Below, piece by piece: positions 1 through 64,000 of a stretch of 64,000 nt of DNA; position 1 is the stretch's first letter; every line of letters begins with the position of its first letter. The translations under genes were made by a program, and so were the position numbers. Under the pieces are notes generated by a model. The model worked only from the letters and a program-made list of their open reading frames with translations. It made no database searches and had not been told where the DNA came from. Origin of the DNA: an uncultured archaeon (lineage in GTDB: Archaea > Asgardarchaeota > Lokiarchaeia > Sigyniarchaeales > SOKP01); contig CAZALK010000007.1 in NCBI GenBank assembly GCA_964486045.1, positions 151,717 through 215,716 of the forward strand, read 5' to 3'.

Positions 1-242
1 TAAGATATACGGTAACTTTTTTGACCTCCTAAATCCCATTCACTTATTTCTTTTCCTAAAAACTTAAAATTAGTTCTTTGAGCACCTCTTGTTGGCTCAA
101 GTAAAGCGATCTTTGATAATTCTTTCTGCAAAGCCAATATAATGCTTGTTTTGCCTGCAGCATCTAAACCTGTAAAAAGGATCTTGTAAGTTTTTTCCTT
201 AGACCTTCCTTCTTTTTGAAAAAACAGTAATGAGTCTTCCAA
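1..242 (-). CDS. Small GTPase (Arf/Rag-like), 5' part; runs off the window edge
   Basis: Not in the ORF track. Manual translation from TTG at 242 (GGTGA upstream) gives MEDSLLFFQKEGRSKEKTYKILFTGLDAAGKTSII...EPTRG...EWDLGGQKSYR, containing G1, G2 and G3 motifs. Confidence 0.85.
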   Translation of the reverse strand, partial: MEDSLLFFQKEGRSKEKTYKILFTGLDAAGKTSIILALQKELSKIALLEPTRGAQRTNFKFLGKEISEWDLGGQKSYRIS

Positions 243-454
243 ATGGATTTCACCTTGGTAAAAATAAATGAATATTTACGCCAAGAATTGTACAGATATA
301 TTGTTATTTAAATCTATGTTAGTAGGAAAAGCTCAGAAATCAAACACTTTTCGATTTATTCCATCGAGTTTTTATTATTTCTAGTATTAAGTATTGATGA
401 ACAGTTTTAACTTTTAGATTTTAAGAGCTCTTACGAATAATTTAAACTATTGTC

Positions 455-1759
455 TTATCTTTTTAACTTCTTTATTTTAGATATTCCCCTGCTTATTCGA
501 TATAATATATCTTCAATTTCTGTGGGTTTTACAATTAATGGGGGCATTAGGATATGAGTGTTTTTTTTGTTTCCACAGTAATTCAATAAAACTCCTTCTT
601 TTATTATGGAAAGCATCCCTAATCGGCTATTTTCTTCATCAAAAAATTCCATACCCCACATCAAACCTCTTCCCCTAACTTCTTTAATAATATCAGAATT
701 TTGTTTCGCAATCTTTTCCAACCCATTACCAAACATCTTTCCCATATCCTTAACATGATTTAAAAATTCTGGGTCTGATTGTATCTCTAGCATTTCTATT
801 GCTACAGCACATCCAAGATCCGACCCTCCAGTAGTAGAGATATGAATAAAGGCATCTTTATTAAAAACTGCTTTTTCTATAAATGGTTTATAACTACACG
901 TTGATAAAGGATAAATTCCAGAGCTCATACCTTTCCCGCATACAATAAAATCAGGTATAACTTTTTCTTCTGGATACAAACCCCCAATGATTGCCCAAAA
1001 ATGCCCAGTCCGCCCCAATCCTGCTTGAACTTCATCAATAATCAGCATTACACCATTTTCATCACAAATCTCTCGAACTTCGGGAAAATAGTCCTTAGGG
1101 GCAATTATAACACCTCCAGTAGCAGGAATTGTTTCTAAAATCACACATGCAACTTCTTCATTTACAACTTCCCTCAAAGCATTCACATCTCCAAAAAGTA
1201 CTTGTTTAAATTCAGGCAGGTTCCATAAAAAGGGATCTTTAAAATCAGGATCACCAGTTAATAATGCAAACCCCGTATGACCATGATAACCTCCTTTCGC
1301 TGATATACAGCCTTTTCTTTTAGTAAATGCTCTTGAAAATTTAATAGCTGTGTCAACTGCCTCACCACCACTAACTCCAAATGTTGTTTTGCTAATCTCA
1401 CCAGGCATTAGTTCTGCTAATTTTTTTCCTAATAATGCTCGTTGTTCTGAGAGTAGCATATGATCTCCAAGATCTAATCCGCCATTTAATGCATTTTTAA
1501 GACTTTGTAAAATTCTCGGATTTCTATGCCCTAAATTAAAGACTCCTCCAGATGATCGGCAGTTATACAACACTATTGGAGGTTCACCTTCTCTTAATCC
1601 TTCCAATGTTCTTAGTTTTATCCCTTCTCTTTTACCAGGAATTACTCCTAGACCAAAACCTTTAAAAGTTCGCACTTTCGCAGCATTTACATGTTTTGAA
1701 TAGAGTTTTAGCAATTTTTTTTGAGATAATGAACCAATATACTTTTTTGATTTCTCCAT
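455..1759 (-). CDS. Class III PLP-dependent aminotransferase (putrescine/ornithine/acetylornithine type)
   Basis: Motifs SGGEAVDTAIK, YHG, LIIDEVQAGLGRTG, PDFIVCGKGMSSG and EVRGRGLMWG. Confidence 0.88.
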   Translation of the reverse strand: MEKSKKYIGSLSQKKLLKLYSKHVNAAKVRTFKGFGLGVIPGKREGIKLRTLEGLREGEPPIVLYNCRSSGGVFNLGHRNPRILQSLKNALNGGLDLGDHMLLSEQRALLGKKLAELMPGEISKTTFGVSGGEAVDTAIKFSRAFTKRKGCISAKGGYHGHTGFALLTGDPDFKDPFLWNLPEFKQVLFGDVNALREVVNEEVACVILETIPATGGVIIAPKDYFPEVREICDENGVMLIIDEVQAGLGRTGHFWAIIGGLYPEEKVIPDFIVCGKGMSSGIYPLSTCSYKPFIEKAVFNKDAFIHISTTGGSDLGCAVAIEMLEIQSDPEFLNHVKDMGKMFGNGLEKIAKQNSDIIKEVRGRGLMWGMEFFDEENSRLGMLSIIKEGVLLNYCGNKKNTHILMPPLIVKPTEIEDILYRISRGISKIKKLKR

Positions 1760-2090
1760 AATTGTAATTATAAAAGAATAAATTTATTAAAATTATGAAT
1801 TAACGTAGAATTCGAGAAAGGTTATTGATTTAATTTTGAAGCTTCTTCAGCAACTAAATTATTTGAAAACATAAAATTTTCAAGAATAAATGCTCAATCA
1901 ATTGGTAAGAAAATAATTGCATACAAAATTGTGAAATACCTTTATGAATTTTAATTTTAGAGATGATATTATGAATTCTTTATATTATCCACTTAATATC
2001 CAGATATTTCAGAAATCTAAAATAAAAAGAATAAAGAAAAAAAATTGCAGACTTGTTTATTAACTCCGCCAAAATAGCGAACTGGCTAAC

Positions 2091-2228
2091 TTAAAATTCG
2101 TATCCACATTTCTTGCAGACCTGTTCTTTTGCATACATCGGAATATGTCCAATATAGCTTAAAACATTACTTTTATCTTCAACGAAAGATGAAGCTTTAT
2201 ATAAATATAATTTTTGCGAATAAATCAC
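2091..2228 (-). pseudogene. Small ORF or remnant paralogous to the C-terminal Zn-ribbon half of the coiled-coil protein (2538..3461)
   Basis: 2091..2183 translates to VEDKSNVLSYIGHIPMYAKEQVCKKCGYEF*, versus IEDKSKVLSYISHIPMYAKKQVCKKCGYEF* in the neighbour. Possible GTG start at 2228 (45 aa). Confidence 0.65.
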
Positions 2229-2537
2229 TTTTCATTTTCGCATGATGCCCCCTATCAATAGCTTAAGCTTATTAGTAGATGTAAAAATAATTTACTTAGT
2301 TGAATAAAAATCATACCGTTACCACTTGGTGGTTGGACTGATTCATAAACTTGAGCTAACCATCTATACTAATTCTTGCAAGGAAGAAGCATAGGATTGG
2401 GAGATATTATTTCCCAGAGTTTTGATAGAAGAGAAAAATCTTCAGCAAAACTATCTCTGATTTCATTATTTGGGACAAATACATAAAATTTTATATAAAA
2501 TAAAGAGAAATGAAAAAAGAAATATTAAAAAAAAAGT

Positions 2538-3461
2538 TCAGAACTCGTAGCCGCATTTTTTGCAAACTTGCTTCTTTGCATACATCGGGATGTGGCTAAT
2601 ATAACTTAAGACTTTACTCTTATCTTCGATTTGCTTGATATCATGGCCAACTGCGCCACACATTGGACAAGTAATTCTTTCTTCACTTGCAAAACCGCCT
2701 GTACCTATATCAGGAGGTTTCAATTCTTCTAACTCAGTCTCTACTTCGCTGAGGTGAACAGATGCGGATTCAATTTTATGGTCTCTTTCTGATACAGATT
2801 CACTTAGTTCTTGGACTTGTGTATCTCTTTGTAATAAAGTGTTATTTATTTCACTTAGTTGTGAGGTTAATTGGGTAACTTCTTCTTGAGATGCTGAAAT
2901 TTTAGAAGTTAAATCTTCAATTTCAGATTTTAAATTACTAATTTCCCCTTGATTTGCAGAACTGGAGCTATTGGCTTCATTTAATTGTGCTTCTAAACCT
3001 TCGGCATTTTGTTTAGCAGTTTCTAAAGCTGAAGTTAAATTTGCTACATTTTCTTCTGTTGAACTTATTTTAGAATCTTTTAGTGCAAGGTTGTTTTCAA
3101 GGTCACTTATTTTAGTCTTGAATTCTTCTAATTCAGTACTTAGAGAAACATTTTCAGTAGTTAAATTAGTAATAGTTTGATCTTTTTCTTTGATTGTAGC
3201 TTGATCATCTGCAAGGGTTTTTTCAAGTGTATTCTGAGTATCAGCAAGGGTACCTTTTGTTTCATCAAGATTATTTTTTATATCAATCAGTTCAGTTTCA
3301 GTTCTCTTTTGATGTTCTTTTGCTTGTGTTAATTCAGTTTTAGATTCATTTAATTGTTTTTCCAGATCATTTACCTTAGCTCTAAGATCTAATAAGAGTC
3401 TACCTTCTACGGCCACTTTCTTATCTGGCTTTGATTCAGCTTTTTCCCAGTCAATACTAAT
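2538..3461 (-). CDS. Long coiled-coil protein with C-terminal Zn ribbon (CPMC...CKKC); probable ATT start at 3461 (track start 3416)
   Basis: Heptad-rich sequence with CxxC...CxxC. The frame is open upstream (ISIDWEKAESKPDKK) to an ATT 6 nt after AGGTGA. Confidence 0.8.
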   Translation of the reverse strand: MSIDWEKAESKPDKKVAVEGRLLLDLRAKVNDLEKQLNESKTELTQAKEHQKRTETELIDIKNNLDETKGTLADTQNTLEKTLADDQATIKEKDQTITNLTTENVSLSTELEEFKTKISDLENNLALKDSKISSTEENVANLTSALETAKQNAEGLEAQLNEANSSSSANQGEISNLKSEIEDLTSKISASQEEVTQLTSQLSEINNTLLQRDTQVQELSESVSERDHKIESASVHLSEVETELEELKPPDIGTGGFASEERITCPMCGAVGHDIKQIEDKSKVLSYISHIPMYAKKQVCKKCGYEF

Positions 3462-3668
3462 AACATTTCACCTTTGAGTATTTCAAATATCGATAATTTT
3501 AAAATTAGTTTATTGAATTGATTTGATTATTAATATATATCATATTGAATTAAGCTTTTAATTTTTTTTGACTTTAAAGTTTAAAAAATATGTATCAAGT
3601 ATTATGATAATTATTTTTAAGGTTATAATAAATTATAATGAAATAATAAGTGAAACTGGATAAAATAA

Positions 3669-4517
3669 ATGGACCAACCAGACAATCCACGAATAAAAAT
3701 TGAATATATTTCTACTTCGGGAGTATTTAAAACACCTTTTACAATAATAATACTTTTTCAGTTGTTTTTTGGGTATTTTGTCGCATTCTTAATAAATATA
3801 TGGTTTTATAATGACTTGTATTTTCTTCTAACAAAAAAAAGTTTTTTATCTTTTGTCTTGATTGGGCAATGGTGGGAATGGCTTTTGCTTCCACTGAATC
3901 TTTATGGAACCATCTATGTGTTTGTTTTTTCTATCATTTTATGTTCAGGAGGGATAAATAAGATTTTAAAACGATTATGTCCGCTTAAAGAAGGGGTATT
4001 CAAAAAGGGAAGTAAAGAATGGAAATATACTCATCGAAGATTTTGGAATGCCTATTTTCCAATTTGGCTGGCAAGAGCAATTCCAATACCTTGGTCAGAT
4101 ATTTTTGTTTACAGATTATTTGGTGTTCCAATTGGGAAAAATGTTGTTGCTTACGAAGGATATATTGATCCTGAGCTTGTAGAAATCGGAGATTTTACCA
4201 TGACTTCATTAAACATATGCATCTTCTCACATTTACTATACCATGAACACATTATTATCAAGAAGGTAAAAATAGGTAAAGCATGCGTTGTAGGGCCTCA
4301 ATCAATAATAAGCCCTGGTACTATCATGCAAGATGGAGCGATTTTAGGAGCAAATAGCTATACATGGATAGATCAAGAATTAAAGGGGAATTTAATTCAT
4401 GTTGGAACTCCTGTAAGTACGAGCTTTCCGATTCAATCAGTAGAAGAGTCAAAAGAAAAAGTAGAAAGAATAAAGGATGACATTTACGAAAATATGGAAG
4501 GAGGTGGTAAGAAATAA
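3669..4517 (+). CDS. Membrane-anchored left-handed beta-helix (hexapeptide repeat) acyltransferase-like protein
   Basis: N-terminal TM segments; LFGVPIGKNV, VEIGDFT and KVKIGKACVVGPQSIISPGT hexapeptide repeats. Confidence 0.75.
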   Translation: MDQPDNPRIKIEYISTSGVFKTPFTIIILFQLFFGYFVAFLINIWFYNDLYFLLTKKSFLSFVLIGQWWEWLLLPLNLYGTIYVFVFSIILCSGGINKILKRLCPLKEGVFKKGSKEWKYTHRRFWNAYFPIWLARAIPIPWSDIFVYRLFGVPIGKNVVAYEGYIDPELVEIGDFTMTSLNICIFSHLLYHEHIIIKKVKIGKACVVGPQSIISPGTIMQDGAILGANSYTWIDQELKGNLIHVGTPVSTSFPIQSVEESKEKVERIKDDIYENMEGGGKK

Positions 4518-5255
4518 ATGTTCCAACCCGCGAGTTTAAAGGGTGAATCTCCTACACCGATAGATGAGAGGTTACGAAACAAATACATAATCATTTATTT
4601 GATTATTATAGTCCTTAGTTTTATCCCTTGTTCTATATTTGAATACGTTTATATTTTATTATTGTGGGTGGAAGATTTTCATTTATTATTCTTTCTTTTA
4701 CTACCATTTAATTTCATTATTTTTATTTATTTGCTCCAGTTGAGTGCGATATTATTTTCCGTATTATCTTTAACTATCATTAATCTTATTAATTCACCGA
4801 AAGAAGGAAATTTTTCTCGAGATATTCATGACAAAAATTATCTATTCTGGAATCTAAGAAACATTTCAAAAAAATGGGCACTGTTTATTACAGCTTCAAA
4901 TCCACTCCCCTGGTTAAAAAATCGGTTTACACTTAAATTTTTCGGTGTAAAGATTGGTAAGAAATGTTTATGCTACACATGTTGGATTTCTTCTGAGTTT
5001 GTAGAAATTGGTGATAATGTTATAATTGGAATGGGAAGTACTCTTTTGAGTTTTGGAATTGAGCAAGATAAATTCTTTTTAAAAAAAATTCAAATAGAAG
5101 ATGATGTAATAATTGGGGCTAAATGTGTATTATTGCCTGGGACAGTTCTAAAAAAAGGAGCAAAATTATCTGCTCATTCCTATACAAAATATAATGATAT
5201 ATTAGCTGAAAATTCAATTTACAAAGGTCATCCAGCAAAATTAAAAGAAGCATAA
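4518..5255 (+). CDS. Second membrane-anchored hexapeptide-repeat acyltransferase-like protein, paralog of the upstream gene
   Basis: TM segments; FFGVKIGKK, VEIGDNVIIG and IEDDVIIGAKCVLLPGT; ends with GHPAK. Confidence 0.75.
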   Translation: MFQPASLKGESPTPIDERLRNKYIIIYLIIIVLSFIPCSIFEYVYILLLWVEDFHLLFFLLLPFNFIIFIYLLQLSAILFSVLSLTIINLINSPKEGNFSRDIHDKNYLFWNLRNISKKWALFITASNPLPWLKNRFTLKFFGVKIGKKCLCYTCWISSEFVEIGDNVIIGMGSTLLSFGIEQDKFFLKKIQIEDDVIIGAKCVLLPGTVLKKGAKLSAHSYTKYNDILAENSIYKGHPAKLKEA

Positions 5256-5261
5256 GTTGAT

Positions 5262-6856
5262 ATGATAAAAGAAAATAATGTCAAATTAAATCCAAAACAA
5301 AAATTTGAGACAAAAAAGAGATTTGTAATTATCTCTGATACCCATATTAGTCGATCGGGGGGTGCTTTTAACCTTCATACCTTCAACTTAGGTATAGAGC
5401 AAATAAATAAAGTAAAAGATGTCGATTTGTTTTTGCATTTAGGGGATATCACCCAAAATGGTACTTTATTGGAGTATGAGTACGCATTAGAGCAATTAGA
5501 AAAATTTCAACCTGTTTCTAAGTGCCCATTAATATATCTTATTGGGAATCACGATGCTATGAATGTAGGGTACCTCCTTTTTGAAGAAATGGTTGGAGAA
5601 AGGCATATTGAATATGAAGATGATGAAATCTTTATTATAGGAATTGATAGCACTAAACCTGACCTTCCTGGGGGAATAATTCACCATAACATAATAGAAC
5701 TCGTTAGGGCCGAATTAATGAAGAGAGAAAGAGAAGATAAATTCAAAGTTGTGTGTTTTCATCACCAACTAATCCCAATCCCTAATACTGGGAAAGAAAG
5801 ATCTGCTATTGACGATTCAGGAGATATGCTTCAAATGCTTTTAGAAACAAATGCAGATTTAGTTTTAAATGGGCATCGACACACGTCAAATTTATACACT
5901 TTAAGCAATAGTGAAAAAGACCTTTACATATTTAATGCGGGTACATTCTGTTGTAATAAAACTAGATATCGTGATTTATTTACGTATGCAATTATAGATA
6001 TCGAGGGATGTAAACTCAACTTTAAAGTGATTCCTGTATTAGATTCTAACTCATTGCAAGAAATAATCGTGAAGTCAATTATTATCTTCCATTAGAAATA
6101 GAAAAAAGCAAAAAACCATTATGTAGGTTAATTCAATTGTCACACTCAATGATAACCGAAAGGATGGAAAATCAATTCACTAATTTCGATAGGGCGATTG
6201 AAAAAATCAACACAATTAAAGATATTGATTTGGTCATACACACTGGTAACGTTACTCATAATAGTTATAAAGAAGAATTTAGAATAGCTAAGGATAAAAT
6301 AAATAGATTAATTTATCCATATCTAGTCGTTCCTGGATATACAGACTCAAAACCGCCTTACTGGGAATACTGGAAAAGATATTTCAATGAATTTGATCCA
6401 GTCTTCGAAAATGAGAAGTTTTATTTTCAAGGATTAAATTCTACTACTAGAGATTCAACAGAGGGTTTCATTGGGAGAAATAGAATGAATAAGTTTATCG
6501 AAAAAGTTTTAACAATTAGCCATCAAAAAATATTAGGAGTTTGCTGTTTTCATAGTCTAATCCCTACACCTTTAAGTGTCTGGCGGACTGAATTAATCGA
6601 TTCTGGAGATGTACTTTCTCAATTTGCGCGATCTCAAATAGATCTCTGCTTAAATAGCTCACCAAGTATAAATTTTAATGTAAAGATTGATAACACGATA
6701 TTCACTAATGGTGGATCCCTTAATCCTGAGAGGTTTAACGAGTCTTTTATCGAAATAGAGATTTTTAAAAAAGGGTTTGTTATACTCAAGGAACACGACT
6801 TAAAGACGGGGCAAATAAAAGTAGTTGGTACATATACAATAACAATTTTCACATAA
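5262..6856 (+). CDS. Tandem two-domain calcineurin-like metallophosphoesterase (CpdA/Icc-like), split by a frameshift near 6060-6095
   Basis: Domain 1 has ISDTH, GDIT, GNHD, HH and GHRH. The frame of ORF 6137..6856 is open back to about 6065 (NREVNYYLPLEIEKSKKPLCRLIQLSHS). Domain 2 is degenerate (HTGNVT, VPGYTD). Confidence 0.7.
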
Positions 6857-7009
6857 TTGATGAAAATGAATTCTTTGGGAATTCAACATATTTCTTAACT
6901 TAAAACAAACTTAAAAAGTGTTTTTTTACTAATAAAACTAAGGTTAAACACTCTAATATTAAGATTTTTTAGAGTATTATATTAATTTTAATTATTTTAA
7001 GTTATTCTA

Positions 7010-7291
7010 ATGGCCAAAATCAAACTAAATTTATTAAATATTTTCCAGCTGAGAACCGATAAGAAATTTATTGAGTACGAAGGCAAAACAGTAGGTGACA
7101 TTATCTCACAGTTTCTAGTTGACCATAAAAGTAAATTAGATGGTGAAATATTAAGTAAAAATAAGAAGAAGTTTAATTCTCAAGTGCTTATACTGTTAAA
7201 TGGAAGGAATATTAAATATCTGAAAGATTATAAAACAAAACTTAAAGAATCTGATGAAATGTATCTTAGTTTTGCTTTAGCTGGGGGATAA
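7010..7291 (+). CDS. MoaD/ThiS/SAMP-family ubiquitin-like sulfur carrier
   Basis: LILLNGRNI motif, C-terminal ALAGG, 93 aa. Confidence 0.85.
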   Translation: MAKIKLNLLNIFQLRTDKKFIEYEGKTVGDIISQFLVDHKSKLDGEILSKNKKKFNSQVLILLNGRNIKYLKDYKTKLKESDEMYLSFALAGG

Positions 7292-7446
7292 AGCAAATAT
7301 ATCGAGTTTGTAAACGTTAACCTTAAATATTAAAATAATCATATTTTTTTTACTAAAAGCGATTCTTTATTAGTAGTTTTAAATTTTGAATATATTAGGA
7401 TAGAGCTTTTAGAAATACAATTGTACTATTACAAAGGTGTATATTA

Positions 7447-8379
7447 TTGAGGAAAATAGCATTTCTTGGTCTAGACAATGCGGGTAAGACCAGCATAATT
7501 ACTGCAATTTCGAAACGATTTGGATTTGAGGATACTGTGGCTAAATTAATGCCAACAAGGAGAATCGCTCGTGATACTTTCAAATTTTTAGGATTGGAAT
7601 TTTCCAGACTAGATTTTGGTGGTCAGAGAATTTATCGAGATGATTATCTAAAACATCCTGAGAAATTCTTAAATGGTATAGATTTAATCTATTACGTTAT
7701 TGATGCTCAAGATTTTGATAGATATATTGAAACAATTGATTATTTGGATCAAGTACTGCTCTTTTTTAAAGAATCCCAAGAAGATGTTATGGTTTCGGTT
7801 CTATTTCATAAGTTTGATCCACAACTTGTTGATGATGTCGAAATAAATAAAAGAATTTTAACATTAAAGCAAGCGTTAACAAGGTATTCTAATCACTTTG
7901 ATATATTTTTCTTTGAAACAACGATATTCGATATTAAATCGATAATGGATGCTTTTTCTAGTGGTTTATCAATGTTATTTGATAAAATAGAATTGGTTTC
8001 TAATCTTTTTTCCGAAATCAGTAAGAACTATAATTCAATTTTGATTTCCCTTTTTGATGCTAAAGGTATAACCATTGGGGAGCACCATCGCCCACACTTA
8101 CAGCTAACTCAGAAATTAAAGATTTATGAAATTTATTTGGATTTACAAAAGCGTATTATTGCAGAAAATAGGAGGTTATTCGAATTTTCTGATAAGTTTG
8201 AGAGTGGGGAAAGATTCTCAGGTATAATTGAAGTACTTAAATTTGGAAATTTAGATTTTTATCTTTTGTTTATCATAGAAGAAGATGAAAAGGATTTAGA
8301 GAAGACTGTAACGGTTTTGGATAAAATTGAATCAGCAAAACCGCAAATGGAAAATTTGATTTTACAGATTATTCAATAA
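7447..8379 (+). CDS. Small GTPase (Rag/Arf-like) with C-terminal roadblock/longin-like domain
   Basis: GLDNAGKTS, PT, DFGGQ, HKFD and ETT motifs; C-terminal LISLFDAKGITIG typical of roadblock-type domains. Confidence 0.85.
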   Translation: MRKIAFLGLDNAGKTSIITAISKRFGFEDTVAKLMPTRRIARDTFKFLGLEFSRLDFGGQRIYRDDYLKHPEKFLNGIDLIYYVIDAQDFDRYIETIDYLDQVLLFFKESQEDVMVSVLFHKFDPQLVDDVEINKRILTLKQALTRYSNHFDIFFFETTIFDIKSIMDAFSSGLSMLFDKIELVSNLFSEISKNYNSILISLFDAKGITIGEHHRPHLQLTQKLKIYEIYLDLQKRIIAENRRLFEFSDKFESGERFSGIIEVLKFGNLDFYLLFIIEEDEKDLEKTVTVLDKIESAKPQMENLILQIIQ

Positions 8380-8461
8380 ATTATAAATCCACTTTTAAAT
8401 TAATTATGAGTTTTTTTTATTAATTTAGCCGATCTAATTATAATTTTCTGGTTTTAAATAA

Positions 8462-8566
8462 CGCAGATGGAGGGACTCGAACCCCCGAACGCTTTCGCGC
8501 ACCAGCTTTCTCGAATGATAAGAAAAATACTCGAAGCTGGCGTCTTACCAGCTAGGCTACATCTGC
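8462..8566 (-). tRNA. tRNA-Ser(CGA) with a 22-nt intron at canonical position 37/38 (8508..8529)
   Basis: Acceptor GCAGATG/CATCTGC, anticodon stem CCAGC/GCTGG, long variable arm, GGTTCGAGTCC T-arm. Splice motif: UUCG/CGAG helix with 3-nt bulges AG|U and AA|A. Confidence 0.93.
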
Positions 8567-8703
8567 TTTATGTTAATTTCATTCAAAATGTGATGATGTA
8601 TACAGATCCATATGAAATTTAAAACTTCTCAAACTTAAATTACTTACTCTTTCAATCCAAGGAGCGTAAATGAAGAAGCTAATTTAGAAATTATGATTAA
8701 AAT

Positions 8704-9006
8704 TTATTGAGAAGTGGGAACATAAATTTTAAGCTTTAAAGACGGATTATAAAGTTTTATTAATCCTTCTTCTTCATATTGCTTTAATAATAATTTTGCT
8801 GTTGAGACTCTTATATCGAATTTTAACGCTAGATCAGTTGCTAAAATTGATTTTTTCTTTATGATCGAATCTCTGATTTCTTTCTCAATTTTTTTTGGAA
8901 CAAAAGCATCTCGTTCGACGATAGTGATTTGCTTTGTTCTTCCATATTTTCTCCTAAGAGATATGGTCGCTTTCCTCACAACGAGTTTCTCATCTTTCTC
9001 AGACAT
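8704..9006 (-). CDS. rps25e: Ribosomal protein eS25
   Basis: Basic N-terminus, then winged helix ATDLALKFDIRVSTAKLLLKQYEEEGLIKL...KIY. Confidence 0.8.
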   Translation of the reverse strand: MSEKDEKLVVRKATISLRRKYGRTKQITIVERDAFVPKKIEKEIRDSIIKKKSILATDLALKFDIRVSTAKLLLKQYEEEGLIKLYNPSLKLKIYVPTSQ

Positions 9007-9150
9007 AATAAGGCAAGTTTATTGAATTACAGAATTAAAAATTAAATAGAATGAAATTATAAATATTTAGAATTAAATAAAATTTTTGGTTTATTATTTA
9101 AAACCTACTGGATTTTAATTAAACAATGCGTTAAATCAACTGGTTAATTT

Positions 9151-9789
9151 ATGATGAATTTGGACGGAGATTTTGACTTCGACGTAAAGAATAAACGACC
9201 AGAGGAAGAATGTGAAAAAGTCTCTGATTATTTTAATGGAGAAATCCTTAAAAAGTATGCAAGCTCAAAGACTATAATAAGAATTCAAGAAAAAATTATT
9301 AAACGAGTCTTAGAATTATTGGATCTTAAAAAAAAAGATGCCCTAATCTTAGATGCTGGTTGTGGCCCAGGATTTGCTGGTATATATTTAAAGGAGATAG
9401 GATACAGAATAGTAGCACTCGATCTAATCTCTGAATTCTTAAATTTTTATGACATTAATGATATAAATCCCATTAACTCAGATATGTGTTTTATGCCTTT
9501 TAAGCCTAATATATTTGATGCTATAATTTCTATTTCTGCATTACAATGGGTATTTAGAGATACTAATAATAAAAATATGCATTTTTCACTTAAAAATCTC
9601 TCTAAATCTTTTTTTCACATTCTAAAGCCAAATTCCCGAGTAATTTTCCAATTTTATCCTAAGAACAAAGTGATTATGGAAGCTATTGGCAAAATAATAG
9701 CTAATAATACTGGATTTACAGGAAATTTCATAATAGATAATCCAAATCACCACAAAAAAAGAAAAATCTTTCTTTTATTAGACAAATAA
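9151..9789 (+). CDS. Bud23/WBSCR22-like rRNA guanine-N7 methyltransferase
   Basis: RPEE, LDAGCGPG, FDAIISISALQW, FQFYPKN and GFTGNFIIDNP...KKRKIFLLL match recalled Bud23 motifs. Confidence 0.75.
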   Translation: MMNLDGDFDFDVKNKRPEEECEKVSDYFNGEILKKYASSKTIIRIQEKIIKRVLELLDLKKKDALILDAGCGPGFAGIYLKEIGYRIVALDLISEFLNFYDINDINPINSDMCFMPFKPNIFDAIISISALQWVFRDTNNKNMHFSLKNLSKSFFHILKPNSRVIFQFYPKNKVIMEAIGKIIANNTGFTGNFIIDNPNHHKKRKIFLLLDK

Positions 9790-9962
9790 GTTCGAAATGA
9801 AGAATAAAAATTAGATGTTTTGTTTATATCACTGACTAGAATTGTTTCAAATTATCTGCGATACATAACGTTATATTTAACTTTTTTCATATTATTTTTA
9901 AAAATGTATTTATAATCAATTTTGGATAAATAAATAAAAAAATAAAAGTTGAATGATTTTCT

Positions 9963-12900
9963 ATGAAAAATACATCAAGATTAAAGTTTAAAATAAAGGC
10001 ATTAACGTTACTTTCAATAATATTAATCACTAGCCTCTTTGGGATGTTTTTAATGAATTTTATTAATATTCCTTCTAGCTTAGAGGGGAGTACGATAAAA
10101 AACGATCAAGATAATGAATTATTTGAAAAGAATAAACCAATCGCAAGTCTTGGTACTCATAGTTGGTGGGATAAATCTTTTCATTCAAGACGAGTAATAA
10201 ATATAACAAATCCTAATTCAGAGACATTTTATAATTACGGAGTAAGTATATCTTTTAATTATACCACGGACGTTTTGAATGGAGATTTAAGAGCAGATCT
10301 CGGAGATCTAAGAATCATTGAATACGATTCTGGGGGAGATGCTTTTCAAAGAAAATACTATTTTCAAAAAGATTACCCTCAAAGTGATATAGTTTCTGTA
10401 TGGTTTGAAACAAATATTACTGTCAGTGATGGTGATTCCCAATTAGACACTTATTTATATTTTGGTAATGATGCTGTTGGAATCAATACAACTTATTTTA
10501 TGAATGAAACAACTTCAGATTCGGTTGCTAATAATTTTGGATGGATCAGAAATGGAAATTTTGAACAGGATCCTGGAGTAGGTGGTCACGCAATTGATGG
10601 GGTTTTTGGGTGGTATTTTGCAGATGATGTACCTGATGACGTCAATGGTGCCTATACTCCAAATACACCAGATCCGGATTATTATCAACACAATTTAAGT
10701 ACAATGGCTTCAAATCAAGAACTAAAGAATGAAGGAGCTTATACATTTAAATTTGGTGATATTAGTCATGATGTTTCTAGTGGTTCAACTGGAAAAGATA
10801 TCGCTGGAACTTTATTTTCCGCTCCTTTTGTTGTTCCTACCGTTTCGGGAGGATCAAACAAAATTTACATAAATGCTTGGCGTAATTTTAGAACCTTTGA
10901 TGATCAGAATTCTAAAAAAATAGGAGTTTATGTAAGAATTGCTCAATATTACGATGATACTAATGTCAATTCACATGGAGCATATGGTGGTTCGGTATAT
11001 ACGCAGGGTTATGTAGAATTTTGGGATTCTTTTATAAGTGAGTCCTCGTTAAAAACGTGGGTAGAAGATAATTTTGGTATATTGGCAGATAAAAATACGG
11101 CAGCAGGCCAATTGACAGGAGATCTTTTAATTGATGTATCTGATTATCAAGGTGAGGCTATCTTCTTAGAATTTGGGATGCTTCACTATGATATTGAGGC
11201 GGCTAATAAATTTAATGCATTTGCTCAAGTCGATAATGTAACCTTTACTTATAATTTCGATGTATCCTTAGATTCTGAAGCTGAACGAAGAAAATCAGAT
11301 GTTACTATTATAGTTAGAGATATTGATGGAAGAATTGTCCCTAATGCAGAAGTTTCCCTAATAAATAGTTCTAAGCCAGTTGCAGAACAGATACAGTATG
11401 GACCGTTAAACACTTCAGAGGAGGAGGGATCAATAACCTTTACAGGGGTTACTTACTCAACATATAATTATACAGTAAATTATACGATACCTTCTACAGG
11501 GTATGAATTTGTTGTGTTTAATAGTAGCTCTTATCCGTTGGTTTATTTTAACATAACAGAATCTCAGCAGACTTTTACCATTTATATAGATATATGGACC
11601 ATCGATTTTGAAATTGTTGATTATGATAAGGAATCATTAAATTATGCATATATCGCAGTTTATAACGAGACCAAAATGGGGGTAAATTTAGAAAATATAA
11701 CGCTTAATAGTGATGGAAAAGGTACGTTCCGTTGGAGGAATCAATCTAGTTATTATTATGAGGTATATTATGATAATATTGATTATAATCTTAACCCTAC
11801 AGCATTGAATGAATCATATGTAAAGAGAGCTACTTATGATCAAGCAAATGATAAGTATAGAGATCATTCGTTTTTGATAAATGAAACTAATGCAGATCCA
11901 GCAGGGAACCCAACTTTTGCCGTAAATGAACTCATTTACACCAATGGTTCGCGAACAGAATTGGGAAATAAAAAAATACTGGGTGCAGAGGTAAATATTA
12001 CATTTCAAACTTCAGATGCTTATCTTACTTCGGTTTCAATTTATTATATAGATAAAAACAATTATACCGATGACAATTATTTGATTTACTATAATAATAG
12101 CTATGATGCTGATTTTTTAAATAATCGTATTAATATGGATATGAGATTCCCCCAAATTACACCCTCTAGTTTAATAACAAATAATTATGAAGTTTACGGT
12201 TTGAAAATTGTCGCTATTGGAGCAAATACAACTAATTTTAATGGAGTTTTTAATATAACATTAAATGAAACGACCAACATCTATAATGTTACAGATTTGA
12301 GTAAGTTAAATATTAGAGTTGTTAATGAAGCTGGCGGCGGTTTAGTTGGTGGTATAGTAACAGTAAATAGTTCAATAGGGATTCAAAACTTTCAAGTCAA
12401 CTTGACAGCAGGATATTCTGCAGTTGATTACTTAAACGGATATGCATATGGAACAACAAATAACTTATTGCCCCTTTGGTATTTAAGAGGATATGAATAT
12501 AACATCTCATTATATTATGCAGGGGAATATAGACAACTAAATGTAACTGTCCCCGATCCTTTTGATCCTCAATATCCTGGTATAGATTGGAGAGATGAGT
12601 TTAATTACACGCTTAATGGAAAATCAAATTTTACAATAGAGCCCAATTTAGGTGGAGTTGACCCTAATTGGTTTCAACTACAATTTAATAACATTGAATT
12701 AGTTGATGTGGTAACATGGGGTAACAATTTTAGCGTTCGGATAAATTTTACGCTTACTGATGATAATTGGGCAAGTTCAGTACCAGTGACCCTTCCAGCA
12801 ACTGTAACTTGTTATGTTAAGAGTACTGGACCCTCAAGCACTATTGTATCAGTAAAAAGTATGGTGTTTGAAGGCAATGGAATGTTTAATACTACATTTA

Positions 12901-15134
12901 ATTCTTCTATCTTTTCAGCTGGTGGAGGAGGAGAGCTTTATAGTATTATTATTTCTGGAAATAAGCCAAGTTATAATACACCCTCAAATTTTACTGATAC
13001 TATTTTTGTAGAATCTGTTCAAACTACTCTTTCTATGCATGATTATTATAATTCTTTAAATATCATATCTACAGACTCACAAATTTATGGTGAATCCTTA
13101 AATTTAACATTTAGTTTTTACAATGTATCTCTATTAACAGGTGCCACATTAACTTTTGAATGGCTTAGTTTTGACCCAATTCAATTCTATGGAGATCCAG
13201 TTAATGATGGATACTACACAACAACAATAGATACATCACTAGCTGGGTCATGGGGTGCTAAATCAATCAAAATTATTGCGATGTTAGAAAATTATACCAC
13301 ACAGATTATTTTTATGACTCTCAGTATTACAGAAAGACCAACGACTCTTAATGAAGAGATAGGCTTGGTTTATCTCAGCTCGCAAGTGTGGGTTCAGGAT
13401 CCTAATCCTTTCAATTTTACATATACGGATGTACTTACTAATGGGAGCATTGGTGATTTAACCTCTGCTACTTATGTTTGGGAACAATTATATCCAAATG
13501 GAACTAGAATTCCTGGAACGCAAGGTTCTGGAATCTTGGTTCAAAACAATGTGACAGATCATATTTTAGATTTTAAAACGGAATTAAAGGAGATTGGTAA
13601 TTACTATTTATATGCTACTTTACACAAACAAAATTATAAACCAAAATCAGCTCTTATAAATTTAGAAATTTTGTCAAGAGAATTTAGTTATACTTTACAA
13701 CCAGGAAAAATTGTTGATGGTATCATGACGATCGAAAATGGAGATTCTATAGATTTATCTATTTCACTTCAGGATTTAACTAGAAATATTAAATTACAAG
13801 GAGCTACAGTATCAATGAGTTATCAAAGTGCTACTTACAATTTTACTGAAGGGGGAAGCGGATCTTATTCAGTAAATATAACAGATTACACTCGATTAAA
13901 TGAAGACGCGACTTCTGACACTTCAACAACTTCGATTATTATTTCTAAAGCAAATTTTACAACACAGATAATTGAAACTACAATAGTATTAAATAATAGA
14001 AGATTTGATATAATATTTTCAGATGAGGTTAATGAAAATCTGGCTAAAATAGTATCTGGGAATCGTTTAACTTTTATTGTTACTCTTTTTAATTCTAATG
14101 ATCAATCTCAAGTAATAGATGCTACTATTACCCTTACAATCAATGACCAACCATACGAGGATCTGATTATTATTAATAATGGTGATGGAACATACACGTT
14201 TGAATTTCTCTCTTATCCTACAGCATTTGTTACGAGTAATACTCTTTCTGGAGAAATATCAATAGCGAGGACTAACTATAAAACCGAAAATATCCCTATT
14301 ACAATTCAGATAAACATGGAAGAAATTTTTCCAGGAATGCCAACATTCTACTTCATACTGATTACTGCGTCAATTATTGGAGTTGTAGGAAGTATAGTCG
14401 CATATAGAGTCGTTCAACAAGCCAGAATTCCTAAGCACGTGAAGAAGATAAGGAAAATTAAAGGACTTATTAAATCAAAGAAGAAAATTCCCGAGACGAT
14501 TTCGATTCATTCAAAATCAGAGACGATAGCAAAATTATTCGGAGATGACTGGAGAGGACTCGGTATTTCAATTAATGAAGCGTTGGGAATTAAGGATTTA
14601 AAGAAGAAATTACCAACAATAGCGATGCAAGATAAAGAACAGAGAATTTCAAAGCAAAAAGTGCAGAAAGAAAAAGCAGAGGCAAAATCTATAAGAGATA
14701 AGGAAAAACAAATAAAGAAAGAAGCAGATGCTAAAATTAAAGAAGAAAACGCCAAGAAAGCAGCTGAGCTAAAAGCCATCAAAGATAAAGAAAAACTAGC
14801 CCAGAAAGAAGCTGACGCCAAAATTAAAGAAGAAAACGCCAAGAAAGCAGCTGAGCTAAAAGCCATCAAAGATAAAGAAAAACTAGCCCAGAAAGAAGCA
14901 GAATTAAAAGCCAAAAAAGAAAAAGACGAAGAAAGTGCAAAGAGAAAAGCGGAGCAAAAAGCTAATAAAGAAAAAATAGACAAAGCAACACTAGAGAAAA
15001 TTCCAGAGGAAGTAGTACCAGAAGAGAAAATTCCAGAGGAAGTAGTACCAGAAGAGAAAATTCCAGAGGAGAAAGTACCAGAAGATGAAATACCAAGAGA
15101 TGAAACAAAAGAAGAAAGAGGTGAGAATGACTAA
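9963..15134 (+). CDS. Giant membrane-anchored cell-surface glycoprotein: DUF2341-like N-terminus, beta-rich head and stalk, C-terminal TM helix, charged cytoplasmic tail
   Basis: N-terminal hydrophobic signal; WW...RRVINITN...DLRII...VWF...YLYFGN; many N-x-S/T sequons; TM FYFILITASIIGVVGSIVAY; K/E/A-rich tail. Confidence 0.85.
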   Translation: MKNTSRLKFKIKALTLLSIILITSLFGMFLMNFINIPSSLEGSTIKNDQDNELFEKNKPIASLGTHSWWDKSFHSRRVINITNPNSETFYNYGVSISFNYTTDVLNGDLRADLGDLRIIEYDSGGDAFQRKYYFQKDYPQSDIVSVWFETNITVSDGDSQLDTYLYFGNDAVGINTTYFMNETTSDSVANNFGWIRNGNFEQDPGVGGHAIDGVFGWYFADDVPDDVNGAYTPNTPDPDYYQHNLSTMASNQELKNEGAYTFKFGDISHDVSSGSTGKDIAGTLFSAPFVVPTVSGGSNKIYINAWRNFRTFDDQNSKKIGVYVRIAQYYDDTNVNSHGAYGGSVYTQGYVEFWDSFISESSLKTWVEDNFGILADKNTAAGQLTGDLLIDVSDYQGEAIFLEFGMLHYDIEAANKFNAFAQVDNVTFTYNFDVSLDSEAERRKSDVTIIVRDIDGRIVPNAEVSLINSSKPVAEQIQYGPLNTSEEEGSITFTGVTYSTYNYTVNYTIPSTGYEFVVFNSSSYPLVYFNITESQQTFTIYIDIWTIDFEIVDYDKESLNYAYIAVYNETKMGVNLENITLNSDGKGTFRWRNQSSYYYEVYYDNIDYNLNPTALNESYVKRATYDQANDKYRDHSFLINETNADPAGNPTFAVNELIYTNGSRTELGNKKILGAEVNITFQTSDAYLTSVSIYYIDKNNYTDDNYLIYYNNSYDADFLNNRINMDMRFPQITPSSLITNNYEVYGLKIVAIGANTTNFNGVFNITLNETTNIYNVTDLSKLNIRVVNEAGGGLVGGIVTVNSSIGIQNFQVNLTAGYSAVDYLNGYAYGTTNNLLPLWYLRGYEYNISLYYAGEYRQLNVTVPDPFDPQYPGIDWRDEFNYTLNGKSNFTIEPNLGGVDPNWFQLQFNNIELVDVVTWGNNFSVRINFTLTDDNWASSVPVTLPATVTCYVKSTGPSSTIVSVKSMVFEGNGMFNTTFNSSIFSAGGGGELYSIIISGNKPSYNTPSNFTDTIFVESVQTTLSMHDYYNSLNIISTDSQIYGESLNLTFSFYNVSLLTGATLTFEWLSFDPIQFYGDPVNDGYYTTTIDTSLAGSWGAKSIKIIAMLENYTTQIIFMTLSITERPTTLNEEIGLVYLSSQVWVQDPNPFNFTYTDVLTNGSIGDLTSATYVWEQLYPNGTRIPGTQGSGILVQNNVTDHILDFKTELKEIGNYYLYATLHKQNYKPKSALINLEILSREFSYTLQPGKIVDGIMTIENGDSIDLSISLQDLTRNIKLQGATVSMSYQSATYNFTEGGSGSYSVNITDYTRLNEDATSDTSTTSIIISKANFTTQIIETTIVLNNRRFDIIFSDEVNENLAKIVSGNRLTFIVTLFNSNDQSQVIDATITLTINDQPYEDLIIINNGDGTYTFEFLSYPTAFVTSNTLSGEISIARTNYKTENIPITIQINMEEIFPGMPTFYFILITASIIGVVGSIVAYRVVQQARIPKHVKKIRKIKGLIKSKKKIPETISIHSKSETIAKLFGDDWRGLGISINEALGIKDLKKKLPTIAMQDKEQRISKQKVQKEKAEAKSIRDKEKQIKKEADAKIKEENAKKAAELKAIKDKEKLAQKEADAKIKEENAKKAAELKAIKDKEKLAQKEAELKAKKEKDEESAKRKAEQKANKEKIDKATLEKIPEEVVPEEKIPEEVVPEEKIPEEKVPEDEIPRDETKEERGEND
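14733..14900 (+). repeat. 87-nt (29-aa) tandem repeat, about 2 near-identical copies, in the cytoplasmic tail
   Basis: KIKEENAKKAAELKAIKDKEKLAQKEA(DA) repeated; DNA copies start at 14733 and 14820. Confidence 0.9.
14994..15085 (+). repeat. 30-nt (10-aa) tandem repeat, about 3 copies (EKIPEEVVPE)
   Basis: gagaaaattccagaggaagtagtaccagaa repeated with period 30. Confidence 0.9.
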
Positions 15135-16240
15135 TGCCAATAGGATTAATAATGATGCGATGGGATATCAAGGTAAGTACAGAAATTCTTGCTAAATACC
15201 CCGATGAGCTCGTGATATCTGAGGAAACTTTAATGCAAATATATGCGGCTCATGAATATACAGGAGAACCGGGAATGATTAGTTTACTCGTTGGGCCATT
15301 AAATATTGCATCATATTACACCGGTCGAGAAAAACCTCTTTATATTATTCTACTTTTAAACCTGGACGAGGATGCTGATGCATATGAAGGTGGATTAGCA
15401 GATATATCAAGGGTTATCTTCCAAAATTATGAAGATAATGCATATTTAGAGATGATTCCTTTCTTATTCCAGCGATTGTCAACCTATCCTCATTTGAATG
15501 AGGAGCAAAGTTTAGCTATTACATACCTTGATAACGTAAACAGATTAATCATCAATAGGTTAAGAGAAGAAGGCGTTATCTCAAAATCAGAATTAAAAAT
15601 TTGGTTAAAAGATGAATATAGAGAAGGATTTTTCGATGTGGATGCTATTTTAATGGAATTAATCAAGAAAGAAATAATAAAGGAAGCCTCTGTTAAGGGG
15701 ATGCCTTCAGAATTAATTTTTCTTATCAATGATTTATTAATGATTCGACGACCACCAATTACTTTGCTTAAAAATCCTCCAGAGCGAGGACTTCCTGAGC
15801 GATTTGTAGAAGAATATAATATAGCTGTTAGAAAATTCTTCCAAAAGTATCGTCCATCAGAGGAAGACAGTCTTAAAATTTTAGATAAAGTAATAGCAGA
15901 TCCTCAAGTTTATGAAATTTTGAAATTACTTAGAATCTCGATTGTCACTAAAAATGTTCTAGAGAAACTTAGAAAAAAGGGTGTTGATGATATCGACGAT
16001 GGTCTAAAGAAACTATGGGACAATCAAATGATACACGTATTTCAAGATGCTAAAGGAAATGAATATTACGCGTTGCTCACTGATTTTCATAGCTCCTTGA
16101 TATACCCTAAATACATAGTTAATATAATCATTCATCAATATGCTGTTAAATCAAAATCTAATGCAGTACTCATTGAGTATCTGAATGTACTTGACGATAC
16201 TTATAGACATACCAAAATAGTAGTAGAAGAAGAAGATTAA
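15134..16240 (+). CDS. Cytoplasmic protein with probable N-terminal longin/uDENN-like domain and winged-helix-like regions
   Basis: N-terminus GLIMMRWDIKVSTEILAKYP resembles the uDENN start pattern. TAATG overlap with the upstream gene. Close paralog at 22173. Confidence 0.65.
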   Translation: MPIGLIMMRWDIKVSTEILAKYPDELVISEETLMQIYAAHEYTGEPGMISLLVGPLNIASYYTGREKPLYIILLLNLDEDADAYEGGLADISRVIFQNYEDNAYLEMIPFLFQRLSTYPHLNEEQSLAITYLDNVNRLIINRLREEGVISKSELKIWLKDEYREGFFDVDAILMELIKKEIIKEASVKGMPSELIFLINDLLMIRRPPITLLKNPPERGLPERFVEEYNIAVRKFFQKYRPSEEDSLKILDKVIADPQVYEILKLLRISIVTKNVLEKLRKKGVDDIDDGLKKLWDNQMIHVFQDAKGNEYYALLTDFHSSLIYPKYIVNIIIHQYAVKSKSNAVLIEYLNVLDDTYRHTKIVVEEED

Positions 16241-16329
16241 ATTAATATATATTTTTATTTTTGTTGTAAGTTAAAGAAATAGAAGCTGATCTAGCAAAGC
16301 AGAGAATTTTAGTTAAGCTGACTACTTTA

Positions 16330-17358
16330 TTAGTTTAAGTAACTTTTCAACTTCGTTGCTTTTTCAGAGAACTCCTTGTAAAGTAAGTCATCTCCCAATT
16401 CAAGACAGAGATCTGCTATTTTTTCAAAATGTTCTGCTGTTTGTGCAATTTCTCCATTTTCCAGGGAAATTCTTGCTTTATTTATCAATTGATCTCTATC
16501 AAATAAAGGCTTTAGTAAAGGTGAAGCATCTGTACTAATTTCTAATATATCTGCAATAATTTGTATCATCTTCCCACGGTTGGCAGAATCTATTGCAACC
16601 ATTGAATAAGCTTTTACACCTAAAATTTCTTGAATTTTTTGAACACTCAGAGCTCCTGGTAAGTCTTGTTTATTCCCAATTACTGCAGCATGCGCATAAG
16701 GTGCACGTTCCTTGATTAGTTCAATAAAAAACTTGGTTTTTTCCACATTTTCTAAAGTTGAGTTAGTAATTACAAGAACAGCATCACTCCCAAGAATAAA
16801 GTCATTCCATAAATAGCTAAATTGCTCTTGTCCTGCGAAATCCCATAAGTGAAAATAAAGTTTTCCGATTTTAACCGTTGATATCTTCCCAGTGATAGTA
16901 GGAATATGTACAGAAGGAATTTCGGAAGCACAAATCAAGTTGGTCGACGTCGTTTTCCCTACTCCCGAAAATCCCACTAGCGCGATTTTAGTTTTGAGAT
17001 TTCTATGGGTTGTGTCTAAAATTGGGTTAAGTATTTCCATAAGTTCCGGATCTAGGGCTTCTAGATTATCTCCAAAGGTCTCTAAAAACTCTTTATTAAG
17101 TTTTTCTAGCTCTCTTTTAGATCTATCTGTGTCATCATTTATGTCAGTTATGAATATAAACGCTAATTTATCATTTTTTACTAATGAATAAACAATTTTA
17201 TATTTAAAAAAATCATAACTATCTAAATTTGTTCCTTTTTCTGTTTCTTCTAAAATCTCTTGGTATAATTTCTGAAAATCTTCAACTGAAAGTGACTTCC
17301 CATAATTCTTGTTATACAAAATTTTATCGTCTTTTAGAATGTACACTTGTCTTAACAT
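16330..17358 (-). CDS. Longin-domain small GTPase with C-terminal helical (TPR/MIT-like) extension
   Basis: N-terminal MLRQVYILKDDKILYNKNY (longin-like); GFSGVGKTT, PTI, WDFAGQ and GNKQD. Confidence 0.87.
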   Translation of the reverse strand: MLRQVYILKDDKILYNKNYGKSLSVEDFQKLYQEILEETEKGTNLDSYDFFKYKIVYSLVKNDKLAFIFITDINDDTDRSKRELEKLNKEFLETFGDNLEALDPELMEILNPILDTTHRNLKTKIALVGFSGVGKTTSTNLICASEIPSVHIPTITGKISTVKIGKLYFHLWDFAGQEQFSYLWNDFILGSDAVLVITNSTLENVEKTKFFIELIKERAPYAHAAVIGNKQDLPGALSVQKIQEILGVKAYSMVAIDSANRGKMIQIIADILEISTDASPLLKPLFDRDQLINKARISLENGEIAQTAEHFEKIADLCLELGDDLLYKEFSEKATKLKSYLN

Positions 17359-17831
17359 TATCCCTTTCCTCTTTAATAAGAAATCCAGACTAATGGAAGA
17401 TTAATCTATATTTAATTAAAAAATGATAAAATTATGCATTTTTTCCTTGAATCTTCAATTAAAATTAGAATATTTAAATTTTTAGGAATAAACATTTAGG
17501 ACAGCCAATAGATAGAATTACTTAAACTAATTTTTTTAAAGAAAAAAGAACCAGATATATTATTAAGGTTAGATTGCTAATGATATTCAATATATTAAGT
17601 GAACTTTAAATTAAGGTCAAGTTTATTTATTTTTCTTAGGAGAATAGGATATGGATAACACATTATACTAAAAATTTTGATATAGCAATGGTTTTGGTTA
17701 TCATTAAGTTTGATTCTCTCGATTTATTTCCCGAGATAAAAAATTAAATACTTAGATTTGTATAATAAAAGATAATAAATATAAATTTATTAAAAATAAT
17801 GAAAGATTTTGCTAAAAACGGGTAATTATGT

Positions 17832-20800
17832 ATGACTAAATTAAAACAAATTTCAACACGTTTAATTTCGATAGGTTTCCTATTTATTATTTCCTTAAGT
17901 TCAATACTCACCTATTTGCCTTTAAATTCTATGAATTCACAGAGTATTAATGAAGATTTTAATGAAAATACTAAAAATGATTTAAACACACCGACTTTAA
18001 ATACAATTGGTAGTGCTCAATGGTGGAATAGAACATTTGAATTCAGAAAGTTAATTAATATAACAAATCCTCATAATGAAGCGTTTACAAACTTTATAGC
18101 AAAAGTTGAGTTTAATTATACTGAACTAGTTATTGCTGGAAATTTGAATCAGAGCTTAAAAGACATTAGAATAATAGAAAATGGGAACTTAAGAAATTAC
18201 TATATAGCGCAAGACTTCCCTAGTACAGATTTAGCTACTGTTTGGTTTGAAACTACCATTTCTGCCGGTCCGAACCAATTAGAGCAAGATACGTATATGT
18301 ATTATGGAAATATTAATGCTACTTTCGCCAGTAATTACTTAATGGCAAATAATCCTGATGGTTTTCTCTGGTATAAATTTGAAGAGATTGTTAATGGAGA
18401 GGTTATTGATTATCAGGGAAACCATAATGCTACCGTGAACGGTGCTGTTTTAGATGTCGATAGTGTCGTTGGAAGTGGTTCTCTTTCATTCGATGGAACA
18501 GATGATTGGCTAGAAATCCAAGATAAATATTATAACACGCGAAATGGACTTACAGAGTTTACAGTAACTGCATTCTTTAAAACACCTGGAACTGGGGGTT
18601 ATTCTAGTAATTGGGCTATCTTTGATTACGATCGATCAGAACACTTTAACTTTTATGTCAGAGGAGATGGAGGATTAGGTTTTTCTTCGTTTGCTTATGG
18701 CTGGGATGAGACTTTTAACTGGGATCCAAATGAAGATCCTTATTCGGATAATAACTATGATGATTTTAACACTGCAACAACGGGTTTGAACGACAATCAA
18801 TGGCATTTTGGAAGTGCAGTTTACGACGGTACTGATAAGATACTGTATATTGATGATGGTGTCGAAGATGCCAGAAACGATAATGCACATAATGGATTAG
18901 GAATAGGTGATAACACTCTACGTTATGGGATTATTGGTGATGGTTCAGAGGCTAGCCAACAACCAGCTAGACCAAAAGTGAGTGGAAACTCTCCAGATTT
19001 AAATGATATCCATTATCAGGGGTTACTTGATGAGATTAGATTTTTTGAAGAGTCGCTCTCATCAGAAAGGATAAAATGGATTGCTAAAGATTATAATCTA
19101 GTAGTTGTGCTAAATGAAGAACAAGAAAAAAGAGCCTCAGTTGTAATAATAGCAAATGATATTGATGGTAGAGTCGTTCCAGGTTTAGAAATTTATATGT
19201 ATAATCCGGATTTTCCCCTGAATGAAGATTATTTAGGTACAACAGGAGAACAAGGACATCTTGAATTTCCAGATGTTAACCGTACAGAATATATAATTAC
19301 GGCTAATTATTCAATTAGCACAGGAATCCAAACATTTGAAGAGATTGTATTTAATAGTACCGATTATAGTATTACATATGATTTTTTGGGGGATTTCCAC
19401 ACAGTATATATCAATGTAAGTCTGTGGAGTATAGATTTTGAGATTGAAGATTGGAATGAAGACCCGATGGGATATGGGTATGTCTTAGTTTACAACAAAT
19501 CTGATTATACTGAGTTGATAGCAAATATAACTTTAAACAAAGAATATGGGACCCAAACCTTCAGATGGAGTAATATATCACAAGACGCAGTATATTATTA
19601 TGAAGTATATTACGATAATGAGGATTATGTTCAACAGCCTAATTTCATAAATCGTAGTCTAGTAAATCGTACTGTATATTTAAATAATAATTTACACATT
19701 ATGCCTACCATACTTGTAAATGAAACGAATATACATATAGCACCAATTCAAAAATATGCTGTAGAAGAGAGGGTTTATGCCACCGGATCAAATTCAAGTG
19801 AAATTGGAAATATAAAGATTATCAATACTACCATTATGTTGAATAATATGGATGACGACTTGGATAAATTAGACATTTACAGTATTGATGTTAATAACAA
19901 TGTGTCTGCAAGCCCAATTTATAGTGAAGTATATACATCGGAAACTACGGATACTATTGAAGTTAATATTTCAGAGTTAGTGGATGCATATGGCCTACTA
20001 ATTTATGTTGAAGGAACAAATTCAACTAATTTTTGTAATGGAACTATTGACATAATCTACACTGAAACATACAACCAATACGTAAAGGCTAATATGTCGA
20101 AATTAGATATCAACGTATTTGATGATGCTGGTAATTGGAATCCTACGTATGGGAATGTTTTTGTTAAAATTATAAATGGAACTGTAGGAAATCCTGGAGA
20201 TGATATTGTTACTTTATTAACAACTGATCTAGGTGCAGCAAAAGGAGTGAATAACCCTACATTAAGCTTCTGGTATTATAGGGGTACTAGATACAATATT
20301 ACTTTAGAATATGCTAGTACTATAAGGGAGTTCAATGTGTCTTCTGACCAATATACAACAGCTCCAGGTGTATTTCTTAACCGTTTTAATTACACTTTAG
20401 ATCTATTCACCACGATCGAATTTAGAATACGTCTTAGTTTAGCTAACTTTAAAACAGAATTTCAAGAACTTGTCACCGAGGGAACTAAAGAGTGGGGTTC
20501 AAATTTTACGTTTAGCGCTAGATTTATGAGCACTGAAGATGCTCTGAATCCGACCCCCACTTGGCTTCCAGTAATTGCTCCTGATTTTGTAAATTGGGAA
20601 ATTACTGACCTACTTGGAGATGTAGTATTTGGTAGTGGCTCGATGGATTCAGAAGGAAGTGGGTATTATAATTATACAATAAATTCAGGATTTTTGATTG
20701 GAGGACAACAATATTATTTTGCTGTTAATGGAGAAAAAACGGGATATCAAGACCCAGCACGGGTTCAACTTCTATTTACAGTTTCTCCAAAAATAACAAA

Positions 20801-29743: not shown

Positions 29744-30598
29744 ATGTCGCAAAATCTCGCGCTTATGTTCACTGTAAAAACCGGTGGAGAAACTGAGGCA
29801 ATTAATTGGAGTAAAGAATGTTTTATGGCGAATACTTCAATAATTGTGCTAGATGAAAGTTCTGAGGCACTTTTTTTATGGCATGGCGTTCAACAAGGAT
29901 TAGTTGCTCGAAGAACTGCTTTAAGGCAAGCTGAGGCATTAAAAGGTCATGGATACACCGTAGGAAGAAGCATTATTGGTAGGGACATCAAAATAATAAA
30001 AGAGATTGATGCAAGAAAGGTAGGGAAAGTTCCGGAGGATACTGAATTAAATAATGAACTACAAGGAGTTTTGGGGAGAAATTTTACAGCATTAGACAAC
30101 AATATTGTTACATTTCAAGCAGGCGCTAGTGCACCGAAAGTTGTAAAACAAAAGGTAAAAGAAGAACCGAAACCCAAGGCAAAAATGGTACAAGCATCAC
30201 CAACCACCAAGCCTGTAGTCCATGTAAAAGTTGCTACACCATCAAAATTTGCTGATGTTGGTTCTGAATATGAAGAAACAGAACCATTGCCTAATATTAA
30301 GCCTCAACATAATCCATCTAAGCCAATACCCGCAATTCAAGTGTCTAAGTCAAGCTTGAATACTGATGCTAAGATATCTTTTGTCTTTAGCGCCATTTTA
30401 GAACATTTTAATGATATTTGGATTTCAAAGAAGTCTGATGGAAGTTTTTCTGTTGAAGAGATGGATGGGCCAATCTGTGTTTTTCACCTAAAAGAAGGGA
30501 ACAAAATTAATTTTACTGCGGATAGTTTCAATAATTTGAATCCTAGCATCAAATTAGCTATACAAAAGAAATTTATCGAACTCTCAAAACTAATTTGA
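29744..30598 (+). CDS. Gelsolin-like domain protein with K/P-rich linker and unknown C-terminal domain
   Basis: IIVLDESSEALFLWHG...LVARRTALRQA fits the gelsolin-repeat pattern (ILD...IxxWxG...). Confidence 0.6.
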   Translation: MSQNLALMFTVKTGGETEAINWSKECFMANTSIIVLDESSEALFLWHGVQQGLVARRTALRQAEALKGHGYTVGRSIIGRDIKIIKEIDARKVGKVPEDTELNNELQGVLGRNFTALDNNIVTFQAGASAPKVVKQKVKEEPKPKAKMVQASPTTKPVVHVKVATPSKFADVGSEYEETEPLPNIKPQHNPSKPIPAIQVSKSSLNTDAKISFVFSAILEHFNDIWISKKSDGSFSVEEMDGPICVFHLKEGNKINFTADSFNNLNPSIKLAIQKKFIELSKLI

Positions 30599-30696
30599 GA
30601 GCTCTTAAAACTAATATTTTTTATTATTATCCTTTTTATTATTTATTAGATTTTAGAATAGAACTAAAACGTAATTTTAGAATTCTATGATCAATT

Positions 30697-32448
30697 ATGA
30701 AATTCAATAAATTAGCACAGCTTTTTTCAGAACTAGAGAGTACTACAAAAAGGTTGGAAAAGATTGATATTCTATCAAAATTTTTTAGAGAAATTAAGGA
30801 ATTAGGAAAATTCGAAGATTTAGATAGTATTGTTTATCTTTTACAAGGTCAGTTAGTACCAAATATAAAACAATTTCCCAAAATGGGAATAGCTGAAAAA
30901 ATGATAATCGAAGCATTATCGATACACTCTGGATTAGAAAGTAAGGAAATTAGAGATGTGTTGGTGAAACAAGGAGATATAGGAGCAACTGCTGAACTAC
31001 TTTTATCGAAGAGAAGAAAACAAAGATCCCTTTTTGATTATGATGAAAAAAATACAGCACCTTCCTTAGAGCTTTCTGATTTATACTCTGAGTTAAAGAA
31101 AATCGCTTTAACTGATGGTGTAGGCTCACATGATAACAAGTTAGGAATTTTAAGAGGATTGATGAGAAAAAGTTCCCCTTTAGAAACGAAATATGTATTA
31201 CGAATCATAACATCTACACTAAGAGTGGGTGTTCAATCATCAACAATTATCGAAGGTTTAACTCATGCATTAACAGGTTCTAGAGGAAATAAAGAATTTA
31301 TTGAAAGAGCTTATAGTTTACATCCGGATTTGGGCGAAATTTCAAAAATTTTAGCAGAGCAGGGTTTAGAGAAAGTAAAAGAGATCGATATTGAATATGG
31401 AACTCCTATTCTTAGCATGCTTGCCTCACGAGATAATTATACTGAATTTGTTAGTAGATTGGGAACGCCTTTTATCGCAGAGTATAAACTGGATGGAGAA
31501 AGACTTCAAATACACAAAGATGGAGAAAATGTAATTTTGTTTTCCCGGAGGTTATTGGATATTTCAGAACAGTATCCTGATGTATGTGAAATTGTTAAAG
31601 AAAGTATAAAAGCACATAAAGTTATTGTTGAAGGGGAAGTTGTTGCCATGGACCATGTTTATGAAAAAATGCTTCCATTTCAAGTTTTGAGTAAAAGAAG
31701 ACGGAAATATGATGTTGAAGATATTTCTAAAGAAGTTCCCGTTTGTTTATTTGTGTTCGATCTCTTAAAATTTGGAGAAGACTCATTTGTAGATAAAGCC
31801 TTGCCTAAACGTCGTAAAAAATTAGAGGAAATTATAGAAGAAAGGGATGAGTTGCGCCTAGTTAAATCGGTAACGATTAATTCTACTGATGAATTGCTGG
31901 ATTTCTTTAAAAATGCGAGATTAGAGGGAAATGAAGGCATCATGGCAAAATCGATTCAGGATGATGCAATTTATCAAGCAGGTAATCGAGGTTTTTTATG
32001 GATAAAGTTGAAAAGTCTAGAAGGAGGTAAATTAAGAGATTCTATAGATGTCGTCATAGTAGGAGCATTTTATGGAAAAGGTCGACGAACTGGGGTATTG
32101 GGAACATACATAGGTGCTGTGTACGACCCAGAAATAAATAAATTTATCGCTTTTACTCGATTTTTTTCCGGTTTAACTGATGTGTTATCAGTATCTTTAA
32201 CTCAAGACATGGAAAAATACAAAACAGATAAAAAACCAAGTAATGTGATATGTGAAGATAACCCTGATTTGTGGCTTCAACCCAAAATCGTAGTTGAGAT
32301 AACTGGTGATGAATTAACAAGAAGTGACAAATTCGCTAGCTTAGGTTATTCTTTGAGATTTCCAGTTTTCCAAAGATTACGTTACGAAAAAGACCCGAAA
32401 GATATTACTACAGTTGATGAAATTAATGAATTATACAAAACACAATAG
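30697..32448 (+). CDS. lig: ATP-dependent DNA ligase
   Basis: EYKLDGERLQIH, EGE, FVFDLL, EGIMAK, WIKLK and SLRFP. Confidence 0.97.
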   Translation: MKFNKLAQLFSELESTTKRLEKIDILSKFFREIKELGKFEDLDSIVYLLQGQLVPNIKQFPKMGIAEKMIIEALSIHSGLESKEIRDVLVKQGDIGATAELLLSKRRKQRSLFDYDEKNTAPSLELSDLYSELKKIALTDGVGSHDNKLGILRGLMRKSSPLETKYVLRIITSTLRVGVQSSTIIEGLTHALTGSRGNKEFIERAYSLHPDLGEISKILAEQGLEKVKEIDIEYGTPILSMLASRDNYTEFVSRLGTPFIAEYKLDGERLQIHKDGENVILFSRRLLDISEQYPDVCEIVKESIKAHKVIVEGEVVAMDHVYEKMLPFQVLSKRRRKYDVEDISKEVPVCLFVFDLLKFGEDSFVDKALPKRRKKLEEIIEERDELRLVKSVTINSTDELLDFFKNARLEGNEGIMAKSIQDDAIYQAGNRGFLWIKLKSLEGGKLRDSIDVVIVGAFYGKGRRTGVLGTYIGAVYDPEINKFIAFTRFFSGLTDVLSVSLTQDMEKYKTDKKPSNVICEDNPDLWLQPKIVVEITGDELTRSDKFASLGYSLRFPVFQRLRYEKDPKDITTVDEINELYKTQ

Positions 32449-32473
32449 TCTAGAACTATTACATTATTTACAA

Positions 32474-33964
32474 TTAAAGTTTGATAATTAGATTATTTTT
32501 CCTTTCTAAATCTTTTAATGACGAGGGTAGATGCTCAATTTTATTAAAATTTAAGTCTAGAATTTTTAATTTTGATAGCGAGGTAACTGAATCTGGGAGG
32601 GTTTCAAGCCGATTACCCCATAGATTTAATTCTTCCAAAGCTGATAAGGCTCCTATCCATATTGGAAGAGTCGTAAAATTATTCCAGCTTAGATTTAAGC
32701 TCTTAAGTGAGCTTAAATTTATTAAAGAAGATGGGAGAATACGTAATTCGTTATTTCTCAAATTTAATCTTTCTAGTGATTTAAGTGAACCAAATGATTC
32801 TGGAATTTCAACCAAGTTATTATCATACAGATCTAATTCTTTGAGTGAGGAAAAAGAACCCAACCAAGGGGGAAGATTTGATAATTTATTACCTCCTAAT
32901 CCTAATTTTTCTAATGATGAAAGAGGTTCTATGGCATGAGGTATTATTTTAAAATTATTCCACCCTAGCTCTAGCTCAGTTATTGAATTACTCAAATTTA
33001 CCGCTATACACCTCAATTTATTTCCATGTAAATCTAGAGTTTTTAAAGAAGAAAGTGATTTGATTGATTCAGGGAGATGTGATAGGACATTGTTTCTTAA
33101 ATTTAAATGCTCTAGTGATGATACTGATCCTATAGATTTTGGGAGCTTTCTTAATCTATTTGATTTAAGATTTAAAGTTTTTATTAGCGTAAAATTGTGA
33201 AGATTAGGAAGATTTACTAATTTGTTATAACTTAAATCCAAATACTCAATTGAATTATTAAACGTTTCAGGAATCTTAGTTAGGTGATTAAAACGCAGGT
33301 CACACATTTTAAGTTTTCTCAATGAAAAAATTGGTTCAAGGAAATTTTCAAGTTTATTAACTCCTGAACTATATCTCTCAATATTTGATAGATCTAATAC
33401 ACGGATTAAACCATCTTCATTATTCTTAAATTTGAAGTAACCAAATTTTATTTTCAAAAATGAAATAATGTGATAATTTATTAAAATTTCTGCAAGTTTA
33501 ATACTAGAGAAGTTTCTTATATTTTCCTTTTTAACAAAACTCTTCAGGATAGAATTAAACTGTTTTTTTTGAAGCTTCTTTAATTTACTAATTAAAATAG
33601 ATTTAGATTTTTCATTATCTATACTTGCTATTGTTGAAATAATTGTTGTCAAACACTTTAAAGATTTTTCATGTTCCAGAGCCCATATCATTGGATCTAG
33701 AGCTTTATCCTGATAATGATTTTTTAAAACCTTACAGGTTAAATTTCTAACGTCTTCATTTAATTCAGAAATTAGTAAATGTTCTAAGAATTTAAAAGTT
33801 CTTTCATCATTAATTTGTATTTTATTCAATATTTTAACGCTTTCTATTCGTGTTTCAACAACATCAGCATTTTCAATTAAAGTTAATATTAATTCAATAG
33901 CAGATGACTTATCTAAATCTTTATTCTTAAAATCTTGATAAATAGCATTTGGAGTTAAAGGCAT
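32474..33964 (-). CDS. Leucine-rich repeat protein with N-terminal HEAT-like region
   Basis: Many LxxLxLxxNxLxxLPxxIxxL repeats. Confidence 0.92.
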   Translation of the reverse strand: MPLTPNAIYQDFKNKDLDKSSAIELILTLIENADVVETRIESVKILNKIQINDERTFKFLEHLLISELNEDVRNLTCKVLKNHYQDKALDPMIWALEHEKSLKCLTTIISTIASIDNEKSKSILISKLKKLQKKQFNSILKSFVKKENIRNFSSIKLAEILINYHIISFLKIKFGYFKFKNNEDGLIRVLDLSNIERYSSGVNKLENFLEPIFSLRKLKMCDLRFNHLTKIPETFNNSIEYLDLSYNKLVNLPNLHNFTLIKTLNLKSNRLRKLPKSIGSVSSLEHLNLRNNVLSHLPESIKSLSSLKTLDLHGNKLRCIAVNLSNSITELELGWNNFKIIPHAIEPLSSLEKLGLGGNKLSNLPPWLGSFSSLKELDLYDNNLVEIPESFGSLKSLERLNLRNNELRILPSSLINLSSLKSLNLSWNNFTTLPIWIGALSALEELNLWGNRLETLPDSVTSLSKLKILDLNFNKIEHLPSSLKDLERKNNLIIKL

Positions 33965-33994
33965 GAATCTGAAATTATCATATGTATATGTGTT

Positions 33995-35575
33995 TTAAAT
34001 TCTTTCAATAACCATACCACCCAATCTAATAGGACCACCTGTAGCGTTGTATATTTTTTCTGCTTTTCTCAATTTAGATTCACTTTGGGAATAGATTCTA
34101 AACACTAGATCTCCTTTCTTAATTTTTGCTCCTTGTTTTTTTATAATTTCTACGCCAGACATCTTGGAACTTGGACATCCCGCAGTTTTTGCTATTTGGT
34201 TGATTATTGAATTATTCACTTCAACTATATAACCGTCTTTTTTAGCAAAAAATTCTTTTAGACTTGGACCAATTTCAATATCTTCTGGCTTAACATTGGG
34301 ATTTCCCCCTTGGATTTCGATGATTTTTTTCATTTTTTCATAAGCCTTACCGGAATGTAAAATATCTTTTGCTAAGGTTTGACCTTCACCTTTTTGAGCT
34401 TTTCCACTCATTTCGAGAATCATTCCAGCTAAATCGGTGGATTTTTCTATTAAGGAATTAGGTCCAGCTTTGTAATCTCTAAGCAATATCAAAGCCTCTC
34501 TAGCTTCTAAGGCAGGTCCAACAGCATGTCCTATAGGTTGGTGAGCTAATGTTAGTGCACATTCTGATTCAATACCTACATTAGCTGCGATTTCTTTAAA
34601 TAAATAAGCGAATTGTTTTCCATTCTCTGGAGTTGGAAATTTAGTACCTTCTCCAACAGGAATATCAAGAACCAGTTTTTTAACACCCAATGAAAGTTTT
34701 TTAGTGAGAATTGAAGGTATCATAAGACCCACAGGATCCATATGTAGGGGACGCTCAATTTCAATTAGGACATTATCTGCGGGAGCTGTTTCAAGCGCCC
34801 CACCCCAAATTATACATGCATTTTCTTTGGAAACAATCTCATTTAAGTCGTGGGGGTTAAAAGCAACTGGTGCAAGAACTTCCATAGAATCTGCCGTTCC
34901 TGATGGTGATGTTATAGCTCTCGTCGAAGACTTTGGTATAGTTAAACCCGCTGCTGCAACAATTGGGACAATAATGAGAGAAACTTTATTACCAGGGACG
35001 CCACCGTTCAGCAAAAATTACTAACTGTAAATTTTTGTACTGTGTTTATCAAACACATCCATCCCAAAATAAAATATTTCCCCACTTCTAGTTTCTGCTA
35101 ATGTCAGAGCAGTCATTTCCTCGTTGTCCATCCCATTAATTGAAACTCCTGTTATAAATGCTGCCAGATCAATTCTAGATAATGATCCAGATACAGCGTC
35201 AGATACTATACTGTTTATTTCTTCACTTGAAAGTTTTTGTCCTTTAATCTTCTTTTTAATATGCCTGAAAGAATCTGGAGGTTCAGCAGGTTTTACTGAA
35301 ACAATCGTCTCATTTTTTAAACTCTTTTTTTCTCGTAAAATATCTAGAAAGATCCCAATTTCCCCAGAATCTACGACTGAGTTTGAGTAATCTATTTGGA
35401 TAATAGCTGTCCAAAATTTATCCTCTAAAGATCGTGATTTGATATTTTTAATAAAAATACGTTCTCCTGCTTTTTGTCCTAATTCTTGAGCATCTTTAAC
35501 ATTTAACACAACATCTCTTGTATTTCCAGTTTCAAAATTTATTTCTTTTACTTTCAGTTTCATATTTTCAACCAA
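33995..35575 (-). CDS. deoA: AMP phosphorylase (archaeal thymidine phosphorylase family), two putative exons: 35575..35037 and 35006..33995
   Basis: Two track ORFs lie in the same frame. Removing 30 nt restores DKHSTGGVPGNK. Also KSSTRAITSPSGTAD, PADN and LDIPVGEG; about 516 aa when joined. Confidence 0.9.
35007..35036 (-). other. Candidate 30-nt bulge-helix-bulge/loop-type mRNA intron
   Basis: Insert AAAAATTTACAGTTAGTAATTTTTGCTGAA has in-frame TAG and TAA, forms a hairpin, and has a CAGU/GCUG 4-bp helix with 3-nt bulges AC|A and AA|C. Confidence 0.75.
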
Positions 35576-35758
35576 ACTTTATACGATATACAGATATAAG
35601 AAATTAGTGATTAATAATTTTATTAATTATTTCTTAGTAGAAAATGAATGCTCTTTAAAAAACAAAGAAAGAGAAATAATATGATTAATTTTTAAATGAG
35701 AAATAAAAATTAAAATATACAAACAAATAATTAAATTAAAAAGATTAGTAGAAATTTA

Positions 35759-36910
35759 TTGGGTAGAAAAATGAATAAATTTGAAAAAGCACAAAAAGTT
35801 TTAAAAGAATTAAATGGAGACGGTTGGTTAATTGTTTGTAATGAAGATAGCGATGTAAATTCTCGATTTTTACTTGGTGTACAATCCCATGCTCGGCACT
35901 ACATATACGTGGCGGCAAATGGAGATCATAGAATTCTTGCTGTTCAAATGGAAGCACCAATGATCGAGAGATCCCTAAAAAATAACGGCGTAAACGCTAA
36001 AGTTGATTCTTTTAACTCAATGGAAGACTTAGTATCAAAACTGAGCTTAATTATTAATAAACCACGAATTGCTCTTAATTATGGTGAGGACCTTTTTAGT
36101 CAAAAAGGGACTGGTTTTGCTGACTTTATCCGAGTAGGGGATTATTTTTCCTTAAAAACTCTATCCCCAAAAACTGAATTCTTCTCAGCAGCACCAATAA
36201 TATCTAAATTGAGAAGCATTAAATCCCAAGAAGAATTAAAAGATTTACGTAATGTTTGTAAAGCAACAATTGAGATTTTAGAAACCATTCCTGACTGGGT
36301 CAAATTAAGAATGACCGAAAGGGAGATCAGGGCAGAAATTGAGTATAAGTATATGAAACTTGGTAGACCTTCATTTCCAGCTATTGTGGGTACAGGAACT
36401 AATGCTGCAGACCCACACCACAATACTTCAACAAAAAAAATTGATAAAGGTGTTCTCTTAATAGATACAGGTTTACAAATTGATCAGATGTGCTCTGATA
36501 TAACTTGGACTTTTTGGGTAGGTAGCAAACCTTCAGAGGATTTTCTTAAGGCGTATAGCGCACTTTATGAATCAAAAGAGATAGCTAATAAATTTTTTGT
36601 TGATAATGCTCCAAATTGTATTCCTGCCAAAAAATGCCGTGAATACTTATCTAATATGGGGTATGATCATGAAAGGTTATTTTTTCATGGTTTTGGTCAT
36701 TCCCTTGGCTTTCAAGCTCATGATGTCGGTGCTAGAATAAGCTGGAAAGTGTCTGATGATTTTATTCTTAAGGAAAATATGGTATATACAAGTGAACCAG
36801 GTTTATACTGGAAAAAAAAATGGGGAGTTCGATTGGAAGATGATGTGATTATTGGAAAAGAAAAGTGTGAGAAATTAACATATAATCACAAAGCACCAAT
36901 TACAATTTAA
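35759..36910 (+). CDS. M24-family Xaa-Pro amino/dipeptidase
   Basis: LRSIKS, PHH, LIDTG, SDITWT, HGFGHSLG, EPG and GVRLEDD. Confidence 0.9.
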   Translation: MGRKMNKFEKAQKVLKELNGDGWLIVCNEDSDVNSRFLLGVQSHARHYIYVAANGDHRILAVQMEAPMIERSLKNNGVNAKVDSFNSMEDLVSKLSLIINKPRIALNYGEDLFSQKGTGFADFIRVGDYFSLKTLSPKTEFFSAAPIISKLRSIKSQEELKDLRNVCKATIEILETIPDWVKLRMTEREIRAEIEYKYMKLGRPSFPAIVGTGTNAADPHHNTSTKKIDKGVLLIDTGLQIDQMCSDITWTFWVGSKPSEDFLKAYSALYESKEIANKFFVDNAPNCIPAKKCREYLSNMGYDHERLFFHGFGHSLGFQAHDVGARISWKVSDDFILKENMVYTSEPGLYWKKKWGVRLEDDVIIGKEKCEKLTYNHKAPITI

Positions 36911-36969
36911 TGTCTGGTCTCTGAAATTTTGGTTAATTATTTTGGTGAATTTACTTTTTTTTTTGATAT

Positions 36970-38268
36970 TTATAACTTGATGGGATAAGGAAATTCCTTT
37001 GTGGTTTTAATAAGCTTCTGATCAGGATCATTGAACGTATTTTTAATTTTAATGACATAATCTCCCGCTTCAATAGGTTTAAGATTTATTTCCCATTTGA
37101 TACTTTCATTTGATTTAAGTGAATAAATTTGTTTGGTTAGAGTTCCTCTCATTATTTTAATTTGTTCTGGAAACTCTATTTCTATATTAAGATTTAAGGC
37201 TTCCCCTTCACTTTTATTCTCGATCAGAACTTCAAGTGGAAAAGATTGATCGATGAGAGGAGGTCTTAGATTTTTTATAGATATATCTAAGGATGGGGGA
37301 GGAGATATTAGATTTGGTTTTAAAATTTGTGGAATTTCATACATAAAAAATTGCTTCCCATTTAATTCAAAATCTAATGAAATTGGACCAATAAAAGAGT
37401 CTTCCATTTGAAAATGTGGTTTTATTAAAATGGTAGTTTGTTTTCTATGACTAAATTCTATTGATATTGGAAGCTTTGGTCTTCCCTGAGAAGTTAGATT
37501 ATCGGAAAGAGTAATCCCAATTTTATTCATCTTCAGTTCGTTTATATCATAATTATAAAAATTTTGCTTTGAAATCTCGATTAAAGGTTTTAGATCGATT
37601 GTTAGAGATAAATTTATTACTTCATTAGTAGTATATATTTCTTTATCAAGACCTGACTCAATTTTTATCGACGTATAGATTTCTCCTATAAAAAGTGCTT
37701 GTTTTACGAGCAGAATTTCAGCTCCTCGGAGCTTAAGATTATTAAAGTCATTTTTTATTCTCTTAATATATTTTTCATTCTTTTCTTTAGTTACTATGGT
37801 CAAATTTGTAATTAGACGAATTAATGAATTTTCTTTAAAATATTTGTCATTAACGAAATTTTTAATCTTTTTAACTAATTTCAAACCTTCCTCTTTTTCC
37901 CCCTTAACAAAAAGACATAGAAATGATAAACATGAAAATAGAACATAATTATGGTTTCGATCAGAAGTACTTCTCAAATTAGGAACATATTTTATTGCTT
38001 CTCTAAAGAACTCGTTTGCTTCTAAATATTCATTGTTAAAAAGGGATGCATTTCCAGCCTTTCTCAAGAAATCTAGCCCGATTAAATACTTATCTTCTTT
38101 CATGGAACATTTGGCAGAATCAAAATAACAATCTCGAGCAAATTCAAAATCACCTGACTTTAAATAAGAATCTCCAACAAAATCATAAATTTTTGCTGCT
38201 CGTTTATATTGCATTGCTTTAAATAGTTTTTCAGCTTTTCTGAATTGTTTTTCGATGTCTTTAGCCAT
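36970..38268 (-). CDS. TPR/SNAP-like helical repeat protein with C-terminal Ig-like (CARDB/BatD-type) domains
   Basis: AAKIY...ARDCYFDSA...ANEFFREA helical repeats; C-terminal IENKSEGEALNL...LKPIEAGDY. Confidence 0.6.
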   Translation of the reverse strand: MAKDIEKQFRKAEKLFKAMQYKRAAKIYDFVGDSYLKSGDFEFARDCYFDSAKCSMKEDKYLIGLDFLRKAGNASLFNNEYLEANEFFREAIKYVPNLRSTSDRNHNYVLFSCLSFLCLFVKGEKEEGLKLVKKIKNFVNDKYFKENSLIRLITNLTIVTKEKNEKYIKRIKNDFNNLKLRGAEILLVKQALFIGEIYTSIKIESGLDKEIYTTNEVINLSLTIDLKPLIEISKQNFYNYDINELKMNKIGITLSDNLTSQGRPKLPISIEFSHRKQTTILIKPHFQMEDSFIGPISLDFELNGKQFFMYEIPQILKPNLISPPPSLDISIKNLRPPLIDQSFPLEVLIENKSEGEALNLNIEIEFPEQIKIMRGTLTKQIYSLKSNESIKWEINLKPIEAGDYVIKIKNTFNDPDQKLIKTTKEFPYPIKL

Positions 38269-38438
38269 ATTAATCCCATAAAGATAGTTAGTTTTACTTT
38301 TAGTAATTATTTTTTAAATTAAAAATTAAGCAATGGTTAAGATTTTAAATAACTAATTTAGAAAACAGAATAATTCAAATGAAAATTATTTTTATTCACA
38401 ATAAAAATATATTCCCGATACCATTACATTATGGTTTG

Positions 38439-38473
38439 TCATCCCGTGACTAGCATTTTCTCACAAGATTCAT
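38439..38473 (-). promoter_or_regulatory. Eukaryote-like SECIS element (AUGA...AA...GA)
   Basis: AUGA-AUCUUGUGA-GAAAAUGCUAG-UCACGGGAU-GA: a 9-bp helix flanked by AUGA/GA with apical As, directly at the 3' end of a UGA-containing operon. Confidence 0.85.
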
Positions 38474-38955
38474 TCAATCGGTTTAGTCTTTTTTTTTTTA
38501 TTATCCAAGTCTTTGTTCTTTTGATTGGATTTTGTAGCTTCTTTAAGAGGGTTACTACCTAAATCTGCGATTTGTTCTGAAATTCTAGTTACCTCATTTT
38601 GAAATCTCTGTCCTTCAGCCGCACTACAGTGAAATATCTGGACTCTCTCTGGTGAGATTCCAGTTGTCTTTAAGATTTCTTTAACATATTGTACATTTCT
38701 TTCAGCTACTAAATTTCCAGTTTCGTAATCGCATTCCCCTCGATGTCACGCCCCAAGCACCACAGCGCTCGCCCCTTTACCTATAGCCCGCATCATTAAT
38801 GATGGAGTTACCCGTCCAGTACAATTTATTCTGACAGGCCTCAACGTTGCAGGATATTGAGCACGAATTGTGCCAGCCATATCCCCCGCACCGTATCCTC
38901 ATTTCCAGCAAAGGAAAGCTAAGATTTTTATTTCGTTTATTGGTTCACTTGCCAC
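38470..38955 (-). CDS. mvhD: MvhD/VhuD hydrogenase iron-sulfur subunit, selenoprotein (U19, U70)
   Basis: Absent from the track. Manual translation: MASEPINEIKILAFLCWKUGYGAGDMAG...RINCTGRV...VLGAUHRGECDYETGN...CSAAEG...GSNP. TGA at 38899-38901 and 38746-38748 align with conserved Cys. Confidence 0.92.
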
Positions 38956-38968
38956 TTTTCACACCTCT

Positions 38969-40951
38969 CTATATTTCCTCAAGAATTGCATCTATCTGCT
39001 TTTCGTATTGAGGTTCTCTATAATATCTTAAAGTTATTGCCTCAGATGGGCAATTCGAGAGACAAGCGCCACAACCTCTGCATAATATTTCATTTACTTC
39101 GGCCCCGTCATCTTGTACTGTTATGGCATTGTAAGGACAATTTAATTCGCATAACCCGCACTTTGCACACTTTTCTTTATCTTCAACAGCAGCTCTAATT
39201 AAAAGTATGCGATATTTATCATTGCTCATTAACCGGGCTACTGAGGATGCTGCAGCTCTCCCCTGTGCTATTGATTCTACGATTGATTTTGGGCCTTGGC
39301 TCGTTCCCGCTAATGTGATCCCGGGTATTTTTGTATCGATCGGATTTAATCTCGCATGAAATTCCTTAAAAAACCCATCTTGGCTCAATTCAAGTTTTAG
39401 TAATCTCTGGATACTCTCGACGCCTTTAGCAGGTACCATTGAAGCAGAGAGCACAACCATATCGTATTCTAACTCTTTTAAGCCGCTTGAACTTAAAGTA
39501 TTTTGCATCACTATTTTTAGGTTGTGAGTAGTTGGGTCTTCTTTTATTCTACTGATATTAGTTCTTATGTATTTTATACCTTCTTTTCTAGAGGCAGTAA
39601 AATACTCTTCATAGTCTTTCCCAGCTGCTCGCATATCCATGTAAGCTACCGTAATGTCTGAGTCTGGTGAATATTGTTTTATTAATTTACTATTCTTGAT
39701 GGTAATCATACAACAAACTCCAGAGCTACAATACGTATTCATATTCAAATCTCTTGACCCTACACACTGAATAAATAAAATTCTTTTAGGTTCCTTTCCA
39801 TCTGACGGTCGGACAAGATGCCCTAAAGTAGGGCCATTCGGTGCAAGTATTCTTTCAAGTTTTAATTGAGTTATCACATTAGGAAACTTGTCATAGCCTA
39901 GATATCCTTTGGGTGGTTCAAATTCATCCCAACCAGTTGCGACTATAATTGTACCAATTGTTAACTCAATTAATTCATCAGTTTGATCAAAATCAATCGC
40001 GTTTACTTCACACGCGACCTTACAGAGACCACATTTAATACATCTATCCATGTCAATTTGAGCTAAAGCAGGAACTGCTTGTGCGAATGATGAATAAATT
40101 GCTTTCCTTGAATCCAATCCTTCATTAAATTCATTGTATCCAAACGCAGGACAAACCTCCCAGCAAGCTCCGCAACCATTACAATCATTATTTACATATC
40201 GAGCCCTTTTTCGAATTTTCACATTAAAATTTCCAACGAATCCTTGTACATCCTCTACTTCACTATAAGTGTGCAAATTCAAACTTTGTGTTCTCGCTGA
40301 TTGAAGCATAACAGGTCCTAATATTCATATACTGCAATCATCTGTAGGAAACGTGCGATCTAACTGTGCCATTTTCCCCCCAATTGTAGGTTTTGTCTCT
40401 ACTAGATGCACCTCAAATCCTTCTTCAGCTAAATCGATCCCAGCTGATAAACCCGAAACTCCTCCACCAATAATCAAAACTTTTTTTGTTATATCAACTT
40501 CTTTAATCAGTATCTTCTCTAGTACTGCAGCTCTAGCCACAGCAGATCTAATCGCATCTTCAGCAACTTTTTGAGCTCCCTGTTTATCTTGCCTATGAAC
40601 AAAACTAGAATGTTCACGAATATTTGCAAATTCTAAATAAGAAGGGTCAATATTCATCGATTCTAATACACTTTTAAAGACTGGTTCATGAGTTTTTGGT
40701 GTACACGCGACGACTACAAGTCTGTTTGCGTTACTCTCAATCATTTTTTGTTTTATAAACTCTGCTCCGGGCTCAGTTCACATACTTATGTAATCGAATG
40801 CATCAACAACATTGGGTAGAGTTTTTGCAAATTCTGCCAAATTTTCAGTGTCTATAATTTCGGCTATATTTAAACCTCATCGGCATACAGATACAGCGAT
40901 TCTTGGTGTATCATCATCTTTTTGAACTGTGTCATTTTTAGATTCTACCAT
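38969..40951 (-). CDS. hdrA: Heterodisulfide reductase subunit A, selenoprotein (U25, U58, U209), 660 aa
   Basis: One continuous frame through TGA at 40877-79 (VCRUGLNIA), 40778-80 (SMUTEPG) and 40325-27 (FPTDDCSIUILGP). Also GGGVSG FAD motif, QCVGSRD and ferredoxin CxxCxxCxxxCP motifs. Confidence 0.93.
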
Positions 40952-41139
40952 TGCATATATTACCTTTTTTTTTTATAATTTCCTCCAATAAATTATTTTA
41001 TTATAATTTTATTAGGTATTTATCTATACTAATTAAATAAATTTAAAAAAAATATCTTTTATAAAAGATATAAGAAACAATAAAAACTATTTTGAAAAAA
41101 AATATAACTTAACCAGTTTTCATCAAGTATAATTAATAA

Positions 41140-41571
41140 GTGATCTCTATGTTGTTTCAAACAATAGATATTATTCCGTACATACCATTTATTATCGCAG
41201 GGGTGTTGCTGGGAAGTGGTGTTCTAATTCTAAAGATTGGTTTGGCTGTAACCAAAGCGGAATCAAAAACTAATATGAAATGGGTTGTTGGTAGTTTCTT
41301 TATTCAATTTGGTGTCATTCTTTTTATTAGCACTCCAATGTTTTTCGATATGTTTTTACACCCGAATTTTGGAACACCAAATTTTATTTATCCCATACCC
41401 CCATCAGTAATAACTATGATAGTTATTTTTTCTATTTTTATAGTGTTAAACTTGATTAATACTATCCATAAGCCAGGAATTATCCGTTCATTTGTTATAA
41501 CGTTACTGATTTTGGGTCCTATTATAATAAGTAGTTATTTAATTTTTAATAATATTGGAAATGTCCTTTAA
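41140..41571 (+). CDS. Hypothetical multi-pass membrane protein
   Basis: About 4 hydrophobic segments. Confidence 0.6.
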   Translation: MISMLFQTIDIIPYIPFIIAGVLLGSGVLILKIGLAVTKAESKTNMKWVVGSFFIQFGVILFISTPMFFDMFLHPNFGTPNFIYPIPPSVITMIVIFSIFIVLNLINTIHKPGIIRSFVITLLILGPIIISSYLIFNNIGNVL

Positions 41572-41601
41572 CCTATGTTGAGCTTTGACTTAGTTATTTT
41601 A

Positions 41602-42522
41602 TTATAACCCAATTTCTTTATTAATTCTTCTATTCATTTCAATAATCTCAGCTTTAGCTGCTTTGCTAAAGTCTTCTTGAGAATATTTTTTATTTTTATT
41701 GTAAGCGTAAATTATTCCTCGTGAGGAATTCACGATCCCTCCTAAACCATTATTATTAAATCCATTTTTAATATCACTCGCTCGAGCTCCTTGAGCACCA
41801 TATCCGGGAAGTAAGAGGAATGAATTTTTTACAATTTCTCGAATCTTTTTTAATTCAGCAGGGTATGTTGCACCAACTACAGTTCCTAAATTTGTGAAAT
41901 CATTAAATTTCTTTAATTTTTTACTCCAGTCTTGAATTAATTCTGCCATCTGAATATAATTTCTTTTTAATTTTATAGTTTTCATTGTTATTTCTGTTGT
42001 ATTACTAGAAATATTGTTCACCCTGGCACTAAATAAATCTTGAAAATCAGAACTGCTTGAATTTGAGGTTTTTGCGAGAACGAATACTCCTTTCTGTTTA
42101 TAATCTAAAAATGGCTTTACCCCATCGATTCCTAAATATGCATTGATTGTACAAGCATCAGAACCGTAATTTTTAAACATTGAATCAGCATATGCTTTAG
42201 AAGTAGATCCAATATCATTTCTTTTTGCATCCAGTATAACTAAGATATCCTTTTTGTGGGCGAACTTTATTGTTTCCTTTAAAGCATTTAAGGCCTCATA
42301 TTTTTCATAAAAAGCAATCTGAGGTTTAATAATAGGAATTAAATCAAAAACTTCTTCGATTAAAATCTTGTTAAATTCTAAAATTATTTTGTCTGGTTGA
42401 TCCAACTCATCAATTAGATATTGAGGAATTTCACCTTCTTTATCCATTCTAGGATCTAATCCCATAGAAACAACGCTTTGCTTCTCTTCTATTAATTGAA
42501 TTAGACGCTCAATAAAAAACAT
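41602..42522 (-). CDS. pyrF: Orotidine-5'-phosphate decarboxylase (type 2)
   Basis: MGLDP, KPQIAFYE, ILDAKRNDIGST, VVGATYP, LLPGYGAQG and VNSSRGII. Confidence 0.95.
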   Translation of the reverse strand: MFFIERLIQLIEEKQSVVSMGLDPRMDKEGEIPQYLIDELDQPDKIILEFNKILIEEVFDLIPIIKPQIAFYEKYEALNALKETIKFAHKKDILVILDAKRNDIGSTSKAYADSMFKNYGSDACTINAYLGIDGVKPFLDYKQKGVFVLAKTSNSSSSDFQDLFSARVNNISSNTTEITMKTIKLKRNYIQMAELIQDWSKKLKKFNDFTNLGTVVGATYPAELKKIREIVKNSFLLLPGYGAQGARASDIKNGFNNNGLGGIVNSSRGIIYAYNKNKKYSQEDFSKAAKAEIIEMNRRINKEIGL

Positions 42523-43302
42523 GATTTTTCTAATTTAATTGTGTATTTTAAATAATCTTGGAAATGCACTTAATAATTATTGACAATGAATGATCAAATT
42601 TTAGAAATTTTTGGCAATGATATTATATTCTTAAATCTCACAAAATTCTCCATCTGAATATAAGTAGGAAGTGGTTTCTAAAAAAATTAGCGTTTGGAGT
42701 GTCTTCTTATTGAAATCAAATTTTTCAATTAATAATCAACGATTAGACTTAAAAATCTTCTTAGCTCAAATCTTCCATTCGACATTTAATCTCTCACACC
42801 TTCCTGTAATTCTTCTTAATTGATGAAATTCTTTTCTAAAAAGATGATACAATCCATCCAATCCAACTTACTCTTCAAACGTGGAAATTTTTTTACTTTC
42901 AAGTAGCAGTTTGAGGACAAAACTGTTTTTAAAATACCATTCTATCCTTATAGTTGTTACTTGTGTATCGCACTCCCATTAATTCTCATCCCCTTCCTTG
43001 ATCCTTACAGTATCATTATTGGTTTCTCATGGTTCACCCTTGGAGTACTAATTCACCTTTTCAGGAGTAAAAGAAGAAAAAGAAGAAAAGCTTAGGTACC
43101 ATTCTTCAATTAGTTCCATTACTATTCTTACTTTATTTCCCTACTTCTACTTCAGGCATTATTTACGTTAGTGATTCTCCGAAATTCTTTTTTTTCTCAT
43201 TTAAAATCTATGTGATTATGCTTCTCATTTCCGAGTTCTTCAATCTGGTTGAATAATGAACCATTTATCTTTTTCTTTAACGCTACAGCAACACAATAGT
43301 TT

Positions 43303-44460
43303 TTAATTATTGATCTCCTGTTCATTAGATTTAACCTTTTCTTTAAATATGGGTCTAGAAGTATCTATAACTCCATTGATAAAATCTTCCGTTAAACAAT
43401 AAGCCTCATCATCTGTATATTGTATAGGAGGGTGTTTTGTAAAGTAAGCAGAAGGAGAATATAAAACACCTCCTTCATTTCGATCAAGTGCTAATTTACA
43501 ACATCTTATGGCATCTATTACAGTCCCTGCAGAATTTGGTGAATCCTCAACAGAAAGACGGAGTTCTAGGTCGATAGGAATATCTCCAAAAATATTACCT
43601 TCCATTCTGAGGAAACAGACTTTATTGTCTTTTTGCCAAGGAACCCAATCACTTGGTCCTATATGGATATTTTCATCACTTAAACGATCTGCTGTTTGTG
43701 ATTGAACCGCCTCTGTTTTAGAAATTTTTTTGGAGATCAATCTATTTCTGTCAAGCATGTTAAGAAAGTCTGTATTTCCTCCTGTATTGAGTTGATATGT
43801 TCGCTTTAGTTTTACTCCTCTCTTTTTGAAAAGATCAGTTAAAACACGATGAACTATCGTCGCTCCTATCTGAGATTTGATGTCATCTCCAATTATTGGG
43901 ATTCCCTTCTTTTTGAATTTAATGCTCCACTTAGAATCACTAGCAATGAAGACAGGAATACAATTTATAAAACCAACTTCTGCTTCTAAAGCACATTCAG
44001 TATAAAATTTTGCAGCTCTTTCAGAACCGACGGGTAAATAATTTATGACCATATCAGCCTTAGAATTTTTAAGCTCTTGAATTATTTCTTTCTTTGTAGA
44101 TTCTTTTTGAGTAGATAAAACAAAGGTTAAATTTTTATCATGACTTCCCATATGTTCAGCATAACCATCTAAAACCTTTCCCATTTTTACAATAACGTTT
44201 GTTTTTGGAATTTCGGGGTAAAATATCTTAGTACAATTTGGTGCTTGAAAAATGGCTTCTGCTACATCCTTTCCGACTTTTCTTTGATCTATATCAAATG
44301 CGGCAACAACCATAATATCTCCAGGCTTATAACCTCCTATATCCCAATGCATCAAACCAATGCAATTATTTTGATTTTTACTTTTATAGTATTCAATACC
44401 TTGAATTAAAGACGAAGCACAATTACCAATTCCAACAATAGCTATTTTAATTTTACTCAT
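43303..44460 (-). CDS. ino1: myo-inositol-1(3)-phosphate synthase
   Basis: IVGIGNCASSLIQG, NYLPVGS, GDDIKSQIGAT, QLNTGGNTDFLNM and DSPNSAG. Confidence 0.95.
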   Translation of the reverse strand: MSKIKIAIVGIGNCASSLIQGIEYYKSKNQNNCIGLMHWDIGGYKPGDIMVVAAFDIDQRKVGKDVAEAIFQAPNCTKIFYPEIPKTNVIVKMGKVLDGYAEHMGSHDKNLTFVLSTQKESTKKEIIQELKNSKADMVINYLPVGSERAAKFYTECALEAEVGFINCIPVFIASDSKWSIKFKKKGIPIIGDDIKSQIGATIVHRVLTDLFKKRGVKLKRTYQLNTGGNTDFLNMLDRNRLISKKISKTEAVQSQTADRLSDENIHIGPSDWVPWQKDNKVCFLRMEGNIFGDIPIDLELRLSVEDSPNSAGTVIDAIRCCKLALDRNEGGVLYSPSAYFTKHPPIQYTDDEAYCLTEDFINGVIDTSRPIFKEKVKSNEQEINN

Positions 44461-44483
44461 TACAACATCTCTCCTTAAATTTT

Positions 44484-44729
44484 TTATGTTACTTTATTTA
44501 AATTCAAATTATCTGATTTTTTTGATATAATAAATATAAATTTTATTCCACTTTTATTTAAGATATTAATATTTCTTTCTAAAATCGAAACGCCACATAA
44601 CTTTTTCATATAAAAAGGTTGATCTTTAATAAAAAATGGATTATTTGGTAAAACAATAATACCAATATTAAAAAAATCTTGATTTTCTGCTTTACTTTGA
44701 ATAAAATCTTGTTTCATTTTCACATTCAT
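44484..44729 (-). pseudogene. Short or truncated NTP-transferase-like N-terminal fragment
   Basis: KKLCGVSILERNINILNKSGIKFIFII resembles the first half of a nucleotidyltransferase Rossmann fold, but the ORF ends at 81 aa. Confidence 0.45.
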
Positions 44730-45550
44730 TTCTTTTTTCCTTTATATGAGATATGTTTTGAAGGGTACAAACCAAAAGGATGTATATTAGAAGAATCACC
44801 AAAAAGTTCTCTTAGCTTTTGATATATTGAAGAATTATCTACATCTAACCAAAAGACATTTGGAAAATCAAAATAACTTACATCAAGTCCAGATTCAATA
44901 GCTAAAAGAATAACATTTGTTACTCCAAATTTATAAGTATCTAATTTTATTTCCTGACAAATATTACGAATAACTTTCGTCCTTAATAGAAAAGCTCCCA
45001 TATCTAATCGGTTATACTTAGGTATCTCTTTACCAATATTGGTAATAAAAGAATTAAGTCCGTATATTTTAGTAGCATCTTCTAATTTATAAGGGTCTTT
45101 TAAATTTATGGGATCTGTAGCTAAGAGAATATCATATCTGTGATAATTCATTACCAATTGAGAAAAAATGTTTTCTGAGAAAATGTGGTCTGCCATTGAT
45201 AATAATGTATATTCAGAGGAGATTGCTTTTAAACCTAAAAAAAGACTATAACCGTTTTCCCTTTTTGGAGTTTTATTTTCAATTATATTTAATTTAAAAT
45301 TTTTAAAATCAATTCCCAGTTTTCCTATGGAATTTAAGAGAATTTGTTTATATTTTGATTTATTTGAAATTTTACTAGCTATAATATTAATTTTTCTAAT
45401 TCCAGTTTTAATCATTCCACCAATAATATAACTTAGAATATTCGAATTATTTACATTTAATAAATATTTTTTAAATGCATTATCCATCGAATTAAATCGA
45501 TTAGAAAAACCCGCTGCGAGGATTAAACCCTCGATTTTTCTATTCCTCAT
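44726..45550 (-). CDS. Sugar/inositol-phosphate nucleotidyltransferase (IPCT-like)
   Basis: LILAAGFSNRF, ENGYSL, LSMADHIF, EDATK, DMGAF and WLDVD; adjacent to ino1. Confidence 0.8.
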   Translation of the reverse strand: MRNRKIEGLILAAGFSNRFNSMDNAFKKYLLNVNNSNILSYIIGGMIKTGIRKINIIASKISNKSKYKQILLNSIGKLGIDFKNFKLNIIENKTPKRENGYSLFLGLKAISSEYTLLSMADHIFSENIFSQLVMNYHRYDILLATDPINLKDPYKLEDATKIYGLNSFITNIGKEIPKYNRLDMGAFLLRTKVIRNICQEIKLDTYKFGVTNVILLAIESGLDVSYFDFPNVFWLDVDNSSIYQKLRELFGDSSNIHPFGLYPSKHISYKGKKK

Positions 45551-45897
45551 TTTTAAATATGTTTGGTGAAACCAAAACCTTTATTATTTTATTTAGAACT
45601 TTTTTTACATTACTATATGAAAATTTTAATTAAATTAATTACCCTTTAAGCTAAATGATCAATAATTTAGGACGTTTTAAAGGATTATTAATAAAAATAT
45701 CGGTGAATATTAATAAATTCACGAAACTTTTGGGGTATTCAATTTATTTATGAAATAATATAAATCAACTTTAATTAAAAATTTTCTCATAAAATACGTT
45801 ATTTATTTATATTTAAAAGAGATTATAACAAAAAAAGAAATCCAAAGTTAAGAAATTATCTACTTGATTTAATGTACATTGAATATATTTTTTGATA

Positions 45898-47082
45898 TCA
45901 GAAATCGACCTTGATAGTATAATTTAATTGAAGAGTTGCATAATGACTTGCTAATCCAAGAGATTGGACTCTCTCCAAAATACCTTCTACTCTGTAACCG
46001 CGAGGGAAATTCCACAAGTCTTCATATACATCGGTACTAGAACCGCACTTTAAAAAAAATATTCTTCCCTCAGGAAAAAAAACGACTTTTTCAAGACGAT
46101 CTACTCCAGGTAATTCATGACCACCTCCATGAGAAACCATATTAAGGTTTAAAAGGTAATTATAAGCCCATTCTTCAATTGATCTTGAACCAAAGCATTC
46201 TTCGATTTTTTCTGAAGAAAGATTCTTTTTACCTTTAACTAGATAAGCTCTATTAATTAATGATATCACAGAAATTTCTCCCTCTTCAACCACATCACAG
46301 CCAATAATTGCTTCATTAAGTCCTTTTAAATCACAGTGATTATGGTTTGCTATTATTTCACCATCAAAAATCTCTTCAAAGAGATTCTGACGTTTTCTTT
46401 TAGAAAAGTCGCTTGCATACTTGCAATATTTTTCATATTTCTTCGCATCTTTTCCTCGCAAAACACGTGTTATACCAAGGGATGTTTCTATTTCTTCACT
46501 CCTCTCTCGAACTAAATCTTTTAATTGATTCCGCATTTTATTTGAAGATGTGTGTAAAACTGCAACTTTTTTCTGTAAGTCTAGGTTTTTATAGTTTTTA
46601 ACATCATATACCTTCAAAAAATGACTTCCTGGCCAAAAATAAGATCTTTCTATCTCTATATTATCGATTTCATATTTTTTTTCTCTCATTTCATATAAGA
46701 TGTTCAAAATTCTCTCAAGACTTAAATCATCTTCTACTATGCCAACTAGCATACCACAAAAATCTATATCTAAGCTTGCTGGAACAAAATCATATGTATT
46801 ATCTCCCCATGTGAACCGTGCTCCTTCAGGAATTCCTCTACGAAATTTGTCAGAAGATGTTTGGAAAGTGAAACCAGGTGCTCCGACGACCATAGCTTTT
46901 TTTTCATACCCTAACTTTTCTTGAATAGAATGTATATTAGCTATGAACCACTTTGCATTCTCTCTACCAATCTCTTCTGCTACATCTTTTAGCCCCAAAC
47001 TGAAGAGATTTTTTTCAGCAAAACTCATTTTTTCATCAAATTCTTTTCTTTTAAGTGGAAAATTTCTCAATTCATATTTCAT
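45898..47082 (-). CDS. Divergent RtcB-like protein
   Basis: DIDFCGM, GSHF, LHTSS, HNH, SHGGGH and a terminal IK parallel the RtcB D/C, H, H, H, guanylylated H and C-terminal K, in the same order. Confidence 0.65.
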   Translation of the reverse strand: MKYELRNFPLKRKEFDEKMSFAEKNLFSLGLKDVAEEIGRENAKWFIANIHSIQEKLGYEKKAMVVGAPGFTFQTSSDKFRRGIPEGARFTWGDNTYDFVPASLDIDFCGMLVGIVEDDLSLERILNILYEMREKKYEIDNIEIERSYFWPGSHFLKVYDVKNYKNLDLQKKVAVLHTSSNKMRNQLKDLVRERSEEIETSLGITRVLRGKDAKKYEKYCKYASDFSKRKRQNLFEEIFDGEIIANHNHCDLKGLNEAIIGCDVVEEGEISVISLINRAYLVKGKKNLSSEKIEECFGSRSIEEWAYNYLLNLNMVSHGGGHELPGVDRLEKVVFFPEGRIFFLKCGSSTDVYEDLWNFPRGYRVEGILERVQSLGLASHYATLQLNYTIKVDF

Positions 47083-47092
47083 CTAATCACTC

Positions 47093-48367
47093 TCATCCAT
47101 CTAATAGAGGTAATTTATCTACTGAAATTAAAGATTCTGCAAGTTCTATATGTTTTAAGGCCTGATTCTCCCAATTATAAGTCCTAGCATACTTGCTAGC
47201 TCTTTTCTTCATTAAATCTTTAGACTCAGAATTGGCTATAAATCGCTCTATTTCATTTAGAAAATCTTTGTAAGTGTTCAGCGCAGGATAACCACACATT
47301 TTAAGAGTTTCGCCTACGCCCTCGACTTTTCTACCAATAATTGTGGCACCAATACCAATAGCGTGAGCTAGTTTTCCACTCTGCCTGCAATCTTCTTGCC
47401 ACATATGAACTACGTCTAAAGCCCTTAGTGATTTCGCGAATAATCTTTCAGGCACATAGGTTTCAAAGAAGTAGAAGTTATTCACAGGATTGTGTAGATT
47501 TTTAAGTCTTTGTAGATAGCTAATTTTTGGTTTAGATTGTAAGCTTAGAGTTCCAATATATAAACCAACTATATTCTTGATAGGGAATTTTTTTTGAAAA
47601 AGTTTTATAGTAGAATGGATATTAGTTGAAAGTTTTCTATTTTCTATGAACCCTACATCTCCAAATGTAATAGTAATCTTTCTAAAAATCTTTGAATTTA
47701 AATCTTCTAGGCTTTTTTGCCAATCTTGGTTTAATTCATTTTCACTCTCAAGCCAACTTAAAATATCTTTTTTAGCATTCTCCTGACTTATTCGAGGATA
47801 TGACGGGACACCATGTCTAATTAAAACCGTCCTATCTTTATACTCAGGGAATGCTTTAGTAATTGCCATATAAGCCCCATTTGTGAATACAGTATTCACA
47901 TCTATATAAGGTAATTCGTTTTTAAGTAATTCATATTGCCATTTTTTAAGACCATATTTGGTTTCGGGACTCTGAAAATTAAGAGTGTGATGTGTAACGA
48001 TTATGTTTTCAACTTTCTTCTTCTTGAAAAATTTCAACATCTTCACAAATTTTGGACGATTTCTCCAAAAGCTATCACCTTGTTGTATCCACAAAACATA
48101 ATTATCTCCAGATCTAAATAATTTAGTTAAACTGTCAATGATCAGATTGAAATTATAATCATTATCGCTAGGGATGATATACAGAACTGGATACTCACAT
48201 TCTACTTTTTTCTCCTTCATTATAGGAAATTCACAAGCATTAGGATCAAAACTTATTATTGCACAGTCACAACCTTTTTCATATAAAGCATCCATTAAAT
48301 ACTTGGTATAAGATCCTATTCCATGTATCATTGGCGGAAAAGCAGACATAAAGATAATTTTAGTCAT
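47093..48367 (-). CDS. Glycosyltransferase, GT-B fold (GT4-like)
   Basis: SAFPPMIHGIGSYT, VTHHT, IRHGVP, QSGKLAHA and YNWENQA. Confidence 0.8.
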   Translation of the reverse strand: MTKIIFMSAFPPMIHGIGSYTKYLMDALYEKGCDCAIISFDPNACEFPIMKEKKVECEYPVLYIIPSDNDYNFNLIIDSLTKLFRSGDNYVLWIQQGDSFWRNRPKFVKMLKFFKKKKVENIIVTHHTLNFQSPETKYGLKKWQYELLKNELPYIDVNTVFTNGAYMAITKAFPEYKDRTVLIRHGVPSYPRISQENAKKDILSWLESENELNQDWQKSLEDLNSKIFRKITITFGDVGFIENRKLSTNIHSTIKLFQKKFPIKNIVGLYIGTLSLQSKPKISYLQRLKNLHNPVNNFYFFETYVPERLFAKSLRALDVVHMWQEDCRQSGKLAHAIGIGATIIGRKVEGVGETLKMCGYPALNTYKDFLNEIERFIANSESKDLMKKRASKYARTYNWENQALKHIELAESLISVDKLPLLDG

Positions 48368-48648
48368 AGAACTATTTTTAACCTATTCATCATGTTTTAA
48401 TTAATATTTTATAAGTATATTTAAGCATGTATTTTTACTCAAATTAAATCTATAATTGCCTAGAAAATCTTTTAAGCGATTATTCTTAGTCAATATATTT
48501 ATCGAATTAATTATTTTAAAGATTTGGTTAATTCTTAATAAGGTATATATTTTTTCTAATAAAACAATAATTTCTATCAAGTTTATTATTAGATTAAAGT
48601 TTATCTATACATACTCATGAAGATTATCTTATACCTAAGGCAAAGGTT

Positions 48649-49344
48649 ATGATCGACCTAACAATATTGGCAATACTTATAATTGCTGTAATAATGGGAG
48701 TAACAGACTTTATCGGTCATAGAATTTCGGGTTTAGCTGCAGGACATCGCGATTCTGTTCTGAGTTTCAGCGCAGGATTGCTCATTTCTCTATTATTTCT
48801 GATTTTGGTGCCCGACGTTACTTCTAGGGGATTTTCTGAACTTTTATTTCTTTTCATGCTGGTTGGTTTTTTACTAATGCACCTTGCTGAGAAATACATA
48901 TATAAACATATAATGAATAAGCAAGAACTATTAGAAGACCTAAAAGTAGTACACATTATTGGATTTGGTTTAGATAATTTTTTGGTAGGATTCATTATTG
49001 CTTCATTAGTCGAATTAGATTTTTTCCTAGTCCTCAATTTATCAGTTCCGTTATTTCTACAGATGTTAACCTCCTCCATCTCCTTGGATTCAATAGATAC
49101 TCGGTTAAAAGAAAAATATAGCAAAATCATTCTTTCAGTTTTACCTATATTGGGTGCTATTTTAGGACTTGTATTAGAATTTGAGCATTTGGTAACAAAT
49201 TATGTACTGGCATTTGTTTTAGGAATACTATTTTATATGATAGTTCGAGACGTTCTTCCTCAAGGAAGAAGGGGAAGCTCTGTTTTGTTTATTTCCGGTA
49301 ATTTAATTACAATCTCCCTTTGGTTAATTCGAATTTTAGTTTGA
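48649..49344 (+). CDS. ZIP-family-like metal transporter
   Basis: SFSAGLLISLLFLILVP, LAEKYIY, DNFLVG and GILFYMIVRDVLP; about 8 TM segments. Confidence 0.65.
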   Translation: MIDLTILAILIIAVIMGVTDFIGHRISGLAAGHRDSVLSFSAGLLISLLFLILVPDVTSRGFSELLFLFMLVGFLLMHLAEKYIYKHIMNKQELLEDLKVVHIIGFGLDNFLVGFIIASLVELDFFLVLNLSVPLFLQMLTSSISLDSIDTRLKEKYSKIILSVLPILGAILGLVLEFEHLVTNYVLAFVLGILFYMIVRDVLPQGRRGSSVLFISGNLITISLWLIRILV

Positions 49345-49818
49345 AAAATTTCATTTAATAAAACTTAAATTCTTAGAGAAATTGTTATTGAATTTGCTAT
49401 ATTATTCATTTCTAATTTCCTTGAAGTAAAAGTTAAGCATGAAAACTCTTTAATGAAAAATTTACTCCTATTTACCCTGATTTAATTAAAAAGAATTGAG
49501 TTTATGCTAATTATTAAGTTTAATAAATCTCACCAGTAATATAGTTTAAATAGGTATGAGTAATTTAAATCTACGACAAAAAAATTATATCGTATTGTTT
49601 GAGTACATTTTCGATTTTATATTCTAGTTTAAAATTGGATTCATCATTTTTTTTTTTTCTCCTGACATATTATTACCTAAAAGAAATAATTGTTAATTAA
49701 GCATCTTTAACCATTTATTTATATTTATAGAATTTAAAATTACTATTAAAAAAAATTAATGAGCTTCAATTCCTAACTATAATATCTTAAAAATAAGAAT
49801 AAATTATTATCGGTTAAA

Positions 49819-51171
49819 TTACGATTCCCCAAATTCATCAAGAATTGTATAAATTTCATCAATTATATCTTCGAAATTAATCGATTTTTGCTCTTCGGAA
49901 ACCATATTTTTGATTGTTACTTTATTTTCTTCCATTTCTTCAGGTCCGATGATTAAAACAATAATAATACCAAGCTCATTCGCTCTTTTTAGCTGATTTT
50001 TTAAATTTTTAAACTTATATTCAATTATGCAGGCAAAATCCTCATCTCTGAGACTACGAGCAATCTTAATCGTATAAGTTGATACTTTTTCATTAATTGA
50101 GGCAATATAAATCGTGTCAGTGTGATCTTTTTCACTCGCGTCTTCTGGAATTAAGTCATACGTTTTTAGGAATAATGATAACATCAAAACACCCATTCCA
50201 AAGCCAATCCCAGACACTTTTTCATCAGAAAAAATGGAGAGTAAATCGTCGTAACGCCCTCCTCCAAATATTGATCGAATATTTTCTTTTCCTGTATCAA
50301 AAACCTCAAAAACAATACCAGTATAGTAATCAAGACCTCTTACTACACTTGGGGAAAAAGTACAATACACGGAGAGCCCTGTCTCCTTTAGTAAACTCTG
50401 AAATTTTACTAATTCATTATAACCTTCTGTATTATATATTTCTCCTGGGATATCGGAAAATTTGTTCAACAAATCTTCAACATTTTTAGAATCTCTTAAT
50501 TTAAATATGCCTTGTATTACTGAATTTTTTTGAAAGTTTTCAGTGACTAATTTTTCGAATTCACTATCTTCCATTTTATCAGATTTATCTAAGATTTTGT
50601 AAACGATAGGTATTTTTTCTTCAGGAATTTTCAGTATGATTTTACATACCATATCAATAAATCGACGGTTGTTATAATAAATTTGGAACTGTTCTTCTGT
50701 AGCTCCAAATTCCGTGAAAATGTCAACAATAATATTAAAGATTTCAAGTTCTGCAAATAAACTGTTTTCACCCAAAATATCAAAATTGAATTGCTTAAAC
50801 ATCCTACGTCTGCCTCTCTGAGGGCGTTCATACCTAAAACAGGTAGGATTTGAAAACCATCTAATTGGTTTTTTAAGTTCCTGATTTTTTTTAGATATCA
50901 TTCGAGCTAAAGAAGGAGTGAGCTCTGGAATGAGGATTAGTCTCTCACCCTTTTTTTTCTCTATTATGAAAGACTGTTCATTTACAAGCTCATCAGATGA
51001 TTTGGCTGCGAAAATTTCAACTGGTTCTAATTGAGGGCTCTCAAATTCATCATAACTATATAGTTCAGCAACATATTTAATATTTTCAATGATCCAATTC
51101 ATCTCACGTAAATCAGAAGGGTAGAAATCCTTCATACCCCTTAATGGTTCCTTTGAAAATTTCTTTGACAT
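49819..51171 (-). CDS. hisS: Histidyl-tRNA synthetase
   Basis: RGMKDF, PELTPSLAR, FRYERPQRGR, VRGLDYYTG, GGGRYD, GFGMG and an anticodon-binding domain. Confidence 0.96.
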   Translation of the reverse strand: MSKKFSKEPLRGMKDFYPSDLREMNWIIENIKYVAELYSYDEFESPQLEPVEIFAAKSSDELVNEQSFIIEKKKGERLILIPELTPSLARMISKKNQELKKPIRWFSNPTCFRYERPQRGRRRMFKQFNFDILGENSLFAELEIFNIIVDIFTEFGATEEQFQIYYNNRRFIDMVCKIILKIPEEKIPIVYKILDKSDKMEDSEFEKLVTENFQKNSVIQGIFKLRDSKNVEDLLNKFSDIPGEIYNTEGYNELVKFQSLLKETGLSVYCTFSPSVVRGLDYYTGIVFEVFDTGKENIRSIFGGGRYDDLLSIFSDEKVSGIGFGMGVLMLSLFLKTYDLIPEDASEKDHTDTIYIASINEKVSTYTIKIARSLRDEDFACIIEYKFKNLKNQLKRANELGIIIVLIIGPEEMEENKVTIKNMVSEEQKSINFEDIIDEIYTILDEFGES

Positions 51172-51343
51172 AAAATCACTAATATACTGGTTTTATTTAG
51201 ATAATAATTTAAAAGCACCTAAGCAAATATTTTTTTCTATTCAACAATAAGGTTTTTCTTATTTCTCATATGATTTTAATAATATTTTTTACCAAAGTTA
51301 AAAATATCATTTTTGGTTTAACTACATTTTAGGGGAGGTTTGG

Positions 51344-51766
51344 TTGTCTCAAGAACAAGTTTATAAAAATATGGTTGATTCCATCGTTGATTTAGACGAA
51401 GAAAAAGCAATCGATTTAGCAAACAAAGCAATAAAAGATAATTTGAATTTAGTTGAAGTTGTTGAAAAAGGATATGCTGCGGGAATTCGAAAAGTAGGAG
51501 AATTGTGGGAAGAAGGTGAGTATTTTCTGCCAGAATTAATGAGAGGGGCACAAATTATGCAAAATTGTTTAAATTTAATTATTCCTCATCTTAAGAAGGG
51601 TTCAGAAGAAGTTTCACAAGGTAAAGTTGTGTTGGCTACAATAGAGGGAGATATTCATTCTATCGGAAAAACAATTGTTGGGACAATGTTAAGAGCTTAT
51701 GGTTATGAAGTTTACGACTTGGGAGCCGATGTCCCCGCAGAGAAAATTGTTTATCTCCTTCGCTAA
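51344..51766 (+). pseudogene. 3'-truncated corrinoid protein (MttC/MtbC-like); homology ends at about 51751
   Basis: YFLPEL, GDIHSIGK and DLGADVPAEKIV, then diverges; lacks the SALLTTT half present in the 56.7-kb paralog. Confidence 0.8.
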
Positions 51767-52273
51767 ATGTACTCTTACCTCTTTTAGACTTCCTAATTTT
51801 TCATATAATTTTTTCCAATAAATATAGTCTTTTTTATTATATTTGTAAGGTTCAGTTTTATGATATCTTTCTACCCATTTATCATAATTTTCTCCTAAGA
51901 TACGATTCATATATTTTTTTAGATACTCCCTAATAGTCGTCTCAAATGGTCCAATAGGATCAAATTCTTCTTTAATAAAACTCTCAACTTTTTTAAAAGA
52001 ATGTAATGATTCATAAAGGTTTTTCCATAAACGGGCATCTTCCCATGAGTATTTACCAGATAATTGATATTTCTTATGCCATTTTTCATATTTATTAAGA
52101 AGTAAATCTTTAAGCTTTTGCCTGACCGTAAAATCTGAGACGAATTTTCCTGTATATTCTCTAAATTTTTCTACAACTCTTGTAAAATTTCCATATTTCT
52201 CAAATAAAATTTTCCAATACTTAACATCTTCTTCACTGAATTTACTAATAGGAAATACACCCATTTCGTTCAA
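51689..52273 (-). CDS. Fragment of a protein with three ~55-60-aa HTH-like repeats, probably truncated at both ends
   Basis: FSEEDVKYWKILFEKYGNF / YSWEDARLWKNLYESLHSF / YNKKDYIYWKKLYEKLGSL. The last ~20 codons are antisense to the corrinoid gene. Confidence 0.55.
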   Translation of the reverse strand: MNEMGVFPISKFSEEDVKYWKILFEKYGNFTRVVEKFREYTGKFVSDFTVRQKLKDLLLNKYEKWHKKYQLSGKYSWEDARLWKNLYESLHSFKKVESFIKEEFDPIGPFETTIREYLKKYMNRILGENYDKWVERYHKTEPYKYNKKDYIYWKKLYEKLGSLKEVRVHLAKEINNFLCGDIGSQVVNFITISS

Positions 52274-52525
52274 TTTTAGAGTTTTTACTTCTGATTTTGC
52301 TAATAGGCGTGAAGACGCTTTACAGCAACAAAAGAACTATGAAAATACCCCCGAAGGCAGAATGGAAGAAGCGGAACATCATAGACAGATAAATTTAGAA
52401 CGGGATAGAGAGAGGGGGATGACTGACGAAGAAATCGAACAGAAATACGATCAATCTAATTGGGGAAAGCCTTATACATTATCAGGCGATCCAAAAAAAC
52501 ATGTAGGAAAATGGAGGGTTTAAAA

Positions 52526-52747
52526 ATGAATAAGAGAATAATTTTCGGTTCAATACTTGCAGTAATAGGGGGAATAGGATTTACATACCTTCTCAATAAA
52601 TATCTGAAAAAGAAAGGATTTGGAACATCAGATTTTCCACATAAAACATATCCAGAACATATTACACAAACGGTTATTGGTGAAGCATCTCACCACGACA
52701 TTCAAGGCATACAATCTTTCAGTGCAGATTGGATAACAACATATTAA
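52526..52747 (+). CDS. Small hypothetical protein with N-terminal TM helix
   Basis: ATG at 52526 after GGAGG: MNKRIIFGSILAVIGGIGFTYLL... It follows a gene fragment ending ...GKWRV* near 52522. Confidence 0.45.
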   Translation: MNKRIIFGSILAVIGGIGFTYLLNKYLKKKGFGTSDFPHKTYPEHITQTVIGEASHHDIQGIQSFSADWITTY

Positions 52748-52751
52748 ACAA

Positions 52752-52827
52752 CTAGGGGGGGCGTTAAAATCCTTCATAATGATTCAGCTCCCAAAATAAT
52801 ACACCATATTATTTTTCCCCCCCCTAG
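52752..52827. repeat. Inverted repeat CTAG-G7...C7-TAG with internal AAAATAATA/TATTATTTT hairpin
   Basis: Read directly from the sequence. Confidence 0.6.
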
Positions 52828-53307
52828 CCCTTATAGTTTACATAGAAAATCGGTTTAGGCATTAATCTACACAATGACCCACATTAATAAGGCTGAATCG
52901 TTTATTATAATTCTATTAATTAACTTTCAACAGAGAAGCATTTTTAAGAATTCCAAAACTCTATGTGCTGATATCAAAGTGATATTAGCTTCATGTCATT
53001 AAAACCAGTTCAGTTTCTCGTGAGCACATAAAATTAATAAATTTAGGATTATTCATTCCTTACTATGATTTTTACAGTCAATTTTCATTTTCGGGAACCA
53101 TTCATACCGGATATAATTGCGCTTATCTCTTTTATTTTATTTTTAGTTGGGAGTATATTGTTGAAAAAGGATCAAAAAATTAAAGGGGTAAATCTCCTCA
53201 TTATTGGGGGTATTATTTTTAGGAAACCTTTATTACCTAAAAAAAAGATAATAAAATATCAACTAAAACTATTATTGTGTAATTAAACTTAAAAGTTTTA
53301 TAAAATA

Positions 53308-53562
53308 ATGAAAGTAGGGTATTATCTCGACGTTTTAAAACCCCGCCAACCCGAAGTTGATTTAGTAGCTCGTAATCTTTTGAAAATTAATGGAGTAACA
53401 AAAGTTTGCATTAAAGTTGATGAATTAGATCAAGAAACAGCTTCTGTCTATATAAACCTTGAAGGGACTAACCTTAACCTTAACGAAATAATTGGAATCT
53501 TGGATTCAATGAATTGCGAACTCCACAGTGTTGATCAGGTTGATATAGAAAAAGAGGACTAA
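53308..53562 (+). CDS. DUF211-family protein
   Basis: LDVLKP.P...GVTKV.I.V.E.D.ET......EG.NL...HSVDQV. Confidence 0.8.
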   Translation: MKVGYYLDVLKPRQPEVDLVARNLLKINGVTKVCIKVDELDQETASVYINLEGTNLNLNEIIGILDSMNCELHSVDQVDIEKED

Positions 53563-53787
53563 TAAAGGAAGTCTTTCTCTGCCGAAGTAGCCAAATCGGT
53601 CAAAAATATTGATACTCATCGATTGTCAAATGATCATAGGTCCCGAGTGTTGTCTGCATTCCCCAAACGATGTAGGGTGTTATAGTGTCAGGATAGGTTG
53701 TGCTGTGAAACTCTTTCCCTGTATAGATATTAAGAATGTCTAAGTTAAAAAAGTTCCTCTGACCTGTATATCTTAAACTGTAGCAAA

Positions 53788-55080
53788 CTAGGGAATAATT
53801 ATTGAATATAAAGTTAAGTAGATTATACTAACTCCAATATGTACTAAAGTCATCATAGAACCATATTTTAATAATGATTTATAGTTAAAATCTGATACGT
53901 CATTTTTTTCTGCTAGATTTAAGGTTATTAAATCACTTGCAGCTCCTTGTGGTAAAAAATTAGAGCCAATATTTATCCCAAGGATGATTGCCATAATAAC
54001 AATGTTAGGGACTTGCTCTATACCATAAATATTTTGCATTAATGTGATAAATACGAGAGCAGTTGGAACTTGGGCTAAAAAGGCAGACAACACACTTATC
54101 ATCAGAAAAATTGTTATAGCCGCAATAAGAGCATTATCCGAGATAAAGTTATTTATTAAATCACCAAGAATTATAAAAGTTCCATTTATTTGCATTGTAC
54201 CCATAAGGAGGAATATTCCTATAAAGAATACAATAACCTTTAGATCAGTTTTAACAAGAATTTCTGTAAAGTTTTTTCGATTTAAAAGACACATTATAAC
54301 CGCACCAACAACAGCGACTAAATAAGCTTCAGGGATAATGATTAATGCAAAAATTATACCCACAAAATATATTGAATTGAAAACAAATTTCTTTTTATTA
54401 ACAATAATTATGTTAGGATCCATGATATCAAGAAGAATTTTCTTATAACTTTCAGGAGGGGCTTTTTGTTTTCTAAGCATGGTAAAATCTATAAGGAAAA
54501 GGGTGTAAATTAGGGTTGGAATAACTATCAGAGAAAAATTTAATAGAAAGTAAATAAAATTAAGTGAAAAAGCATTTGCTATAAGAATATTCTCAGCTGA
54601 ACTAAAAGGAGTATAAATAGACCCTATATTAATTGTAAAACTAAGACCAAAAAGATAAGGTGCTGGATTTATTTTCAGGATTTTACAAGCTTGTATGACG
54701 ACGGGTACAAAAATAATTATTACTGTAATATCAGAGATAAGTGCTGATGTCATACTTGCCATAAAACAGATCAAAAAGAAGAATTTTCTATGATCAGCTT
54801 TCGTCCAATGAATGGTTTTTAAGACGATCCACCTAAATATGTTTTGTTCTTCCATAATGGCAACTATAATTTGCATACAGATTATAAATATTATCGGTTC
54901 AAATTCGATATAGGCTATAAATTCTGTAAACCCAACATCAAATGTAATACCTGCAATAAAAGACGCAATAACTACTGATAGTAATGTAAAAGAAATATAA
55001 TCTAACCGTTCCTTTGTAAAAATTACCATTATCGCTAGAAATAGGACAGCTGAAGTAATAATTGATACAATCGCATCCAT
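53788..55080 (-). CDS. SLC13/ArsB/NhaD-family permease
   Basis: About 11-12 TM segments; INIGSIYTPFSSAENI and NIGSNFLPQGAASD. Confidence 0.8.
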   Translation of the reverse strand: MDAIVSIITSAVLFLAIMVIFTKERLDYISFTLLSVVIASFIAGITFDVGFTEFIAYIEFEPIIFIICMQIIVAIMEEQNIFRWIVLKTIHWTKADHRKFFFLICFMASMTSALISDITVIIIFVPVVIQACKILKINPAPYLFGLSFTINIGSIYTPFSSAENILIANAFSLNFIYFLLNFSLIVIPTLIYTLFLIDFTMLRKQKAPPESYKKILLDIMDPNIIIVNKKKFVFNSIYFVGIIFALIIIPEAYLVAVVGAVIMCLLNRKNFTEILVKTDLKVIVFFIGIFLLMGTMQINGTFIILGDLINNFISDNALIAAITIFLMISVLSAFLAQVPTALVFITLMQNIYGIEQVPNIVIMAIILGINIGSNFLPQGAASDLITLNLAEKNDVSDFNYKSLLKYGSMMTLVHIGVSIIYLTLYSIIIP

Positions 55081-55150
55081 CTTAGGCTGATCCTCAATTA
55101 AATCAAATAAATCTAACTAATTCATATTTCTGTAACTTCCTTATTAAGTT

Positions 55151-55380
55151 TTGGCGATTAAGATTATATTAATTAACACTCATGATCTTACTACCATTCA
55201 AAAATTTCGTACTAAAGATGCGGATTCGCAAACAGGTATATCAAGAAGGGGAGTAGAATTTCCTAAACTCAATGATGATCAAAATATATTTGTTCTTGTT
55301 GATGAAGCTCATCGTTCACAATATAAAGTCTTCGGTATGAATATGCGAATGGTATGAATATGCGAATGGGAATACCAAAT
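55151..55380 (+). pseudogene. Internal remnant of a type I restriction subunit HsdR
   Basis: TTIQKF and NIFVLVDEAHRSQY. A 17-nt tandem duplication (55334..55367) breaks GMNMRMGIPN. Confidence 0.75.
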
Positions 55381-55485
55381 CCACACTCAATAAATATTAG
55401 TATTATAGTTAGTATTTACTTTTATATTAATATTTCAAAAAATGTCAATTTTAATCGCTAATATAGATGAAAAGGAAGCTATAAA

Positions 55486-56580
55486 ATGAGTACAGAGGGT
55501 AAGATGGATTTCGAAAATTTATTAAAGATAAATAAATTTACTTCAGACATAGTGAATTTATTGCTATATGCTTTTAAGCGGTTTTTAATTTCAATACCAG
55601 TCTTATTGGGAGTAATTACTATTGTTTTCTTCATCAGTCGGCAAATTATGGACGCTGAAGCAATTGTTCTTTCGAGGTTACATTTTCCATTTACCGATGA
55701 ACAGTATCAAGCTATGTATCGATATTTGGGTTTAGATAAACCCATTATTGTTCAATATTTTATTTTTATTATGGATCTATTTACTGGAAATTGGGGGGTT
55801 TCTGTAACAATTGTTCGGAATTCACTTGTATGGGATATAATTATTCAGAGATTACCTAGAACATTAGAAGTGACAATATTAAGTATGTTAATCGCGATAT
55901 TAATAGGTGTAAAACTAGGCAAAATAGGAGCTGGAAATCGAAATAAAAAACTAGATTTAAGTACTAGAGCAATATTCTATATCATTTCGGGAATACCAGT
56001 TTTTATTTTCGGGCTCTTTTTACTTCAATTTGGTTTAAATACTGGAATTGTGTTATTCCCCGTTTATGGATACAAGAGCCCAGGTATTGGAGATCCACTG
56101 GTTATTACTTATTCACGTATTATTGATTGTATTATTTCAGGAAGATACGATATCTTAGTAGACTATTTATATCATATTCTTATTCCAATTTCAGCTATGA
56201 TAATAATACAATTATCATTTATTCATCGACACACTAGATCAAGTATGATATCTGTCCTTCAAGAAAATTATATACAAACAGCGAGAGTAAAAGGCATTAG
56301 TAGGAGAAAAATTCTGAAAAATCATGCACTCAGGAACGCTGTTCCTCCCGTTATTACCATGATAAGTATGAATTTTCCAAGAATATTCGCGGCGATGATT
56401 CCATTAGAAGTCGCGTTTAGAATGCCTGGTATAGGTTACCTTTTCTTTGATTCTATGCAAAGGCTTGATTATGGGATATTTATCATATTGATTTTTATAT
56501 TCGCTCTAATTGTGATAATATTCAATCTTATAGCAGATATTTCCTATGCAATTCTTGACCCTAGAATACGATTAAGGTAA
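55486..56580 (+). CDS. Dipeptide/oligopeptide ABC transporter permease (DppB/OppB), orphan
   Basis: LGLDKP..VQY, RLPRTLE, TRSSM..VL.ENYIQTAR.KG, HALRNA and DISYAILDPRIR. Confidence 0.9.
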   Translation: MSTEGKMDFENLLKINKFTSDIVNLLLYAFKRFLISIPVLLGVITIVFFISRQIMDAEAIVLSRLHFPFTDEQYQAMYRYLGLDKPIIVQYFIFIMDLFTGNWGVSVTIVRNSLVWDIIIQRLPRTLEVTILSMLIAILIGVKLGKIGAGNRNKKLDLSTRAIFYIISGIPVFIFGLFLLQFGLNTGIVLFPVYGYKSPGIGDPLVITYSRIIDCIISGRYDILVDYLYHILIPISAMIIIQLSFIHRHTRSSMISVLQENYIQTARVKGISRRKILKNHALRNAVPPVITMISMNFPRIFAAMIPLEVAFRMPGIGYLFFDSMQRLDYGIFIILIFIFALIVIIFNLIADISYAILDPRIRLR

Positions 56581-56727
56581 CTTTGTAAAATTATACTTTG
56601 AAAGATATCCCATGTATTTTTTGAGTTTCATAATAATGTTTTTTTTGTTTCACATATGTAGTTAATTAATGTTTTATTTATTGTTTACAAAATATTGTTT
56701 TTACACTTAACTATTAGGAGATTTGTA

Positions 56728-57369
56728 TTGACCAGCATTTATAATGAAATATCAAGATCAATTGTTAATTTAGAGGGGGAAAACGCTATTGAATTGGCAA
56801 ATAGAGCGATTAATGAAAACTTAAATTTACTAGATGTTATTGAAAAAGGATATGCGGCAGGGATTAGAAGAGTCGGAGAATTATGGGAAGAAGGTGAGTA
56901 TTTTTTGCCAGAATTAATGATGGGTGCACGAATCATGCAAGATTGCCTGGATCTCATCATCCCTCATCTCAAAAGTGGAACAGAAAGATTTTCTCTTGGC
57001 ACGATTGTAATAGCCACAATAAAGGGAGATATTCATTCTATCGGGAAAACAATTGTCGCTACTATGCTACGAGCATATGGATTTATAGTTTATGATTTAG
57101 GAGCCGATGTTGAACCAGAAAAAATTATTGAAGTCGCAATTGAAAAAAACGCAGATGTGATTGGAGTTTCTGCTCTCTTAACAACAACAATGTTTGGGCA
57201 GAAAAAAATCATGGAAATTCTAAAAAAAAGAAATCTAGAAAACAAATTTAAGGTAATTCTTGGTGGTGCTCCCGTTACTAAAGCTTGGGTAGAAGAATGT
57301 AAAGCTGATGGATTCGCTGAAAATGCTATAGATGCTGTAAAATTAGTTAGATCATTATTAGCTAAATAA
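56728..57369 (+). CDS. Corrinoid (B12-binding) protein, MttC/MtbC-like; start revised to TTG 56728
   Basis: GDIHSIGK, DLGADV, SALLTTTM and GGAPV; AGGAG upstream of 56728. Confidence 0.92.
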   Translation: MTSIYNEISRSIVNLEGENAIELANRAINENLNLLDVIEKGYAAGIRRVGELWEEGEYFLPELMMGARIMQDCLDLIIPHLKSGTERFSLGTIVIATIKGDIHSIGKTIVATMLRAYGFIVYDLGADVEPEKIIEVAIEKNADVIGVSALLTTTMFGQKKIMEILKKRNLENKFKVILGGAPVTKAWVEECKADGFAENAIDAVKLVRSLLAK

Positions 57370-57396
57370 AAAACTAAATTTCGAGGTGATATAAGT

Positions 57397-58275
57397 TTGT
57401 CCTTTCAAGATTGGTTAAAAAATAATTCCAAAATTGTGCTCTTTGATGGAGGATTTGGCACAGAACTTATAAAAAGAGGATTAGCTCTAGGAAAGGTACC
57501 AGATATTTTAAATGTCGAAAATCCAGATAGTATTGTTGAAATCCACAAATCGTATTATGATGCTGGTTCTGATATGTGCCAAACAAACACCTTTGGCTCC
57601 ACCCCATTAAATTTAAGACGTCATAACCTTGAAGATCAAATCCAAGAAATTATAGAGAACGCTTTAGTTAATATCAAGAAAGCATGTCCTACCGGACGTT
57701 TAATCGTTGGTGATATTGGTCCCACTGGTGAATTTCGCCCACCAGTAGGAAATGCTACTAGTGAAGAATGGCATTCAAGTTTTAAAATGCAATCAAAACT
57801 ATTAGACAAAGGAGTTAACCTCTATCATGTTGAAACTATTTCTGATCTTGAGGAAATATTGACGGCAATCCGGGCAATAAGGGAAGTCTCAAATAAACCA
57901 ATTATTGCATCCATCACATACAAAAAGACAAAAAGAGGGTTTTTCACAATCATGGGAGATTCTTTAGAAAAATGCATTAGAGCATTAGAAAGTGAAAAAG
58001 TAGATGTCATTGGGGCAAATTGTACCCTTGGATCAGAAGATATGCTAGATTTAGTAACACAAGCTATAGAAATGACAAATATTCCGATTTCTGCAAAACC
58101 AAATGCAGGCCAACCCAGAATTCAAGGTTCACAGACTTTATATGATCAACCAATTGAGGAGTTTGTTAGTGATATCCAAGAAATGATAAATTTAGGAGTT
58201 AAAGTAGTTGGTGGCTGCTGTGGGACATCACCAAAGACTATTTATGAAATTCGAAAAATAATAGATAATTTTTAG
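57397..58275 (+). CDS. Homocysteine S-methyltransferase domain protein (stand-alone MetH N-terminal module)
   Basis: LFDGGFGTEL, YYDAGSD..QTNTF, GDIGP, GANC, KPNAG and GGCCGT. Confidence 0.92.
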   Translation: MSFQDWLKNNSKIVLFDGGFGTELIKRGLALGKVPDILNVENPDSIVEIHKSYYDAGSDMCQTNTFGSTPLNLRRHNLEDQIQEIIENALVNIKKACPTGRLIVGDIGPTGEFRPPVGNATSEEWHSSFKMQSKLLDKGVNLYHVETISDLEEILTAIRAIREVSNKPIIASITYKKTKRGFFTIMGDSLEKCIRALESEKVDVIGANCTLGSEDMLDLVTQAIEMTNIPISAKPNAGQPRIQGSQTLYDQPIEEFVSDIQEMINLGVKVVGGCCGTSPKTIYEIRKIIDNF

Positions 58276-58301
58276 ATTAGAAGGAAGGATGTGAATTATA
58301 T

Positions 58302-59726
58302 ATGACAATATTAAGACCTAAGATTAAGGTATTGGATGAAAAACACAAGGAACAAATTTTAGAGGAGGCAAAATTAATATTAGAGACTCAAGGAATTTTC
58401 ATTGAAAATCAAGAGGCTGTTGAATTGTTTGAGGAGAAAGGATTAAATCATGAAGGAAGACGGTATCTTATTCCCCCAGATTTGATCAGTAAATGTCTAG
58501 ATTCAGTTCCTAATGAAATTACCTTGTTCGATAGGGAGGGAGATAAAAGTATTACATTAAAAGATGATAGGGTTCACTTCGATCCAGGGTCAGCAGCTAT
58601 TTTTATTCTTGATGAAGATACGAGGGAAATAAGAGAAGCTTTTTCAAAAGATTTTATCCGATTTTCTAAAATCGTTGACCAATTAGATTTTATTGAGTCC
58701 CAAAGTACGGCTTTAATTTATCACGATGTTCCCAATGAAGCTCAAGATTGGCATCGTCTATATTTAGCATTATCACATTGTCATAAACCAACAGTGACCG
58801 GAACATTTCGTAAAGAAAGCTTCGCAATTATGAAAGAAATTTTACTTGCCTGCAGAACTTCTGAAGATGATTTAGCTCGAAAACCACTTGCAATATTTGA
58901 TGCATGTCCCAGTCCTCCTTTAAAATGGTCTGATCTTACAACACAATCGCTAATTGATGCAGCAAAAAGCATGATACCTTCTGAATTTGTATCAATGCCA
59001 TTAGCAGGGGCCAGTGCTCCAATAACTTTAATAGGATCAATTACACAACATTGTGCAGAGTGTCTAGCAGGAGTTGTAATTGTTCAACTAGCAAAAATAG
59101 GGGCTCCATTAATTTGGGGTGGCTCTCCTGCTGTTTTTGACATGAAGCACGGAACTACTCCGATGGGTGCAATTGAAACAATGATGATTAATCTTGGAGA
59201 TGTCGAGATGGGAAAATTCTTGAATTTACCTGTCCACGCCTATATGAGCTTAAGTGACTCCAAAATTCCAGATGCTCAAGCTGGTTTTGAAGCAGGTATG
59301 GGAGCATTACTTGCAGGTCTTGCGGGAGTTAATATGGTTTCCGGTCCAGGAATGCTTGATTTTGAGTCGACTCAAAGTGTGGAAAAGCTGATTATCGACA
59401 ACGAAATTATCGGAATGGTAAAAAGGCTTCTTAAAGGTATTGAGGATTACGGGACACCTTTTGCTTCAGATATTTTAAGAGATTACGGTGATAAAGAAGA
59501 ATTAATATCTCATCCATCTACATTAAAATATTTTAGAAAAGAATTATTTCTTCCTAGTGGGATTATAGATAGGATGACACGTAATTCATGGAAGACAGCA
59601 GGTTCTAAATCAGCAAGAAAACGAGCAAGAGAGGAAGCAGTTAAACTATCAAAAAAAACACCCGTGAAACCTATTGATAAAAGGTTAATGGATGAATTAG
59701 ATAAAATCACAAAAACTTATTTATAA
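58302..59726 (+). CDS. MttB-family methyltransferase, non-pyrrolysine (quaternary amine/TMA:corrinoid type)
   Basis: SPPLK, MPLAGASAPITL.G, DMKHG, SDSKIPDAQAGFE, GMLD and EKLIIDNEI; no in-frame amber codon. Confidence 0.88.
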   Translation: MTILRPKIKVLDEKHKEQILEEAKLILETQGIFIENQEAVELFEEKGLNHEGRRYLIPPDLISKCLDSVPNEITLFDREGDKSITLKDDRVHFDPGSAAIFILDEDTREIREAFSKDFIRFSKIVDQLDFIESQSTALIYHDVPNEAQDWHRLYLALSHCHKPTVTGTFRKESFAIMKEILLACRTSEDDLARKPLAIFDACPSPPLKWSDLTTQSLIDAAKSMIPSEFVSMPLAGASAPITLIGSITQHCAECLAGVVIVQLAKIGAPLIWGGSPAVFDMKHGTTPMGAIETMMINLGDVEMGKFLNLPVHAYMSLSDSKIPDAQAGFEAGMGALLAGLAGVNMVSGPGMLDFESTQSVEKLIIDNEIIGMVKRLLKGIEDYGTPFASDILRDYGDKEELISHPSTLKYFRKELFLPSGIIDRMTRNSWKTAGSKSARKRAREEAVKLSKKTPVKPIDKRLMDELDKITKTYL

Positions 59727-59921
59727 TTAGTTTCAGCAAAAGATTCTAAAATCATTTTAGGGTTCATACCAATCTTCGGTACTTCTGAGTTTAAGAACTT
59801 ACAAATTTATATGCTAAAGTTTCATCAAATATTACCTTTTTACAAATAATTAGAAAAAGAAAAAAATATGGTGTACTACTATTGATTATTTTATTTATTT
59901 GTTAAACTACTTAATTTTTGT

Positions 59922-60590
59922 CTAATCTGAGATCTCATCATTCTGCTTTTTTATGAACAAAACGCTCCACAAATATCCAACCAATAAAGAAATAACTCCA
60001 GCTAATTCATTCCCTAAATATCCGAAGGGAACACTACGAAGCATCGGAAATATAGCCCCCAAGGTAAAAAAGAATGCATAATATCTGCTCCTATCTTTTA
60101 CAAAACTATATAATGAGCCAACAAGTAAAACTACACCACCTACTGAAGCTAAAACGATTGCATAAATCCTAACAGAATATGGATATCCCCCCGAAATAAT
60201 TCTAATGTTATCTCCAAGATCACCAACAAAAGTTAATCCAGTTGGGAATGGTTCGATACCTAGAGCTATTAATAATGCTACTGTAAAAATTATGACAAAT
60301 GCTAAGAAAACATGTGCAAATTTATCCTTAACTATTAAATAGAGTTGACCTGCACCTAAAAACCCAACTAGTGACGTTGCGGTTACATAAAAAACACCAA
60401 AAATAAATGGATTACCCAGACCAAGTATTTCTGTATTCATTAGCAGTTCCATTAAAGTAGATAATCCATAAAATAACAAAGCTATTGTCCATAATAATTG
60501 ATGGATTTTCCGTCTTTGAATATATTGACGAACCAAAAGAGCTGTAAAAACAAATGATATGATTGATGTAAACAATGGAATGATATTCAT
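59922..60590 (-). CDS. Multi-pass (about 7 TM) membrane protein
   Basis: Hydrophobic helices; N-terminal RRKIHQLLWTIAL motif. Confidence 0.7.
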   Translation of the reverse strand: MNIIPLFTSIISFVFTALLVRQYIQRRKIHQLLWTIALLFYGLSTLMELLMNTEILGLGNPFIFGVFYVTATSLVGFLGAGQLYLIVKDKFAHVFLAFVIIFTVALLIALGIEPFPTGLTFVGDLGDNIRIISGGYPYSVRIYAIVLASVGGVVLLVGSLYSFVKDRSRYYAFFFTLGAIFPMLRSVPFGYLGNELAGVISLLVGYLWSVLFIKKQNDEISD

Positions 60591-60738
60591 TTTTTGATCA
60601 CCATTCTTTTAATTTTTATAATAGATTGTGTCGATTTTAGTAAATTATATTTAGTAATTCAAAGTGTTAAAAAAAGAGTTCTTTTTTCATATTGCCCTCA
60701 GATACGGTAGAATTTTTAACCAATTATCTGATTAAAAT

Positions 60739-61581
60739 TTAAAATATTTTAGCTAAATAAGCGCCATTCTTTTCTTTTATCAAAATGTTACATGCCCAAC
60801 CTATTTCATTAGCGATGTTCGTTAGTGTAAGCGGATCAATATGTAAAATTTGAAATTTTTCTCCTAAGTGACCATTATATTCTATTTGAAGGTAAATTTC
60901 CCCAACATAACGTCCTAATCTCAAATTTTTCTCTTGGTATCCCAAATGGATTTGATTTGTAGTTTGTTTAACATCCAGGGAGTCGAGTAATATTATTCCT
61001 CCAGGTTGTAAAAGATCTTTACAATAAATCAGGAATTTCTTGAGACCAGACAAATTTTCTACAAATCCAATCGATCTACCCATCAGTAAAATAGTATTAA
61101 AAGTTTCATCTTTTAAATCGTAAACACTTGAGCACGTCACGTTTAAGACACCCCTTTTCTTCATAATTTCACAAGCAAGAGGAGAAATATCAATAGCTAA
61201 AACATCAAATCCATTCTTCTGAAGTGTTAAGCTGTGAGATCCAGCTCCTGCTCCGATATCAAGTATTCTACCCTGACATAATTTATTGGCTTGTTTTTCT
61301 ATTGATGTGAAGTTATTCTCATTTCTGAAATAAAAATTCAGTAGGGTTTTTTCTGTTAATCCATCATCTCGATGAAAAATCATCTGAACGTTTGTGTTCC
61401 CATTATAAAAATCTTTTAGTGCTAGACCATAAAGTTCCATTGATTTCTGGGATATTGTGAATATATGCTTTCTAGCTTTGATGAATCTTCCTTTAATCTT
61501 TTTTACTTTATTTTTAAAGTTTGAGAAAAGCTTAATACAAATTTGATTGAAATTTATAATTGTTAAAATATTTCCTAACAA
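60739..61581 (-). CDS. Class I SAM-dependent methyltransferase (true start likely the MELYG ATG near 61440)
   Basis: ILDIGAGAG, AIDISP and LLQPGG. Confidence 0.85.
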   Translation of the reverse strand: MLGNILTIINFNQICIKLFSNFKNKVKKIKGRFIKARKHIFTISQKSMELYGLALKDFYNGNTNVQMIFHRDDGLTEKTLLNFYFRNENNFTSIEKQANKLCQGRILDIGAGAGSHSLTLQKNGFDVLAIDISPLACEIMKKRGVLNVTCSSVYDLKDETFNTILLMGRSIGFVENLSGLKKFLIYCKDLLQPGGIILLDSLDVKQTTNQIHLGYQEKNLRLGRYVGEIYLQIEYNGHLGEKFQILHIDPLTLTNIANEIGWACNILIKEKNGAYLAKIF

Positions 61582-61610
61582 TAATTAAATAAATTGAAAG
61601 TTGATAAAAA

Positions 61611-61886
61611 ATTCCAAAATTAATTGAAAATACAGAAAAGAAATTCTCATTATTTTTAAATAAGGATCGTTGTGGTGGTTGTAGAGCTTGTATCGTTGTA
61701 TGTCCTACAGGAATTTTGGACCTTAGTGATGAATTGAATTACAGAATTGCCTATGTTCCAAAAGTTAAAGATGGTAAAGAAAATTATTGTACCGGCTGTA
61801 GACGCTGCGAATACTGCTGTCCGGATTGGTGTATTTATGTTTTGGGAGAGAAAGAAGGATATCAATCTGAAAAAGCTAAAACTTAA
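61611..61886 (+). CDS. korD: 2x[4Fe-4S] ferredoxin delta subunit of 2-oxoacid:ferredoxin oxidoreductase; probable ATT start
   Basis: Absent from the track. CGGCRACIVVCP...CTGCRRCEYCCPD. No ATG/GTG/TTG lies between the in-frame TAA (61605-07) and the first cluster motif. Confidence 0.85.
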   Translation: MPKLIENTEKKFSLFLNKDRCGGCRACIVVCPTGILDLSDELNYRIAYVPKVKDGKENYCTGCRRCEYCCPDWCIYVLGEKEGYQSEKAKT

Positions 61887-61899
61887 TGAGGTGAAAGAA

Positions 61900-63072
61900 T
61901 TGAGTGTCAAAAATAATAAAAGATTTTTACCAGAAGGTAAATATGTAATGATGGGAAATGTAGCTATGGCAGAAGGAGCATTAGCTGCAGGATTGGATTT
62001 TTTTGGGGGCTATCCTATAACTCCTTCAACAGAAACTCTTGAACACCTTGCTAAAAGGTTACCTGAGGTTGGGGGATGTTGTATGCAAATGGAAGATGAA
62101 TTAGCATCAATTAATTCAGTCGTAGGTGCATCTCTAGCAGGTGCAAAAGCTATGACAGCAACTTCCGGGCCAGGACTTTCATTGATGACAGAAACAATTT
62201 CTATGGCGGCAAACCTCGAAATCCCATTTGTGTTTTGTGATGTTCAACGTGTGGGACCAGGTAGTGCAGGCCCTGTAACTGATCCGCATCATAACGATAT
62301 AGGATTAATCCGTTTTGCGGGTCATGGGGAATTTCAAGTTATTGCATTAGCACCAATGAACTGTCAAGAACTCTTTGATTTAACAATAACAGCATTTAAT
62401 TTTGCAGAAACTTATCGATGTCCTGTATTTGTTCTCTCCGATGCATATTTGGGACATCTTCATGAAGCAGTTTATATTCCTCCTAGAGAAGAAATAGAAA
62501 AAAGAGTTATTAAACGTGAATTACCCCAATCTTTGAGTAAAAAATTCTCATATAAAGATACTAGCACGGGTACCTATGTTATCCCAAAACCCCCAATAAT
62601 AGGGACGGATCATTGTCCAATGATGTTTATACATTCACCTCATAATTCTGATGGATTTCCTGGCGGTAACGCATTAGAATTTGTGGAAGTACTGATTGAA
62701 AAGGTAAAAAGTAATATGGATAAGATCTCTATAATTGAAGAATATAAATTAGATGATGCCGACATAATTATTATTTCATATGGTCTTCCCGTGAGAACGA
62801 GTTATCGTGCTGTTGATATAGCTCGAAAAGAGGGAATCAAAGCTGGAATTTTAAGATTAGTAACATTGTGGCCTTTCAATGATGAAAAAGTAAAAGAAAG
62901 TACTAAAAATGCAAAAGCAATTTTAGTGCCTGAATTAAATTATACTGGATTTATAGCGGAACAAGTAGAAAGAGTATCAAATCCAGGAATCCCACTAATT
63001 AAAATTCCAAAAGTTGGTGAATTTCATCATCCCGATGATATTTTAAAAGTGATAAAGGAGGCGTCTAAATAA
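61900..63072 (+). CDS. korA: 2-oxoacid:ferredoxin oxidoreductase alpha subunit; start revised to TTG 61900
   Basis: GNVAMAEGA, GYPITPSTE, QMEDE, TATSGPG and DVQRVGP; GAGGTGA upstream. Confidence 0.9.
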   Translation: MSVKNNKRFLPEGKYVMMGNVAMAEGALAAGLDFFGGYPITPSTETLEHLAKRLPEVGGCCMQMEDELASINSVVGASLAGAKAMTATSGPGLSLMTETISMAANLEIPFVFCDVQRVGPGSAGPVTDPHHNDIGLIRFAGHGEFQVIALAPMNCQELFDLTITAFNFAETYRCPVFVLSDAYLGHLHEAVYIPPREEIEKRVIKRELPQSLSKKFSYKDTSTGTYVIPKPPIIGTDHCPMMFIHSPHNSDGFPGGNALEFVEVLIEKVKSNMDKISIIEEYKLDDADIIIISYGLPVRTSYRAVDIARKEGIKAGILRLVTLWPFNDEKVKESTKNAKAILVPELNYTGFIAEQVERVSNPGIPLIKIPKVGEFHHPDDILKVIKEASK

Positions 63073-63977
63073 TGTCAAGATATCCAGCAGAAAAACCTGA
63101 TAATCCATACATTCAACATTCGTGGGGAGGAAAAGTATTGGGTGGTTATTTTTCCGCATTTTGTGCAGGATGTGGTTATGGTATAATAAGTCATATTTTC
63201 ACTCGCATTTTTGAGGATGAAAAATTAGATCCAAAATCATTTCCATTAATCATTGGGATTGGATGTTATAGTCAAATGCTAACTCTAGTTCATCATGCTT
63301 CTCAAAAATTTTTAACACTTCATGGTAGAGCAGCACCAATAGCAACTGGGATAAAAATGGCAAACCCTAAATTAAAACCTATAGTATTTTCTGGTGATGG
63401 AGATAGCTACGGGATTGGAGGAAATCATTTTATTCACATTTGTCGTAGAAACCTTGATTGTGTTATATTAGTTTTTAATAACAGTATCTATGGTATGACA
63501 GGAGGACAAGGAGCTCCAACAACATTATATGGTGCATCAAGTACAACCACCCCATATAGGATGTTTGAAAATAGAATTGATGGTGTGAAATTGGCATTAG
63601 ACGCAGGAGCATCATATGTTGCAAGAACTACGGTTGCACATCCACGTACGCTTATGAAGTACTTTAAAAAAGCCTTAAAGCATAAAGGCACTTCTATAAT
63701 TGAAGTAATAACTCCTTGTGTTACTTATTTTGGAAGAAAAAACCTAGATAATTTAGGAATAGAATATTTAGGAATACAAGGTAAAAAAATGGATAACACA
63801 GGAATTATGATTGATTGGATAAAAAGAAATAGTGTGCGTATCAACCAGGCAAAAATCATGTCAGAAAAAGAATTATTAAATAAATATGTGATTGGAGAAT
63901 TTCGATTCGATCCTGATAAACCAGAATATTCTGAAGAATATGCGAAAATAAAGAAAATAGCAATGGAGGAGAAGTAA
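63072..63977 (+). CDS. korB: 2-oxoacid:ferredoxin oxidoreductase beta subunit
   Basis: FCAGCG, GIGC, HGRA, GDGD...IGGNH, NNSIYGMTGGQ and PCVT. Confidence 0.92.
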   Translation: MSRYPAEKPDNPYIQHSWGGKVLGGYFSAFCAGCGYGIISHIFTRIFEDEKLDPKSFPLIIGIGCYSQMLTLVHHASQKFLTLHGRAAPIATGIKMANPKLKPIVFSGDGDSYGIGGNHFIHICRRNLDCVILVFNNSIYGMTGGQGAPTTLYGASSTTTPYRMFENRIDGVKLALDAGASYVARTTVAHPRTLMKYFKKALKHKGTSIIEVITPCVTYFGRKNLDNLGIEYLGIQGKKMDNTGIMIDWIKRNSVRINQAKIMSEKELLNKYVIGEFRFDPDKPEYSEEYAKIKKIAMEEK

Positions 63978-63980
63978 AGA

Positions 63981-64000
63981 TTGGCAAGATATGAAATACG
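63981..64000 (+). CDS. Start of 2-oxoacid:ferredoxin oxidoreductase gamma subunit (partial)
   Basis: TTG-MARYEI after GGAGG; operon position only. Confidence 0.55.

What the first reader, a model, noticed from the sequence alone, without database searches (positions are those of the whole stretch)
35007..35036. Candidate tRNA-type (BHB/BHL) intron in a protein-coding gene of an Asgard archaeon
Seen: the mRNA reads GAU AAA CAC AGU AC^AAAAAUUUACAGUUAGUAAUUUUUGCUGAA^C GGU GGC GUC CCU. The 30-nt insert splits the conserved DKHST-GGVPGN motif and carries in-frame UAG UAA, while both flanks remain intact and in frame. It folds as a 4-bp helix CAGU/GCUG, a 3-nt bulge ACA, an intron stem AAAAUUUAC/GUAAUUUUU and a 3-nt AAC. 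The immediately adjacent exon pairing is weak (BHL-like), with GGGAUG/CGUCCC pairing further out. Known: archaeal EndA cuts after the second nucleotide of each 3-nt bulge and RtcB ligates; mRNA introns of this kind are known mainly from crenarchaeal cbf5. Applying that rule gives AC+C = Thr and restores HSTGG exactly. Inference: EndA-dependent mRNA splicing in Lokiarchaeia, possibly gating nucleotide salvage. Similar introns may be hidden genome-wide as apparent pseudogenes.
Basis: partly seen in the sequence, partly recalled or inferred. Interest (0 to 1): 0.93.

Follow-up and report, generated by a model that had tools for sequence, protein, structure and literature searches.

The report
tRNA-type intron splitting Asgard AMP phosphorylase
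The only AMP phosphorylase gene of this Loki-type Asgard archaeon is broken by a 30-base insert that very probably must be cut out of the messenger RNA by the tRNA-splicing enzymes, as in at least a dozen other genes of the genome; the papers I could search confirm such splicing inside an archaeal coding sequence only for cbf5.

Summary
Confirmed. The 30-nt insert (35007-35036, minus strand) splits the DKHST|GGVPGN motif of the single-copy AMP phosphorylase. It carries in-frame TAG TAA, and removing it at the EndA cut sites gives a 512-aa protein, the usual length of its relatives. The same site is interrupted in 36 of 135 genomes of the family. All 60 distinct junctions (29-31 nt) stop the unspliced frame, and both exons stay under purifying selection (dN/dS 0.04-0.07). 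The 4-bp exon-intron helix and 9-bp stem covary: the His wobble base tracks intron position -3 in 50 of 50 genes, with 5 switches. The genome encodes a two-subunit EndA with the Aeropyrum-type specificity loop, and RtcB. A genome scan found about 15 more such inserts, including in RNA polymerase A', EF-2 and uL11. No RNA evidence was found. I found no paper on Asgard mRNA introns. This scan has found this class before on other DNA, including this same intron in another genome.

The parts
35037..35563 (-). Exon 1 of AMP phosphorylase (ATG at 35563 to the first two bases, AC, of the Thr codon in DKHST)
   Evidence: TIGR03327 positions 1-165; spliced product 512 aa, as in intron-less homologues
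35007..35036 (-). 30-nt HBh' (relaxed bulge-helix-bulge) intron with in-frame TAG TAA
   Evidence: Absent from intron-less relatives as an exact 30-nt gap; 60 distinct homologous junctions
35039..35042 (-). Exon strand of the central 4-bp helix (CAGU: His wobble base plus Ser codon)
   Evidence: 97.6% of cells paired; U-A 32 versus C-G 19 at the first pair; Ser codon AGY in 50/50 intron-bearing genes, TCN in 5/16 intron-less ones
35036..35038 (-). 5' 3-nt bulge AC^A; predicted 5' cut after the second base
   Evidence: sequence; cut rule from PMC2738675
35013..35035 (-). Intron hairpin: 9-bp stem (35035-35027 with 35021-35013) and 5-nt loop
   Evidence: 8 of 9 pairs show changes on both sides; 94.2% of cells paired
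35009..35012 (-). Intron strand of the central helix (GCUG)
   Evidence: Last base covaries with the His wobble base in 50/50 genes, 5 changes each on the tree
35006..35008 (-). 3' unpaired AA^C; predicted 3' cut, C completes the Thr codon ACC
   Evidence: sequence; the cut gives Thr in all junctions examined
33995..35006 (-). Exon 2 of AMP phosphorylase (GGVPGNK to the stop)
   Evidence: TIGR03327 positions 167-500; median dN/dS 0.069 among intron-bearing genes

Best explanation
The insert is an endonuclease-spliced mRNA intron. In the pre-mRNA, the last His base and the Ser codon pair with the 3' end of the insert to form the 4-bp central helix. A 3-nt bulge and a 9-bp intron stem close the intron side, and the exon side is open (relaxed HBh' form). 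The two-subunit EndA cuts after the second base of each 3-nt segment, RtcB joins the exons (AC + C = Thr), and the full 512-aa AMP phosphorylase is translated. Unspliced message gives a 180-aa fragment ending in the conserved KHSTGG motif. It is one of about 15 or more 27-32-nt introns of this build in the genome, tolerated because the host EndA removes them, and gained or lost repeatedly within one family. Shown: the insert, its conservation, covariation, selection on the exons, and the enzymes' genes. Inferred: cleavage, ligation and translation.
For: 36/135 family genomes in 10 genera carry an insert at this site, 0/19 in other families of the order by pattern search. All 60 distinct junctions have an in-frame stop; lengths are 30 (52), 29 (5) and 31 (3), and exon 2 keeps its length of 337 codons in nearly every complete copy. 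The central helix is 4/4 paired in 57/60. The worst case, L093, is an intron shifted by one base with its own perfect helix. Covariation. dN/dS 0.042 and 0.069 against 0.036 and 0.056 in intron-less genes. The gene is single-copy and two RuBisCO-family genes are present. EndA has two paralogues. The catalytic one best matches A. pernix EndA and keeps Y142/H150/K181, R174, W198 and the loop Lys59, equal to K44 (PMC3241643); the other lacks the His. RtcB is intact. A structure-blind search for inserts in the fetched loci placed 20 of 25 further inserts on a full HBh' motif. Single-copy rpoA' is split by a stop-bearing insert between profile positions 77 and 78, and uL11 by a 28-nt frameshifting one.
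Against: No spliced transcript, circular intron or junction peptide was found; a search for cDNA-like contigs was negative. The fold is weak by energy alone. The exon-side helix of a canonical BHB is missing, so cleavage depends on a broad-specificity EndA that is inferred from sequence. Sequences are related: only 4-5 independent contrasts support the exon-intron pair (sign test p 0.125). A loose genome-wide motif scan shows no excess over shifted controls; only the strict 30-nt class is enriched.
Confidence: 0.92

Rival explanations
1. Ribosomal bypassing (gene 60 or byp style): the ribosome leaves at the Thr codon, slides over the hairpin and resumes at Gly, with no RNA cutting.
For: A stop codon and a hairpin follow the Thr codon; bypassing tolerates lengths that are not multiples of three (own knowledge).
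Against: The landing triplet equals the take-off codon in 1/60 junctions and is a Thr codon in 2/60. The covarying helix pairs exon bases upstream of the take-off codon, which a ribosome would cover. Boundaries follow the EndA geometry in unrelated genes and in all three codon phases.
Confidence: 0.025
2. The RNA is spliced, but by something other than EndA and RtcB (another nuclease-ligase pair); or the insert is excised at DNA level in part of the population.
For: The exon-side helix is absent; intron-less alleles are scattered among intron-bearing ones.
Against: The geometry (4-bp helix, 3-nt bulge, cut after the second base) is that of EndA. There are no terminal direct repeats or shared sequence between inserts. 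Assemblies carry the insert as the consensus in dozens of genomes.
Confidence: 0.025
3. A split gene: the two halves are translated separately (restart at a TTG inside the insert, as gene callers assume) and assemble, or the second half works alone.
For: An in-frame TTG at 35014 gives a 339-aa ORF, and public annotation lists many such products.
Against: In 21/60 junctions there is no ATG, GTG or TTG between the last stop and the GG motif. The break lies inside the conserved HSxGGVPGNK motif shared with the solved enzyme 4ga5. It does not explain exon-intron covariation, or the breaks in RpoA', EF-2 and uL11.
Confidence: 0.015
4. Pseudogene or assembly artefact.
For: All sources are metagenome assemblies; one apparent split relative was a 1-nt assembly error.
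Against: The same site is interrupted in 60 distinct sequences from independent projects. dN/dS is below 0.1 on both exons, and only 1 of the full-length genes examined was dropped for a stop or N elsewhere. Essential single-copy genes carry the same kind of insert.
Confidence: 0.01
5. Stop-codon readthrough or another genetic code, giving a 10-residue insertion.
For: 52/60 inserts are 30 nt and so keep the frame.
Against: The stops are TAA, TAG and TGA at varying positions, often two in a row, and 8 junctions are 29 or 31 nt.
Confidence: 0.01

Closest known systems
cbf5 pre-mRNA intron of Desulfurococcales and Sulfolobales (Watanabe 2002; Yokobori 2009, PMC2738675)
   Same: Short intron inside a conserved motif of a protein-coding gene; relaxed BHB with cuts between the second and third bulge bases; host has a hetero-oligomeric EndA; patchy gain and loss.
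   Different: Different gene, phylum (Promethearchaeota) and phase. cbf5 is the one confirmed coding-sequence case in the papers read, whereas here about 15 genes in one genome are hit, including rpoA', EF-2 and uL11, with a nearly fixed 30-nt build. cbf5 splicing is shown by cDNA and in vitro work; this one is not.
Non-canonical archaeal tRNA introns with HBh'/BHL motifs (Marck and Grosjean 2003; PMC3241643), including the heavily interrupted Asgard tRNA genes (bioRxiv 10.64898/2026.10.13.758758)
   Same: Same motif and cut rule; removed by a loop-bearing two-subunit EndA; repeated gains; nested or ordered removal is seen in relatives.
   Different: The substrate is mRNA, so exon bases of the helix are also codons. 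The preprint treats tRNA genes only (no mention of mRNA), and its most intron-rich lineages are Jordiarchaeia and Atabeyarchaeia.
HVO_1309 5' UTR intron of Haloferax volcanii (PMC7714728)
   Same: BHB intron in an mRNA, cut by EndA.
   Different: It lies in the untranslated leader (46 nt) and does not break the reading frame; single case.
IRE1/RtcB splicing of XBP1 and HAC1 mRNA (own knowledge)
   Same: Short, frame-breaking, spliceosome-independent mRNA intron; RtcB ligation in animals.
   Different: Different nuclease and motif; regulated by stress, for which there is no evidence here.

Membership tests
EndA-spliced (BHB/HBh') archaeal intron | 4-bp central helix pairing exon end with intron end | tested here: met
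   4/4 in 57 of 60 junctions; exon-intron covariation
EndA-spliced (BHB/HBh') archaeal intron | 3-nt bulge closed by an intron stem (h') | tested here: met
   9-bp stem, 8 pairs with two-sided changes; strict genome scan gives 8 hits at bulge 3 and loop 5 against 0-4 in the other 41 size classes
EndA-spliced (BHB/HBh') archaeal intron | Cuts after the second base of each 3-nt segment restore the mature sequence | tested here: met
   AC+N = Thr and a 512-aa frame; same rule restores motifs in rpoA', EF-2, SelD and others
Canonical hBHBh' motif | Exon-exon helix (h) directly flanking the second bulge | tested here: not met
   First pair 0% paired, fourth and fifth 0%; no difference from intron-less genes; distal pairing not conserved. 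The motif is the relaxed HBh' form.
EndA-spliced (BHB/HBh') archaeal intron | Host encodes a broad-specificity two-subunit EndA and a ligase | tested here: met
   Two EndA paralogues, catalytic triad and loop Lys conserved against A. pernix; RtcB intact. Substrate range is inferred from sequence.
EndA-spliced (BHB/HBh') archaeal intron | Spliced RNA or excised circular intron observed; cleavage in vitro | not testable with these tools
   No RNA reads on hand; indirect search for cDNA-like contigs negative
Group I / group II self-splicing intron or other Rfam family | Catalytic RNA core of hundreds of bases; Rfam match | tested here: not met
   30 nt; no Rfam match at E up to 1
Programmed translational bypassing element | Matching take-off and landing codons | tested here: not met
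   1 of 60 junctions
AMP phosphorylase (TIGR03327) | Full profile coverage including the N-terminal extension | tested here: met
   Halves cover 1-165 (112 bits) and 167-500 (447 bits); their sum exceeds the 535 cut-off; homologous to 4ga5. Activity not tested.

The most novel reading that the evidence does not exclude
One family of Loki-type Asgard archaea runs routine, obligatory, multi-gene mRNA splicing with the tRNA machinery. Roughly 30-nt introns of a standard build sit in a dozen or more genes per genome, including RNA polymerase, EF-2 and ribosomal proteins. They come and go between species, and can be stacked around 4-base exons that impose an order of removal.
Probability: 0.82. Interest if true: 0.92.

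Novelty: new variant of a known kind. Interest (0 to 1): 0.84.

Why it matters
Protein-gene introns are treated as almost absent from archaea: the papers read name cbf5 and one 5' UTR case. Here they appear to be common and obligatory in a lineage close to the root of eukaryotes. That bears on how frame-breaking introns can spread and be tolerated without a spliceosome, and on the need to delay translation until splicing in a cell without a nucleus. It also gives a possible parallel to RtcB-ligated mRNA splicing in eukaryotes. In practice, public annotations of these genomes list the genes as truncated or hypothetical, which distorts metabolic reconstructions and marker-gene sets. The junction is sharply defined, so one RT-PCR or one search of sediment metatranscriptomes tests it.

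Tried and rejected
1) Energy-based folding of the single sequence: not significant against shuffles.
2) Loose genome-wide scan for HBh' motifs joining two open frames: no excess over shifted-cut controls. Only the strict 9-bp-stem class and the low-energy 30-nt class (12 against 1-4 at other bulge sizes) are enriched, so my list of further introns is a hand-checked lower bound.
3) Distal exon pairing GGGAUG/CGUCCC: not conserved.
4) Origin from another element of the genome: no copy of the insert beyond 16-nt chance matches; ARAGORN misses many of the genome's tRNAs (31 calls), so a tRNA-intron source is not excluded.
5) Search for spliced-cDNA contigs: the one 100% identical long/short protein pair was an intron-less gene with a 1-nt assembly error.
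6) Bypassing, readthrough, restart and pseudogene readings: see rivals.
7) My first guess of phosphomannomutase for the C1 candidate was wrong; it is SelD. Scan hits at C6:11641, C12:130588, C23:3960 and C7:62120 were not validated.
8) Seven literature searches found no report of mRNA introns in Asgard archaea; the library lacks most subscription journals.
9) Gain versus loss: at least 9 changes are forced on the tree, but sampling is biased toward intron-bearing rows and direction is not resolved.

Full report
Observation. The window's minus strand carries an AMP phosphorylase gene from ATG 35563 to the stop at 33995. Its upstream frame ends at TAG 35023-35021. The two halves match TIGR03327 positions 1-165 and 167-500 with no gap or overlap. 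Removing 35007-35036 gives a 512-aa product with DKHSTGGVPGNK restored; unspliced, the frame yields 180 aa. Intron-less homologues are mostly 509-512 aa, and public gene calls for intron-bearing copies are 338-339-aa fragments, often named hypothetical. The break lies in the motif shared with the solved archaeal enzyme 4ga5. The gene has no second copy in the genome. Record titles of related loci are mostly Promethearchaeota. The described helix, bulge and stem are in the sequence, but alone the fold is no better than shuffles.

Related genomes. An insert at the same site occurs in 22 of 54 genomes of the genus and in 36 of 135 genomes and 10 genera of the family. It occurs in none of 19 genomes of other families of the order, by exact pattern. 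Genome and metagenome scans gave 60 distinct junctions: 52 of 30 nt, 5 of 29 and 3 of 31. Every one stops the unspliced frame, with TAA, TAG or TGA at varying places. Pairs of loci about 92% identical differ by one exact 30-nt gap. Median pairwise dN/dS among intron-bearing genes is 0.042 for exon 1 and 0.069 for exon 2, against 0.036 and 0.056 without the intron. These are working genes, not pseudogenes.

Structure. On 52 aligned junctions the 4-bp helix plus 9-bp stem is paired in 95.3% of cells, with 78 cells changed on both sides. None of 500 shuffles reached this, and slid registers gave 32-48%. The most telling pair crosses the exon-intron boundary: the wobble base of the His codon and intron position -3 are U-A in 32 and C-G in 19. 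On a tree built without the junction region each changes five times, they agree in 50 of 50 genes, and all 4 independent contrasts go the same way, which is too few for significance alone (p 0.125). The Ser codon is AGY in all 50 intron-bearing genes but TCN in 5 of 16 intron-less ones. The one junction that fails the helix (L093) is an intron placed one base downstream with its own perfect helix. The motif is therefore the relaxed HBh' form.

Machinery. The genome has two EndA paralogues and an intact RtcB. One paralogue is closest to Aeropyrum pernix EndA among solved structures. It keeps the residues matching Y125, H133, K164, R157 and W183, and the loop lysine K44, which PMC3241643 shows is needed to cut non-canonical introns. 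The other lacks the catalytic His, as a structural subunit does. A recent preprint also finds two-subunit EndA across Asgard genomes, but studies tRNA genes only.

Genome-wide. A loose scan for motifs that join two open frames shows no excess over controls. A strict scan gives 8 hits at bulge 3 and loop 5 against 0-4 in all other size classes. Splicing at the predicted sites restores hallmark motifs. Both halves are contiguous on the family profile for RNA polymerase A' (77|78), SelD (145|146), a thiolase (92|94), a Ras-like GTPase (57|60) and a BadF-type ATPase (135|137), and both halves match one amidohydrolase family. For EF-2, uL11, adenylate kinase, a second GTPase, two oxidoreductase subunits, mevalonate kinase, a MoxR-type ATPase and a PurM-like gene, one half matches the family up to or near the junction, or the motif is restored by eye. 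These nine are less firmly checked. rpoA' is single-copy, and the uL11 insert is 28 nt and shifts the frame. A search that located inserts in fetched loci by protein homology alone, without using structure, placed 20 of 25 further inserts on a full motif. These include a second EF-2 site, seen as a 30-nt stop-bearing stretch in 14 genomes. One of the exceptions, a 65-nt insert in rpoA' of G063, resolves into a 30-nt intron, a 4-base exon and a 35-nt intron whose helix forms only after the first is removed.

Mechanism. Most likely (0.92) EndA cuts the pre-mRNA after the second base of each 3-nt segment and RtcB joins the exons. Shown: insert, stops, conservation, covariation, selection, enzyme genes. 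Inferred: cleavage, ligation, translation. Bypassing fails because landing and take-off codons match in 1 of 60 cases; restart fails because 21 of 60 junctions have no start codon between the stop and the GG motif. Readthrough fails on the 29- and 31-nt forms. There is no Rfam match. No spliced RNA was found; a hunt for cDNA-like contigs was negative. A role in gating nucleotide salvage is unsupported: two RuBisCO-family genes are present, but close relatives lack the intron and the same inserts hit unrelated housekeeping genes. On the gene tree presence changes at least 9 times, with intron-less alleles mostly at the tips; direction is unresolved. One pair is 3% apart in distal exon 2 but 15-23% apart around and upstream of the junction, which suggests allele replacement by recombination.

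Comparison. It works like the cbf5 intron of Crenarchaeota. PMC2738675 reports no confirmed splicing for other genes, only predictions, and PMC7714728 adds one 5' UTR intron in Haloferax and names cbf5 as the only other case. Searches found no paper on Asgard mRNA introns. It meets the testable features of an EndA-spliced intron in relaxed form, and differs from cbf5 in lineage, number of genes and fixed size. I class it as a new variant of a known kind. This scan has noted the class before, in this genome and others, including this same intron in another genome. Those notes are not used as evidence; my genome scan was written before I read them.

Verdict. Observation confirmed, interpretation supported except for the outer helix and the regulatory guess. 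Interest 0.84.

Noticed in passing
G000:C13:44101-44130 (+), L125: 30-nt HBh' insert with a stop in the single-copy RNA polymerase A' gene; the same site in G017 and G045; 85-nt inserts four bases downstream in G059 and G022.
   Followed up: yes
L165 (G063 rpoA'), also L172 (G043): The 65-nt insert in L165 resolves into a 30-nt intron, a 4-base exon and a 35-nt intron; the second helix forms only after the first intron is removed. L172 looks alike but did not pass my thresholds.
   Followed up: partly
G000:C13:92018 (+), L126; L205-L218: EF-2 intron in the AHIDHGKT motif, shared with G041, G018 and G042; a second 30-nt site near QMTDSD in 14 genomes; G018 has both.
   Followed up: yes
G000:C5:238662 (+), L127: Ribosomal protein uL11 is split by a 28-nt frameshifting insert with an HBh' fold.
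   Followed up: partly
G000 C1:759271, C3:186175, C3:187694, C1:354340, C1:29542, C7:54809, C5:233468, C11:28707, C12:175128, C1:321841, C20:4176, C5:195271: Further 27-32-nt candidates in SelD, thiolase, MoxR-type ATPase, two Ras-like GTPases, BadF-type ATPase, adenylate kinase, mevalonate kinase, two oxidoreductase subunits, an amidohydrolase and a PurM-like gene.
   Followed up: partly
L093:352-423: AMP phosphorylase intron of different sequence placed one base downstream of the common site, with its own perfect helix: an independent gain or a slide.
   Followed up: partly
L235 versus L238: Intron-bearing and intron-less alleles are 3% apart in distal exon 2 but 15-23% apart around and upstream of the junction, suggesting a recombination tract.
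   Followed up: partly
L149 and L153 (rpoA' codon 42): 30-nt insert with a perfect stem but only 3 of 4 central-helix pairs (one G-A).
   Followed up: no
window 32474-33964 (-): A 496-aa HEAT/leucine-rich-repeat protein starts 30 nt after the AMP phosphorylase stop and keeps that position in relatives. Its NCBIfam hits to secretion effectors are repeat matches far below cut-off.
   Followed up: no
G000 whole genome: ARAGORN finds only 31 tRNA genes, many with introns and implausible anticodons, suggesting heavily interrupted tRNAs.
   Followed up: no
G000:C1:69363-70241 and C7:175547-176389: Two RuBisCO large-subunit family genes; forms not determined.
   Followed up: no
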